A stretch of DNA of 52,085 bases. It comes from Promethearchaeota archaeon (GTDB lineage Archaea > Asgardarchaeota > Lokiarchaeia > Sigyniarchaeales > SOKP01). Shown here in pieces: positions 1-52,085 of the stretch. The stretch covers positions 1-52,085 of the forward strand of contig JAGXNO010000025.1 of NCBI GenBank assembly GCA_019894975.1, given 5' to 3'. The translations under genes were made by a program, and so were the position numbers. The notes beneath the pieces were generated by a model. That model saw nothing but the letters and a program-made list of their open reading frames with translations. It was not told where the DNA came from and searched no databases. How positions within the stretch are numbered: position 1 is the stretch's first letter; each line of letters begins with the position of its first letter.

Positions 1-237
1 CAATAAACCTGTATCATTAATTATTAAAGCTTGTTCTGATCCTTCGAATAAAATTGAGTCTCCATTTGCATTCTTAAGACTGTCAACAGAAAATTGCTCG
101 TCACCTATAATATCACCATTATCATCGTTGTTAAACTGAAAATTAAATAGAAAATTCGAATCTACTAGTAGAACCAGGCTAAGTACTGACGTAATAATCA
201 GTATATTTTTTAATTTCTTTTTAAGTTTAAAATTCAT
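1..237 (-). CDS. Secreted/surface protein, N-terminal part (runs off the window start)
   Basis: Hand translation from ATG at 237 gives MNFKLKKKLKNILIITSVLSLVLLVDSNFLFNFQFNNDDNGDIIGDEQ..., open to position 1. Basic N-region plus hydrophobic stretch indicates a signal peptide. Not in the ORF track. Confidence 0.7.
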   Translation of the reverse strand, partial: MNFKLKKKLKNILIITSVLSLVLLVDSNFLFNFQFNNDDNGDIIGDEQFSVDSLKNANGDSILFEGSEQALIINDTGLL

Positions 238-464
238 AGTATTCTTATACATTTAAAACCCCTAATGCAATAGAAGTAACCTAAAATTATATATAATAAG
301 AATGAAATTTCATAAATTTAAATGAATGTTTAAAGGAATTGCCAACAATAACTCCTTAGGAGTATAATTGAAATAGTTTATAATCGAATAAAACGATTAA
401 TTAACTAAAAAATATAAAATCTTGATCTATTTGAATAACCAACAAACTATAAAAGATTTTATAC

Positions 465-779
465 CTAATTGGGTAAAAATTCTTCTTTTAAATTAGCAAT
501 TAAAGATTTTCTATCTCTAACGGATATACGATTGATATCAACGCCACGATTGTTATACGTATCAGGAGGGATATTTTCAAATAAAGATACCATTAAAATT
601 AAAGCATTTGTTACTAGCACTCTGTTTTTCTTTTTATCTAATAATTTCATCAATTCTATTAAAGACTGATCTTTCCAAATCTCAGTCTTTTTTCTGTCTA
701 TCTTTTCAGTTTGAAAATATTCAAGTATTTCCAAATAACAATCTAACTCAAAATCTTCGGTATTATTGCTGAATTTCAT
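465..779 (-). CDS. Hypothetical protein (104 aa)
   Basis: ATG-started ORF with ordinary composition and no recognisable motif. Confidence 0.6.
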   Translation of the reverse strand: MKFSNNTEDFELDCYLEILEYFQTEKIDRKKTEIWKDQSLIELMKLLDKKKNRVLVTNALILMVSLFENIPPDTYNNRGVDINRISVRDRKSLIANLKEEFLPN

Positions 780-1100
780 CTTTTTATGGTGGACAACTCG
801 ATTCTAATTATTTAATATAAAAACGTATTATTAAGTCAGTTTGTTTTTTTAGATTTTTGTTATAACAATCCGCACAATTTTGTACCATCTTTCATTTACT
901 ACTAGCATAACTGGAGTACAGCTACACTTTTATAGAGTATGATTTGTGTGTAAAATTTGTTTACTGTTTAGATAATAAATTTCTATGCTATTTTATTTTC
1001 TAATATAATACACAGATATTATTTTAGTGTGAAAAAATAGAGTTAGACTTATTTTATTTAATAATTTATAATAAAAGCTTTGCAAAATTTTTAAGAAAAA

Positions 1101-1727
1101 ATGAAAGAATTATTAGACACCTTAAACAACCTAAAAAATAGCGGAATTAATTTAAGTATAAGGGAGAGGATTGGTGAATTTAGGAAAATTAAAGAAAAAT
1201 CTTTGACGGAAATATTTAATGAGCTCTGTTTTTGTATCCTTACAGCGAATTGTAGTGCTGAAAAGTGTATAGAAGTCCAAGATCGAATTGGAAACGGATT
1301 TTCTGACTTAAATGAGCAGGATCTCTCCCTACAATTAAAAAAGTTTGGTTATCGCTTTCCAAACATTAGAGCTAAATATATAGCAAAAGCAAGGGAATCT
1401 CAAGAAGAATTAATTAGACGAATTAGATCTGACACAGATCTCTTCAAGTTGAGAGAATGGTTAGTTAAAGATATAAAAGGTTTGGGTTATAAAGAGGCTA
1501 GCCATTTCTTAAGAAACATAGGTTTTACCGATATTGCAATATTAGACTTCCATATTATAGATCTTTTAACGAAATTTAATTTAATTGAAAAGCCAAAAGC
1601 ATTATCAAAAACTAAATATCTAGAAATCGAAAAATTATTAAGACAAATAGCTGAAAAACTAAATTTGAATCTTGCGGAACTTGATCTTTATATGTGGTTC
1701 ACGGAAACAGGAAAAGTGCTTAAATAA
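1101..1727 (+). CDS. ogg: 8-oxoguanine DNA glycosylase/AP lyase (archaeal Ogg, HhH-GPD)
   Basis: ELCFCILTAN, GYRFPNIRAKYI, HhH motif IKGLGYKEASHFLRNIG, AILDFH, and C-terminal LDLYMW...TGKVLK. Confidence 0.92.
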   Translation: MKELLDTLNNLKNSGINLSIRERIGEFRKIKEKSLTEIFNELCFCILTANCSAEKCIEVQDRIGNGFSDLNEQDLSLQLKKFGYRFPNIRAKYIAKARESQEELIRRIRSDTDLFKLREWLVKDIKGLGYKEASHFLRNIGFTDIAILDFHIIDLLTKFNLIEKPKALSKTKYLEIEKLLRQIAEKLNLNLAELDLYMWFTETGKVLK

Positions 1728-1762
1728 TAACCATAATTGATAAAAGATTTTATAATAAAGGG

Positions 1763-1904
1763 TGGGGTGTATATATTATTAACTTTTTTAATGGAATAAC
1801 ATTTGTTTTCCTGTCTCGTGTATCACATGTACTTCTGTTAAGGCTAATGAAATCACTTTCATTTATAGTACTGTGACTATACGTATTAGTTTATATACAC
1901 CCCA
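1763..1904. repeat. 13-bp perfect inverted repeat bracketing ~116 nt of intergenic DNA
   Basis: TGGGGTGTATATA at 1763-1775 and TATATACACCCCA at 1892-1904. Confidence 0.6.
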
Positions 1905-2057
1905 TTTTTATAGGGGATGTTATTCTGAAACTACAGAAAAGATATAAGACATAAGTGTATATAAAACTTTGCTTTATTACTATTCTACTATTACCTAGAA
2001 AAATGTCTGAAACCTTGTTAATTTGCAGTCTTAATATTGTTTTTTATTATAGTCATA

Positions 2058-3167
2058 TTAGATCTTCCAGTTACCCTCTTCATAAATAACTACGTCATCA
2101 GCAAAGATTTGCGATCCCGGGATTTTCATATCTTTTAATATGTCCCAATGGATTGCACTATCATTTTTGGAACCTAACTCCGGAAATCCTGCGCCTAAAG
2201 CACAATGAATAGTACCACCTATTTTTTCATCAAATAACATATTTTTTGTGAATGTTTGTATACCATAATTAGTTCCAATAGCAAATTCTCCCATGATATT
2301 AGCATTTTCAATTTTTAAAACTGCCTTTAGCATATCTTCTCCTTTACTAGCTGTAGCTTTAATAACCTTGCCATCTTTAAACTCAAGGTAAATATTCTCA
2401 ATCTCACGATTATTATATATGCCTGGATATGTAAAACGAATTTTACCATTTACAGAATCTTCGACTGGACAAGAACAAATTTCACCATCAGGTAAATTAG
2501 TCTGTCCACTGCAGTTATCCCAGGACCTTCCTTTAACAGAAAATTCTAGGTTGGTATCTTCACCAATGACCTTTATGAATTCAATTTTATTCAGGAAGTT
2601 TACAAATTTCTCTTGTTTTTTGTGAATTTCAGATCATTCTTCAGCCGGATCATCCTTATCCAACAATAAAGCCTTTTCAATGAAATTAGTAAACGAAAAG
2701 AGGTCCATATTAGCTTCTTGTGCATGGGATTGGCATGGAAAAGGAACTATTACCCATTTTAATTCTCCTTTAGCAAATCTTTCATCTATTATATCATACA
2801 TTTTTTTTCTTTTCGGGGCAGCCTGAAATTTAGCCATTGTTTTAGGATTAATCAATGATAAATTTCTAGTATTGTAATCTCCAGAGATATAAATTAGTCC
2901 ATCAAATTCCTCAGAGATCTTTAAGAAAACATCATCAACATAAACAAGCTGTTCATCAGAACCATATTTAAATAAAAGTTCTTCTTCCCCCTCTAATGAT
3001 ATTACTAAAAGTGGAAAACCTCCCGCATTAATTACTTCAACATATAATGCTTGAATAAGTTCTTGAGCAAAACTTGGACCCCTAATAGAAATCCTATCTC
3101 CCTTTTTTACACCAATAGAATATTTTACTGCTAATTTTGCTAATTTTTCATAAAATGGATTGATCAT
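2058..3167 (-). pseudogene. M29 (AmpS/AmpT-like) aminopeptidase interrupted by one in-frame TGA at 2634-2636
   Basis: ORFs 2634..3167 and 2058..2333 are in the same frame. The intervening 100 codons are open (SEIHKKQEKF...NLPDGEICSCPVEDSVNG...). M29 motifs present: NLPDGE, GEFAIG, LFDEKIGGTIHCALG, SAIHWD. Confidence 0.8.
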
Positions 3168-3235
3168 ATTATAAATATTTAGCCATCTAATTTATATTAT
3201 TTCGAGAAATAGAATCTCAATATTTCGGTTCACAT

Positions 3236-3520
3236 TTAGTATATTGGAGGGACTAAATCTTTCCTTGAGGTTGTTTCATCCCAGTGCTTTTCTTTATACC
3301 ATAAATAGATACCCATGCTTATAAGGAAAAAGGAAAGAATCAAATACAAAATCCAAAACGAAGCACCAGTTATGAACATGCCCATATTTCTGATTTTTTG
3401 TGTTATAGCGACATAAAATATGCCTGTTAATGCGAGGATTGAAGAAATAATTCCACATATTAAATCAAAATAAATCGCTTGTCTTTCTTTTTTATCTCGT
3501 TTCCTCTGAATTACCGACAT
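3236..3520 (-). CDS. Small 2-TM membrane protein (paralog of the next gene)
   Basis: Two hydrophobic helices. Shares YFDLICGxxSSILALTGI and FWILYL with 3545..3796. Confidence 0.75.
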   Translation of the reverse strand: MSVIQRKRDKKERQAIYFDLICGIISSILALTGIFYVAITQKIRNMGMFITGASFWILYLILSFFLISMGIYLWYKEKHWDETTSRKDLVPPIY

Positions 3521-3544
3521 ATTTTTATTACCCTTTAAAGCGAA

Positions 3545-3796
3545 CTAACTATTTCCAAACAACTGTCTCTCTTTATGTTTTGTATATATTCCAATAGACA
3601 TCATAAATATTGAAAGGAGAAGGTACAAAATCCAAAAAGTTAAACCTGTAAGCCATCCAGCCATGTCTGTAATTCCATACATTATCGCAAAAAATATGAT
3701 TCCCGTTAAGGCAAGAATCGAACTTACCATACCACAAATTAAATCAAAATATAGTCTTTTCCTCTCACTCCTCGCCTCATCTAATTTACTTGGCAT
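3545..3796 (-). CDS. Small 2-TM membrane protein (paralog of the previous gene)
   Basis: Two hydrophobic helices. Shares YFDLICGxxSSILALTGI and FWILYL with 3236..3520. Confidence 0.75.
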   Translation of the reverse strand: MPSKLDEARSERKRLYFDLICGMVSSILALTGIIFFAIMYGITDMAGWLTGLTFWILYLLLSIFMMSIGIYTKHKERQLFGNS

Positions 3797-3843
3797 TATC
3801 CTTAGGTAATTTTTAGCTTTTTATTTGTAATTTTATTCTAGTT

Positions 3844-5031
3844 TTAACCTATAAATTCTTCAAGATTATTATAGACCGTCTCTAAAATATCTTTAGTTGG
3901 TAAAAAAGTAAATCTAACGTGATCTTTTCCATATTCACCGAAACCGGATCCATAAACTGTACAAATACCTGTAGTTTTGAGCAAATCAATAACAAATTCT
4001 TTATCATCATTCCATTTCTTAAATTCATTAAAATTGAGTTTTGGAAATAAATAAAAAGCTCCGTTGGGTTTGACACATGTTATTCCTTCAATCTTTCTTA
4101 ATCGCTCATATGAGTAATCTCTTCTTTCTTTGAGCTTTGCAACCATCTCTTTAGTATGAGTTCCGGGGTTCTTTAAAATCTTAATAGCAGCATATTGAGC
4201 AACAGAACTTGCTGAAAGCCTTGCTCTAGCCATTTTAGCAATTCCCTCCCTTAATTCTCCCAGTTTATTTTCAGGATCATGATAATACATATACCCTAAA
4301 CGCCAACCTGTAGCTAAGTGTGATTTTGAAAACCCATTCAACCCAATGACGGGAACATCTTTACTAAGACTCGCTGGACAAGTAAAAGGTTTTTCATAGG
4401 TAATTTGATCATAAATTTCATCTGAAATAATTGTCAAATCATATTCCCCTGCTATATCTATGATTTTTTTAATCATTTTTTCACTAAACATTACACCTGT
4501 TGGATTATTAGGAGAGCAAATTAGAAGTGCTTGCGTTTTATCTGTAATTTTATTCCTTAAATCATCAATATTAGGTTCCCATTCATTTTCTTCATCTAAC
4601 TCATATTCAACGGGAACACCTTCGAAAAATTTTGCGTAATTTATATACAATGGGTAACTTGGTCCGGGAATTAATAGCTCCTTTTTATCTTCAATTAAAG
4701 CGGCTATAAGAAAGAAAATTGCTTCGGTTACACCAGAAGTAACTAAAACATCATCTGAATGCAAATTAAGATTATTCTTCTGATTTTGAGAACGAGCTAT
4801 TTCCTCTCTAAGTTCTAGAGCACCCATAGAATCAACATAAAAGTTTTTACCTCCAAAAGAAGCATCAGCTAATGCTTGCGAAATATATTGAGGTGTTTTG
4901 AAATCATATATTACAGGATCCCCTATATTTAGATGATAAATCTTTTTACCACTTTTAGCAACCTCGTTTGCAACTGCCGCTATTTCTCGTATTGCATAAG
5001 AAATCTCTTTTATTCTTTTTGACACTACCAT
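3844..5031 (-). CDS. PLP-dependent aminotransferase class I/II (alanine aminotransferase-like)
   Basis: LNIGDP, SPNNPTG, SDEIYD, PLP lysine motif GFSKSHLATGWRLGY, PNGAFY. Confidence 0.92.
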   Translation of the reverse strand: MVVSKRIKEISYAIREIAAVANEVAKSGKKIYHLNIGDPVIYDFKTPQYISQALADASFGGKNFYVDSMGALELREEIARSQNQKNNLNLHSDDVLVTSGVTEAIFFLIAALIEDKKELLIPGPSYPLYINYAKFFEGVPVEYELDEENEWEPNIDDLRNKITDKTQALLICSPNNPTGVMFSEKMIKKIIDIAGEYDLTIISDEIYDQITYEKPFTCPASLSKDVPVIGLNGFSKSHLATGWRLGYMYYHDPENKLGELREGIAKMARARLSASSVAQYAAIKILKNPGTHTKEMVAKLKERRDYSYERLRKIEGITCVKPNGAFYLFPKLNFNEFKKWNDDKEFVIDLLKTTGICTVYGSGFGEYGKDHVRFTFLPTKDILETVYNNLEEFIG

Positions 5032-5290
5032 TTTTTCCTCATACTTTAAGAGTTTATTTTAAAAGGTTATTTAATAATATTCAACAAAATTTAAGAATTT
5101 TTTTTTTAAACAGCAAGATACAGTCAAATGACGAAATCTTTTAATTTCGTTTACCTCTTATGATTGAGATTCATCAATTGAAAGCTCATTTGTAATTTTT
5201 AGTATAAAATAATATATTTGAATTTACAATGATATTAACACCAAAATGAATTTAATGAAATATTAAATATAAAAAAATCTTGGATTATGA

Positions 5291-6361
5291 TTATAGCAAT
5301 AAATCCCAATCAATTTCTTTTTCAATTAAGGAAAGGACTTTTTCCATCTCATCTTCTTGAATCCCTGGTCTTAATCGTTCCAAATTTCTCATAGTGGTAT
5401 AGGTATCAGATGGACTCAGAATAATAGGTATCCCTTTCTCATTTGCGAGTGTTATTACACCCATATCAGGTTGGATGAAACCTGTTAGAATTAATGTAGA
5501 AACCTCTTGTTCTAATGCCGCCATTGCTAAATCGGTTCTATCACCACCAGTAATAAATGCGGCACTCTTTACCTGTCTTAAATATTTTAAAGCACCTTGA
5601 ACGTTCATCGCACCAATTAGGAAAGTCTCAACCAGATTGTTTAAACCTGCAGACGTCTGTTCGTTAACTAACTCTCCCCCAATTTGCTCTTTAATTTCAA
5701 TCACACGAGGGGAAAATAGCTCAACATTTTTTTCGACGATTCCCAAAACAGGAATATTATATTTAGTAATATGTCCCTCTACAAGCTCTTTAATTCTCGC
5801 TATATATTCAAAATCAATTTTATTGAAAAGAACTCCCAAGATATTCATATTGCGAGACTCAAAATATTTTTTTGTGAAAAAGAAGTTATCTATACAGCGA
5901 TCTGAAGACTCGACTGAAACGTAGACTAAATCTCTTATTCCTAGATATTCTGCAATGCTTAAATCATCTATTCCTACCCGTATAAATTTCCTAATACTTG
6001 GATTTCCCTCAATTATAATATAATCTACGTCTTCTACGATTTTGTCGTAGGCGTTTTGTATCCGTTCTAAATACTCTCCTTTTTTATTTGCATCAACTAA
6101 ATCAACATAATAAACATCAGGTATTGAAACAGGAGATATATAATCATAGGGATGATCTGTTTTATATACTGTATTAAGGATAAATCCAACATCAGGATCG
6201 CTTTTATTTGTAAAAGCACTTATAGGAACGCCTATTGGTTTAAAATACGCAAATTTCTTACCCTCTTTTTTTAATTTTTGGATCATTCCAATTGAGAGGA
6301 AACTTTTCCCTGCATGTTCTCTCAAGGAACATAAATAAATTGGTTTTGCCATGTTATTCAC
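5291..6361 (-). CDS. Phosphotransacetylase N-terminal-like protein (BioD-like P-loop plus DRTGG domain)
   Basis: HAGKSFLSIG P-loop, YFKPIG, ITGGDRTD (DRTGG). No PTA catalytic domain. Alternative ATG at 6352. Confidence 0.85.
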   Translation of the reverse strand: MNNMAKPIYLCSLREHAGKSFLSIGMIQKLKKEGKKFAYFKPIGVPISAFTNKSDPDVGFILNTVYKTDHPYDYISPVSIPDVYYVDLVDANKKGEYLERIQNAYDKIVEDVDYIIIEGNPSIRKFIRVGIDDLSIAEYLGIRDLVYVSVESSDRCIDNFFFTKKYFESRNMNILGVLFNKIDFEYIARIKELVEGHITKYNIPVLGIVEKNVELFSPRVIEIKEQIGGELVNEQTSAGLNNLVETFLIGAMNVQGALKYLRQVKSAAFITGGDRTDLAMAALEQEVSTLILTGFIQPDMGVITLANEKGIPIILSPSDTYTTMRNLERLRPGIQEDEMEKVLSLIEKEIDWDLLL

Positions 6362-6405
6362 TTTTTATTATTTTAATTTATTTTTTAATATTTTTCTATT
6401 TTGTT

Positions 6406-8556
6406 TTATCTATTAATTGTAATTTTAATATCAACAGCACTATAACCTTTAATGAATGCTAAAAGCGGATTAATGTCAAGTTCTACTATATCAGGAAAAT
6501 CATTTACCAACTGTGAAAGTCTTAAAAGAACATTAATTATAGCTTCAATATCAGATGATGATTCTCCTCTAACTCCATGAAGAAGACTATAGATTTTTGT
6601 ACTTTCTACTAGCTTTTTTGCATTTACTTGAGTAAATTTATAAGATAGAGCAAAGGCTACATCTTGCATAAAATTGGCGTAAATACCTCCCGTCCCAAAC
6701 ATTAAAAGTGGTCCAAATTGAGGATCTTTAGACATTCCAATTATAATTTCATTAACCTTTGGTTCACGTTTAAAGTCAATCATTTCTTGGACTTCTACAC
6801 CATAAATTTTTGCATTTTGAGGACCAAATTTCTTGGCATTATCGACAATTTGTATATATGCCTCAAAAGCATCTTGTTCCGTTTCAATATTTAGAAGAAT
6901 GCCTCCTACTTCGGTTTTATGAATGATGTTAGGAGAAACGATTTTCATAACAGATTTGCCTGTTTCAGCCTGTAGATTCATTGCTTGTATGGGAGTTTGT
7001 GCTAATCTAGATTTTGGGGATTTTATACCATAACAATCAAAAACTTCACTTGTTTCATAACTTAGTAATACAGTTCTTCCATCTTCTCTAACTTGAGAAA
7101 AAATTTCTTTGACTCTTTGCTTTTTCACTTTAAATTTTGGAATTTCCAATTCTTCTATTGGAGTACTCATTAAAAATTCGCGTCTTTTTATAAGAGTCTT
7201 CAAAGAATGAGCGGCTCTATCTGGAAAATGATAGCATGGGATATGGTTTTGTTTCAAATACTCCTTTCCCTCAGAAATATTTTTGCCTCCTATAAAAGAA
7301 CATATTATCGGCTTTTCGGTTAGATATTTCGATGATATTTTGTGAATAAGACGAGCGACTTCGGAGGGAGCAGTTTGAGCTTGGGGAGTCAAAATAATTA
7401 ATGCTCCTTCGGTAGTAATATCGTTCGATTCTGCGTTACCATTTAAACCAAAAACTGTTTTTATTGTAAACTCATATCTATCGGGAGTAGCATCCCCCAC
7501 AATATCAATTGGATTAAAAATAGATGCTTCTAAAGGTAAATTCTCTCTCAAAGCATGCAGTATAGGTTCTGAAAAACCCGAAAACTTTAAACCTTCTCGT
7601 TCAAAAGCGTCTGTGGCAACAATCCCAGGTCCCCCAGCATTAGTTATTATTGCAAATGAATTCCCTTTCGGAACAGGCTGATACAAGAAAACTTCACCAT
7701 AATCAAAGAGATCTTCAATAGTTTTCGCTCTAATAACACCACATTTGTCAAAAGCTAAATCATAAGCGATATCTGCACCTGCTAACGCTCCAGTGTGGCT
7801 AGATGCGGCTCTTGCGCCGGCTTCACTAACTCCAGATTTTAAAATCACAACTGGTTTTTTTCGTGTGGCTTTAGGTAGGACTTCTAAAAATCTCGGTCCA
7901 TCATTAATACTTTCCAAATAACACAAAATAACCCTTGTATTTGCATCTTCAGCCAAGTATTCAATGAAATCCACTGCCCCTAAGTCTGCTTTATTCCCAA
8001 GACTGATGTTACAAGAGAATCCAAAAGCTTGCGTCATACTATAATCCATCATTCCTGTTAACATAGCACCAGATTGAGAAATCATAGCAATTCCCCCTTC
8101 TTTGGGTGTTTCAGCTGCAAATGAACCATTATAATTAAGTCCAATAAAACCTAAACAATTTGGGCCCAAAATTCTCATTTTATACTTTTTGACAATTTTA
8201 ATTAATTCCTCTTCCCTGTCGACGCCTTCTCCGCCAACTTCCTTGAATCCTGCTGAGATTACAATTAAACCTTTTACTTTTTTTTTACCACATTCTTCTG
8301 CTGCTTTATTTACGAATTTTGCCGGAATAACAAAAATTGCGATGTCAATCTCATCTTTTACATCTAAAACACTCTTGAAACATTCTAATTCGCAAACTTC
8401 CTTCGCTTTAGGATTGATAGGATAGATCGTACCTGTATACCCCGAGGAAATTATATTGTTTAAAACAGTGTTTCCAACTTTACCTTGAGTGTCACTTGCA
8501 CCAATAACCGCAATACTTTTAGGATTGAAGAAGAATGAGATATCGTTTGAAGTCAT
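6406..8556 (-). CDS. acd: Acetate/acyl-CoA ligase (ADP-forming), fused alpha-beta
   Basis: NPKSIAVIGAS CoA-binding fold, ILGPNCLG, SQSGA, AASSHTGALAG (phospho-His), TNAGGPG, NPIDIVGDA, and ATP-grasp HKTEVGG...ELDINP. Confidence 0.92.
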   Translation of the reverse strand: MTSNDISFFFNPKSIAVIGASDTQGKVGNTVLNNIISSGYTGTIYPINPKAKEVCELECFKSVLDVKDEIDIAIFVIPAKFVNKAAEECGKKKVKGLIVISAGFKEVGGEGVDREEELIKIVKKYKMRILGPNCLGFIGLNYNGSFAAETPKEGGIAMISQSGAMLTGMMDYSMTQAFGFSCNISLGNKADLGAVDFIEYLAEDANTRVILCYLESINDGPRFLEVLPKATRKKPVVILKSGVSEAGARAASSHTGALAGADIAYDLAFDKCGVIRAKTIEDLFDYGEVFLYQPVPKGNSFAIITNAGGPGIVATDAFEREGLKFSGFSEPILHALRENLPLEASIFNPIDIVGDATPDRYEFTIKTVFGLNGNAESNDITTEGALIILTPQAQTAPSEVARLIHKISSKYLTEKPIICSFIGGKNISEGKEYLKQNHIPCYHFPDRAAHSLKTLIKRREFLMSTPIEELEIPKFKVKKQRVKEIFSQVREDGRTVLLSYETSEVFDCYGIKSPKSRLAQTPIQAMNLQAETGKSVMKIVSPNIIHKTEVGGILLNIETEQDAFEAYIQIVDNAKKFGPQNAKIYGVEVQEMIDFKREPKVNEIIIGMSKDPQFGPLLMFGTGGIYANFMQDVAFALSYKFTQVNAKKLVESTKIYSLLHGVRGESSSDIEAIINVLLRLSQLVNDFPDIVELDINPLLAFIKGYSAVDIKITINR

Positions 8557-8691
8557 TTTTGTATCTGGGGATGATTATTTTAAAAGAACTATATAAAAAT
8601 CTATAATTATTTTTCCTTTAAAATTTTTCACAGATTTACAACAAACATGTAAAATACTCAATATTCCTACGAAAAAAAAGAAAAAAAGATT

Positions 8692-9498
8692 TTAAAGTGT
8701 AGTTTTTTTCTGAAAGATTTTTACTCCTACGAAGATAAATGTGGAAGTGAATGCTAATATGATTAAGATACCACTCCAAATGGGAAAGATAGAGGCTTGT
8801 GAAGTGGGCATAATTACTGTTCCACCATACAACAAATCAGTGAAAAAATCTCCTACAACAGTCAACTGGAGATACACTTGTTTAACCCAATACTGTGGTG
8901 TAAAGAAAACCATCCCATTTTCAATAGGGAAAAATGATCCTGATACAAACATTAACCCCATATGAAACAACATAGCAATCCCATTTGCTCCTTCAGGAGA
9001 GCCGAGAAAACTCGCAATTATTAGACCCACTCCAATAGATCCAATACCGAAAATCATAGCAAGTAAGTATCCAAGTGGTAACATTGCAATTTCAAAATGA
9101 GCTCCTAAAACTCCATAGCCAAATCCAAATACTATAATGAGTTGTAAATTCATAAAAATGGTTTCAGAAATTACTGCTCCTAAAAATACATTTCCACGAC
9201 TCACAGGCATTGAGTCTATACGCTCCAAAGTTCCGTCTACTTTACTCATTGCAAACATAACTGCACTTGTAACTGAAGACATACCGATTGTATATACTAC
9301 TATTCCTGGAAATTCTACATCAAACACAGTCAAACCATTTATCATAGCCATATCCTCACCGTCACTAAAGGCTAATTTGTAAACTAGCAGCATCATTATT
9401 GGAAATGCAACAGTCCAAAACATTGAACCTAAGTTCTTAAGCTTTTCCTTTATATTCTTCCTGGCGATATACCAAGATTTTACATCGAGTGAATACAT
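8692..9498 (-). CDS. ABC-2 type exporter permease
   Basis: About 6 TM helices, GTLERIDSMPVSR, SGSFFPI. Overlaps the upstream ATPase stop by 1 nt. Confidence 0.88.
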   Translation of the reverse strand: MYSLDVKSWYIARKNIKEKLKNLGSMFWTVAFPIMMLLVYKLAFSDGEDMAMINGLTVFDVEFPGIVVYTIGMSSVTSAVMFAMSKVDGTLERIDSMPVSRGNVFLGAVISETIFMNLQLIIVFGFGYGVLGAHFEIAMLPLGYLLAMIFGIGSIGVGLIIASFLGSPEGANGIAMLFHMGLMFVSGSFFPIENGMVFFTPQYWVKQVYLQLTVVGDFFTDLLYGGTVIMPTSQASIFPIWSGILIILAFTSTFIFVGVKIFQKKTTL

Positions 9499-10508
9499 TA
9501 ATCACGTAACCTCCTACCAGTTAATTTCAAGAATATATCTTCAAGAGAATCTTCCCTGAAATGGAGAGTTTTAAATGAATTCATATTTTCCAAAATATCT
9601 CGCTTGAGGGTTTCAATTCCCCCCGAAAAGGAGATAGTTAACTTATTGTTCTCCATTTCTCTTATACTTTTCACATTTGTAATTTGTTCTAATTTGCTCT
9701 TCGCCTTAATAAGTTCTTTTTTTGAAGAGAAAATGAATTCAAGAATATTTCCGTTACTTGAACCGCTTTTTAATTCTTCTAAAGTTCCAAAAGCGATGAT
9801 TTGCCCTTGATCCATGATTGCAATATGGTCACTTAATGAATCTGCTTCTATCATATCATGGGTAGTAAGGATGATTGTCATTCCCGTCTTTTTAAGTTCC
9901 TTAATAAAATCCCATACAAGACGTCTTGCTTGAGGATCCAAGCCTGCAGTTGGTTCATCAAGGAATAGAATTTGTGGGTGATGAATAAGGCTCATTACAA
10001 GATTTAAACGCCGCTTCATTCCACCAGAAAATGATTTTACTGGTTTTTTTCGTCCAGCAATATTCATTTTTTCTAAGAGATTATTCATCCGTTTCTTTAT
10101 GTCAGCAGGATCCATTCCATGCATACGACCAACAAATTCGACGTTATCCTCTGCTGTTAATGCTCCAAAAACAACATTCTCTTGGGGACATACACCAATT
10201 AGTGATTTAATCTTATTTTTTTCTTTTATAAGGTCGTACTCATTGATTCTTGCACTTCCATTGGAAGGTTTTAATACTGTAGTCAGCATTCTAATTGTAG
10301 TAGATTTTCCCGCTCCATTAGGTCCTAATAGGGAAAATAACTCACCTTTACGAACCTTTAAACTAATACCGTCAACCGCTTTAACATCATTAAATGTTTT
10401 TTCAAGATTTTGAACTTCGATGATAAATTCGGTTGTATGGTTATTCTCATCGAATTGATTGGGATCAGAATATTTTATTTGTGCTTTTTCTTTTATTGAT
10501 ACATTCAT
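9498..10508 (-). CDS. ABC exporter ATP-binding protein (DrrA-like)
   Basis: Walker A GPNGAGKST, signature FSGGMKRR, Walker B LFLDEPT, H-loop LTTH. Confidence 0.93.
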   Translation of the reverse strand: MNVSIKEKAQIKYSDPNQFDENNHTTEFIIEVQNLEKTFNDVKAVDGISLKVRKGELFSLLGPNGAGKSTTIRMLTTVLKPSNGSARINEYDLIKEKNKIKSLIGVCPQENVVFGALTAEDNVEFVGRMHGMDPADIKKRMNNLLEKMNIAGRKKPVKSFSGGMKRRLNLVMSLIHHPQILFLDEPTAGLDPQARRLVWDFIKELKKTGMTIILTTHDMIEADSLSDHIAIMDQGQIIAFGTLEELKSGSSNGNILEFIFSSKKELIKAKSKLEQITNVKSIREMENNKLTISFSGGIETLKRDILENMNSFKTLHFREDSLEDIFLKLTGRRLRD

Positions 10509-10674
10509 ATTTATAATCTAAATAAGTTTGAATAAAATTCTACTGGAGACCAATTTTTGATACAGACTGGTTGAAACAATAACTTAGCTATTATATTCAA
10601 ATTTTGAGAATGAAGAAAAAATATCTATCAGATAAAAGCACAATAATTAAAAATTTTTGAATATATTTTGTTTT

Positions 10675-11154
10675 ATGACTAAAATTGTAATGGTTACAAG
10701 TAAAGGAGACATTAATCTTCAGTTATTTGATGCAGATGCTCCAATGACCGTGGCTAGTTTTTTGTTTTTAGCTAAAGAAGGATATTATAATGGTTTAAAG
10801 TTTCATCGAGTCATATCAGATTTTATGATACAAGGTGGATGCCCACTAGGTAGTGGAACAAGCGGACCAAGACAGAAGAATATTGCTTCATTTCCATTTC
10901 AGGGAAAAAACATAGCTTACCCTTTTAAGGATGAATTTCAATCAGGGAAAAAATTTAATAAACCAGGGATTTTAGCGATGGCAAATGCGGGGAAAAATAC
11001 TAATGGTTCTCAATTCTTTATTACCCACGTCCCTACTCCACATCTTAATAATAACCATACTATATTCGGAGAAGTAATTGATCCAAACGCTGATCAAAAA
11101 ATTTTAGACTCAATATCTAAGGGAGATACAATAAAGGAAATTAAAATTGAATAA
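10675..11154 (+). CDS. Cyclophilin-type peptidyl-prolyl cis-trans isomerase
   Basis: FHRVISDFMIQGG, LAMANAG, NTNGSQFFIT, HTIFGEV. ATG at 10675 preferred over TTG at 10657. Confidence 0.93.
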   Translation: MTKIVMVTSKGDINLQLFDADAPMTVASFLFLAKEGYYNGLKFHRVISDFMIQGGCPLGSGTSGPRQKNIASFPFQGKNIAYPFKDEFQSGKKFNKPGILAMANAGKNTNGSQFFITHVPTPHLNNNHTIFGEVIDPNADQKILDSISKGDTIKEIKIE

Positions 11155-11367
11155 ACCTCAAATAAAAACCTATTTTTTTACTTTTTTTTGAAGGAGAAGC
11201 ACTCTTTTCACTACATATCTCAATAAGGTAACTAAAAGTTTATAGCATTTAACAACATTAATATATTTGAAACTACTAAATTTCTAATCAAATTAATATT
11301 AGAAACTAACGCCATGGATAAAGATTTATTGGAATATAAATTATAATAAATTTTAGATGCTAATGCT

Positions 11368-12915
11368 ATGGATGAAGATTTAAAGGATTTAATTAATACT
11401 GTCGAGGAAGAAACCAAAACGCGAGCAGTTTTGGAGGCAGAGATTAATTCTTTGAAAGAAGATGTTAATCGCTTGAAATTTACTATAAGAGAACAGCATT
11501 TATTAATCGAGGAACAAGGAGACCAGATCAGTTTCGCTCAAAGCGACCTGCCCAGTGAAATCAATATATTAAAGGAAATGATTACATCTCAAAGGAGAGA
11601 TTTAGGGAAGCGAGATAATAACATTGATTTATTAAATAATAAACTTGATGAACTAACGAATCAAATGGGCAAAGCAAAAGACTCATCGGGCGAAGTTCAT
11701 AAGAATGATTTATTTGAAGCTCAAGAGCTGATATTAAAATTATCCCAAGAAAGTGAAGAATATAGAAATCATATTGAGGTATTAAAAAATCAGCTTGAAT
11801 CTATAGAAAAAGAAAAAAGTGCTTTAAATGAGACTAACGTGGCCCAAACTGAAGAGAACGAAGAAATGGTGAATATCAAACGGTTGAATTTTCAACTTAT
11901 GGAACAAAACGGCATATTACGCATTGAAATAGAATCTCTAAAAGCAAAAATTAATGATAGAATTAGTGAGGAAAATTCAGAAGTATTAGCGTTAGCAAAT
12001 GAAAAAATTGAAGAACTTAACTCAGAAGTCTTATCCCTAAAAACCCAAATTCAAGAACAGACTGAAAAAGTGAGTATAGAGGAACTAGAATTAGCAAATA
12101 AAAAAATTGAGGATTTAGTTTTACAAATAGAAGATTATGATACTCAATTAAAGTTCTTACAAAAAGAACTAGAAAAAATCGTTGAACCCGCAATAATTTC
12201 TACTGAAGATGCATTAAAATTCGCAGAATTAAGAGAAGCGTATGAACAACAAAAATTTGAATTGGTAGAAACCCAATCGGAAAACACAGAACTCCGAAAA
12301 TTGATATCAGAAATAGAAGACTACGAAGCTCAGTTAGAAATCTTGCAAGGAGAACTTCAGAAAGCTGAGGAACCTCCCATAATCCCAACTGAGGATGCAT
12401 TGAAATTTGCAGAGTTAAGAGAGGAGTATGACCAGATGACCTCTAGTTTAGTGAAATATGAAAAGGAAAATGAAGATCTTAAGAAAAAGTTGGTAGAACT
12501 GAATTCAATTCAACAGGAAACTATTGATAAAGATATCCCAACTTCTTCTGTTGCATATGATTTTCCAAACCATTTCCAGATTTCTCTTTTTAAAAAAATG
12601 TATAAACTCCTTGATGAAGATAATAAAAAAGCAGTGATAAATACCCTTATTAATGATTTAAATAGTAAAAATAATGAAGTTAAAAGAACAGCCATTAGAA
12701 TTCTAAGTGAGATTAAAGATAAAAAAGTGTACGAAACATTCATTGAGTTAGTCCATGATGAGGATTGGTTAATTCGATATAATCTAATAAAAGCCTTAAG
12801 TAAATTTGATTTTGAAACAGAAGAATTTAAGGAATTATTGAAGAAACTCTCCAGAGATGCAGATGTTGACGTTAGGGAGCTTGCAGTAAAAATGCTTAGT
12901 GAGATATCTAAGTAA
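11368..12915 (+). CDS. Long coiled-coil protein with C-terminal HEAT-like repeats
   Basis: About 380 aa of E/K/L/Q heptads, then LNSKNNEVKRTAIRILSEI, HDEDWLIRYNLIKALSKF and DADVDVRELAVKML (HEAT/PBS-like). Confidence 0.8.
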   Translation: MDEDLKDLINTVEEETKTRAVLEAEINSLKEDVNRLKFTIREQHLLIEEQGDQISFAQSDLPSEINILKEMITSQRRDLGKRDNNIDLLNNKLDELTNQMGKAKDSSGEVHKNDLFEAQELILKLSQESEEYRNHIEVLKNQLESIEKEKSALNETNVAQTEENEEMVNIKRLNFQLMEQNGILRIEIESLKAKINDRISEENSEVLALANEKIEELNSEVLSLKTQIQEQTEKVSIEELELANKKIEDLVLQIEDYDTQLKFLQKELEKIVEPAIISTEDALKFAELREAYEQQKFELVETQSENTELRKLISEIEDYEAQLEILQGELQKAEEPPIIPTEDALKFAELREEYDQMTSSLVKYEKENEDLKKKLVELNSIQQETIDKDIPTSSVAYDFPNHFQISLFKKMYKLLDEDNKKAVINTLINDLNSKNNEVKRTAIRILSEIKDKKVYETFIELVHDEDWLIRYNLIKALSKFDFETEEFKELLKKLSRDADVDVRELAVKMLSEISK

Positions 12916-13684
12916 CCTTAAAATCATATTCCTGCTTAAGTTTTGATAAAAATTTGTGTACTTCTCCTCTGGATAGATGATCAGCTAAAAATAACGGCTC
13001 TGGTTGTCTATGACCTAGGGATGTAGCTAAACAAATTGCTACAGCTGTATCAAGGGTTATCTTATATCCCACACTTATGAATACAGGTTTAGATTCATCA
13101 TTCAAACATACAGCATAACCCAGTAAATCGTTTTGTGGGCTAGTAGTTTTTGATTTCGGCTTCATTGCCCAAATTGGAGTAGAATTACTTTTGTATCTTT
13201 CCATTCTTTTCCATTTTGAAAATCCAATATATGGATTTTTTGCTACCCCAATACAAGGAATATTTAAAGAATATCCGAGTTGAACAGCTTCACCAAAATT
13301 TCTTGGATGTACTATCCCATGACCATCGCACATGATAAGATCTGGATTGTAGGATAATTTAGAAATAGATTTAACCAATAAATTACATTCTCTAAACCCT
13401 AAAAATCCTGGTTTATAAGAGAAGTTTATGATGTCTTGAACAAAAGTTTTTTTTTCTACTATTTGTTCCTCTACATTCCAAGCCACAGCACATGCAACAC
13501 CAAATTCTTTTCCTCCACTCTTATAATAGGATATATCTACTCCTACAACAGTTTTAATCTCCTCTACATTTTTTATAAAAGAATTATCTTGTTCATCTTC
13601 AACAATTTGGTTATATTTTAGTTGAAGTAATTTAGCTTCTTCAATCGAGAGATCGTTTCTTAATAATTCATCTTTAAAGATCAT
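12908..13684 (-). CDS. nfi: Endonuclease V
   Basis: VGVDISY, YKPGFLGFRE, CDGHGIVHPR, IGVAK, PVFISVG, RQPEPLFLAD. Confidence 0.92.
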   Translation of the reverse strand: MIFKDELLRNDLSIEEAKLLQLKYNQIVEDEQDNSFIKNVEEIKTVVGVDISYYKSGGKEFGVACAVAWNVEEQIVEKKTFVQDIINFSYKPGFLGFRECNLLVKSISKLSYNPDLIMCDGHGIVHPRNFGEAVQLGYSLNIPCIGVAKNPYIGFSKWKRMERYKSNSTPIWAMKPKSKTTSPQNDLLGYAVCLNDESKPVFISVGYKITLDTAVAICLATSLGHRQPEPLFLADHLSRGEVHKFLSKLKQEYDFKVT

Positions 13685-14753
13685 CTAAATAAATTACCTT
13701 ATTGGTATTTGAGGCTTTATAAATTCCAAAAATAATTTTCATTGTTTCTAAATTATCTTTCCCACTGCTAAAAGGTTCCTCATCATTTTGACAACACTCG
13801 ATAAAGTGAATTACTTCATTGATAAACGGATTATCACCTACAAACGGATTAGAATCAGAATCTATAGAGATAAAATCCCCTATCTGTGAAGATTTTCTTT
13901 CTTTATCTACCTTAGTAGATGATAGTACTGCATTACCAATTTGATAATGAGATACTTTCTGGGGAGGAGGGTTAGAATAAATTGTTCCATAATCTCCAAA
14001 GATCATGTATTTTACATTCCAAGGAGTTCTACCTACCGATAAACTCCCTAAAATGTTCCCTATTGTACCTTTTTCAAATTCTAAAGTGGCACTAGCATAA
14101 TCTTCAGCACCATTTATAAACAAAGGAGTCGTTGTCTTGCAAATCCCACTTACTCGTTTTACATTTCCAAGATAATATCTTAAAAGATCTATTACATGAA
14201 TTGAAAGTGTAATCAAAACTCCACCACCAGCACGATTTCCGTCAAACATCCAATGGTCTCGGGGTAATATTGTTGACTGTTTAAGAAGTGAATCTCCTCG
14301 AACGGCTCGAATCGGGCCCAATTCTTCATTTTGAATAATTTTTACTACTGCTTGTGATGATGGTAGATAGCGGAGAACTTGAGCAATCATAAAATTAACT
14401 CCTGCTTTTTCAGTTGCTTGGACCATATCTTTACAATCCTGTATTGTGGTAGCCATTGGTTTTTCAAGTAATATATGCTTTCCAGCTTCAGCTGCTAATA
14501 TGGTTTGTTTTTTATGTTGATCATGGATTGTACATATATCGATAGCGTCGAGATCCTCATCCTTAAGCATTTTCTCGAAATCAGTGTAAATGGCTCTAAC
14601 ATTCGAAGTTTTGCCATAAACCTTTACAGATTTTTCATTTATATCACAAATAGCAGTTAATTTTACCTTTTCTGAGAATTTAAGATAAGCTGGAAGGTGA
14701 GCATAACCCATTGCCCCAGTTCCCACAAGCCCAATTTTTAAAGGTTTTGGGAT
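13674..14753 (-). CDS. Gfo/Idh/MocA family NAD(P)-dependent oxidoreductase
   Basis: Rossmann KPLKIGLVGTGAMG, GKHILLEKPMA, GGGVLITLSIHVIDL. The Rossmann beta-1 strand lies upstream of the GTG at 14726, so the start is placed at ATC 14753 (uncertain). Confidence 0.85.
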   Translation of the reverse strand: MPKPLKIGLVGTGAMGYAHLPAYLKFSEKVKLTAICDINEKSVKVYGKTSNVRAIYTDFEKMLKDEDLDAIDICTIHDQHKKQTILAAEAGKHILLEKPMATTIQDCKDMVQATEKAGVNFMIAQVLRYLPSSQAVVKIIQNEELGPIRAVRGDSLLKQSTILPRDHWMFDGNRAGGGVLITLSIHVIDLLRYYLGNVKRVSGICKTTTPLFINGAEDYASATLEFEKGTIGNILGSLSVGRTPWNVKYMIFGDYGTIYSNPPPQKVSHYQIGNAVLSSTKVDKERKSSQIGDFISIDSDSNPFVGDNPFINEVIHFIECCQNDEEPFSSGKDNLETMKIIFGIYKASNTNKVIYLDDL

Positions 14754-14760
14754 ATTAGAT

Positions 14761-15597
14761 TCACCGATTTAAAAATATTTTCTTAATCATCGAATCTCCT
14801 ATAGGTATAAATCTCTGAAAAACACCAGGAGTAATTAAATCATCAGGAATCAGTGCCGCCCAATCCTGTGCTCTATCAACTTTAACTTTTACCATCCCAT
14901 TAATTCTTTCTTGAACACTGATAGGTCCATAAGAGAATACTAATACAACATCTTTTCGTACGGGATGAACTACAGCCATGTTATTAATCCCCCATGCTTC
15001 TCCCGAAGGAATAATAACATCTCTTTCGGTCAAAGAAGGATCTGAACTGATTTCAAGCGATAAATGTGTTATCCCTTCCTCTAAAACAACTGTATTTTCT
15101 CTTGTAACTGTAATATTAAACAAACGCTTGGGAAATCCCCAATCTACACCCATTTCCATCATCAACCATGTTTCAACAGGCATGCTTAATACAAACCAGG
15201 TTTCTTTTCCATCAGGACGCATACATTTGATCATTACCATTCCCTCATTATATCGTCTGATAGGAGATCCATAATTGTAATCAACAGTAACTAAGGATAC
15301 GATTGGATCTTCAGGCATGATGAGATGGTTTGGGATGAAGGATTTATAAAGTTCAAGATTTACAGGTTTGAATGCAGAAAAGATACCGTTTGTCCCTATA
15401 TCTCCTCCAACCTTAACTGTTTTAGGATCCTTTGCAGGTCTTCCACTTGAACCCTCACCCCAATTGATAAATTCTTCAATATCATCGTTTTTAACAAAAT
15501 TACGTACACGTTGGATGAGCATTCCACTATAATATGCATGTTCTTCCTTATTTTTTGGGTTTAGACCTCTATTTTTTGATTCTGTCATTATTAACAC
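14761..15597 (-). CDS. Acetoacetate decarboxylase (ADC)-fold family protein
   Basis: Y.E...MIKC segment and MGVDWGFPK, resembling the G.E.WG.PK Schiff-base lysine motif of the ADC superfamily. Confidence 0.6.
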   Translation of the reverse strand: MLIMTESKNRGLNPKNKEEHAYYSGMLIQRVRNFVKNDDIEEFINWGEGSSGRPAKDPKTVKVGGDIGTNGIFSAFKPVNLELYKSFIPNHLIMPEDPIVSLVTVDYNYGSPIRRYNEGMVMIKCMRPDGKETWFVLSMPVETWLMMEMGVDWGFPKRLFNITVTRENTVVLEEGITHLSLEISSDPSLTERDVIIPSGEAWGINNMAVVHPVRKDVVLVFSYGPISVQERINGMVKVKVDRAQDWAALIPDDLITPGVFQRFIPIGDSMIKKIFLNR

Positions 15598-15785
15598 TTA
15601 TCTTGATACTTTCGTTATATTCTTTGATTATTTTTTACTTTATTTATAATTTATAGTAAATTGAATTACTAGTATACTTAAATCCAAGGTGGTTTTAAAA
15701 GATCTCTTTCTAAATTCTAACCGTGAAATTCATAATTCAGAAATTCCTAATTTTAATAAATAGAATTAATTTAATAGTAAGAACA

Positions 15786-16589
15786 ATGAAAATCGCAGTT
15801 TCTGGAAAAGGGGGAGTTGGGAAAACTCTTGTCTCTGGTACGTTAGCAAGGATGTTTGCGAAAGATGGTTTTAAAGTCTTAGCAATTGATAATGATTCTG
15901 CAATGAATTTAAGTTATACCTTAGGGATCGATCAAGAAACTAAAGATAAAATTGTACCAATTTCAGAGATGAAAGCCTTAATAGAGGAAAGAGTCACAGT
16001 AAAGGGCGCAGGTGCGGGAGTGTATAACATTAATCCTAAAGTTTCAGATATTCCTGATAAATATAAAATTACAGGACCAGATGGATTAGAACTCTTAGTG
16101 TTAGGATCAATAGAAGAACCTGAAACTGGATGTCTTTGTCCTGAAAATGCTTTGATAAGAACATTATTGCATAATTTGTTTGTAAAACGGGAGGAAGTTA
16201 TTGTAGTTGACTTTGAAGCCGGATTAGAACATTTAGGAAGAGGAACCGCAAAGGGGATTGATGTAATGTTGGTAGTAACTGAACCTTCTCAAAAATCATT
16301 AGATCTTTGCAAGAAAATAATTGATTTATCTAAAAAACTTGGAGTTATCAATATCTATCTAATTGCTAATAAAATAACAGATGGTTCTCAAAAAGAGATA
16401 ATTAACAAGCGTATTAATGATTGGGAGGTTCCACTTTATCATTCCATTCCTTTTGATTTAGAAATAGGAAAAGCTGATTTAAACGGAGAGTCTCCTATTG
16501 ATTCTAACCAAGATTCTCAAGCAATTCAAGCCATTAAGAGTTTATATCTTAAGCTAAAGCAATTGAAAAAAGACCTTTTTGATTTATAG
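15786..16589 (+). CDS. cooC: CooC/AcsF-type nickel-insertion ATPase
   Basis: MKIAVSGKGGVGKT, GCLCPEN (CxC nickel site), DFEAGLEHLGRGTA. Confidence 0.9.
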   Translation: MKIAVSGKGGVGKTLVSGTLARMFAKDGFKVLAIDNDSAMNLSYTLGIDQETKDKIVPISEMKALIEERVTVKGAGAGVYNINPKVSDIPDKYKITGPDGLELLVLGSIEEPETGCLCPENALIRTLLHNLFVKREEVIVVDFEAGLEHLGRGTAKGIDVMLVVTEPSQKSLDLCKKIIDLSKKLGVINIYLIANKITDGSQKEIINKRINDWEVPLYHSIPFDLEIGKADLNGESPIDSNQDSQAIQAIKSLYLKLKQLKKDLFDL

Positions 16590-16722
16590 AATCTTAAAAA
16601 CCCTAGTTCTCCAAAATCTATACTGTTTCTTAAGATATATATATTCTATATAGTTCACTTATATATACCTAAACTATACTTGGTGCATTGGAGATAATCC
16701 AAAATTATTAAAAAATTATAAT

Positions 16723-16926
16723 TTGGAGGGTGAAATAATGAAGCTGAAGAAAAATGAAAACCTTCTAGTATTAGGAATGTATTCATTAATCATCGCATTC
16801 GTTCTAGAAATGGCAAGTAGCAACAGTCCTGTAGCTAACATTATAGTTCTATTATTTCTTGGATTAGCTATTTACTCCAATGCTAGATATGTGATATTAA
16901 CTTCCTTAGAAAAAAAGAAGGTCTAG
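16723..16926 (+). CDS. Small 2-TM membrane protein
   Basis: Two hydrophobic helices and a basic tail. Probable ATG at 16738 after GGAGGGTG. Confidence 0.6.
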   Translation: MEGEIMKLKKNENLLVLGMYSLIIAFVLEMASSNSPVANIIVLLFLGLAIYSNARYVILTSLEKKKV

Positions 16927-16927
16927 T

Positions 16928-17074
16928 CTAACTGGAATTTTCACTACAGATAATCCCACATTTAGGACAAAACTTTGGTTTTTCATTCAAATCTATCCCA
17001 CAATACTTACAAGTATAATGTGACGGTTGATCTGATTTAATAGGTATTTCCTTTTTTTTTTTCTCCAAAATCAT
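16928..17074 (-). CDS. Small zinc-ribbon protein (48 aa, not in the ORF track)
   Basis: Hand translation MILEKKKKEIPIKSDQPSHYTCKYCGIDLNEKPKFCPKCGIICSENSS* with CxxCG-x9-CPxCG. Confidence 0.7.
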   Translation of the reverse strand: MILEKKKKEIPIKSDQPSHYTCKYCGIDLNEKPKFCPKCGIICSENSS

Positions 17075-17119
17075 TAATTTAGAGACTGTTAATCAAAAGA
17101 AGTTAAAAATAATCCTTGG

Positions 17120-17362
17120 TTATAGTACATCAGATAGATCTAAATTTTGCTCTTCTGCAATTTCCTTCCATTGTTCAATCGCTTCTAATGCTTCTTTCTC
17201 ATTTATCATTTCAATTGCATAACCAGCGTGGACAATAACAAACTTTCCAACCTCAGGATTTTGAATTAGAGCTATAATTACTTTTTGCTTAATGCCATCA
17301 AAATCAATTAGAGCTGAATTTCCATCGATATTCAAGATTTTCCCAGGTATTGCTAAACACAT
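17120..17362 (-). CDS. hypC: Hydrogenase maturation chaperone HypC
   Basis: MCLAIPG N-terminus and VIVHAGYAI. Confidence 0.95.
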   Translation of the reverse strand: MCLAIPGKILNIDGNSALIDFDGIKQKVIIALIQNPEVGKFVIVHAGYAIEMINEKEALEAIEQWKEIAEEQNLDLSDVL

Positions 17363-17528
17363 AAAAAATCAATTAGAACTTTAATTCTGATATATTAGGT
17401 AATGGGCAAAACCACTTAAAATTTCTGATTCACATTTAGAAGAGAATCCTTTATTTTTAAGTAGAATGAAGACAATATTTTACTAATAAAATTGGTTAAT
17501 AATCAGTGAATCAAAAAAGTGAAAATCT

Positions 17529-18074
17529 ATGTTCTTAGATAAATTTAAAGAATTTCCTAAGAGTAAAATTATATACTTAATAACCTTGGTAGGATTTTTA
17601 ATAGTTCTTTTGGCGGAAATATTCGTTTTTATACCAATTGAGGGATCTATTTCTACATATGGTATCTTGGATTACGAATTTGCCTGGACCTCAAGCAGAG
17701 CTGAGATTATCCTGTCTGTGTGGGGTGCTGATGGAATTGATAGCCAGGTTACAGCAATATATTGGGATTTCCTTTTTATTGTGGGTTATGCATCATTAGC
17801 ATTTGGTTTGATAGTCATAACTCTACGGAAATCTGAGAGCAAGGTTCAGACAATTGGGATCTATGTCTCTTTTACTCCCTTTTTAACAGGATTTTTAGAT
17901 GTGGTAGAAAATATTTTTCTCATTTTGATGACCAGATCTCCAACTTCAGTCACAGATGCTCATCCAATAATTGCTTCTTTAAGTGCAACATTGAAGTTCG
18001 GTTTTCTGTTTATTGGAATTATCTATTTCGTTATAGCTGTAATATTTTTAGTAATCAACAAGATTAAAAAATAA
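17529..18074 (+). CDS. Membrane protein (4 TM)
   Basis: Four hydrophobic helices with DFLFIVGY and DVVEN motifs. Function unknown. Confidence 0.7.
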   Translation: MFLDKFKEFPKSKIIYLITLVGFLIVLLAEIFVFIPIEGSISTYGILDYEFAWTSSRAEIILSVWGADGIDSQVTAIYWDFLFIVGYASLAFGLIVITLRKSESKVQTIGIYVSFTPFLTGFLDVVENIFLILMTRSPTSVTDAHPIIASLSATLKFGFLFIGIIYFVIAVIFLVINKIKK

Positions 18075-18117
18075 AATTACCTAAAGGCAGTTATTTACGA
18101 AATTCAACTTATATTTT

Positions 18118-18918
18118 TTATTCTCTCCTAGAATAAAAAGCGATCAAATCATCCAACCAATTAAAGACTTCTTCCTTTGATAAACTATCAATGTTGAACT
18201 TCAAACGTTCTAATTCCCGAAGTAAATTCTTGATATCTAATGGAACGGGATTATGGCACAATTCAAAAAGGTATTCATTAGTTTTTGCTACCAGTGACTT
18301 GATGCTCGAATCCATAGGATCGAACATAGATTTTTTAGTGACTTCACTTATCGATTTATCTAATTCAACTAGATGATTGATCAAGTCAAATAACCGACTC
18401 GTTTCATTGCCTTTAAAAGAACTCTCTACTTGAAAATAAAACCCTCTATAGTCATCGATAGGTATAAGCTCCATATATCGATTGTCTATTCTTATTACCG
18501 ATTTTACATTTTTATAAAGGTTTGAGGGTGCCCAAGAATAGATATCATAACTCGATTCTATCTTTTCATTGTGAACAATTAATCTAAATTGGTGCTCATC
18601 TTTAAAATAACCAAAAGGAATAATGACAAAATCCAGAGAGTTTATGGGTTCTTTATCTAAAACATATTTGAGATTATTTATCATATGTACTTGATCAATA
18701 GAATGCTTATAAAGATCAAATCTGATTTTTGTTGAATGTGGTTTATACATATAAAAAAGTATCCCTTCAAATCCCTTTATGTCTAATTCAATTGAAAATT
18801 CAATTTGCTCTCGTATAATATTTCTATTATTAAACCGAATATTCAAAAATAAGTGATAGTAATTTTCAATATGCTGAAAGAACCAAGGAACCTCCCGATT
18901 TAAATTATAAGTTACCAT
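18118..18918 (-). CDS. Hypothetical protein (266 aa)
   Basis: Long ATG-started ORF with no recognised motif. Confidence 0.65.
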   Translation of the reverse strand: MVTYNLNREVPWFFQHIENYYHLFLNIRFNNRNIIREQIEFSIELDIKGFEGILFYMYKPHSTKIRFDLYKHSIDQVHMINNLKYVLDKEPINSLDFVIIPFGYFKDEHQFRLIVHNEKIESSYDIYSWAPSNLYKNVKSVIRIDNRYMELIPIDDYRGFYFQVESSFKGNETSRLFDLINHLVELDKSISEVTKKSMFDPMDSSIKSLVAKTNEYLFELCHNPVPLDIKNLLRELERLKFNIDSLSKEEVFNWLDDLIAFYSRRE

Positions 18919-19075
18919 AATTAGCTCAATCTAAGTCTATGAGTATAATATTCTTATGTTCTTAAAGTCTAAGAACTCCAAACTATTAAAGATATCTTTA
19001 TTATTTAAATTTATCAATCTAAGAAACATAAAATAAAGAAAATAAAAAAAAATAAAATAGTTTATTGATTTTAGC

Positions 19076-19942
19076 TTAAAGGTTTTCTATAGCTGTATTT
19101 CGTCTAGTTCGATGGTTTTTTAAACCGATCTCCTCAGAACTAACACCCATAGCCAAAGCTAATAATTCTGTTATATACAGTATTGGAATATTGTATTCCG
19201 TTTCAAATTTCTTTGATAGATTTCGTTGTTCTCCATCTAATCGTTGATAACATGCAGGACAGTTTACAACAATACAGTTTGCACCAGATTTTTTAATCGA
19301 ATCAAATTTTTGCTTTAGTATCGCATCTCCGTATTCTGGAAATGGACCAGCAACAGCATTTCCACAACATAATGCTAATTCATCATAATCGACTACATTA
19401 GCTCCTGATACTGCAACGATTTCTTTCAAATTTTCTGGACGTAATGGATCATCAGATTCCATCCATTCAGCAGGACGCATGTAATGACATCCAGGATGAC
19501 AAGCAACCTTTAGATCACTCATTTGCTTCGTAATTCCACCTTTTATCGAATCCAATTTTGTCTTTAAAACATCGACAAAATGTTTTACATCAATTGAACC
19601 CTTATATTCTTTCCCAATCTTTGCTAATTCTTTATTAATTGTGTCTTTTTTATGGGAATCATGTTTTAACTGGTATTGTACTCCACGAAGCGTATTTGTG
19701 CAACCGTTACAGAGGGAAAGAATATCTTTACCTTCTGCTTCTGCTAAACATATGTTTCGAGCGCCTAAAGCGAGCCACGCTGTATTATCAAAGCTTTTTA
19801 CTCCAGTAGGATCTGGACAACAAGCGAATGGAGCTTGTGATGTTTTAATCCCAATTTTGTCTAAAACTTTTCTGGAGGAAGCTTCTAAGTATGGAAGCCT
19901 GTTTCCAATTACACACCCTTCAAATAATTTATATTCTGTCAT
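19076..19942 (-). CDS. hdrB: Heterodisulfide reductase subunit B
   Basis: Two CCG domains (GC...CCP...CNGC and HPGCH...CCG...CPAC). ATG at 19942 preceded by GGAGG. Confidence 0.92.
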   Translation of the reverse strand: MTEYKLFEGCVIGNRLPYLEASSRKVLDKIGIKTSQAPFACCPDPTGVKSFDNTAWLALGARNICLAEAEGKDILSLCNGCTNTLRGVQYQLKHDSHKKDTINKELAKIGKEYKGSIDVKHFVDVLKTKLDSIKGGITKQMSDLKVACHPGCHYMRPAEWMESDDPLRPENLKEIVAVSGANVVDYDELALCCGNAVAGPFPEYGDAILKQKFDSIKKSGANCIVVNCPACYQRLDGEQRNLSKKFETEYNIPILYITELLALAMGVSSEEIGLKNHRTRRNTAIENL

Positions 19943-19955
19943 TTTTATCCCTCCA

Positions 19956-20480
19956 TTATAATTTTTTATCAACACCAATTGCTTTTAATAAAGTTTGAAC
20001 TTCATTTACATCTGGTGCTGCTACAGCTGGTAATCCTAATTGCTCACGTCTCCTCTCGATCGCGGGTTGAGATGGAATAGCTTTTCCGTTCTCAAAAACA
20101 GCTTGTGTTTGAGCCACAACATTATCTGGGGCTAAACCTGCTCCAGTGGTTATGTTTTTTGCCAAAGCTATAATCTCAGTGACCTCAATTCCTTGCGGAC
20201 ATACCTCATCACAAGTATCACATACTGTACAACCCCATGGCACTATCGCCGATTTTGTACCAGCAAGAGCCATGACAACATCTTTATATCCTAACAATGT
20301 ACCTAACACTATTAATCTAGGATCAAATATGTTTTCGTAGAATGGGTTAGCAACTGCCGCAACTGGGCAATTGTCTGTACATCTACTACATTGGTAACAG
20401 TATTTAATCTTATCTGATGACACATGAACATCCATGATCAATTTTCTAAATTCAAAATCTATACCTAATGGTAATGTCAT
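19956..20480 (-). CDS. hdrC: Heterodisulfide reductase subunit C
   Basis: CYQCSRCTDNCP and CTVCDTCDEVCPQG (two [4Fe-4S]). Directly upstream of hdrB. Confidence 0.9.
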   Translation of the reverse strand: MTLPLGIDFEFRKLIMDVHVSSDKIKYCYQCSRCTDNCPVAAVANPFYENIFDPRLIVLGTLLGYKDVVMALAGTKSAIVPWGCTVCDTCDEVCPQGIEVTEIIALAKNITTGAGLAPDNVVAQTQAVFENGKAIPSQPAIERRREQLGLPAVAAPDVNEVQTLLKAIGVDKKL

Positions 20481-20517
20481 ATTTTATCACATTTTTTTTT
20501 CGAATTTTTTTTTATTT

Positions 20518-20590
20518 GTTGGTTTTAACCCATGCAAGGGCAGTCATATCCAATCTATAATTTTTATTGGATATTTCATCCTAAACCAAC
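20518..20590 (-). promoter_or_regulatory. Eukaryote-like SECIS element of vhuU
   Basis: Minus strand reads GUUGGUUU AGG AUGA A AUAUCCAAU AAAAAUUAUAG AUUGGAUAU GA CUGCCC...AAACCAAC. It has an AUGA/GA core, a 9-bp helix, an A-rich apical loop and an 8-bp basal helix. Confidence 0.8.
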
Positions 20591-20725
20591 GTGCATCTCA
20601 CGAGAGTAAATTTCTTCACCTTTCTCATCTACTACTGTGATGTGAGCGGCACATGATAGTCAACAGTCAAAACATCGGACTATCATTTCTAAGATATTTA
20701 CTACTCCTTCCGGAACTTCACTCAT
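20576..20725 (-). CDS. vhuU: [NiFe(Se)] hydrogenase small peptide subunit VhuU, selenoprotein (Sec at TGA 20660-20662)
   Basis: Hand translation MSEVPEGVVNILEMIVRCFDCULSCAAHITVVDEKGEEIYSREMHVGLG*. It supplies the L2 motif (DxUxSCAAH) absent from the upstream vhuA, and a SECIS follows. Confidence 0.9.
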
Positions 20726-20758
20726 CTTTTTTATTCACACTCTAAATTTTGATTTAGT

Positions 20759-22063
20759 TTATTTGATCCATGGATCCGGTAATTTAAGGCTTTCTAAAAT
20801 TTTGTCTTCAAACACTTGCTTAGCCACGTGCATCAGTGTTTTTTCGATACCCGCGATGTTGTGGTTCGTCGCTACTAAAAGATTAGCCTTCTTTACTATA
20901 CCTTCACTATCACCGAACAAATGATATAATAAAAGACCTCTTGGTGCTTCGACTAATCCAACACCCTCTCCTTCTCTGGGTACTATGTCTAAAGTTTTAC
21001 AGTCCGGATTCACGATATCTGGATCTTGAAGCAATGTCGCAATCATTTCGATAGATTCTACTAATTCAATTAATCTAGCCCAATGATACGCAAATGTAAA
21101 ATGAGGTGTATTTCCAATTTTGGCCCTCATTGCTTTCAATGCTTCGTCAGCTAATGGCGTAGCCATTTTATCAGCCGCATTAATCATCGCTAGAGTATTA
21201 GCACGATAAATGCCATCAGGATATCCAGCAGGCTTATAATACATGTGTGTAGCGTAAGAATGCGCGGGAATATGCTCTCCCATGCATTCTAAATACTTTT
21301 GAGGTGCATAATCGAATTTTTCTCCTTCTGGAGACACCATTCTAATATCCCCCTCATAAATATCATGAACACCATTTTTAGTCATCCCTGCGTACCAAGT
21401 AGGAACATTACCTACATTAGCTACGACATCCCAATAATCTTCGACAACCTTCAATCCGATTTCAACAGTTTTTTTAGACCATTCTACTTGATCATTGATT
21501 TCAGCAATAAATTTATCACGAGTTACTTCGTCTAAGGCTTTTTTCATACCGCCTGGAATACAAACAATTGGATGAATTGATTTACCTCCAATAGCAGCAC
21601 ATAATTTCTGTCCAAAATCCATCATTTTCAATGCCATTGCGCCAACATCTGGCATCTTATTGATTACATGAACTACATTCCTCAATGCAGGATCAGCAAA
21701 GGGTCCTAATAAGAAATCAGGAGCAGCTAAAGCGTAAAAGTGAAGTGCATGTGAACTATATTGCTTTGCATTAATTAAGAGTTGTCTTAATTTTTTTGCA
21801 GGTTCTGGAATCTGTACTCCCCACGCATCTTCTACTGCTTTAGTTGGAGCGATATGATGAGGAATAGGACAAATTCCGCAGATTCTAGGAGTAATTCTAC
21901 TTACGTGTTCCATGTAACGACCTTCAAGAAACTTTTCAAAGAATCTTGTTGAGGTGATGTTAAATTGAACATCTTGCACTTTTCCATCATCGCCTAATAC
22001 TACTCTCAACCCACCATGCCCTTCTAAACGAGTGACAGGCTCTACTTCTATAGTTTTTACCAT
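20759..22063 (-). CDS. vhuA: F420-non-reducing (group 3c) [NiFe] hydrogenase large subunit, split type
   Basis: EPVTRLEGHG, L1 motif RICGIC, EAPRG. Ends ...LPDPWIK without the C-terminal DPCxxC motif. Confidence 0.92.
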   Translation of the reverse strand: MVKTIEVEPVTRLEGHGGLRVVLGDDGKVQDVQFNITSTRFFEKFLEGRYMEHVSRITPRICGICPIPHHIAPTKAVEDAWGVQIPEPAKKLRQLLINAKQYSSHALHFYALAAPDFLLGPFADPALRNVVHVINKMPDVGAMALKMMDFGQKLCAAIGGKSIHPIVCIPGGMKKALDEVTRDKFIAEINDQVEWSKKTVEIGLKVVEDYWDVVANVGNVPTWYAGMTKNGVHDIYEGDIRMVSPEGEKFDYAPQKYLECMGEHIPAHSYATHMYYKPAGYPDGIYRANTLAMINAADKMATPLADEALKAMRAKIGNTPHFTFAYHWARLIELVESIEMIATLLQDPDIVNPDCKTLDIVPREGEGVGLVEAPRGLLLYHLFGDSEGIVKKANLLVATNHNIAGIEKTLMHVAKQVFEDKILESLKLPDPWIK

Positions 22064-22067
22064 CTTT

Positions 22068-23387
22068 TTATACGCCTCCTTTTCTTGATGCTAATGTAAA
22101 TTTTTCAAAAGTACCTACAGGATCTTTTACCTGATCAAGTAGATCACGTTTCGATAGACTCACATTAAACTGTTTTAACACTGTATCGGCAAATCTCTCT
22201 GCTTGATTAACACCCCATTTGGTTTGACCAAAACAACCACTACATGGAGCATTAACCTTTATACACATACCACCACAGCCAGCTTTAGTGACAGGACCCA
22301 TACAGATATAACCTTGTTCAATAAGGCAATCCTCCAAATTAGGGAGTCCTTCATAATCTCTCAAAACTTTTGTCATAGTAGATTTGCTACCTATAATTCT
22401 TGGACATGTATCACAGACATTTGAAATATCCGTGAAATCACGATTTTCTTTTAAGAATCCCAATAATTTTCCAGCGATTTCTTCGGTAGTTGGAGGTAAC
22501 CCTGCTAACGGTGTTGTAACACTTCCACGTATCTTAATTTGCTTTAAGATATCTCCCGCTAAATCAAATCCTGCCATCAGTGGAACATTTAAGAATAGAG
22601 TTAAGAACTCATACAAATTCTTTATATCCCCTGAACTGAGTTTACCAGGTTTTTTAACCATTTTATTTAGTTTCTCAGCTCTAGAATCGACAGTTTTTGC
22701 TGGGCCAAAACAACCAACACATGGGTTTCCATTACTAGTACATTTTAAACTACATCCTATACTAGTAATTGGTCCAAAACAGAGTTTTTCCGCATCTAAT
22801 AAGCAATTTTCTTTTATACTGCAATCATTGCAATATGCTAGATCATTCATAGGGAAAGGTTTTTGTCCTAACAGAAAAGCTATTGCAGAAACAATACCTT
22901 CCGGTTTTGGAGGACATCCTGAAATATAAGCATCTACTTTAACTACCTCATCAATAGGAACGATCTTATCTCTAAAACCAGGCATATGTTGAGTTGGTTC
23001 TCCACCACTTTCATCAGCTATACTTTCTACCTCAGAGAATTTCCTCTTTACTAAATCGTCTTTATCCCATTGGTTAGCTAGTCCGTGTACATTTCCATAA
23101 CAGGAACAAGAACCAAATGCAATAACGAGGAGACATTTCTTCCTCATTAATTCAACATTTTCATGATCTTCATTAGTCCTAATAGATCCCTCAATAAAAC
23201 CGACTAAGATAGAACCATCTTCTCTTGCCTTCAATGAGTCATGTTTAAAATCCACTACTGCTGGCCAGTAAACTATTTCGAGTGCTGGGAGAACTGGTAA
23301 CAACCCTAAATGAACATTTAACAAGGATTGATGACATCCCCAACAATCGGAAAGTTGCATAAATGCTACTTTAACTTTTACTGACAT
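22068..23387 (-). CDS. vhuG: Group 3c hydrogenase small subunit with duplicated C-terminal Fe-S module
   Basis: DCWGC, FIEGS, FGSCSCYG, SGCPP, and two copies of CxxC...CL...CxGPxT.GC...C....PCxGCFG. Confidence 0.88.
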   Translation of the reverse strand: MSVKVKVAFMQLSDCWGCHQSLLNVHLGLLPVLPALEIVYWPAVVDFKHDSLKAREDGSILVGFIEGSIRTNEDHENVELMRKKCLLVIAFGSCSCYGNVHGLANQWDKDDLVKRKFSEVESIADESGGEPTQHMPGFRDKIVPIDEVVKVDAYISGCPPKPEGIVSAIAFLLGQKPFPMNDLAYCNDCSIKENCLLDAEKLCFGPITSIGCSLKCTSNGNPCVGCFGPAKTVDSRAEKLNKMVKKPGKLSSGDIKNLYEFLTLFLNVPLMAGFDLAGDILKQIKIRGSVTTPLAGLPPTTEEIAGKLLGFLKENRDFTDISNVCDTCPRIIGSKSTMTKVLRDYEGLPNLEDCLIEQGYICMGPVTKAGCGGMCIKVNAPCSGCFGQTKWGVNQAERFADTVLKQFNVSLSKRDLLDQVKDPVGTFEKFTLASRKGGV

Positions 23388-23725
23388 ATTTGTCACAATT
23401 TTGTTTTTTATTTTTTATTTTTTTAAATTTGCTAATTTATTTTAAAAAAAATTAGTTGAGATAGTGTATTGTGAAAATTATTAAAAAATTTCTAATTCTC
23501 GTTTTGAATTGTAGAATAAAATGTAAAACAAGATCTTACATTATGGATGGAAACTTCTACTAATATTTTAAAAAAAACTATTAAATTCCTTTAATTGATC
23601 TTTATTTTTTCATATTTTGTATGAATTAGATCAAATCTAATAATGGATTTATGAATACCAAAAGAAATTGTGCCTAGAAAACCAAAAATTTAGAGATACT
23701 AATTTGAATAAAGAAGGTTTAATCT

Positions 23726-24289
23726 CTAAAAATTACCACAACCAGAACATTTATTATCAAGGTAAGCAGCACAATTAGCACAAATATTCCCACATTGACT
23801 TTCCATACTTTCTTGACTAAATAGGTTAAGAGGAAGAAATTTAGGTAAAATAAGATCTGAGGCAAAAATGGAAGCTGTATGTAAAATTCCCTTTTTATTT
23901 GTAGGACCACAAAAATTAAGGTATCGATGTAAAACATCAGTATTTTGACCAATAATTCCTAAGATTAAATTATACTGACCAGTCACGGGAGCTAGTAAAA
24001 ATACTCTTGGACAATCCTTATAGGCTTCAATAATATTTTGCACTGCATCATAGTTTTGCATTTCCATTAATAAAAATACAACTTTATATTGAAGTTTAGT
24101 AATATTTGTATTCGCTTGAACTTTAAGAATGCCTTTTTCTTCTAATTTTGTAATCCTTTTTGCAATTCCCGTATGACTCATAGTGTCAGTGCTAGATTTA
24201 AAAATAGTTTTTTCTAAGTTTGTTAAACTCTCACGACCATTGCTAAAGAGTGCTTTTAATATTTGCTTATCAATACCATCTAATTGCAT
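23726..24289 (-). CDS. Lrp/AsnC family transcriptional regulator with Cys-rich C-tail
   Basis: N-terminal LDGIDKQILKAL...RITKLEEKGIL HTH, RAM-domain TGQYNL, and tail CGNICANCAAYLDNKCSGC. Confidence 0.85.
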   Translation of the reverse strand: MQLDGIDKQILKALFSNGRESLTNLEKTIFKSSTDTMSHTGIAKRITKLEEKGILKVQANTNITKLQYKVVFLLMEMQNYDAVQNIIEAYKDCPRVFLLAPVTGQYNLILGIIGQNTDVLHRYLNFCGPTNKKGILHTASIFASDLILPKFLPLNLFSQESMESQCGNICANCAAYLDNKCSGCGNF

Positions 24290-24565
24290 AATTACTTTCT
24301 AATTAAGGAACTATATTTAATAATATCTTTGTTCTCAGTTTTTAAAACTTAATGCTTATAAATAATTTAATGGAAAACATTTGACAGAAGAGAGTAAAGC
24401 AACTTAGATTATTTAGCAAAATTATTATTTTAGAGATTAACCCTTACAAGATTTTAGCTCTTTTGGTGCGACTGCCCATCATTTTCGTTCCCAGAAATAA
24501 TATTGTTCTGATAATTTAAAATAAAGAAGATAAACTATTCAATTGATCCAAATTGCCGACACAAG

Positions 24566-24580
24566 TTTTCAAATTGAAAC
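24566..24580. promoter_or_regulatory. Palindromic operator-like site (consensus GTTTCAnnTTGAAAC)
   Basis: TTTTCAAATTGAAAC, ~150 nt upstream of the wHTH gene. Related copies at 25160 and 33621. Confidence 0.4.
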
Positions 24581-24728
24581 TATAAATCATAAAAAGGTCA
24601 GAAATTAAAACTGAATTGAAGGGGATTGTTTAGAATAGCTACATTACATAAGTATTAAAAGGAATTAGTTACTTTTCTAAACTAAAAAACCTAATAAATA
24701 ATATTCCATTGATTGGAGAATTTACGTT

Positions 24729-24986
24729 ATGATCGAAAGTAGTATCTATTTGTTACAAGATTATTCAACTCATGAGAAATTATTATCATTATCTCCCTCA
24801 GGAAAATTCATTCTATACCTTTTAAAAAGGAAAGGACCACTAAGTCAAAAAGATATCATAAAAAGAACTCTCCTTTCTAAGAGAACAGTTGTATATTCTT
24901 TAAAAAAGTTATATGAAGCCAATTTTATTAAGAAACTTACGGATAATAAGGATAAACGACTTCGATTTTATGAAGTTCTTATATAA
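24729..24986 (+). CDS. MarR-like winged-helix regulator
   Basis: LSPSGKFILYLL..KGPLSQKDI...LSKRTVVYSLKKL...DKRLRFY. Confidence 0.8.
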   Translation: MIESSIYLLQDYSTHEKLLSLSPSGKFILYLLKRKGPLSQKDIIKRTLLSKRTVVYSLKKLYEANFIKKLTDNKDKRLRFYEVLI

Positions 24987-25159
24987 TTTTAAACCTTGAA
25001 CCTATTTTTTATTGCTTTTTAAAGAAGAATTAATTAAGTCTGGGGATAAATTAAATCTAATTATATTGGCTAGTTAATAATTTCTCAAATCCTCATTCTT
25101 CAATTATGATTACATTTTTGTAATAATTTATGAAATATAAAACGATCATTCTAATTCTA

Positions 25160-25174
25160 GTTTCAAATTTAAAC
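25160..25174. promoter_or_regulatory. Palindromic operator-like site
   Basis: GTTTCAAATTTAAAC, ~155 nt upstream of the ATG at 25330. Confidence 0.4.
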
Positions 25175-25329
25175 AAGTCAGAAAATATTGTTAGAGATTG
25201 AAACAAAAACCATTTCGATTATTTAAATTATCCAAGTTTAGTAATGCTTAAAATTGAAGCTTTTTTTTTTAAAATTGGAACATAATTTAAAAAAAAACTC
25301 AAAATCAAAAATTAAAAAGGAAACATGTT

Positions 25330-25986
25330 ATGAGAAGAAATAAAATTTACATATTTACTATTTTAACAGTATTCTTTGTATCTATTATTGGGGGAGCTTC
25401 TGCTTATCATGAATACATTTATACTTTTGACTACTCTCATACTGCAGGATGTCATAATGGGAACGCTAACGATGGAGAAAGCTCAACGGGAAATTTAACG
25501 ATAACACTTACTCCAAGTGGAACCTTAGAAACCCTACAGGCATTTACCATATCAGTTTTTATACATAATTTTACAGAGCTTGACAATAGTGCTTATCAGA
25601 ATAGAACAACCATTGGAATTTCAAAAGATCTTGGAAATAATTCAGCATTTCTTAGAGATGTAAGTGATGTATCTTTTTCGAGGAGAGTTAAAGTTGATCA
25701 ATATGGAAGTGATTTGACACCTACAGTACTTGGAGCTATAGCACCAGAAACACCAGGAACATATGAACTTGTTATTACAGCAGTCGCAGCGATGAATCAA
25801 TCAGATGCAAGTGCTTATAATTTCACTTTTGCTAAAGGTACTATTAGTGTGACTGTAGTAGCGTCTACGGGAGGAGGAGGTACAATTTCAGGAGGTCTTC
25901 TTACAATTATTATTGGGAGTACTTTTGCTGTATCTACTGTTTTAATAGTAACGATGCGAAAAAGAATAAATAAAAGAGAACTATAA
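25330..25986 (+). CDS. Exported, C-terminally anchored protein with single-Cys HTAGCH motif (putative atypical c-type cytochrome)
   Basis: Signal peptide ending GASA, HTAGCH (the only Cys), beta-rich domain with APETPGTYEL, Gly linker, C-terminal TM and basic tail. Lies just upstream of ccmC. Confidence 0.65.
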   Translation: MRRNKIYIFTILTVFFVSIIGGASAYHEYIYTFDYSHTAGCHNGNANDGESSTGNLTITLTPSGTLETLQAFTISVFIHNFTELDNSAYQNRTTIGISKDLGNNSAFLRDVSDVSFSRRVKVDQYGSDLTPTVLGAIAPETPGTYELVITAVAAMNQSDASAYNFTFAKGTISVTVVASTGGGGTISGGLLTIIIGSTFAVSTVLIVTMRKRINKREL

Positions 25987-26138
25987 ATCAAATTTTTTAC
26001 CTTTTTTTTTTTATAATCTTAAATTTTAAATGCTAAAAAAAAATGTCTTAAATGTAAAAGAAGTAATTCCTTCAAACACCAAAAAATTAGCCAAATTGTA
26101 TGGATGTATATTAAAATTAAAATTTAGTAAACCCTATT

Positions 26139-26870
26139 ATGAATATCCCAAAATTGTTCAAGACTAACTTCTTGTTAATCCTTTCATTAGCAATGTTATT
26201 AATTAACTTGCTTCTTATTGTAATATTAACTTCATTTAACCTTATTGTGTGGGGAAGTCCCAACCGATTAGTATATATAATCTTTTTCTACCATGTTTCT
26301 GGAGCTTGGTTAGCATATCTCTCATTTGGTATTAGTTTATTATTTCATGTTTTATATTTAAAGAAAAGAAACGTTAATTGGAATCGTTTAGGTACAAATA
26401 GTATAATTGTCGGTGTATTTTTTACCGCATTTACATTGGCAACAGGTTCTTTATGGTACAATGCTACTTCTGGAGATTACAATAATATATTCTGGCAGTG
26501 GAGTGATACCAGACAAACTATGACTTTAGTATTATTACTTTCTTATTTAGCTTTTTTAATTTTTAGGAGTATGATTGAGGATAAAGAAAAAAAAGCGAAA
26601 TTGTCCTCAGTATTAGGTATTGCGTTATTCCCTACAGTTCCTCTAAGTTATTTCTCCGCAATAATATTTACTAGCTTACATCCATTAATTAGTCCTACTC
26701 CTGGAGAGACAGGTAATATTTATTGGGATCCAGTGAAAATTTTTATGTTACTTTTTAATTTGATTGCAATTACTATCCTATTCTTCTATGTTATACAAAA
26801 ATTAGGAGAATTAGATAAGGAAAAAGAAAGATTAGATAAAATAATCCAAAAAAGATTAATAGAGGAATAA
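26139..26870 (+). CDS. ccmC: Cytochrome c maturation protein CcmC
   Basis: 6 TM, FFYHVSGAW (His), ATGSLW...FWQWSDTRQT (divergent WWD domain), TSLHP (second His). Confidence 0.88.
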   Translation: MNIPKLFKTNFLLILSLAMLLINLLLIVILTSFNLIVWGSPNRLVYIIFFYHVSGAWLAYLSFGISLLFHVLYLKKRNVNWNRLGTNSIIVGVFFTAFTLATGSLWYNATSGDYNNIFWQWSDTRQTMTLVLLLSYLAFLIFRSMIEDKEKKAKLSSVLGIALFPTVPLSYFSAIIFTSLHPLISPTPGETGNIYWDPVKIFMLLFNLIAITILFFYVIQKLGELDKEKERLDKIIQKRLIEE

Positions 26871-26875
26871 ATAAA

Positions 26876-27028
26876 ATGGCGTTAGAAAATTTATATCCAG
26901 ACTTAGTAACAATAACATTTAGTTATATATTATTTTGGACAGTTATTATATTTCTAATATTATACCCTAAACTTCGCCTAAAAAGAATATTGAAAAGAAT
27001 TAAAAATTTGGAGCAAAATTTAAAGTAA
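26876..27028 (+). CDS. ccmD: CcmD-like small membrane protein (50 aa, not in the ORF track)
   Basis: Hand translation MALENLYPDLVTITFSYILFWTVIIFLILYPKLRLKRILKRIKNLEQNLK*. One TM plus a basic amphipathic tail, tightly packed between ccmC and ccmE. Confidence 0.7.
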   Translation: MALENLYPDLVTITFSYILFWTVIIFLILYPKLRLKRILKRIKNLEQNLK

Positions 27029-27032
27029 TTAG

Positions 27033-27380
27033 GTGTTTATTGTGAAAAAATCTAAAATTATTGCAATTGTAGGAATAGCTATCTCTGTTATAGTAATAGT
27101 TGCAATGCTCACAACAGCAGCTCGTCCATACCTCAAAGTTTCTCAAGTTACCTCAAATCCCGCTAAGTATGATAATAAAGAAATTCAAGTAATAGGTGTT
27201 GTACAAGGATTTGCTGGTAGTGATTTTAATCTAACTGAAAGTGGTAATAGTATTTTTATTGACATAAATGGGTTAACTCCTCCAACTGATTTAGAAAATG
27301 GAATACAAGTAGTAGTAAAAGGAGTATTTAATTCATCTTTAGTTTTAACTGCAAATCAGATCCTTACTCAATGTAGCTAG
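27033..27380 (+). CDS. ccmE: Heme chaperone CcmE, Cys-type, C-terminally truncated
   Basis: N-terminal TM, PYLKVSQV, OB-fold with VVVKG. Ends ANQILTQCS* where homologs have AxExLxKHDENY or KCPSKY. Confidence 0.8.
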   Translation: MFIVKKSKIIAIVGIAISVIVIVAMLTTAARPYLKVSQVTSNPAKYDNKEIQVIGVVQGFAGSDFNLTESGNSIFIDINGLTPPTDLENGIQVVVKGVFNSSLVLTANQILTQCS

Positions 27381-27386
27381 TTTTAA

Positions 27387-28112
27387 CTAGTCATATAAAA
27401 GAAATTCTGAAGTTAATGTCATGATTGAGCTCATTAGTACAATATGAGCACTAAAAAATATTATTTCATAATAAAGCCCTGATATTAGTTCTCCTTCTAA
27501 AATCTTTATATTAATTGATATAATTGGAGTAATTATTGGTAAAATTAAAGGAAACAATAAAATTGGTAAAATAAATGATTTATTTTTTACATACATTGAT
27601 AAAGCAGAGACTAAACTTCCGCAAATAGACAAGTCCAATGTAGGCAACAAAACTCCTAAACCAATAAAAATTAATAGTTGATTCAAGCTGAAATTACTAA
27701 TTGATGGTGCAGAGATAAAAACACTAAAAAGAAAGAGTATTACCTCGACAAAAGTTAATAATATAAAGCAAAAAATGGTTTTACTCATAAGAATTAGATT
27801 AGCAGATACAGGTGATGAAATTAATCCTCCTATTGTTCCAGAATCTTTTTCTTTAACAAAAAGTTTTGCCATAATGTAAACGGTTGTAAAGAAAATAATA
27901 AGCCAGTTTTCAATAACAAAAATTTCTAGGGGCATAATTTGATATTGGGTTCCAAAATTATACACAGAAGAAAATATGAAAATCGAAATTATATCAAAAA
28001 GAAAAATTGAAAATAAATCATTGATTTGACGGAGTTCAGATTTAAGATCTTTATTTAGTATTACCTTAAGTAATTTCAATCTTGATTTTAAGTTTATTTT
28101 CTCATTTTTCAA
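27387..28112 (-). CDS. ccmB: Heme exporter permease CcmB
   Basis: KDLKSELR, FVKEKDSGTI, ILPILLFPLILP, 6 TM. TTG start after GGTGA. Confidence 0.88.
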   Translation of the reverse strand: MKNEKINLKSRLKLLKVILNKDLKSELRQINDLFSIFLFDIISIFIFSSVYNFGTQYQIMPLEIFVIENWLIIFFTTVYIMAKLFVKEKDSGTIGGLISSPVSANLILMSKTIFCFILLTFVEVILFLFSVFISAPSISNFSLNQLLIFIGLGVLLPTLDLSICGSLVSALSMYVKNKSFILPILLFPLILPIITPIISINIKILEGELISGLYYEIIFFSAHIVLMSSIMTLTSEFLLYD

Positions 28113-28124
28113 TATACTATCACC

Positions 28125-28871
28125 TTAAAAATATGATTTAATATGAGTTTCATTAAATTCTTCACTTGCAATGATTTTATTGATTTTTCCTCTTTTTAGA
28201 ATTATTAAATCATCACAAATTTGCTGGAATACATCAATTTTGTGTGTTGTGAGAATTATCGATATGTTGTTATTCTCTTTTAATTCATTAAAGAAATTTA
28301 TCAACATTGTGGTTGCATTGTAATCTAATCCCGAAAAGGGTTCATCCAAAAACAATATGGAGGGCTGATGTATCAAGACTCTAATTAATTCTACTTTTTG
28401 TTTCATTCCATGAGATAAAATTCTAACCGGTTCGTCGATCCAATCTGTTAAGGTGAATTTCTTACAAAGTTGGTCAATTCGGGTTTTTATCTTTTTTTTT
28501 TCAAAATTCAGATGTAAATTAGCATAATATTTTAAATTTTCAAAAATAGTTAATTCTTCAAAAAGAAATGATTCATCTGTAGTAATTCCAATATTTTGTT
28601 TTATGATATTAGAATTTTCCTCGTAATTCATTCCACTAACCAATATATTCCCAAATGTCGGTTTCAGAAGTCCACATAAAATTTTAATTAAAGTTGTTTT
28701 TCCAGCCCCATTTGCTCCTGCAATCCCGAATATTGTGTGCTCTCTAACGTTAAACGAAATTTTTTTTAGTGCAAAGAAATACCCAAATTGTTTAGAGACA
28801 TTATTACACTCTATTATATCTCTATTGGATTTAACCATGGTAATATTATCCAAACTTTTGAAAGAATTCAA
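28125..28871 (-). CDS. ccmA: Heme exporter ABC ATPase CcmA
   Basis: GANGAGKTT, LSHGMKQK, LFLDEPFSGLD. Adjacent to ccmB. The true start may be the ATG at 28838. Confidence 0.82.
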   Translation of the reverse strand: MNSFKSLDNITMVKSNRDIIECNNVSKQFGYFFALKKISFNVREHTIFGIAGANGAGKTTLIKILCGLLKPTFGNILVSGMNYEENSNIIKQNIGITTDESFLFEELTIFENLKYYANLHLNFEKKKIKTRIDQLCKKFTLTDWIDEPVRILSHGMKQKVELIRVLIHQPSILFLDEPFSGLDYNATTMLINFFNELKENNNISIILTTHKIDVFQQICDDLIILKRGKINKIIASEEFNETHIKSYF

Positions 28872-28909
28872 AATTTAATATAGAAAAGTAATTAAAAATA
28901 AAAAAATAA

Positions 28910-31900
28910 TTATTTAAAAAATCGCTTTTTCCTGGATGTTTTTATTATTAGCACTATTCCAGCAATTAAAGTTCCATAAATACTAAATTGAACTACTAAG
29001 TCAGTAATTTCTTTTATGGTCATTGTGGTGACGCTAGTTGATTGCACCGTAACTAAAATATTCTCACTTACCGAATTCCAGTTGTCATTAGTATCTCTTG
29101 CATGAATTGTAAAGGGTATATCTCCTGTTGTACTAGGAACCCAGTTGTCAAATTCCCACGTATTTCCTGCTGTATTTATCATCGTATGATTAGAACCTTC
29201 AAATTCAATAAGAACTTCACTAACATTTGAGAAATCTATAACATTAACTTGAATAAATGTAGATTGTCCCAAATATGTAGGTTCATTTCCCTTTACTAAA
29301 TTGGAAATTGCAGGACCTGATGTATCTATCACTGTAATATTGTTATCTAACGATACGGTGTTGTTAATTAGGTCAATTGCATAGAGAGAATAGATTTTTA
29401 ATCCAGTAGTATATGGAGTCCAATTATTATAACGCCAAGTTATTCCTTCTACAAATGTCATCGTATAATTGATGCCTTCAGTCTCAAATAACACAAGATT
29501 TATTGGAGAAAAATCCAGTATCTCCACTTGTATTATTGCTGTATCTCCTAATTCTAAGGGATCTGAAATCTCAACTAAGTTTACTAAAGTTGGTGCCGTA
29601 GTATCTATAACTGAAATATTGTTTTCTAAATTATTCCAATTATTGTTTATGTCTTTAGCATAAATGACATAATCTTTTACTCCTATAGAGGTTGGAATCC
29701 AGCTACTATATTCCCATATCGCTCCGCCTATATTAGATAGTGTATAATTAATACTATCAATTTCAATTAATACCTGAGTAATAGGTGCTAAATCAATAAC
29801 TTCAATTGAGATTATTTCGGTTTGTCCTAACTCTATTGGATCTGCACTCTCTACTAGATTTGTCAATGAAGGTTGTATTGTGTCTTGTACAGTTATTGAA
29901 TTGGTTAAATAAACCCAATTTCCCTTGGTATCTTCGGCATAAATTGTATACAATTTTAATCCTGTATTAGTGGGTGTCCAACTATTATATTCCCAGGTGT
30001 TTCCCCCGGCATTGGCCATCGTATAATTTACTCCATTAATTTCTATAAGCATTTGATTAATACCAGATAAATCTGTAGCATTGAGTTGAATTGTTTCTAT
30101 TTGCCCTAATTCTAAAGGATCAGCACTCTCAGATAACATAGATAAGGTAGGACCGTTTGTATCCACTACAGTGATATCATTTGTTAAAGAATTCCTATTT
30201 CCTTCATTATCATCAGCGTATATTGTGTAGGATTGTAATCCTGTGCTAGTTGGTGTCCAGCTATCATATTCCCATGTCGATCCCCCGATATTAGACATCG
30301 TATAATTTACACTCTCGATCTCTATTATTACTTGACCAATTCCCGATAAATCTGTAACATTGATTTGAATATTTTCGGTTTGTCCAAACTGTAATGGATC
30401 ATCACTTTCTAATAAGTTAGATAGGATCGGACCTGTTGTATCTACAACAGAAATATCCTCGATTAAAGAGATATCATTATTACTCGAATCACTAACATAA
30501 ATAGTATATGATTTTAAACCGGTAGACGTAGGATTCCAGCTGCTATATTCCCAAGTTACTGTATTTATTTTCGACATTGTATAATTAGTTCCTTCAATTT
30601 CGATTAATACAGAGCTAATCGGAGAATAATCAATAATATCAACCTGAATCATTTCTGTTTGCCCTAATTCTAAGGGATCAGCGTTTTCATACAAGTTTGT
30701 AAGTACGGGTGCCGTTGTATCTATTACTTCAATAAGATCGGATGTAAAATTCCAATTGTTAGAATTATCTTGAATATAGATAAAATATTGATATATTCCA
30801 ACTGTATCTGGTATCCATGTGTCATTTAACCATGTATTCCCACCTATATAATACATTGAATGGTTCACGCTTTCATATTCAATTTTGACTTGGTTGATTC
30901 CTGATAAATCTGTTGTATCTATTGTAATCGCTATTGAGTTTCCCAATTCAAGTGGGTCGACGCTTTTTATTAAATTTCCGAAATTTGGGGGTGTCGTATC
31001 TTGGACTAAAATACTACCACTAATTTGGTTCCAATTATTTAAAGAATCATTAGCATAAACTTTAAATAATTTTATTCCTGTAGTATTCGGTTCCCATATA
31101 TGTTGATACCTTACTCCTCCTATATTTGTCATAGTATAATTTATTCCGCTAATTTCAATAAATACTATACTAACTCCCTCAGAATCACTAATATCAACCT
31201 CAATAACCTCTAATTGACCTAATTCTAGAGGATCCTCACTTTTAGATAAGTTTTGAATTGTTGGTCCAGATGAGATTATAACCTCAATAGAACCATTTGT
31301 CATATTAAGATTATCACTATTATCTACCATGTAAATAGTGTAGTTGAATATATTTTCGGATGCAGGTTGCCAATTTGCCCATCTCCAAGTATCAAATCCC
31401 ATAAAATTCATAGTGTGGTTAACATTATCATATTCAAGAAAAATATTTTTCACTCCTGAACCGGGTGCATCATAAACTTCAATTGAAATTGTTTCATTTT
31501 GCCCTAATGGGAGTGGATCCGCACTTTCAATTAAGAAATTATATGTTGGTGCAGTTGTATCAATTACAGTAATATCGCTACTTATTGAATTCCTATTTCC
31601 TTCATTGTCAGTAACATAAATTGCGTAAGATTTTAATCCTGTGCTAGTGGGCGTCCAGCTATCATATTCCCATGTCGCTCCGCCTATATTAGTCATCGTA
31701 TAATTTACACTCTCAATTTCTATTACTACTTGACCAATCCCCGATAAATCTGTGGCATTGATTTGAATAATTTCCGTATGCCCTAATTCTAATGGATCAA
31801 CGCTCTCGATTAGATTTGAAATGGTTGAAACTGATGTGTCAATTACTGTAATATCACTACTTATTGAATTCTTATTCCCTTCATTGTCAGTAACATAAAT

Positions 31901-33451
31901 TGTGTAGGATTTTAATCCCGTGCTAGTGGGCGTCCAGCTATCATATTCCCATGTCGCTCCACCTATATTAGTCATCGTATAATTTACACTCTCAATCTCT
32001 AATAACACTTGATTAATACCTGACAAATCAGTAGCATTGATTTGAATAACTTCCGTTTGCCCCAATTCTAGAGGATCCGCATTTTCGACTAGACCAAAAA
32101 GATTTGGAGGAATAGTATCCTGTACGGTTATAGAATTCGTTAAGGTGTTCCAATTTCCTTCACTATCGCTAGCATATATTGTATACGATTTTAATCCTGT
32201 GCTAGTAGGAGTCCAGCTATCATATTCCCATAATGATCCACCTACATTAGTCATTGTATAATTTATACTATCAATCTCTATTAATACTTGACTAATAATA
32301 GATAAATCTGTAACATTGATTTGAATAGATTCTGTTTGCTCTAATTCTAATGGATCAGCACTCTCAACTAAGTTAGTTAAAGATGGTAGTACTGTATCTT
32401 GAACTGTGATAGAATCACTCAATGAATTCCAATTTCCATCAGCATCACTTGCATAAATCGAATAAATTTTTAATCCAGTATTTATCGGATTCCAACTATT
32501 ATATTCCCAAATAGTTCCTAGGATATTTGTCATAGTATAATTCACACTTACAATTTCTAGTAATACTTGACTAATGCCCGATAAATCTGTAACATTAATT
32601 TGTATTGTTTCTATTTGTCCTAATTCTAAAGGATCTGCACTTTCAATCAAATTAGATAGTGTCGGAATTGTTGTATCAATTACATTAACTGAACCACTAA
32701 ATGAATTCCAACTTCCCTCTGTATCAGAAGCATAAATTATATAATTTTTTAACCCTGTTATATTTGGGGTCCAATTATATTCATAAGTATTACCAACAGT
32801 GTTAGACATTGTATAGTTTATACTTCCTAATTCAATAAGAACTGTACTTACGGTGGTTTCAGAATCAGTTACATCTACACTGACGGTTTCTTCTTGTCCT
32901 AATTCTAATGGATCCGCACTTTCACCTATATTACTAAATTGAGGTGGATTGTTTAGAGCTTCTATTGTTAATATGAAATCTCCATGTGCAAAAAAGGAAC
33001 TTGATCCCCCCGCTCTATAGATTGCATCAGCATGAAGTGTATAGGATTGTTCAGTGGATGGTGCAGTGACTTGGAAGTTAATAATAATAGAATTTCCAGA
33101 TCCGTCTATTGAAGCAGATTTTTGAGTGGCATCAAAAGCAAAGTTTTTATTATCTCCTCTTCCAGGTGAACCACTTGGAAAGCCCACAGCAATACCACTT
33201 CCCTGAGCCTCTGTGAAGCTATTGATTTGAATACTCACTGTAAATATTTCATTGGGGCTGATTGATGTTCCTGAACTAGATGAAATTGAAATATATCCCG
33301 AACTGCTTTGGGTTATATCTCCATGACAACTAGCGTGTCCCTCTCCTGAAAAATCATCAAATTGTGAAGTTCTGGCTATAGCTAAACCAACAATTGAAGA
33401 AATTATTATGACTGTAATTAAGAAAGCTTTAATTTTTCTATTTATTCTCAT
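28910..33451 (-). CDS. Giant surface protein: signal peptide, single-Cys HASCH head domain, 14 tandem ~93-aa Ig-like repeats, C-terminal TM anchor
   Basis: GEGHASCHG (the only Cys). Repeat consensus ESADPLELGQTExIQINxTDLSGIxQVxIEIxSVNYTMxNIGGxTWEYxSWTPTSTGLKxYxIYAxDxxGNxN. Ends FSIYGTLIAGIVLII-KTSRKKRFFK. Confidence 0.8.
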   Translation of the reverse strand: MRINRKIKAFLITVIIISSIVGLAIARTSQFDDFSGEGHASCHGDITQSSSGYISISSSSGTSISPNEIFTVSIQINSFTEAQGSGIAVGFPSGSPGRGDNKNFAFDATQKSASIDGSGNSIIINFQVTAPSTEQSYTLHADAIYRAGGSSSFFAHGDFILTIEALNNPPQFSNIGESADPLELGQEETVSVDVTDSETTVSTVLIELGSINYTMSNTVGNTYEYNWTPNITGLKNYIIYASDTEGSWNSFSGSVNVIDTTIPTLSNLIESADPLELGQIETIQINVTDLSGISQVLLEIVSVNYTMTNILGTIWEYNSWNPINTGLKIYSIYASDADGNWNSLSDSITVQDTVLPSLTNLVESADPLELEQTESIQINVTDLSIISQVLIEIDSINYTMTNVGGSLWEYDSWTPTSTGLKSYTIYASDSEGNWNTLTNSITVQDTIPPNLFGLVENADPLELGQTEVIQINATDLSGINQVLLEIESVNYTMTNIGGATWEYDSWTPTSTGLKSYTIYVTDNEGNKNSISSDITVIDTSVSTISNLIESVDPLELGHTEIIQINATDLSGIGQVVIEIESVNYTMTNIGGATWEYDSWTPTSTGLKSYAIYVTDNEGNRNSISSDITVIDTTAPTYNFLIESADPLPLGQNETISIEVYDAPGSGVKNIFLEYDNVNHTMNFMGFDTWRWANWQPASENIFNYTIYMVDNSDNLNMTNGSIEVIISSGPTIQNLSKSEDPLELGQLEVIEVDISDSEGVSIVFIEISGINYTMTNIGGVRYQHIWEPNTTGIKLFKVYANDSLNNWNQISGSILVQDTTPPNFGNLIKSVDPLELGNSIAITIDTTDLSGINQVKIEYESVNHSMYYIGGNTWLNDTWIPDTVGIYQYFIYIQDNSNNWNFTSDLIEVIDTTAPVLTNLYENADPLELGQTEMIQVDIIDYSPISSVLIEIEGTNYTMSKINTVTWEYSSWNPTSTGLKSYTIYVSDSSNNDISLIEDISVVDTTGPILSNLLESDDPLQFGQTENIQINVTDLSGIGQVIIEIESVNYTMSNIGGSTWEYDSWTPTSTGLQSYTIYADDNEGNRNSLTNDITVVDTNGPTLSMLSESADPLELGQIETIQLNATDLSGINQMLIEINGVNYTMANAGGNTWEYNSWTPTNTGLKLYTIYAEDTKGNWVYLTNSITVQDTIQPSLTNLVESADPIELGQTEIISIEVIDLAPITQVLIEIDSINYTLSNIGGAIWEYSSWIPTSIGVKDYVIYAKDINNNWNNLENNISVIDTTAPTLVNLVEISDPLELGDTAIIQVEILDFSPINLVLFETEGINYTMTFVEGITWRYNNWTPYTTGLKIYSLYAIDLINNTVSLDNNITVIDTSGPAISNLVKGNEPTYLGQSTFIQVNVIDFSNVSEVLIEFEGSNHTMINTAGNTWEFDNWVPSTTGDIPFTIHARDTNDNWNSVSENILVTVQSTSVTTMTIKEITDLVVQFSIYGTLIAGIVLIIKTSRKKRFFK
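29050..32950 (-). repeat. Intragenic tandem repeat, ~279-bp period, 14 units
   Basis: Near-identical DNA units, e.g. those starting at 31560 and 31839 (279 bp apart). Other units are more diverged. Confidence 0.85.
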
Positions 33452-33620
33452 TAAAAACCCTTTTTTTTAAATAAATCCTTCGTGTTAACGAAAGGATAAA
33501 ATATTAGATATAAGATTTAAGTTAGGAAATCTCAAACATAATAAAAGATTTATTAAAACTGGTTACTTTAAACCAATCTATATAGTTCAATTTCATAATC
33601 TAACAAGATTTCCGTTTTTA

Positions 33621-33635
33621 GTTTCAGTTTGAAAC
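33621..33635. promoter_or_regulatory. Palindromic operator-like site
   Basis: GTTTCAGTTTGAAAC, 170 nt upstream of the ATG of the giant surface protein. Confidence 0.45.
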
Positions 33636-33693
33636 AGGTGATTGGGAATAAATTCCCTTAATTTTATTTCGATTTGGAAAGAATGAGTAATAT

Positions 33694-35421
33694 TCAGTCT
33701 TTTTTATGCTCCTTCTTAAGAAAAAAAGTTCTTAAAATTGATGGAATTATTCCTACCAAAAAAAGTATGAACCCGGTTATGAAAAAGATATCTTGAAAAG
33801 TCTCAAACATTGAAGGAATTATTGTTCCCACAAGTATGAACGAGATACCTGAATGAATTATTGTTTTAGAATTTATTCTGAAAAAGTATGCAATTCCTTT
33901 TTTCATTGTAAAATTTCTTGTAAACTTGTAGAATGAAGAAATAATAGAGATAAAGTAAATTACTATTATAGGATTTATCCATATTCCCGAAAAAAACAAA
34001 AATGAAAAAGATAAAACTGATTGAATTGATACACCTAAAATTATTATTAATCCTATCCATTTTAGATCAAAATATTCCCACAGAGAACAAAATACAAGTG
34101 TTACAGCTAAACCAATTGCTAGAATTAAGGAAGTTATAATATAGAAGTCTGGTCCGATGTAAATTTCATTAAGAGGAAAATAAGTTGACAAAATATTAGT
34201 TAATGGGGTAATTAAAAGCCCAAAAATGCATACAAAAGATAAACCAAATAAGAATAAATAACTCAAATAATCAAATAGAAGTTTTTTGTTTCTATATTCT
34301 TCCATCAAATAATCTAGTACAATATATATTACATAAAGCGAAAAGCCTGTCAATATTAATCCCACTAGGACAGTCCATACTATCAACTCAGATCCTCCGG
34401 TGAAAGAATGAATTGGTGATATTCCCCCTCTTGTAACTAAGGTAGAATAGATTATTGATAAGAAAATAATTCCTACATTGATTTTTATTAAATTAGGGTT
34501 TTTCTTTTTGAATATTATAGTATGAAAAAAGGCAGTACTAAAAAGCCATGGAATTAGAGAAACAGTTTCAACAGGATCCCATCCCCAATACCTCCCCCAA
34601 TTTAATGCAATTTTAGCCCAATAAGCTCCTAATCCAATGCTTAAGGTGAGAACTAACCATCCAAATTTTACAGAAAAATTATAGAACTCTTGCTCATACG
34701 AATTCATTAATTCTAAGTTCCGTGTAGTAATTTCAGCAATAGTTATGGTAAAGGGGATCAAAAAAATACCATAAGCAATAAACGTAAAAAATGGGTGCCA
34801 TATCATAAACGGTGACATTAAAATAGGATCTAGACTTGGATGGAGATTTGGATTCCCATTTATGAATGCAGGTGATATATCGAGTTTAAAAGTATTCACT
34901 GATAATAAAATGAACAGGAAAACAATTGATATAACCAATGATATTAGAACAGAACGTATAAAAACCAAGTCTTCCCTATTTTGGTTTTTAATTCTATAAA
35001 AGTAAACTATAACCGAATTGAACATCATCCAAGTCAAAATCGAACCATTCTCTCCTGCCCATATAAAAACAATTTTATAAATAAGAGGAAGTGCGGAATT
35101 GCTGTAGTTCATTACATATACAATTTCAAATATATTATTTAGAAAACAATACATTAAAAGGATAAATACAAATAAGGTCAGAACCATGTTGAGCGTAGAT
35201 AGAAGTTGATAATTCAATTTTTTTACAATTAGTAAGAAAAAATCAACTATCAATACAATAATTAGAATTATAACTAGAGAATTCCCAAGAAAGGATATAA
35301 CAATTATACGGGAGTTAATTACGATTAAATCTAAAATTATGGGAACAATTACAAGCAAACATAACAATAAACTGAGATTTATGATAAGGGTTCTTTTGGA
35401 TGATAGATCCTTGAGCTTCAT
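33694..35421 (-). CDS. ccmF: Cytochrome c heme lyase CcmF
   Basis: WAGENGSILTW, WHPFF, WWD domain GAYWAKIALNWGRYWGWDPVETVSLIPWL, AFFH, RGGISPIHSF, IIHSG. Confidence 0.92.
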   Translation of the reverse strand: MKLKDLSSKRTLIINLSLLLCLLVIVPIILDLIVINSRIIVISFLGNSLVIILIIVLIVDFFLLIVKKLNYQLLSTLNMVLTLFVFILLMYCFLNNIFEIVYVMNYSNSALPLIYKIVFIWAGENGSILTWMMFNSVIVYFYRIKNQNREDLVFIRSVLISLVISIVFLFILLSVNTFKLDISPAFINGNPNLHPSLDPILMSPFMIWHPFFTFIAYGIFLIPFTITIAEITTRNLELMNSYEQEFYNFSVKFGWLVLTLSIGLGAYWAKIALNWGRYWGWDPVETVSLIPWLFSTAFFHTIIFKKKNPNLIKINVGIIFLSIIYSTLVTRGGISPIHSFTGGSELIVWTVLVGLILTGFSLYVIYIVLDYLMEEYRNKKLLFDYLSYLFLFGLSFVCIFGLLITPLTNILSTYFPLNEIYIGPDFYIITSLILAIGLAVTLVFCSLWEYFDLKWIGLIIILGVSIQSVLSFSFLFFSGIWINPIIVIYFISIISSFYKFTRNFTMKKGIAYFFRINSKTIIHSGISFILVGTIIPSMFETFQDIFFITGFILFLVGIIPSILRTFFLKKEHKKD

Positions 35422-35594
35422 GAAAATTACCTAAAATGTTATTATTAAACAATTTTAATAAATATTTTCGCTTTCAAACAAAATAGGGGAAATTATTGCG
35501 GTAATATTTTAAAAAAAATATAGTTTTTAAATTATATCGATCAAATTTTTAAATCTAATATTCAAATTAAAAACAATGTCTTATTTTATTATAA

Positions 35595-36479
35595 TTGGAA
35601 AGTAAAATGAAAAAGAAAACTCTCATCCTATTCATAAGCATTATCGGTTTATTATCTATATCATTATTAATCTATGGAACTGGAAGACCCAATTATGGTG
35701 ATACTCATGATTCAAGCGGTTGTCATGATAACTTTGGAGGGTACACAATTTCAAGCACCGTACCAGTAACAACTACAGTAAATAATGTCTCATACACTAT
35801 ATTTAACGTAACGGCTACAGGATCAAACTTATTTGTACAGGCATACCCCGGAGCTAATGATAATGATAAATTTATTATCCTCCCAACATCTAGTAGAATA
35901 GTTGATGCCTCAGGAGATGATTTAGATCCTAATCCTAATGCGATTACTATTGCATTTAATGTCACACCTACCTTAGTACAGAATTCCTATACTCTTTTTA
36001 TATTAGCAGGAAATAATTTGACTGGCAGTCCTCCGTTTGCTTATGTTGAAATTATAATTGGAGCCCCTCCTAAATTTGATCTATTATCTAAAATATATGA
36101 TCATTTAGGCTTGTATTTAGGATTACCCGCTTTATTATTAATATCAATTGCTACAGTTCTAGTACTGGTAAATGAAAATAAATTCGTGAAAGTGCATGGT
36201 ATTTTATCAGGGAGTGCTTGGATATTAACTGCAATCAATTTATCTGCAGCGCTTATAAAAATATCACCTAATGCTTGGTTCAGTGTTTATCCCCTTATTT
36301 ATCATGTTCCTCATATAATTTTGGGATTTATAGGTTTAATTTCAGGATTTCTTAGCATGTTTTTTGGAATCGCAGCAGAAAGAAAACCTGCTAAAATAAC
36401 GGGTTACATTGCATTATTAAGTTGGTGGGCTGCTTTCTTTTTAGGATATTTTCTAAATAACAATCTTTTATTACTATAA
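35595..36479 (+). CDS. Exported single-Cys (HDSSGCH) domain fused to a cytochrome b561-like membrane domain
   Basis: Signal anchor, HDSSGCH (the only Cys), beta-rich domain, then 4 TM with His in DHLG, KVHGILS and YHVPHIILG. ATG at 35607 is possible. Confidence 0.65.
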   Translation: MESKMKKKTLILFISIIGLLSISLLIYGTGRPNYGDTHDSSGCHDNFGGYTISSTVPVTTTVNNVSYTIFNVTATGSNLFVQAYPGANDNDKFIILPTSSRIVDASGDDLDPNPNAITIAFNVTPTLVQNSYTLFILAGNNLTGSPPFAYVEIIIGAPPKFDLLSKIYDHLGLYLGLPALLLISIATVLVLVNENKFVKVHGILSGSAWILTAINLSAALIKISPNAWFSVYPLIYHVPHIILGFIGLISGFLSMFFGIAAERKPAKITGYIALLSWWAAFFLGYFLNNNLLLL

Positions 36480-36500
36480 TGATTCAGGTGGTATAACAAA

Positions 36501-37982
36501 TTGAACCAATCTAACAATAGTAAAGTAGAAAACCGAACAATAAAAAAAATAGGGAAACAAGATCTTGAGAGTCAATTTTTAGAATTTATATCTTCATATC
36601 ATGTAAGCACTAATCCTTATGAACTTGAATCCGCTTCTGCAGATCTGACGTCTCTACCCTCGTATCATTATAAATTTAAAAAGCAATATCTTGCTAGTCA
36701 TATTATCCGTCCAGCTAATGTTAACGAACTTTCACGAGCGATTAAAAAGTGTAGAGAACGTAATATTCCTGTTACGATTAGAGCTGCAGGGACTTCTTGT
36801 TTTTCTTCAGCGACACCTTCAAAAGGAGGTGTTATTATAGACATGCGTAGATTAAATAAAGTCCTTGAAGTAAACAAAGAAAAAATGATTGTTAAGGTTG
36901 AAAGTGGAATTTCTTGGTTAAATTTAATAGAAGCACTAGCAGATTATGGACTTGAGCCAAAAACTTTTCCAACCAGTTTCAAAACATCCTGTGTAGGAGG
37001 TTTTATTGCAACTCCAGGAAAAGCGGGAATAGGAGTAGTAAAATATGGACCAATGGAAGATTCGATTAATTCATTAGATTTTGTTAAACCTGATGGATCT
37101 ATAGTTAAGATTTTAAAAGATTCTAACGACGAAATTACTTTAAAAGATATTATTGGAACTTACGGTATATACGGAGCAATTTCAAGTGTTGAATTGTCTG
37201 TGACGACGCTTAAAACATCATTAGAGATAATAGGTTATGGTTTTGATTCAATAGGGCAAGCCTTTAATTTTTATGAAAAACTCAAGGTTGAACTCCCAAA
37301 TAAACCTTTATTTCTCTCAATTTCAGAGAGAGATTTCGAAAAATATTCGCATATAAATTTCCCAGAACGTGATTGGTTAGTCTGGGCAGCTTTTTATGAC
37401 GATCCTGAAGCAACTTCAAAGAGTGTATCAGATGTTAAATATTTTGCCTCGAAAATGAACGCTTTCGAAGTAGATAGTTCGTATTTAAAAGAAAAGTGGC
37501 GTGATATAAGCGATGCTGAAGTATCAATTGGTTTATCAGCGAGAAATTTAATATTTCAAGAATATTGGATTTCCGATATGAGATTAGAGAGTTTTATAGA
37601 TTATTATGTAAAAGAAAGGAGGAAATATAAATTCCCCACTGCTTCCTATGCTATTTCGGGTGAAAAAGGATGGACTAGGGTAAAGATCTTTGGACTTACG
37701 GACATTAGTAAACCACGAGAATTTTTCACAGTAAAAGCTTTTTTACATGATTTATCTGTTAAAGCATTTACCCAAGGAGATAGGCTCTATACTATCGGGA
37801 TAGTTAACTCCTTTTACCTCATCAAGTATAAACCAGAAGAGGTAATGAAATGGAAGATTCTAAAGGATAAATTAGATCCAAAAGATTTATTTAATTCATA
37901 TCGATTAACTAAAGCAAGAATGAAATTTTGGAGGGTTGCTTTGCTGTTTAACACAGCGAAAATATTATACAAAATTTTTTAA
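36501..37982 (+). CDS. FAD-linked oxidoreductase (GlcD/D-lactate dehydrogenase-like, VAO/PCMH fold)
   Basis: IIRPANVNE, VTIRAAGTS, GGVIIDMRRLN, SCVGGFIAT, GTYGIYGAI, and C-terminal LKDKLDPKDLFN. Confidence 0.82.
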   Translation: MNQSNNSKVENRTIKKIGKQDLESQFLEFISSYHVSTNPYELESASADLTSLPSYHYKFKKQYLASHIIRPANVNELSRAIKKCRERNIPVTIRAAGTSCFSSATPSKGGVIIDMRRLNKVLEVNKEKMIVKVESGISWLNLIEALADYGLEPKTFPTSFKTSCVGGFIATPGKAGIGVVKYGPMEDSINSLDFVKPDGSIVKILKDSNDEITLKDIIGTYGIYGAISSVELSVTTLKTSLEIIGYGFDSIGQAFNFYEKLKVELPNKPLFLSISERDFEKYSHINFPERDWLVWAAFYDDPEATSKSVSDVKYFASKMNAFEVDSSYLKEKWRDISDAEVSIGLSARNLIFQEYWISDMRLESFIDYYVKERRKYKFPTASYAISGEKGWTRVKIFGLTDISKPREFFTVKAFLHDLSVKAFTQGDRLYTIGIVNSFYLIKYKPEEVMKWKILKDKLDPKDLFNSYRLTKARMKFWRVALLFNTAKILYKIF

Positions 37983-38104
37983 TGAGAATGGTTTTAATAC
38001 TAAAATCAAATCAATGGATTGAGGTATAATATATAACAATTAGATTTAATATAAAATAATATATGGTTTCAATAGAAAAAGTACGAAAAAAGAGATAATG
38101 ATAA

Positions 38105-39445
38105 ATGAGTGAAGGTAAAGAAAAAGAAGATCTAAAAAATGTTGTTACTACTGGGCCGCCTGTAGCGGGACTTGTATCTCCTTCAAGAGATAACCTCAGA
38201 GAACCTTCAGATGAGTTTAAAAACAAACATTCTTATGAGCGTTGTACTCATTGTGGGTATTGTCGTCATGTTTGTAAGGTGTATAATACTTCATGGAGCG
38301 AATCTGATTATGCTGGGGGTAGGAACAGAATTATCAAAGCATTAGATCGTGGAGATATAAAATTCAAGAAGGATGATATTATTCCTCCAGTTTTTCGTTG
38401 TATGTTGTGTGGTAATTGCAAAGTTGTATGTCCAGTTGGAGTTGACACTTTAAGTGTTTTTCAAAACTTTCGGAAAGAAGTTGTAAAAAGGGGAGCAATG
38501 CCAGAAAAATTAAAAATGATGAAAAGCTCAATTATGGAAAATAATAACCCATTCCTTGAAAAACACGTTGATAGATTTAATTGGTGTGATTCTTGTGAGG
38601 AAGGAGCTAAGGCTTATGAACGAGCAAAACAGAGAATTACCGCTAAAGAAGAAGAAACTCCTTATTCTGTTGGTTATTTTATGGGTTGTACATCTTCATA
38701 TAGAAACAAAGAACTTGTGTCGGCGACAAGTCAAGTGTTAGATAAATTGGGAGTTGAATTCGTTCTTTTTCCTGAAGAAAAGTGTTGTGGTTCTGTTTTA
38801 TTTCGAACTGGATTAGAAGAAGATGCAAATAAACTTGTAAAGAGTAATACTGAGATGATTCGTAAAAGTGGTGTAAAAGAGGTTGTTTTTTCATGTTCTG
38901 GGTGTTTTTCGACTTTTAATCTAGAGTATTCGAGAATTGCAGATTATAATTTAGGATTTGATCTTTACCATTTAACTCAGTATGCTTTAAAGATTGTAAA
39001 AGAAAAAAACCTAAAAATTAGATATACAAAACGATCAAAGGAAGATCCCTTACTCATAACATATCATGACCCTTGTCATTTAGGTAGATATTGTGGGGTT
39101 TACGAAGAACCTAGGGAGCTTATTCGAATGATTGAAGGAGTAAAATTATTTGAAATGAAGCATAATAAAGATATGGCTTGGTGCTGTGGAGCTGGAGGCG
39201 GAGTGAAAGCATTATATGGTGATATAGCAGCTGAGGTTGGTAGGGATAGGATAACTGAGACTCGTGCTTGTATGGTCCGAATACGCGAAGACCGTCTAAA
39301 AGAAGCATTAGAAACGCCTGCGGAAGTTCTTGTTAGCTCTTGCGTATTCTGCAAAAACAATTTATTTCAAGTTGCAAATGAAGATAACTCACCAATTAAA
39401 GTTATGGATATTTCTCAGCTTCTACTCGATTGTGAATTTTATTAG
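38105..39445 (+). CDS. Fe-S oxidoreductase, HdrD/GlcF-like (two [4Fe-4S] plus two CCG domains)
   Basis: CTHCGYCRHVC, CMLCGNCKVVCP, YFMGC...CCG...CSGC, YHDPCHLGR...CCG...CVFC. Confidence 0.88.
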   Translation: MSEGKEKEDLKNVVTTGPPVAGLVSPSRDNLREPSDEFKNKHSYERCTHCGYCRHVCKVYNTSWSESDYAGGRNRIIKALDRGDIKFKKDDIIPPVFRCMLCGNCKVVCPVGVDTLSVFQNFRKEVVKRGAMPEKLKMMKSSIMENNNPFLEKHVDRFNWCDSCEEGAKAYERAKQRITAKEEETPYSVGYFMGCTSSYRNKELVSATSQVLDKLGVEFVLFPEEKCCGSVLFRTGLEEDANKLVKSNTEMIRKSGVKEVVFSCSGCFSTFNLEYSRIADYNLGFDLYHLTQYALKIVKEKNLKIRYTKRSKEDPLLITYHDPCHLGRYCGVYEEPRELIRMIEGVKLFEMKHNKDMAWCCGAGGGVKALYGDIAAEVGRDRITETRACMVRIREDRLKEALETPAEVLVSSCVFCKNNLFQVANEDNSPIKVMDISQLLLDCEFY

Positions 39446-39593
39446 AAGGTTCAAGATTTTTAATATCTATAATTTGTTTCTAATTCTTGAGAGAAACTAA
39501 AATAATTATAGATATTTAGCTTTTCAATTTTGAAAATTAGGATTAATCCATTATTACCTAAATTCTTTTAATTGTCTTTTCTTTTTTCTTATT

Positions 39594-40646
39594 ATGAGTG
39601 AAAAAAAAGAGAGCTCAGAAGTAATCCGTTTGGCACATGGTGCTGGTGGAGTTTTACAAGAAAAATTAATTGATTTCATTACAAGAAATATCCCTTTTAA
39701 GAACGTAAATAATGGGATCGGTGTTGAAGAATTAGATGATGGAGCAACGATCCCTTTAGATGATTATGATAAAGAAATTGTAGTAACTGCTGATGGGCAT
39801 ACAGTTTACCCAATATTTTTTCCTGGAGGAGATTTAGGAACTTTAAGTGTGTGTGGTACTGTAAATGACCTTATAATGATGGGAGCAGAACCGGTTGCTC
39901 TCACATCTATTATAATTATTGAAGAAGGATTTGAATTTGAAAAATTAGAAAGATTAGTTAATTCTATGAACTTAAAAGCGAAGGAAGCAAATATTGCGAC
40001 AATTGCAGGAGACACTAAAGTAATGCCACGAGGTACCTTAAACGAAATAATAATGGCTACAACTGGTATCGGAATTAAAGATAAGAAAATAAAGGTTTTA
40101 GATAATCATCTAAAAGCTGGAGATAAGATTATTTTAACTGGAAGCATTGGAGATCATGGAACCGCATTGATGGCTTCTCGCGAGGGGTTGAATATCTCCA
40201 CTAATTTAAAATCAGATATCTCTTTATTACTTGAAATTTATAATGCGATTAAGATCGAAATTAATAATAATTTAATTCATGCAATGAAGGATCCTACTCG
40301 TGGTGGCATTGCTGCTGCTTTAAATGAGTGGGCATCAAAATCTAATGTTAGTATATGGCTTGAGGAAGAAAAAATCCCAATTAAGAAACAAGTCTCTGCA
40401 ATTTGTGATATGTTAGGATTAGATCCTTATAATATCGCTTGTGAAGGAAGAGCTCTCTTAGCAGTCGATCCTAAAATTTCAGAAACAATATTAAAAAAAA
40501 TAAAGTCTACTCAGATTGGAAAAGACGCTGAAATAATTGGAAAAGTGAAATCTGAGAGTCCTAAAAGGGTTTTGTTAAAAACAATCGTAGGTGGTACTCG
40601 ATTTGTTGACATGCCCTTAGGTGAACCTATTCCACGAATTTGTTAA
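39594..40646 (+). CDS. hypE: Hydrogenase maturation carbamoyl dehydratase HypE
   Basis: LAHGAGG, FFPGGDLG, GDTKV, DPTRGG, and C-terminal PRIC. Confidence 0.95.
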   Translation: MSEKKESSEVIRLAHGAGGVLQEKLIDFITRNIPFKNVNNGIGVEELDDGATIPLDDYDKEIVVTADGHTVYPIFFPGGDLGTLSVCGTVNDLIMMGAEPVALTSIIIIEEGFEFEKLERLVNSMNLKAKEANIATIAGDTKVMPRGTLNEIIMATTGIGIKDKKIKVLDNHLKAGDKIILTGSIGDHGTALMASREGLNISTNLKSDISLLLEIYNAIKIEINNNLIHAMKDPTRGGIAAALNEWASKSNVSIWLEEEKIPIKKQVSAICDMLGLDPYNIACEGRALLAVDPKISETILKKIKSTQIGKDAEIIGKVKSESPKRVLLKTIVGGTRFVDMPLGEPIPRIC

Positions 40647-40657
40647 AAGGTGAAAAA

Positions 40658-41764
40658 ATGGAAATACCAGGATTAAATATTCTAAGGAGTAAAGATTTTA
40701 CTAGCAAAATCATAAAGCGGATCAATGGGATTGTACAAGAAATAAACAAACCTGTAAAATTTATGCATGTTTGTGGAACTCATGAGCATACTATCTCAAA
40801 ATATGGATTAAGAACTCTCTTACCTAAAGAAATCGAGATTTTATCAGGACCAGGATGTCCCGTTTGTATTTGTCCTGCGGCAGATATAGATAAAGCAGTT
40901 GAGCTCGGAAAAAGAGACGATACAATAATAACCACTTTTGGTGATATGATTAGAGTTCCAGCCACAAATATTTCCTTAGCTGAACTTAAAGCTAAGGGTG
41001 CTGATGTTCGTATCGTATACGGCCCTAATGATGCAATTAAAGTAGCTAGAGAAAACCCAAGTAAAGAAGTAATATTTTTTGCTATAGGGTTTGAGACTAC
41101 CGTTCCTTTAATTGGATATGAATTACAATCTGGTCCTCCCTCAAATTTTTCAGTAATTTGTGCTCTCAAATTAATCCCTGCTGCTTTGGAGCTTTTAATG
41201 AGTCAATCACAGTTAAGAATCGATGGTTTTATTTCTCCTGGGCATGTTAGTACGATAATAGGTTTAAAGCCATATGAGATTTTTTCTCAAGGATACAAAA
41301 TTCCTAATGTAATCGCGGGATTTGAACCTAATGATGTGTTACTATCAATTCTGATGCTTCTAAAGCAACTGAGAGATAAGAAGTTTGAAACTTTGAATGA
41401 ATATTCAAGAGTTGTAAAACCGGAAGGGAATGTCATTGCTCAAAAGATTATAGAAAATGTATTTCAATCTGTTACTTCCCCCTGGAGAGGAATTGGAAGG
41501 ATTTATGAAGGGGGATTAGAAATAAAAGAAAAATTTCAAGAGTTTGATGCTGATAAGAAATTTGATATTAAGATTGAAAAGGCTCAAGATATTCCTCCAG
41601 GTTGTTCTTGTCATTTAGTAATGGTTGGGAAATTATATCCGTATGAATGTACACTTTTTAGAAAGGAATGTACTCCAATCAATCCTATAGGACCCTGCAT
41701 GGTTTCCCAAGAAGGAACGTGTAGTATTTACTATAAATATCATGGTGATGATCTAACTTCCTAA
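40658..41764 (+). CDS. hypD: Hydrogenase maturation protein HypD
   Basis: MHVCGTHE, GPGCPVC, GFETT, PGHVS, GPCMVSQEGTC. Confidence 0.95.
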   Translation: MEIPGLNILRSKDFTSKIIKRINGIVQEINKPVKFMHVCGTHEHTISKYGLRTLLPKEIEILSGPGCPVCICPAADIDKAVELGKRDDTIITTFGDMIRVPATNISLAELKAKGADVRIVYGPNDAIKVARENPSKEVIFFAIGFETTVPLIGYELQSGPPSNFSVICALKLIPAALELLMSQSQLRIDGFISPGHVSTIIGLKPYEIFSQGYKIPNVIAGFEPNDVLLSILMLLKQLRDKKFETLNEYSRVVKPEGNVIAQKIIENVFQSVTSPWRGIGRIYEGGLEIKEKFQEFDADKKFDIKIEKAQDIPPGCSCHLVMVGKLYPYECTLFRKECTPINPIGPCMVSQEGTCSIYYKYHGDDLTS

Positions 41765-42633
41765 ATTGACCATGGAAAAGCATTATCATATTTATCTGTT
41801 CCCCATGCATCTGTTGCAGGGAAATTGCATCGATATCCTTTCTCATAGTTCTTATTGAAATATGTTTTTACATGTCTTCCCCATAATATCTTGTCAAAAT
41901 CAGCTCTGGTTAATCGTTGAGATTTATTATTTTCAGCAAAATTATTTGTACTATAATCGAGACTACACTTCCAAAAATGAGTATTTTCTTTGAGATATGA
42001 TACTTTTTCTCCTTTATCTTCTTGAACCCAAGAAACAAAGCATACATCATCTTTACCTTCTAAACAATTTCTTAAATAATGTACTCTTGAATCGAATCCA
42101 CCTTCACTAGCAGCCCAATATCCGCCCCAATAACTAACAAGAACAATCAAGACACATCCTTGTAATTCATTAACAGTTGGCCATTGAAATTTATTCTCCC
42201 TGAAATTTTTAAATGTAAATAGTGTTTTAGGTTCAAGTGATTCTGTAATTATTGAGTTTAATTTCTTGATCCCAAAAAGTTCATTTGGTTTATTGTTAGA
42301 ATCGATAATGCTATCTTTAAGCTCAACAAAAAGAGTAATTGGAGCATGTTCCTTATTAAGGTTATTCGACCAATCTTGTAAAACTTTTAACCAATTAGAA
42401 AACAAATAATCATCAGGATTACCATCTTTACCGAGGAGTACATCTATGTTATTTTGTAAATGATAAACTTCAAAATCTCCTAATTGCTGTATTTTATCAT
42501 CATGAATATCATATTCAAGCCCTCTAACTCCCATATTTAATTGTTTTCTTACTGATTTTTCATATGAATTATGACTCGTTTTGAAGAAAGCTTCATTATA
42601 AGGGATATCTTTTGTTTTTTCTTGAGTACTCAT
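41761..42633 (-). CDS. PI-PLC-like phosphodiesterase (TIM barrel, X domain)
   Basis: SHNSYE, QLNMGVRGLEYDIH, VYH, HAPITLFVELK, WPTVNELQG. Confidence 0.72.
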   Translation of the reverse strand: MSTQEKTKDIPYNEAFFKTSHNSYEKSVRKQLNMGVRGLEYDIHDDKIQQLGDFEVYHLQNNIDVLLGKDGNPDDYLFSNWLKVLQDWSNNLNKEHAPITLFVELKDSIIDSNNKPNELFGIKKLNSIITESLEPKTLFTFKNFRENKFQWPTVNELQGCVLIVLVSYWGGYWAASEGGFDSRVHYLRNCLEGKDDVCFVSWVQEDKGEKVSYLKENTHFWKCSLDYSTNNFAENNKSQRLTRADFDKILWGRHVKTYFNKNYEKGYRCNFPATDAWGTDKYDNAFPWSI

Positions 42634-42782
42634 TTTAGAATCCTTAAGATTGAATAAGTTCTAGGTTTTAAAACAAGAAGTTTATCTAATAATAGTTATC
42701 ATAATAAAATATTAGCTTTTTTTTCTACCAATAATTACCTAATTTAGAATCGAATTTTATATGAGAACTCAAAAAGAGATAA

Positions 42783-45173
42783 TTGAAGGACTATAAAACA
42801 ATTGAAATTAATATTACCGGAATTGTTCAGGGAGTAGGTTTCAGACCCTTTTTATTTAATCTAGCTCGTTCCTTAAATTTAAATGGGTATATATTAAATA
42901 GAGGGAATGCTGGAGTTAAATTAATTCTCCAAGGTAATTCACATATCTTAGATCGATTTTTAGAAGAAATTGATCGTAAGAAACCTAAAATTTCCTATAT
43001 TGAAAATATAGAAACAAATTATTTAGATAATTCTGAAGAATTTCATACTTTGGAAATCCGGAAAAGTGAAGAAGGTCGCGGTGTTAGTTTAACACTCCCT
43101 CCAGACATTTCAATCTGTAATGAATGCTTAAGAGACATGCGTAACCCCCAACAAAAAAAGTATTATAATTATCCGTTCATAGCGTGTGCTGTTTGTGGAC
43201 CAAGATTTACAACCGTAACTGAATTACCTTACGATAGGGAACGGAGTACAATGGTTAATTTTCCATTTTGTCTACAAGCTGAACCAGAATCCTGCATTCA
43301 GGAATATTCAGACTTTAATAATAGGAGGTTTCATGCTCAAACTTTTGCATGTTCAGTATGTGGACCTCAATATACACTTTATAATAGACAAAAAGAGATT
43401 ATCGTAGATGATCCAATAAGTAAAGTTTTACAGGAAACAGTTAAGAGAATAAATGAAGGAGGAATTGTCGCAGTTAAGGGTATTGGGGGCGTTCATTTAG
43501 TTTGTTTAGCAGATGATGATGTAATTCTTAAATTACGTAAAAGAAAAGGAGAAAGAAAATTTAAGCCATTTGCCTTGATGGTTCCAGATTTACAGATCGT
43601 GAATGATACTCTAAAAATTTCAGTTAAGGAAAAAGAACTATTAAAATCATTTCGTAAGCCGATTGTCCTATTAGAGAGGAATCAGTTGGTTAAAAATTCA
43701 ATAATAAGTGAAGAAGTTGCTCCCGGGTTAAACAATGTTGGAATTATGTTACCATACGCTGGAATCCATCATTTATTATTTGATTTTATAGGAAACAAGC
43801 CGTTAATTTATACTAGTGGTAATAAATCATATATCCCAATGGGAATTGAAAATTCCGAAATATTTGAACAACTTCAAAACCTTGCTGATTTATTTTTACT
43901 TCATAACAGGCCAATTTATCAAAGAGCTGATGATAGCGTTTTAAGAATTCATGACGGAAAAGTAAAATTAATTAGAAGATCCAGAGGTTATGTCCCTGAA
44001 TATATATCATTACCATTTGAAGTAGATCTTCCCGGAGCAATCGCTACAGGTCCACTATTAGCTGTAACTGGAGCAATAATGAGACGAAACAGGATTTTTC
44101 CAACACAACATATTGGGAACGTTTCCCATTTGGAAACATATGAATTTCTAAAGGATGCTCTTTTTCACATGAAAACTCTTCTACAAATAAAAGATTCCGA
44201 AATTAAGTTTATTGCCTGTGATGCTCATCCGGAATTTATAACAACAAAATTCGCTAGCGAACTTGGGGAACAATTTAAATGTGATATCTATAAAATCCAA
44301 CATCATTACGCACATATTTTATCTTTAATGGCAGAGAATAATGTAGAAAAGGACGAAAGAATCATAGGAATTGCTACTGATGGGGTTGGTTATGGTGAAG
44401 ATGGTAATATTTGGGGAGGAGAAATATTATTAAGTTCTTACAATGATTATAAACGTGTAGGTCACTTAGAATATCAACCTATGGTCGGAGGTGATCGTTG
44501 TACTAAATATCCTGCTCGAATGACGGCATCAACCATAATAAATTCATTAGGAATAGATGAATCAGAAAATATTTTTAAGAAGCTCAAATTGGAAAACGAT
44601 CTCGAATACGGAATTACTGAATTAGAAACATTAATCTCCCAATTTAAGCATGCCAATGGTAAGTTTCCTTCACAAAACATTCCACTGACAAGTTCTACAG
44701 GCCGGATTTTTGATACTGTGTCATATCTATTAGGAGCATCAAAAATAAAGACATATCGAGGAGAACCTGCTATGAGACTTGAGGCTATGGCTATGAGAGG
44801 AAATCCTGATAAAATTGATTTAAAAATTGGATTCAGTAAGAAAAATAGTATATACATAATAAAAACCTCAGATTTGGTAATTGACTTAATGTCGTTATTA
44901 GAAGAAGATAAATTTAAAAATAAGGATATTGCTGCTAGATTTCAAATTGAGCTCGGAAGAACTTTTGCTGAGATAGCTATAAAATTGGGCACTGAAAATA
45001 AAGTAGATAAAATAGGGTTAACAGGTGGGGTTGCTTATAACTACTCTTTTTCTAATACTATAAAGGAAAATGTGCGCCAATCAGGTTTAACATTTTTGGA
45101 ACATAATACTATCCCTCCTGGGGATGCTGGAGTGAGTATTGGGCAATTGATTGGAGGATTATTTGCATATTAA
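42783..45173 (+). CDS. hypF: Hydrogenase maturation carbamoyltransferase HypF
   Basis: GIVQGVGFRPF acylphosphatase domain, zinc fingers, KGIGG, TSGN, QHHYAH, DGVGYG, PPGDAGVSIGQ. Confidence 0.95.
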   Translation: MKDYKTIEINITGIVQGVGFRPFLFNLARSLNLNGYILNRGNAGVKLILQGNSHILDRFLEEIDRKKPKISYIENIETNYLDNSEEFHTLEIRKSEEGRGVSLTLPPDISICNECLRDMRNPQQKKYYNYPFIACAVCGPRFTTVTELPYDRERSTMVNFPFCLQAEPESCIQEYSDFNNRRFHAQTFACSVCGPQYTLYNRQKEIIVDDPISKVLQETVKRINEGGIVAVKGIGGVHLVCLADDDVILKLRKRKGERKFKPFALMVPDLQIVNDTLKISVKEKELLKSFRKPIVLLERNQLVKNSIISEEVAPGLNNVGIMLPYAGIHHLLFDFIGNKPLIYTSGNKSYIPMGIENSEIFEQLQNLADLFLLHNRPIYQRADDSVLRIHDGKVKLIRRSRGYVPEYISLPFEVDLPGAIATGPLLAVTGAIMRRNRIFPTQHIGNVSHLETYEFLKDALFHMKTLLQIKDSEIKFIACDAHPEFITTKFASELGEQFKCDIYKIQHHYAHILSLMAENNVEKDERIIGIATDGVGYGEDGNIWGGEILLSSYNDYKRVGHLEYQPMVGGDRCTKYPARMTASTIINSLGIDESENIFKKLKLENDLEYGITELETLISQFKHANGKFPSQNIPLTSSTGRIFDTVSYLLGASKIKTYRGEPAMRLEAMAMRGNPDKIDLKIGFSKKNSIYIIKTSDLVIDLMSLLEEDKFKNKDIAARFQIELGRTFAEIAIKLGTENKVDKIGLTGGVAYNYSFSNTIKENVRQSGLTFLEHNTIPPGDAGVSIGQLIGGLFAY

Positions 45174-45248
45174 GTAGGATTAAAAGAATTATTAAGATTA
45201 CTCTTGTATTATAATTATTATAAAAATTACTCAAATATTGTATAAAAA

Positions 45249-46319
45249 ATGATAGTGAATGATGAACATAAAGAAACTCTAATCAAGATTGCTAAAAAAC
45301 TGATTAGAAAGCCACATTCGGTTCCAACAGACGAAAACGATGAACCGACAGAAACATATATCGAATATTTAAGTCTTATGTATAATCCTGAAGTCTCAAA
45401 AATTGTTCTGCAACTCCCTGTTTTTCCTGATGGAATACATATTGCAAAGTTCGCTAAAACTATTGCTATTGATAAAGAAGAATTAATAGAAAAGCTTAAA
45501 GAGGTTAGTAGAAAACGATTCGTGATAACCAGGGGAAAAGTATATGCATTACCTGATCCTTTTCTAATCTATGACGCTCCTTTCATAATTAAAGAAAATT
45601 ATGAAGGCCCTGATGGGAAAAAATTTGCCGATTTAAGCAGAAAATTTTTCATAGAAGATGAGTATTATAGAAAGTGGGAGACATCATGGAAGGGAACACC
45701 TTATATGAGAGTTTTAACCGTTAGTGAAGAAATTGACCCAGAACATGAAATAATCCCTTTAGAAGAAGTTTATAGTATAATAGATAATAATAATTCTTTT
45801 GCAGTTATTGATTGTCCATGCCGAGTAAGAGCGGGGATTAGTGGAGTTAGAGAATGCACTGATAAATATCCGCTTCATAACTGTCTTCAAATAGGTTTTG
45901 CTGCCGAAAATATCGGTGAAGAACCTGGTGCTACTAAAATTTCAAAAGAAGAAGCAAAGGAAATAGTGAAACAATCTGCAGAAATAGGGCTTGTACTAGC
46001 AACTGACAATTCAGCGAAATTTGCTACTGTTATATGTTCTTGTTGCGAATGTTGTTGTGGGATGTTGAGAGGTTTAACTGAATTTGATAACCCAAGAGCC
46101 ATAGCTAAGGCGAATTATATATCAACTATAGATGATGATGCATGTACGGCCTGTGAAACATGTATTGAACGTTGTAAATTTAATGCAATTACTGTGGATG
46201 ACTTTGCTCACGTAAATCCTGATAGATGTATAGGGTGTGGATTATGTGCTGTTACATGTCCCAGTGACGCGATAATGATGAAACGGTTTGAAAGAGAAAA
46301 AATACCTGGTATGTCATAA
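45249..46319 (+). CDS. 4Fe-4S binding protein (N-terminal helical domain, CPCR / CSCCECCC, C-terminal dicluster ferredoxin)
   Basis: CPCR, ICSCCECCCG, CTACETCIERC, CIGCGLCAVTCP. Confidence 0.85.
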   Translation: MIVNDEHKETLIKIAKKLIRKPHSVPTDENDEPTETYIEYLSLMYNPEVSKIVLQLPVFPDGIHIAKFAKTIAIDKEELIEKLKEVSRKRFVITRGKVYALPDPFLIYDAPFIIKENYEGPDGKKFADLSRKFFIEDEYYRKWETSWKGTPYMRVLTVSEEIDPEHEIIPLEEVYSIIDNNNSFAVIDCPCRVRAGISGVRECTDKYPLHNCLQIGFAAENIGEEPGATKISKEEAKEIVKQSAEIGLVLATDNSAKFATVICSCCECCCGMLRGLTEFDNPRAIAKANYISTIDDDACTACETCIERCKFNAITVDDFAHVNPDRCIGCGLCAVTCPSDAIMMKRFEREKIPGMS

Positions 46320-46378
46320 GATTTATTTTAATACCATTTTTGTATTACCTAAGCTATGATAGAAAAAGATAAGAGAAA

Positions 46379-47194
46379 ATGCCCCTAACAAAACGAATTA
46401 TTCCTTGTTTAGATGTAACAAACAACAGAGTAGTTAAAGGAACGAAATTCATTGATCTTAAGGATGCAGGAGATGCAATTGAATTAGCACGGTTTTATGA
46501 TGAAAGTGGTGCTGATGAGCTTGTTTTTTTAGATATCACCGCATCTTCAGACAAAAGAAAAATCTTGATAGATCTAGTTGAAAGAACGGGGGAAGAAGTA
46601 TTCATTCCTTTTACTGTTGGAGGAGGATTAAGATCAGTCCAAGACATAAAGCAAATTTTAAGAGCAGGGGCCGATAAGGTCACTTTAAATACTGCTGCTG
46701 TTCAAAATCCTGATTTAATAAGAGAAAGTGCGAATATCTTCGGTTCTCAATGTATTGTAATTGCTATAGATGCGAAAAGGAATTATGTAAATTCTCCAGA
46801 GGACGCAAAAGAAAAAGTTCTTGTAAAAGTAAATAATGAGTATTGTTGGTGGGAAGTATATATTCATGGAGGAAGAACTCCAACTGGAAAGGATGCTCTT
46901 TTATGGGGTGAGGAAGTTACTAGTTTAGGAAGTGGTGAAATTCTCTTAACTTCTATGGATTGTGATGGAACAAAAGATGGTTACGATTTAGAATTAACAA
47001 AGGCTTTTAATGAAAGACTAAATGTTCCAATAATTGCTTCGGGTGGTGCAGGAAATCCTCAACACATTATAGATGTGTTCACAGTTAGTAAGGCTGATGC
47101 TGCCTTAGCTGCCTCAATCTTTCATTACAACGAATATCCTATAGATGTGGTAAAGCAAGAATGCAATAAAGCCGGAATCCCTATGAGGTTATAA
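46379..47194 (+). CDS. hisF: Imidazole glycerol phosphate synthase cyclase subunit
   Basis: [50 protein letters not shown]. Confidence 0.95.
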
Positions 47195-47196
47195 AC

Positions 47197-47826
47197 ATGT
47201 CGTTTAATATTGCAATAATAGATTACGAAATGGGAAACATGAAGAGTATCTACAAGTGCTTGAAATATTTAAATGTTAACAGTTCAATTACATCTGATCC
47301 TAATGTGATATTAGATGCAAATGGTGTTATATTACCAGGTGTTGGCGCTTTTGGTGATGCAATAAAACATCTTAAGGAAAAAAATCTACTAAATATAATT
47401 CATCAAATAGTCAATGAAGGTAAACCCTTACTAGGCATCTGTTTAGGACTTCAACTTTTATTTGCTACAAGCTCTGAGATGGGGAACTTTAAAGGGCTCA
47501 ATTTAATTAAGGGTGAAGTAATTTTGTTTGAAGCTGGTAAAGTTATTAAGGTTCCACATATAGGATGGAATAATGTGGATATCCAAAATTTAGATCATTT
47601 TCTAGTTCAAGGAATCCCTGACAAATCATATTTTTACTTTGTGCATAGCTTCTATAGTGTACCTGAAAATGAAGAAAATATATTAGGACTTACAAAATAC
47701 GGAGATATTGAATTCTGTTCAATTGCTTGTAAAGATAATGTTATCGCAACCCAATTCCATCCCGAGAAATCTAGTGAATATGGGATTAGGATTTATCAAA
47801 ATTTTATAGATTTTTGTAAAAAATGA
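47197..47826 (+). CDS. hisH: Imidazole glycerol phosphate synthase glutaminase subunit
   Basis: LPGVGAF, LGICLGLQ, VPHIGWN, YFVHSF, QFHPEKS. Confidence 0.95.
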   Translation: MSFNIAIIDYEMGNMKSIYKCLKYLNVNSSITSDPNVILDANGVILPGVGAFGDAIKHLKEKNLLNIIHQIVNEGKPLLGICLGLQLLFATSSEMGNFKGLNLIKGEVILFEAGKVIKVPHIGWNNVDIQNLDHFLVQGIPDKSYFYFVHSFYSVPENEENILGLTKYGDIEFCSIACKDNVIATQFHPEKSSEYGIRIYQNFIDFCKK

Positions 47827-47897
47827 GCTATTTTTCATAGTAGATTAATAAAATTGTTTAATAGGAACACTTCAAAATTACTATATAGTGAATTGAT

Positions 47898-49295
47898 ATG
47901 GGTGGTCTTTTCGGAGTTTTTTCAAATGAAGATTGTATAGACGATTTATTCTTTGGGACTGACTATCATAGCCATTTGGGAACCGTAAGAGGCGGTTTGG
48001 CAGTTAAAAATTCTGGTGGATTTCAAAGATTTATAAAAAACATTACAACTTCTCAATTCAGGTCAAAATTTGAAAAGGATATCAAGAAAATGCACGGTAA
48101 CAAAGGAATTGGTGTAATTAGTGATTTTGAAGATCAACCTTTGATAATAAATTCACGATTAGGTGTATTTGCAATTTCTACAGTAGGGAAAATAAATAAT
48201 CTTGATCAAATAGCAGAAGAAGCATTAAAAAACGGAAATCATTTTTCAGAAATGCATGGTGGTGAAATCAATCCTACAGAAATGGTTGCGACAATAATTA
48301 GTCAAGGTCAAACCTTTGAAGAAGGAATACAAAAAGCACAAAATATGATTGATGGCTCGTGTACAATGCTTTTATTAACTGAGGAAGGAATTTATGCCGC
48401 AAGAGATAAGTTAGGCAGAACACCCCTTATTTTGGGAGAAAAACCTGGTGCTTATGCTGTTACTATGGAAACTAGTGCTTTCCCAAATCTGGGTTATAAA
48501 ATATCAAAATACCTTGGACCTGGTGAGGTTGTCTTTATAAACGGAGAAGGATTTGAACAAAAAATTCCTCCTGGAGATAGGTTGCAAATTTGTTCATTTC
48601 TATGGGTTTATTATGGATATCCTGCATCCAATTACGAAGGAATTAATGTAGAAGTTGTTCGCTATAAATGTGGCTCTTATTTGGCAAGAAATGATGATGT
48701 AGAAATTGATATAGTAGCAGGTATCCCCGATTCTGGCACAGCACATGGTTTGGGATATGCAAATGAGGCAAAAGTTCCTTATTCACGACCTTATGTAAAA
48801 TATACTCCAACTTGGCCTCGAAGTTTTATGCCTCAAGATCAATCAATAAGAGATCTGGTTGCCATTATGAAGCTCATCCCAATTAAAGAGTTAATTAAAG
48901 ACAAACGCCTTCTTTTCTGCGAGGATTCAATCGTTCGAGGAACCCAGCTTAAAAAAACAATCCAGCGTTTATTTGATTCTGGTGCAAAAGAAGTTCACAT
49001 GCGACCTGCTTGTCCGCCATTAGTATATGGTTGTAAATTTCTCAATTTCTCTCGTTCTCGATCTGAATTAGATTTAGCGGGACGATGGGCTATAAAAGAA
49101 TTGATTGGGAGAGATATTGGAGATCCTGCGGGATATATTGACCCGGAATCTGATAATTATAAAGCTATGGTTGAAGTAATCCGCAAAAGGCTAGGTTTAA
49201 CAACATTACAATACCAGAAACTTGAGGACTTAGTGAATGCCATTGGGTTACCTAAAGAAAAGTTATGCACCTATTGTTGGGATGGGGTAGAATAA
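47898..49295 (+). CDS. purF: Amidophosphoribosyltransferase paralog lacking the N-terminal catalytic Cys
   Basis: Starts MGGLFG (no Cys1). Has ARDKLGRTPL, GIPDSG, PRPP loop EDSIVRGT, and Fe-S Cys in ICSF, GCKF and CTYC. Confidence 0.75.
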   Translation: MGGLFGVFSNEDCIDDLFFGTDYHSHLGTVRGGLAVKNSGGFQRFIKNITTSQFRSKFEKDIKKMHGNKGIGVISDFEDQPLIINSRLGVFAISTVGKINNLDQIAEEALKNGNHFSEMHGGEINPTEMVATIISQGQTFEEGIQKAQNMIDGSCTMLLLTEEGIYAARDKLGRTPLILGEKPGAYAVTMETSAFPNLGYKISKYLGPGEVVFINGEGFEQKIPPGDRLQICSFLWVYYGYPASNYEGINVEVVRYKCGSYLARNDDVEIDIVAGIPDSGTAHGLGYANEAKVPYSRPYVKYTPTWPRSFMPQDQSIRDLVAIMKLIPIKELIKDKRLLFCEDSIVRGTQLKKTIQRLFDSGAKEVHMRPACPPLVYGCKFLNFSRSRSELDLAGRWAIKELIGRDIGDPAGYIDPESDNYKAMVEVIRKRLGLTTLQYQKLEDLVNAIGLPKEKLCTYCWDGVE

Positions 49296-49308
49296 CCAAC
49301 CTTATTTA

Positions 49309-50805
49309 TTAAGCTCTACTTTTAACAATTGACTTTTCCATTTCTGCCAATTTTTGCACAGATTTCAGCGGATATATCCCTGTTAAACATGCTAAACATA
49401 ATTCGCTTTGATTTTTTTGAAGTGCTTTCATCAGACATTCAATAGTTTGATATATTAAAGTGTCTGCTCCTGTTTTTTTTCGAATTTCTTCAATGTAATC
49501 TTCACCATAGAGTTCTTGAAACCTTCCAGCGATTAATTCATTTTTTGTAGGAAAATCAATTCCCATATAACATGGACTAATGATAGGAGGGGAACTTATG
49601 CGTAAGTGAACCTGTTTTGCTTCCCCCTTATCCTTTAAAAGTGCAATAATTTGCTGCGTTGTAGTTCCCCTGACAATTGAATCATCTAAGAGGATAACAT
49701 CCTTACCGGAAATAACACTCTTGATTGGATTTAGTTTTTCTTTTACTGCTATTTTTCGTTTTGCTTGACCTGGTATAATAAAAGTTCTGTGAACATATCT
49801 ATTTTTCATCAATCCTTCTACATATGGTAGTTTAGCCTCTTTCGCATATCCTACAGCGAAACTTCGTCCTGAATCAGGAACAGGTACTACTACAGCATTG
49901 TCTCTTATTTCAGAATTCATTAAAATAGGATCATTTTTAGCTAGATATTCACCTAATCTCAATCTTGCTTCTGCAACTGAAACACCATCTATTGTCGAAT
50001 CTGGTCTAGCAAAATATACGAATTCGAATTGACATAATGCAGTTCTGTTTGATTTTATAATAATTTCAGAGTGAATGTCTTTTTGATGGCTTAGGTGCAC
50101 TATTTCACCAGGTAAAACATCTCTTATTAAATCTCCACCTACAACATCTATAGCACAAGATTCAGATGCCACAAAATAGATATTTCTCTTAGTGTTTTTT
50201 AATTCACCAATACAGAGAGGCTTAAATCCAAGGGGATCTCTCATCGCGTAAATATCTCCTTCAGAAGTCATCAATATTAAGGAATATGAGCCATCCAACA
50301 GTCTACCAGCTAATGTTAAAACTTCTGGCCAGTCTTCTGATCCTAAAGCAATCGAACCAATTAGTTGTGCTATAACCTCAGTATCGGTATCAGTAATGAA
50401 CACACGTCCCATTTCATCCATATTTTTTTTAACTTCATCAAAATTAGCAATTGTTCCATTAAAAGCCATCGAAAATTCAATTTCGTTATTCTTAAAGTGA
50501 AATGGTTGCATGTAATCGGTAGATTTATATCCTGTTGCTCCCGTGGTGGCATACCTATTATGTCCAATACCTACATTTCCCCAATACTGAGACAAAACTT
50601 TACTTTCTAAAACTTTTGAAACTAAGCCACTTTTTTTGTAAGTTATAATATTACCACCCGTCTTTAAGATTGAAATACCTGTTGATTCTTGTCCTCGATG
50701 TTGTAACGCCATTAATCCTTGATATAAGAGTTTAGATACAGAATAACCTATATCATCAGAAATAACACCAAAAATAGCGCAATGGTCTTTTACTTTATCT
50801 CTCAT
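49309..50805 (-). CDS. purF: Amidophosphoribosyltransferase (canonical, with propeptide)
   Basis: KDH|CAIFG, LQHRGQES, GHNRYAT, CQFEFVYFARPDS, DDSIVRGTT, CYMGID, CLAC. Confidence 0.93.
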   Translation of the reverse strand: MRDKVKDHCAIFGVISDDIGYSVSKLLYQGLMALQHRGQESTGISILKTGGNIITYKKSGLVSKVLESKVLSQYWGNVGIGHNRYATTGATGYKSTDYMQPFHFKNNEIEFSMAFNGTIANFDEVKKNMDEMGRVFITDTDTEVIAQLIGSIALGSEDWPEVLTLAGRLLDGSYSLILMTSEGDIYAMRDPLGFKPLCIGELKNTKRNIYFVASESCAIDVVGGDLIRDVLPGEIVHLSHQKDIHSEIIIKSNRTALCQFEFVYFARPDSTIDGVSVAEARLRLGEYLAKNDPILMNSEIRDNAVVVPVPDSGRSFAVGYAKEAKLPYVEGLMKNRYVHRTFIIPGQAKRKIAVKEKLNPIKSVISGKDVILLDDSIVRGTTTQQIIALLKDKGEAKQVHLRISSPPIISPCYMGIDFPTKNELIAGRFQELYGEDYIEEIRKKTGADTLIYQTIECLMKALQKNQSELCLACLTGIYPLKSVQKLAEMEKSIVKSRA

Positions 50806-50940
50806 TTTTATTCTAAATTGTTTAAAGAGCTTTCTAGTGTGATAATTAAGAGAAGAACTTTAATTATCTTCAATTAATTTAAATCATAAATAATTTTTAA
50901 TAATTAGTCTAATTGATTATTAACTATTTTATATAAAATC

Positions 50941-51621
50941 GTGTCAAGTATAAGAAATAAAACTAAATACTTAGCTGTGTCTATTTTAATCGGAGGTAGA
51001 AGTACTCGTTTTGGAAGTGATAAAGGTCTTTTCGAATACTTAGGGAAGCCTTTAATATCTCATCAACTTGATACATTGAGCAATCTTAATCACGATATTT
51101 TCTTAGTAGCCAATTCAAAGGAACAAGTTCAAAATTATATCGATCGGATCGATATTAAATACATTACAGGATTTATCATAGATGAAAATAATGTCTTACC
51201 TGATTTCAAATCACATACTCCGATGATTGGTTTATATTCCGCTTCAAAAGAACTTAAGAATTTAGCATATGAAAAAACACTTGTAATTGCATGTGATACT
51301 CCATTAATTAAATATGATGTTTTAGAACTTTTAATTAAGCAATCAATTGGATATGATTGTTGTATTCCTCAATGGAATAATAATTTTGTTGAACCACTCT
51401 TTGCTACTTATTCAATTAAAAAATTGCTTAGAAAGGTAAAAGAAAATTTTAAGGAAAATAATCTTAAATTGTCAAATCTTTTAGATAAAAGCTGGAAAAT
51501 TAACTATCTGTCTATTGAAAATGTAATTAAGCCAATAGATAAAAAACTTCTGACTTTTTTTAATATTAACACTTCAAAAGATATTGAAAAGTTAATTAAT
51601 ATCCAAGGAGATAAGACCTAA
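50941..51621 (+). CDS. mobA: Molybdenum cofactor guanylyltransferase
   Basis: ILIGGRSTRFGSDKG, IACDTP, EPLFA, FFNINT. Confidence 0.88.
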   Translation: MSSIRNKTKYLAVSILIGGRSTRFGSDKGLFEYLGKPLISHQLDTLSNLNHDIFLVANSKEQVQNYIDRIDIKYITGFIIDENNVLPDFKSHTPMIGLYSASKELKNLAYEKTLVIACDTPLIKYDVLELLIKQSIGYDCCIPQWNNNFVEPLFATYSIKKLLRKVKENFKENNLKLSNLLDKSWKINYLSIENVIKPIDKKLLTFFNINTSKDIEKLINIQGDKT

Positions 51622-51678
51622 CCAACTTCTTTAATTTATTTAACCTTTACATAATAAAAAAAAGAATGTTATATGATA

Positions 51679-52085
51679 TTAATCTAGTGTAGCTCCTCCT
51701 ATTATTCCTAGAACTCCGCCACCAATGGCTAAAAATGATCCAATCCATAAACCCCAAGATACCCCAGGTTGACTCCCAAACAAAAGACTATCAACCGATC
51801 CTAATAATGCCGCTAAATCTTCGAAAGGTCCAATTTCAAGTGCCGCGAAAATTATATATATAATTGGACCAGCTAACATAACTAATCCTCCCAATGCACC
51901 AATCAATTTATTCTCTACTAAGCCACCTAGAATAGCTAGAGCTCCACCCGCAACAACTAATATCCCTACAATTAACCAAATGATTTCTTCTGAATAATCA
52001 GGATCAATAGGAGTACCTCCAGTCTCTCCCGCAACAAACCCAAATCCTCCTTCCCATATCTTTATTACTGCACCTGCATCTAGTC
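51679..52085 (-). CDS. Gly-rich multi-TM membrane protein, C-terminal part (start beyond the window)
   Basis: The frame stays open to the window end (LDAGAVIKIWEGGFG...IIWLIVGILVVAGGALAILGG...) with at least 3 TM helices. Confidence 0.7.
   Translation of the reverse strand, partial: LDAGAVIKIWEGGFGFVAGETGGTPIDPDYSEEIIWLIVGILVVAGGALAILGGLVENKLIGALGGLVMLAGPIIYIIFAALEIGPFEDLAALLGSVDSLLFGSQPGVSWGLWIGSFLAIGGGVLGIIGGATLD

Follow-up and report, generated by a model that had tools for sequence, protein, structure and literature searches.

One question raised by this locus is whether a cytochrome c maturation (Ccm, System I) machine can serve proteins which offer it a single cysteine; System I is thought to require two. 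The window analyzed here is a stretch of 52,085 nucleotides from a Promethearchaeota archaeon, in which ccm genes are interleaved with three exported proteins (putative clients A, B, and C). An earlier note had proposed that these are substrates of a dedicated Ccm variant, attaching heme through one thioether, with or without a His-vinyl bond. The features examined point to cytochromes with a heme linkage that has not been described.

The ccm island and its candidate clients

The gene content of the island was established directly (Table 1). It comprises the System I components CcmA, B, C, E, and F, and is the only ccm set in the genome. The products of ccmC, ccmE, ccmB, and ccmF pass the Pfam cut-offs, and the ccmD-like ORF is conserved between ccmC and ccmE. 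A promoter scan gave results at chance level.

Table 1. Genes and heme-motif candidates of the ccm island, with the two genes that follow client C.
Feature	Position	Strand	Remarks
Client A	25330..25986	+	218 aa; signal peptide, H37-x3-C41-H42, beta-sandwich head, C-terminal membrane anchor; orthologues known
HTAGCH motif of client A	25438..25455	+	
ccmC	26139..26870	+	PF01578 E 3e-15; TIGR01191 E 2e-17, below cut-off
ccmD-like 50-aa single-helix ORF	26876..27028	+	assigned by position and shape only
ccmE, Cys type, ends Q-C114-S-stop	27033..27380	+	PF03100 over cut-off
ccmB	27387..28112	-	PF03379 E 9e-11
ccmA, ABC ATPase	28125..28871	-	adjoins ccmB, syntenic
Client B	28910..33451	-	1513 aa; H39-x2-C42-H43 head, 14 Ig-like repeats as stalk, C-terminal anchor
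HASCH motif of client B	33323..33337	-	
ccmF, His 209, 300, 338, 523 and WWD motif	33694..35421	-	without outer domain after His523
Client C	35595..36479	+	H38-x4-C43-H44 head fused to four-helix membrane domain
HDSSGCH motif of client C	35706..35726	+	
FAD-linked oxidoreductase, GlcD-like	36501..37982	+	starts 21 bp 3′ of client C
Fe-S/CCG-domain protein, GlcF/HdrD-like	38105..39445	+	next gene, client C operon

Each client contains one cysteine in its entire chain (Cys41, Cys42, and Cys43 in A, B, and C, respectively), so none possesses the CxxCH motif of c-type cytochromes. The motifs, their positions, and the single cysteine per chain, as first reported from the letters of the window, proved exact on re-examination. 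In the 3.93-Mb genome, which is 95% complete, 415 ORFs encode 150 aa or more and have a hydrophobic segment near the N-terminus; exactly three of them contain H-x2-4-C-H. All three fall inside this 11-kb island, which argues against chance. CxxCH is present in 32 ORFs, none of which looks exported when the N-termini are inspected. The lack of an exported CxxCH protein, noted originally for the window, thus holds genome-wide. Synonymous codons vary at the cysteine and both histidines while the residues are kept.

The stalk repeats of client B are about 93 aa in length, and its model has a pLDDT of 92.5. Client C comprises 294 aa if read from a TTG start and 290 aa from the ATG at 35607. Its membrane domain carries conserved His170, His201, and His240; a fourth conserved heme-ligand histidine of the cytochrome b561/DUF420-like type was not found in this tail, and the Atlas scores of 0.76-0.77 against such proteins serve as leads only. 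A fold search with the tail returned generic four-helix bundles, a result which excludes no family. The order of client C, FAD oxidoreductase, and CCG protein is kept in both Asgard families compared (f1 and f12).

The head domain and its first motif residue

Conservation of the motif among relatives was observed directly. All 72 heads in an A/B alignment have the cysteine and the histidine beside it. Of 72 heads from 27 related genomes, 67 carry His at position 1, none is of the CxxCH form, and four, all in family f1, belong to clients that lack the first His. The A, B, and C heads are homologous to C-x2-4-C-H heads located beside canonical Ccm in family f12, with profile comparisons scoring 99.3% (E 7e-21) for client C and 99.0% (E 5e-18) for A/B. 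The register is likewise directly observed: in the client C comparison the His aligns with Cys1, and the spacer varies from x2 to x4 in both families. The clients are exported proteins whose motif is homologous to a CxxCH site. The CxxCH versions for which the earlier note had suggested a search do exist among orthologues, His aligning with their first Cys. In f12 the orthologue of client C is likewise followed by the FAD and CCG genes, and a CPSKY-type ccmE and multiheme cytochromes lie nearby.

Two positional orthologues that are 51% identical differ at this site, one being His-type and the other CxxCH. Each lies upstream of ccmC and divergent from an hdrA whose first 75 residues are the same in both loci. 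Tree testing rejected an all-His clade (AU p 0.0005), from which it follows that position 1 switched more than once. That His arose separately in the A/B and C lineages is not thereby proven, as a single Loki-type clade is not rejected (AU p 0.56).

In f1 the heads and this ccm clade go together, heads and ccmE being found in the same genomes (14 and 15 of 68). To call the variant dedicated is nevertheless too strong, since members of this Ccm clade serve CxxCH, CxCH, and His-less clients as well. Truncated CcmE of the same clade is accompanied by a CxxCH client at locus L133 and by a CxCH client at L135, and at L125 a CxxCH protein occupies the client A position in front of ccmC. Cys-only proteins were seen near ccmF of genome G005. 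A metagenome scan with CcmE added two short loci and no more.

Could the H-x-C-H cluster instead be a Cu/Zn site or an inter-chain disulfide, the adjacent ccm genes serving an undetected client? His/Cys clusters often bind metals, the head fold is a generic Ig-like sandwich, and a client could be missing from a genome of this completeness. Such a reading is nonetheless very improbable: these heads and the CxxCH heads are orthologues between which position 1 interchanges, and the His-type heads occur in the same f1 genomes as ccmE. Furthermore, no CxxCH client was seen in 27 islands of related genomes, and none of 135 f1 genomes yielded the multiheme protein of f12; indeed, no multiheme cytochrome was found in f1.

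Pfam gave no match for client A, client C, or the client B head, and a PDB sequence search gave short spurious matches only. The best family match for the client B head and its CxxCH relatives is choice-of-anchor V (NCBIfam NF041895), at 30.5 bits (E 3e-7) for client B and 39.6 bits at best, none reaching the cut-off of 42 bits; clients A and C have no match to it. To our knowledge, the family has not been studied experimentally. Fold searches with the head returned only generic Ig-like domains, which excludes no family. Cytochrome f, which has a CxxCH motif and is matured by System II, likewise has an Ig-like sandwich preceded by a heme motif just past the signal peptide. The structural match (Z 7.9, rmsd 3.4, 118 aligned, motif region covered) does not exceed generic Ig-like matches (best Z 10.2), and no match to cytochrome f was found at the sequence level. 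Many relatives begin x-Pro, a feature likened to cytochrome f. The literature covered, which included few subscription papers, gave no description of HxxCH, of Lokiarchaeota with Ccm, or of Asgard CxxCH maturation.

A remodelled System I

Two changes to the machine itself, both directly observed, were overlooked in the earlier note. CcmE stops two residues after Cys114 (Cys-Ser), without the Tyr of CxxxY and without a C-terminal tail, and it does so at the same place in 25 genomes. CcmF lacks an outer domain of roughly 120 residues: PF16327 (the CcmF C-terminal outer domain) has no match, and 52 residues follow His523 compared with 167-195 in six canonical Asgard CcmFs. It retains the WWD motif and four conserved His, and CcmC retains two (His52 and His181), its WWD-type motif carrying one extra residue. 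The loss of the iron-ligating Tyr and of the CcmF domain could mean altered function.

The closest known counterpart is the streamlined archaeal System I, exemplified by the CcmABCEF of Methanosarcina acetivorans with its CxxxY CcmE (PMC9084895; Allen et al. 2006, as cited in PMC4429474). Shared are CcmA, B, C, a Cys-type E, and F with its His and WWD, the lack of CcmH, and a CcmG/CcdA that is unlinked or dispensable. The present system differs in CcmE (the Cys of the archaeal/Desulfovibrio CxxxY being kept without Tyr), in the missing outer domain of CcmF, in the presence of a ccmD-like ORF, and in the one-Cys clients of this genome. It is also not of the E. coli type, as CcmE has a Cys-type site rather than HxxxY and PF03918 (CcmH) was not found in the 95% complete genome.

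The reported absence of ccmG, ccmH, and ccdA stands for the window, and for CcmH in the genome; it fails for CcdA and thioredoxin, which are encoded elsewhere. On contig C148 ccdA (PF02683 over cut-off) adjoins a membrane-anchored CxxC thioredoxin. A TlpA/CcmG-like gene with ccdA is present in this genome, and in relatives such a pair lies inside the island (genome G361) or beside it (G021). The proposal that no thiol-reduction branch is needed is therefore not supported. The missing ccmG/H cannot serve as evidence for single-Cys chemistry, and an absence of ccmG/ccdA is uninformative on the chemistry, since Methanosarcina continues ordinary CxxCH maturation after their loss (PMC9084895). CcdA does not track the island across f1.

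In E. coli, single-Cys cytochromes are very poor Ccm substrates and trap a CcmE-heme-cytochrome adduct (PMC3268396). This stalling counts against covalent heme on the clients, and together with the shortened CcmE and CcmF and the patchiness of the island (ccmC in 28 of 161 class genomes) it would suit a system in which heme stays bridged between CcmE and client, or a decaying relic maturing nothing. We regard either as most improbable, given that every ccm gene is intact and conservation extends over two genera (identity 62-87% for ccmC and about 45-77% for ccmF), that the CcmE stop is constant, and that the motif residues persist under synonymous codon variation. The island is likely a remodelled archaeal System I and its clients candidate monoheme c-type cytochromes of a choice-of-anchor-V-like beta-sandwich family, with His having replaced the first Cys of CxxCH.

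Heme supply, and the proposed linkage and electron transfer

This genome yielded no hemB, hemC, ahbAB, ferrochelatase, or PF01497 binding protein, and in 134 of 135 f1 genomes hemB was likewise not found. Along with the lost CcmE Tyr and CcmF domain, and a head body without a conserved His or Met as sixth ligand, this weighs against cytochromes. The heme-synthesis objection is tempered by families f12 and f27, which have ordinary CxxCH cytochromes although hemB was found in only 1 of 76 and 1 of 21 genomes, respectively; missing synthesis was accordingly set aside as evidence against heme c. Of the 135 genomes, the one that does have heme synthesis carries the hem/ahb operon about 13 kb away from its island, a point in favor of heme c.

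The same gaps, and the long stalk of client B, could suggest that His-type heads bind heme non-covalently, with B capturing environmental heme and passing it via A to CcmC or C in a heme auxotroph. This is improbable: the Cys is invariant, the stalked and short heads of f12 carry two Cys (that is, covalent heme), and G361 makes its own heme yet retains His-type A and C. Moreover, a covalent client would still be required for CcmE and CcmF, and A, B, and C are the only ones on offer in this genome.

Covalent, Ccm-dependent heme at the Cys-His site of all three clients is what we consider probable. It is favored by the fact that the only exported H-x2-4-C-H proteins of the genome lie in its only ccm locus, by the heme ligands kept in CcmF and CcmC, and by the identity of the retained Cys, which corresponds to that of the single-thioether cytochromes of Euglenozoa (PMC8262978). 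The latter, the A/FxxCH cytochromes c and c1 with their synthase KCCS, retain the second Cys and the His, and a single thioether is expected (PMC8262978). They are mitochondrial class I proteins with an inert Ala/Phe at position 1 and an HCCS-derived synthase, whereas here His, a beta-sandwich, and Ccm are found. CxxCK and Cx15CH are also unusual motifs paired with their own synthases (PMC10663686), but unlike A, B, and C keep both Cys.

The best reading is that Ccm attaches heme c via the retained Cys, the first His either bonding the second vinyl or aiding release from CcmE. Scavenged heme b would be loaded by CcmABCD onto CcmE Cys114; at CcmF the invariant client Cys would add to the 4-vinyl, with the adjacent His as the proximal iron ligand. 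The first His would be placed where Cys1 would meet the 2-vinyl. That it merely helps to expel CcmE, leaving one thioether, seems the more probable; that it bonds the 2-vinyl, giving a Cys + His linkage, is possible but doubtful. For the latter, a candidate likeness exists in His130 of E. coli CcmE (PMC10663686) and His117 of cyanobacterial GlbN (PMC11951088), where His takes the 2-vinyl that Cys1 normally takes, although neither protein is a mature cytochrome pairing Cys with His. A required His-vinyl bond is weakened by the clients which dispense with the His. It is unlikely, on present indications, that these are the first natural cytochromes with one Cys thioether and one His-vinyl bond, with CcmE and CcmF remodelled to let the client His take over the 2-vinyl from the CcmE Cys. 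For the sixth ligand the free N-terminal amine, which plays this part in cytochrome f, may very tentatively be considered.

Electrons could pass from the cytoplasmic FAD/Fe-S dehydrogenase to heme b of the client C membrane domain, to its heme c, and on to A and stalked B, with electrons delivered to, or drawn from, an external partner; we hold the chances of this path to be evenly balanced.

If the preferred reading is true, a natural Ccm matures one-Cys clients, in contrast to the E. coli machine stalled on CcmE (PMC3268396), and the natural His, Cys, and empty position-1 variants would make CcmE heme release and the order of the vinyl reactions testable. It would also add a heme-attachment motif invisible to CxxCH surveys such as PMC4429474, and imply that about a fifth of the f1 genomes sampled encode surface cytochromes, possibly engaged in extracellular electron transfer. 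Should the Cys + His linkage prove true, a hidden extracellular electron path would exist in Lokiarchaeia-type Asgards.

The single-cysteine clients and their distribution

The island is real and conserved. The positions that the earlier note had assigned to its ccm genes and to the exported clients A, B, and C with their motifs (HTAGCH, HASCH, and HDSSGCH, respectively) proved exact, and each client chain, including the 1513-residue B, contains one Cys. The whole genome (3.93 Mb, 95% complete) encodes one ccm set and three proteins with the shared β-sandwich domain (the head), namely A, B, and C. Promethearchaeota and Lokiarchaeia are among the names borne by homologues, which places the genome with the Asgard archaea. 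A genome scan found H-x2-4-C-H in three of the 415 ORFs possessing an N-terminal hydrophobic segment, and these are the same three proteins. The lack of exported CxxCH proteins noted for the window extends to the genome, where none of 32 CxxCH ORFs appears to be exported.

Among the 161 genomes of the class, island-type ccmC was detected in 28, which all belong to two genera of the window's own family (f1). The gene order is mostly stable: one or two copies of A, ccmC-D-E, the converging ccmB-A, an optional B, ccmF, C, and the genes for a GlcD-like FAD oxidoreductase and a GlcF/HdrD-like CCG protein. The motif is likewise conserved among 27 relatives, where 67 of 72 heads retain H-x2-4-C-H; four others possess Cys-His without an upstream His (His-less), one reads C-G-H, and none has the CxxCH form. 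Since His constitutes only about 1% of the head body, this is not an effect of composition. In a sample of the phylum, the heads and ccmE share their f1 genomes (14 and 15, respectively, of 68); because the two are physically linked, their co-occurrence is not independent evidence.

In Helarchaeota-type loci, hdrA holds the upstream position of the hydrogenase and hdrC-hdrB. The Lrp/AsnC-like gene beside the island is often part of a divergent pair in relatives, and it and the MarR-like gene may be the island's regulators.

Features in and around the island and at related loci (L, locus; G, genome; C, contig; G000 is the window genome)
Feature	Location	Remarks
Mvh/Vhu-type hydrogenase and hdrC-hdrB	window:19076-23396	Conserved; immediately precede the island in most f1 genomes
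Lrp/AsnC-like regulator with Cys-rich tail; small MarR-like gene	window:23726-24986	Flank the island
A-type protein	L028:9149-9925	Reads H-E-H-C-G-H, an insertion separating Cys and His
Two exported proteins beside ccmF	L029:6713-10980	Single Cys in C-x3-H (CGSGH, CDTGH), resembling loss of the second Cys
His-less single-Cys heads, family f19	L111:18793-19755; L112:2125-5826	In genomes with a CcmF-like gene
Further membrane protein with PC motif	L137:2202-2909 (G000:C148)	After ccdA
Complete hem/ahb heme b operon	L156:1914-11583 (G361:C2)	~13 kb from a His-type island

Histidine at the position of the first cysteine

Cys-type versions of the heads do exist in relatives, a question that the earlier note had raised: homologous heads of family f12, probably Thorarchaeia, carry C-x2-4-C-H, with the same spacer range as the His-type heads. 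Profile comparison against them scored C at 99.3% and A/B at 99.0%; in the case of C, it aligned the His onto the first Cys (Cys1). The f12 orthologue of C shares its membrane domain and three His and is followed, as in the island, by the FAD and CCG genes; a CPSKY-type ccmE and multiheme CxxCH cytochromes lie nearby. Proteins P0010 (His) and P0017 (CxxCH), which share 51% identity, both occupy the position of A between hdrA and ccmC. These alignments indicate that His occupies the place of the first Cys of CxxCH (position 1). A head tree, built from few columns with those of the motif left out, rejects a single His clade (AU p 0.0005) and does not reject a Loki-type clade (p 0.56). Position 1 has therefore switched repeatedly around a constant Cys-His, the few-column tree giving no direction.

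At L129, L131, and L135, homologous heads carry a contracted CxCH motif; two of these three loci are of the truncated-CcmE type.

The description of this Ccm as dedicated to such clients did not hold. Locus L133 combines a truncated CcmE with two His-type clients and with a C that has a true CxxCH, and at L135 a CxCH client accompanies the same Ccm clade. His at position 1 is strongly preferred in f1, and the system is better described as a Ccm that would require Cys-His only, tolerating either His or Cys at position 1, or the lack of both.

CcmE, CcmF, and thiol reduction

Changes in CcmE and CcmF, absent from the earlier note, indicate that the machine is altered as well as its clients. In the window genome, 25 relatives, and Helarchaeota-type loci, CcmE terminates in Q-C-S-stop; in one further relative the end is C-S-T. 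Elsewhere among the Asgard families, nearly all of the sampled CcmEs contain C-P-S-K/R-Y, and the literature describes CxxxY as a universal feature of CcmE in archaea (PMC9084895). CcmF retains four His and the WWD motif, with 47-61 residues after its last His versus 167-195 in six CcmFs serving CxxCH clients, and a profile search did not find PF16327 in the island type. The short CcmFs form one group on a tree carrying long-branch warnings.

A second CcmE type, ending Y-C-C-D-R-S, is present in genomes with His-less clients (L029 of G005 and L068 of G276). G005 carries ccmF twice in tandem, and an island-type query detected no ccmC in this genome; its two C-x3-H proteins do not match the head profile. 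CcmE gave no match in the f19 genomes with His-less heads and a CcmF-like gene.

Although ccdA is indeed absent from the window, the genome encodes CcdA beside a membrane-anchored CxxC thioredoxin on another contig. Homologous pairs, with 47% identity for CcdA, separate ccmF from client C in G361 and adjoin single-Cys clients in G021. The distribution of CcdA does not follow the island overall, and Methanosarcina can do without ccmG and ccdA in ordinary CxxCH maturation (PMC9084895), so their absence from the window is uninformative; the claim that no thiol-reduction branch is needed is thus not supported. The PC-motif protein after ccdA is possibly a second CcdA-like gene.

Heme supply, structure, and proposed mechanism

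No hemB, hemC, ahbAB, or ferrochelatase was found in the window genome, which suggests that heme is obtained by scavenging; a PF01497 binding protein was not found there either. Among Asgard families carrying Ccm, hemB was found in one of 135 f1, one of 76 f12, and one of 21 f27 genomes; as CxxCH-using families are also mostly without it, missing heme synthesis is no argument against heme c. G361 is the sole f1 genome of the 135 with a hem/ahb operon (hemB, L, A, C, cobA, and ahbA-D-like genes), which, though a single case, links the island with heme on grounds other than the motif.

The B head model is a confident Ig-like sandwich (pLDDT 92.5), the nearest predicted relatives of which include Reeler-like and secretion-tail proteins, in agreement with its sub-threshold choice-of-anchor V match. 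Cytochrome f matches the head over the motif region with a Z of 7.9, not above generic matches. The head body has no conserved His or Met, and an N-terminal amine is therefore only a possible ligand. The tail of C is a four-helix bundle, whose three conserved His would suffice for one outer heme b.

In System I maturation, the 2-vinyl is bound by CcmE, which has to be expelled; the 2-vinyl is bonded by Cys1 and the 4-vinyl by Cys2 (PMC10663686). Given a single-Cys substrate, the E. coli Ccm halts at an adduct of CcmE, heme, and cytochrome (PMC3268396); His bonds the 2-vinyl in CcmE and GlbN (PMC11951088). The Cys kept in the island clients is Cys2, with His at position 1. If heme is attached at the Cys-His site, the client His could solve the release step from CcmE, through bonding or catalysis, and the shortened CcmE and uncapped CcmF may be adapted to such His-driven release. 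A His-vinyl bond is not always required, because His-less clients exist; the f1 examples come from only three genomes, all of which carry divergent CcmF or CcmE paralogues. Conservation of the C-FAD-CCG operon points to a dehydrogenase with a connection through the membrane to A and B. No description of the island was found in the accessible literature; it represents a System I variant with a new client motif, rather than a new kind of system.

Follow-up and report, generated by a model that had tools for sequence, protein, structure and literature searches.

To our knowledge, Asgard archaea outside the Heimdallarchaeia are usually described as cytochrome-free, since surveys count CxxCH motifs. 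Haem-auxotrophic bacteria, for example Haemophilus, run Ccm for ordinary cytochromes, and His-vinyl haem bonds occur in CcmE (His130) and in cyanobacterial GlbN. In cytochrome f the N-terminal alpha-amino group serves as the sixth haem ligand. On the surface of Loki cells, long densities have been seen by cryo-ET. In System I*, the archaeal and Desulfovibrio variant of Ccm, the usual CcmE motif is CPSKY, tyrosine included (PMC3601427). XXXCH variants with one cysteine are very poor substrates for System I of E. coli (PMC3268396 and its refs 23, 24). The locus described here, in a stretch of DNA of 52,085 nucleotides (the window), combines ccm genes of a variant type with a putative single-cysteine haem domain carried on a long stalk.

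Organization of the ccm-linked locus

The window contains a 1513-aa open reading frame located, as the original prediction held, between ccmF and ccmA on the same strand, with ccmB beyond ccmA and with ccmC and ccmE on the opposite strand. The features of the locus are as follows, with the basis of assignment in brackets.

25330..25986, plus strand: stalkless paralogue of 218 aa with signal peptide, H-T-A-G-C-H head and transmembrane (TM) anchor (head alignment)
26139..26870, plus strand: ccmC (PF01578)
26876..27028, plus strand: ccmD-like ORF of 50 aa with one TM helix (conserved in 9 relatives)
27033..27380, plus strand: ccmE variant ending T-Q-C-S-stop, without the usual Tyr (PF03100, score above cut-off)
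27387..28112, minus strand: ccmB (PF03379)
28125..28871, minus strand: ccmA, ABC ATPase (domain search)
28910..33451, minus strand: stalked xCH gene, 1513 aa, with signal peptide, xCH head, 14 Ig-like repeats and C-terminal TM anchor
28943..28999, minus strand: C-terminal TM helix, about aa 1485-1503 (hydrophobic stretch)
29036..32944, minus strand: 14 tandem 93-aa Ig-like (Big_7-type) repeats, aa 170-1472 (TRF, alignment, Pfam PF17957, AF2, Foldseek)
32945..33373, minus strand: head domain, aa 27-169 (~143 aa), beta-sandwich of a new Asgard family (AF2, profile search)
33323..33337, minus strand: putative single-cysteine haem c site, H39-A-S-C42-H43 (conservation)
33374..33451, minus strand: signal peptide, aa 1-26, with an A-x-A cleavage-type site kept in orthologues (read directly from the sequences)
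33694..35421, minus strand: ccmF, 575 aa (PF01578)
35595..36479, plus strand: paralogue of 294 aa in which an H-D-S-S-G-C-H head is joined to a 4-TM module bearing three conserved His
36501..39445, plus strand: GlcD-like FAD protein and GlcF/HdrD-like Fer4+CCG protein, kept beside the cluster

The open reading frame, the repeat alignment and the hydrophobic helix confirmed the predicted arrangement of signal peptide, head, 14 repeats and TM anchor. At the N-terminus a hydrophobic core of 18 residues is preceded by a basic n-region and followed by an A-I-A site of the cleavage type, and the C-terminal helix is followed by a K/R-rich cytoplasmic tail of 10 residues (aa 1504-1513), 8 of which are K/R, F or S. 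The best reading makes the protein a glycoprotein on the surface of a Loki-type Asgard archaeon of low GC content. Cys42, in the context G-E-G-H-A-S-C-H-G, is the sole cysteine in 1513 residues, and the protein contains no classical CxxCH haem motif, having H-A-S-C-H instead. A lipobox role for Cys42 was rejected, as it lies ~15 residues beyond the hydrophobic core.

The CcmE of the locus has Cys in place of the haem-binding His and a stop one residue after it, and the Q-C-S end is present in nine relatives; a phmmer search of CcmE against the PDB gave nothing useful. CcmH (PF03918) was not found in the 95%-complete genome, an absence that fits a motif unable to form a disulfide, and CcmG was likewise not found. 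No exported CxxCH protein was detected in the genome when ORFs of at least 50 aa were scanned for an N-terminal hydrophobic stretch before CxxCH. The equivalent scan for a hydrophobic stretch before an N-terminal Cys-His yielded the three xCH genes of the window as the only plausible genes, the remaining 12 matches being short ORFs or one membrane protein. The 218-aa protein had been taken for a stalkless version of the same design, and its head does align with the stalked head (BLASTP E 8e-6); head comparisons also bore out the proposed relationship of the stalked head to both other xCH domains of the locus. Nine relatives share, with small rearrangements, the gene order HTH / short xCH / ccmC-D-E / ccmB-A / stalked xCH / ccmF / xCH-4TM / FAD / CCG, and the Lrp-type HTH proteins at the cluster bear their own Cys-rich tail. 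Several relatives have the cluster without the stalked member, indicating that the stalked form is an accessory.

The repeat stalk

The 14 repeat anchors are spaced by 92-95 residues, mostly 93 (178, 271, ... 1388), and all 14 repeats align in register, with 37-57% identity to repeat 1 and an overall protein identity of 37-69%. At the DNA level TRF reported a period of 279 nt, the best run having 75-78% matches over 1.8-3.9 copies. Pfam PF17957 (Big_7) was matched in the stalk at 47.1 bits against a gathering cut-off of 24.1. The AF2 model of a repeat pair was all beta (pLDDT 95.5) and its best Foldseek matches were tandem Ig domains of the SiiE, RTX, Bap and SraP adhesins and of titin, supporting the Ig-like repeats of the original prediction. 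The alternative of an S-layer lattice is unsupported, as the repeat pair resembles adhesin extenders and cultured Loki cells are without an ordered S-layer (PMC9834061). The short linkers between repeats (5 residues), taken with the matches to adhesin extenders, suggest that the stalk would behave as a rod, with an estimated reach of roughly 50 nm at 3.5-4 nm per domain. A stalk acting as a haem wire is ruled out, in agreement with the earlier argument: the repeats are without Cys and have no conserved His.

The protein contains 36 N-x-S/T sequons, described originally as many. As a count this enrichment was rejected, the total being not significantly above composition (29.3 +/- 4.6 in shuffles, p about 0.09), but 12 of the 14 repeats share a sequon, N-[YH]-[TS], at repeat position 42. 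Orthologues of 862, 953-958, 1143, 1327, 1513 and 1705 aa have 7, 8, 10, 12, 14 and 16 repeats, respectively, a variation observed between species. In other Asgard proteins the same 93-aa repeat bears LamG/DUF2341, S8 peptidase, NosD and GH16 heads, and the stalk is therefore a generic extender.

The head domain and its Cys-His motif

AF2 modelled the head (pLDDT 92.5) as a beta-sandwich of seven strands with one 4-residue helix, the motif segment being less confident (pLDDT 76-80). Pfam has no family for any of the three xCH heads of the locus. Foldseek and VIA-align searches with the head returned only generic macroglobulin, Ig, CARDB and PKD sandwiches with no haem protein above them; the comparison with cytochrome f (2jxm_B; Z 7.5, rmsd 3.6, 116 residues aligned) was tied with dozens of unrelated sandwiches. 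A head profile run against PDB sequences matched F1 capsule antigen alone, at chance level (E 0.003 over 45 residues), and ESM Atlas gave only sub-threshold matches to 'Reelin domain' clusters in Thermoplasmatota (score 0.86). A profile search of 1.84 billion representatives recovered 93 head-family matches, all named members being from Asgard archaea. In a natural fusion (P0133) an xCH head is joined to an Ig domain, a TM helix, Fer4 and two CCG domains, which favours the best reading given below. A literature search found the head family in no publication, and the novel ccm-linked family of PMC10849945 is a ccmD-like gene of another class and so is not the head family. The head thus represents a small, previously undescribed Asgard domain family.

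Among 71 aligned members of this family the Cys is invariant, the His is present in 69 and the His39 position is kept in 58; beyond His39, these members conserve neither Met nor Lys nor another His as a distal ligand. In 84 domains the motif takes the form H-x(1-6)-C-H in 62, CxxCH in 5, CxCH in 7 and Cx4CH in 2, these last three types (14/84) lying at the place of the Cys-His motif. The motif is located 12-20 residues past the signal-peptide hydrophobic core in most members; in the family Cys-His comes about 15 residues after the signal peptide, and in the stalked protein about 16 residues behind the predicted mature N-terminus. His and the first Cys interchange repeatedly across the head-family tree, which has no outgroup and no support values and from which no direction of Cys-to-His change is claimed. 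In the host's taxonomic family the head family is present in all 27 other genomes with this CcmF, on the same contigs and beside the ccm genes.

Since Cys-His is near-invariant, relatives have CxxCH at the same place and pairing with the ccm genes is strict, the head is a probable haem site, as the original prediction had it, and one haem is probably bound to it covalently. On balance we favour the view that the head is a single-cysteine c-type haem domain displayed on a stalk, and that a variant System I matures it. The repeated His/first-Cys swaps also prompted a bolder proposal that we consider improbable, namely that H-x(1-6)-C-H is a new covalent haem attachment combining a Cys thioether with a His-vinyl bond, and that in haem-auxotrophic Asgard archaea the stalked member is a long-reach device by which haem or electrons are drawn straight from syntrophic partners; if so, partner cells would be linked physically in redox or cofactor exchange.

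Proposed function

On the favoured reading, the following sequence of events may be envisaged. Once the protein has been exported by Sec and its signal peptide removed, the N-terminal segment would still be near the membrane, and CcmA, CcmB, CcmC, the CcmD-like peptide, CcmE ending Q-C-S and CcmF would attach one haem, linked by a single thioether to Cys42 and with His43 as the proximal iron ligand. The haem-bearing segment would cap a beta-sandwich of ~120 residues, with the fourteen Ig-like repeats as extender and the C-terminal helix anchoring the protein in the single membrane. The stalked protein is the long-reach member of a set of three paralogues, of which the short anchored form and the 4-TM His-module form adjoin a GlcD/GlcF-like flavo-iron-sulfur dehydrogenase. 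Most likely the three paralogues and the dehydrogenase together carry electrons outward, and the stalked haem would pass them to, or take them from, a partner cell, a particle or another protrusion on the far side of the surface coat. We infer both the redox function and its direction. A cofactor-free stalk cannot wire a single haem ~50 nm out to the membrane, which leaves any electron path to it unexplained and counts against the best reading. Further points against that reading are the very poor handling of one-cysteine motifs by E. coli System I, the missing HemB, the want of a conserved distal ligand other than His39, the purely generic fold matches and the clusters that have no stalked member.

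Four roles had been suggested originally, a redox shuttle, a sensor, haem capture and contact with a partner, and whilst the underlying observation was confirmed this interpretation is only partly supported. The lineage's lack of haem synthesis lends weight to haem capture. The 95%-complete genome has neither HemB nor HemC, and HemB is missing from 134 of the 135 genomes of the host's taxonomic family, among them closed genomes and 100%-complete ones in which ccmF is present; in the sole family genome with a haem operon, the operon is about 9 kb from the ccm cluster, in favour of the best reading. Haem is therefore probably scavenged or imported. On this basis the stalked head might collect haem from partners or the environment beyond the coat, the Ccm-like genes handling scavenged haem at the outer membrane face, and a stalked form that is an optional accessory of tunable reach would suit such a relay. 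We nevertheless regard it as unlikely. The motif is homologous to a covalent CxxCH site and linked to the CcmF haem lyase, and covalent fixation is unsuited to a carrier. Furthermore, Pfam and fold searches gave no similarity to NEAT, HasA or HmuY haemophores, a return route to the cell is not evident, and haem auxotrophy is compatible with ordinary Ccm use, as in Haemophilus.

It is improbable that the site does not hold haem at all, with Cys-His and His39 binding another metal (Cu, Zn or Fe) or being structural, and the protein being an Asgard adhesin or coat protein of the ordinary kind that is simply co-regulated with ccm. In favour of this, a metal could be chelated by H-x-x-C-H, the head fold is a generic Ig/macroglobulin-like one, many unrelated heads occur on the same stalk, and the E. 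coli system handles single-cysteine substrates poorly (PMC3268396). However, such a protein would not be expected to keep company with the ccm genes in 27 of 27 genomes nor to have relatives with a classical CxxCH at that place, the spacing of His39 to Cys ranges from 1 to 6 residues, contrary to a fixed chelate, and the Ccm system would be left without any client. A redox or gas sensor signalling across the membrane is very improbable, for although an exposed haem without a conserved sixth ligand could bind small ligands, the cytoplasmic tail of ~10 residues has no output domain, no signalling gene besides the Lrp-type HTH proteins is conserved in the cluster and a 50-nm stalk would be a poor signal conduit.

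If the favoured reading is true, an extracellular haem/redox apparatus has gone unrecognised in these syntrophic relatives of eukaryotes, which nevertheless depend on others for haem. One-cysteine cytochromes of this kind would escape the usual CxxCH screens, and the head and its ccm genes bear on how System I may adapt naturally to clients that E. coli matures poorly. The stalked member also puts a molecular identity on some of the long densities at the Loki cell surface.

Comparison with described systems

The cluster resembles System I* in its CcmA, B, C, E and F, in the Cys-type CcmE, in that no CcmH or CcmG was found and in a client motif placed just behind the signal peptide (PMC3601427). 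It differs in that its clients are without the first Cys of CxxCH, its host is unable to make haem and the Tyr of the usual CcmE motif (CxxxY; PMC3601427) is missing, here and in nine relatives. In the (A/F)xxCH cytochromes c and c1 of euglenozoan mitochondria a single thioether-forming Cys precedes the His ligand, and C42-H43 likewise conforms to XXXCH; those proteins, however, are alpha-helical class I cytochromes with another maturation system (PMC8262978), whereas the head here is a beta-sandwich encoded in a Ccm cluster, and the place of the lost Cys is usually held by His in the Asgard family.

Cytochrome f is similar in its beta-sandwich, in its C-terminal TM anchor and in the position of its haem motif, putative here, some 20 residues behind the mature N-terminus, and the head family conserves the distance from signal peptide to motif. 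There is no sequence similarity, however, and cytochrome f has CxxCH, belongs to the b6f complex and has no stalk. The S-layer-fused multihaem cytochromes of ANME and Ferroglobus-type archaea also place an archaeal c-type cytochrome beyond the membrane for extracellular electron exchange (PMC9012536), the haem being putative here; in those proteins many CxxCH haems form a wire, in contrast to one putative haem on a cofactor-free stalk. In its N-terminal head, rod of Ig-like repeats, C-terminal anchor and variable repeat number the protein shares the layout of periscope proteins and giant adhesin extenders such as SasG, Rib, SiiE and the RTX adhesins (PMC9704523), indicating that the periscope design of variable-length Ig stalks exists in archaea. 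The bacterial class is defined by near-identical repeats, whereas those described here are 37-69% identical as protein and 75-78% as DNA in the best run, and the archaeal form is membrane-anchored, with a putative redox cofactor domain rather than an adhesin as its head.

The xCH/ccm gene cluster

The gene for the stalked protein stands among ccm genes, with further xCH and redox genes nearby:

28910–33451, minus strand: the stalked protein, 1513 residues
Upstream of the stalked gene, same strand: ccmF
Downstream of the stalked gene, same strand: ccmA and ccmB
Strand opposite to the stalked gene: ccmC, a ccmD-like ORF and ccmE
26876–27028, plus strand: the ccmD-like ORF, 50 aa with a single TM helix, between ccmC and ccmE, its position kept in nine relatives; probably CcmD
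27033–27380, plus strand: ccmE, ending Q-C-S-stop, the putative haem-binding Cys being penultimate, without the Tyr that normally completes CxxxY
25330–25986: exported xCH paralogue of 218 aa, motif H-T-A-G-C-H, with a C-terminal anchor
35595–36479, plus strand: exported xCH paralogue of 294 aa, motif H-D-S-S-G-C-H fused to four TM helices
Past the xCH paralogues: a GlcD-like FAD protein and a GlcF/HdrD-like Fer4 and CCG protein, the latter at 38105–39445
Around the FAD and CCG genes: a [NiFe] hydrogenase with HdrBC-like genes, hypE, hypD and hypF

The gene order HTH / short xCH / ccmC / ccmD-like / ccmE / ccmB-ccmA / stalked xCH / ccmF / xCH-4TM / FAD / CCG is conserved with small rearrangements in nine relatives, which belong to two genera, the short xCH gene being present in one or two copies; the stalked member is missing from the cluster in some genomes. 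The Q-C-S ending of CcmE is identical in all nine (loci L021–L029), so that it represents a conserved variant rather than an artefact of truncation. CcmH was not found in the 95% complete genome (3.9 Mb, 31.6% GC), of which the window is one contig. Across this genome no ORF of 50 aa or more has an N-terminal hydrophobic stretch preceding CxxCH, and the only plausible genes with such a stretch preceding an N-terminal Cys-His are the three xCH genes of the window, the remaining 12 matches of the screen being short ORFs or a membrane protein. The head family is present in 50 of 400 genomes of the phylum. Within the host family, each of the 27 other genomes that have a close CcmF has the head family too, with both on the same contigs; a further two genomes have heads and no CcmF match with the query used. 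In the natural fusion P0133 (815 aa) the xCH head shares a chain with an Ig domain, a single TM helix, Fer4 and a pair of CCG domains. This protein and a second fusion, P0147 (436 aa), both metagenomic, share a plan in which an xCH head (plus Ig domain) is joined through a single TM helix to a cytoplasmic HdrD/GlcF-like Fer4 and CCG part, and such fusions connect the head family with the iron-sulfur dehydrogenase encoded nearby.

Three further observations concern the cluster and its relatives. The 294-aa paralogue, for which Pfam holds no family, has three histidines in its membrane part (in D-H-L-G, K-V-H-G and P-H-I) that are kept across 17 relatives, which suggests a haem b site there. The HTH protein at the cluster edge (187 aa, 23726–24289, minus strand) is of Lrp/AsnC type; its C-terminal tail is rich in Cys and closes with a conserved K-C-x-G-C-G-x-F, directly preceded in the window protein by three extra cysteines (C-x3-C-x2-C). 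Its gene is conserved at this position, often in two copies, also in L021–L029, and the product may be a regulator that senses metals or redox state. Another Asgard family, f31, has a less closely related xCH-TM protein (G327:C4, locus L030, 7492–8730), which carries C-T-A-S-P-C-H (Cx4CH) as against H-x(2-4)-C-H in the host lineage; its gene adjoins FAD and CCG genes, and the contig also bears a CcmF-like gene at a distance of approximately 18 kb.

Anatomy of the stalked protein

A typical signal peptide opens the stalked protein; its A-I-A site follows an A/V-x-A pattern retained in orthologues. The protein ends in a hydrophobic helix followed by a short Lys/Arg-rich tail. Its sole cysteine, Cys42, lies in the context G-E-G-H-A-S-C-H-G. 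From residue 170 onwards there are fourteen in-register repeats of 92–95 residues, mostly 93, which are 37–57% identical to the first and also detectable in the DNA as a period of 279 nt. The original supposition that these are Ig-like domains was borne out by structure prediction of a repeat pair (pLDDT 95.5), which gave two seven-stranded beta domains with a joint of about five residues, and by a fold search in which tandem Ig domains matched best, those of titin and of giant adhesins (SiiE, RTX adhesin, Bap and SraP). Pfam assigns the repeat to Big_7. The comparison of repeat number proposed at the same time agrees with a stalk of variable length, full-length orthologues, all labelled Asgard MAGs, having 7, 8, 10, 12, 14 or 16 repeats. 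Repeats 6–8 (31265–30710 region; for example the P-L-P-L-G-Q-N-E-T / P-G-S-G-V-K variant) are individually identifiable in every orthologue whatever its total, so that gain and loss fall on generic repeats flanking a fixed core. N-x-S/T sequons number 36, against 29.3 +/- 4.6 predicted from the Asn/Ser/Thr-rich composition (p about 0.09), and are thus not in excess; a sequon at the same position within the repeat occurs in 12 of the 14 repeats.

The 93-aa repeat is also found on other Asgard surface proteins (P0035, P0054–P0129) with DUF2341/LamG, S8 peptidase, NosD beta-helix, GH16 or PQQ propeller heads. Because it carries such different heads, the stalk is a generic display module unspecific to the xCH head, and the repeat appears to be a common archaeal 'periscope' module. 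In two related genomes the xCH head is carried on another, non-homologous stalk of 798–876 aa.

The head domain and its Cys-His motif

The three xCH heads of the window are alignable over their whole length. A profile built from them and searched against 1.84 billion representatives returned only 93 proteins, of which all named members are from Asgard archaea (labels Promethearchaeota, Thor-, Hel- and Kariarchaeaceae). The head has no Pfam family and matched no PDB sequence, and a literature search found no paper describing the head family. Modelled from a 71-sequence alignment, it is a beta-sandwich (pLDDT 92.5), its motif-bearing first 20 residues being of lower confidence (pLDDT 76–80). Foldseek and VIA-align returned generic sandwiches only, the best being the complement C3 macroglobulin domain (Z 10.3); cytochrome f (Z 7.5) was level with many other sandwiches.

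The motif cysteine is invariant and is followed by His in 69 of 71 aligned members, in most of them 12–20 residues past the hydrophobic core of the signal peptide. The further strongly conserved positions, F-x-G ahead of the Cys-His, D-N-x-x-F and T-A-P, are all hydrophobic or structural. Among 84 extracted domains the motif takes the form H-x(1-6)-C-H in 62, CxCH in seven, CxxCH in five and Cx4CH in two, all at the same place. On the unrooted, unsupported head-family tree the two-cysteine forms comprise one clade and several scattered singletons, suggesting that His and Cys were exchanged at that position more than once.

Haem supply and alternative readings

We favour, with modest confidence, a small set of extracytoplasmic redox proteins in which the stalked protein is the paralogue with long reach and has as its head a new beta-sandwich c-type haem domain, matured by a derivative of System I*. 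The first thioether cysteine would usually have been lost from the haem motif, and the CcmE of this derivative lacks its usual Tyr. With the motif directly behind the signal peptide, CcmF would be able to work on an N-terminus that has not yet left the membrane, ahead of folding of the long stalk.

Against a haem domain, the host cell does not make haem. HemB and HemC were not found in its genome; HemB occurs in only 1 of 135 host-family genomes and ccmF in 28, and the HemB-less genomes include closed and 100% complete ones carrying ccmF. The sole HemB-positive genome of the family (L033, G227:C2:46000–64500) has a complete operon for the siroheme route to haem (HemA, L, B and C, CobA-HemD, AhbA/B-like genes and a radical SAM gene) approximately 9 kb from its xCH/ccm cluster, which links the cluster to haem. 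These data point to external acquisition of haem by most owners of the cluster, combining haem auxotrophy with a haem-attachment system; that the head itself serves in haem capture is an unlikely reading. Two other points against a haem domain are that XXXCH is poorly handled by E. coli System I (PMC3268396) and that no distal haem ligand is conserved in the head family. The Cys-His might instead be a non-haem metal or structural site, an explanation we consider slightly less probable again. A sensor is very improbable, the stalked protein having no output domain. The c-type haem reading must also accommodate a single haem some 50 nm out with no evident electron route back to the membrane; for a haem so placed, the most plausible solution would be to pass electrons in trans, to or from a partner cell or another protrusion.

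Comparison with known systems

CcmE of System I* usually carries CPSKY (PMC3601427), whereas the Tyr of this motif is absent from the CcmE described here. The stalk matches the design of bacterial 'periscope proteins' (PMC9704523), but with lower identity between repeats. The design is also in keeping with the protrusion-rich, S-layer-free envelope of cultured Loki cells (PMC9834061).
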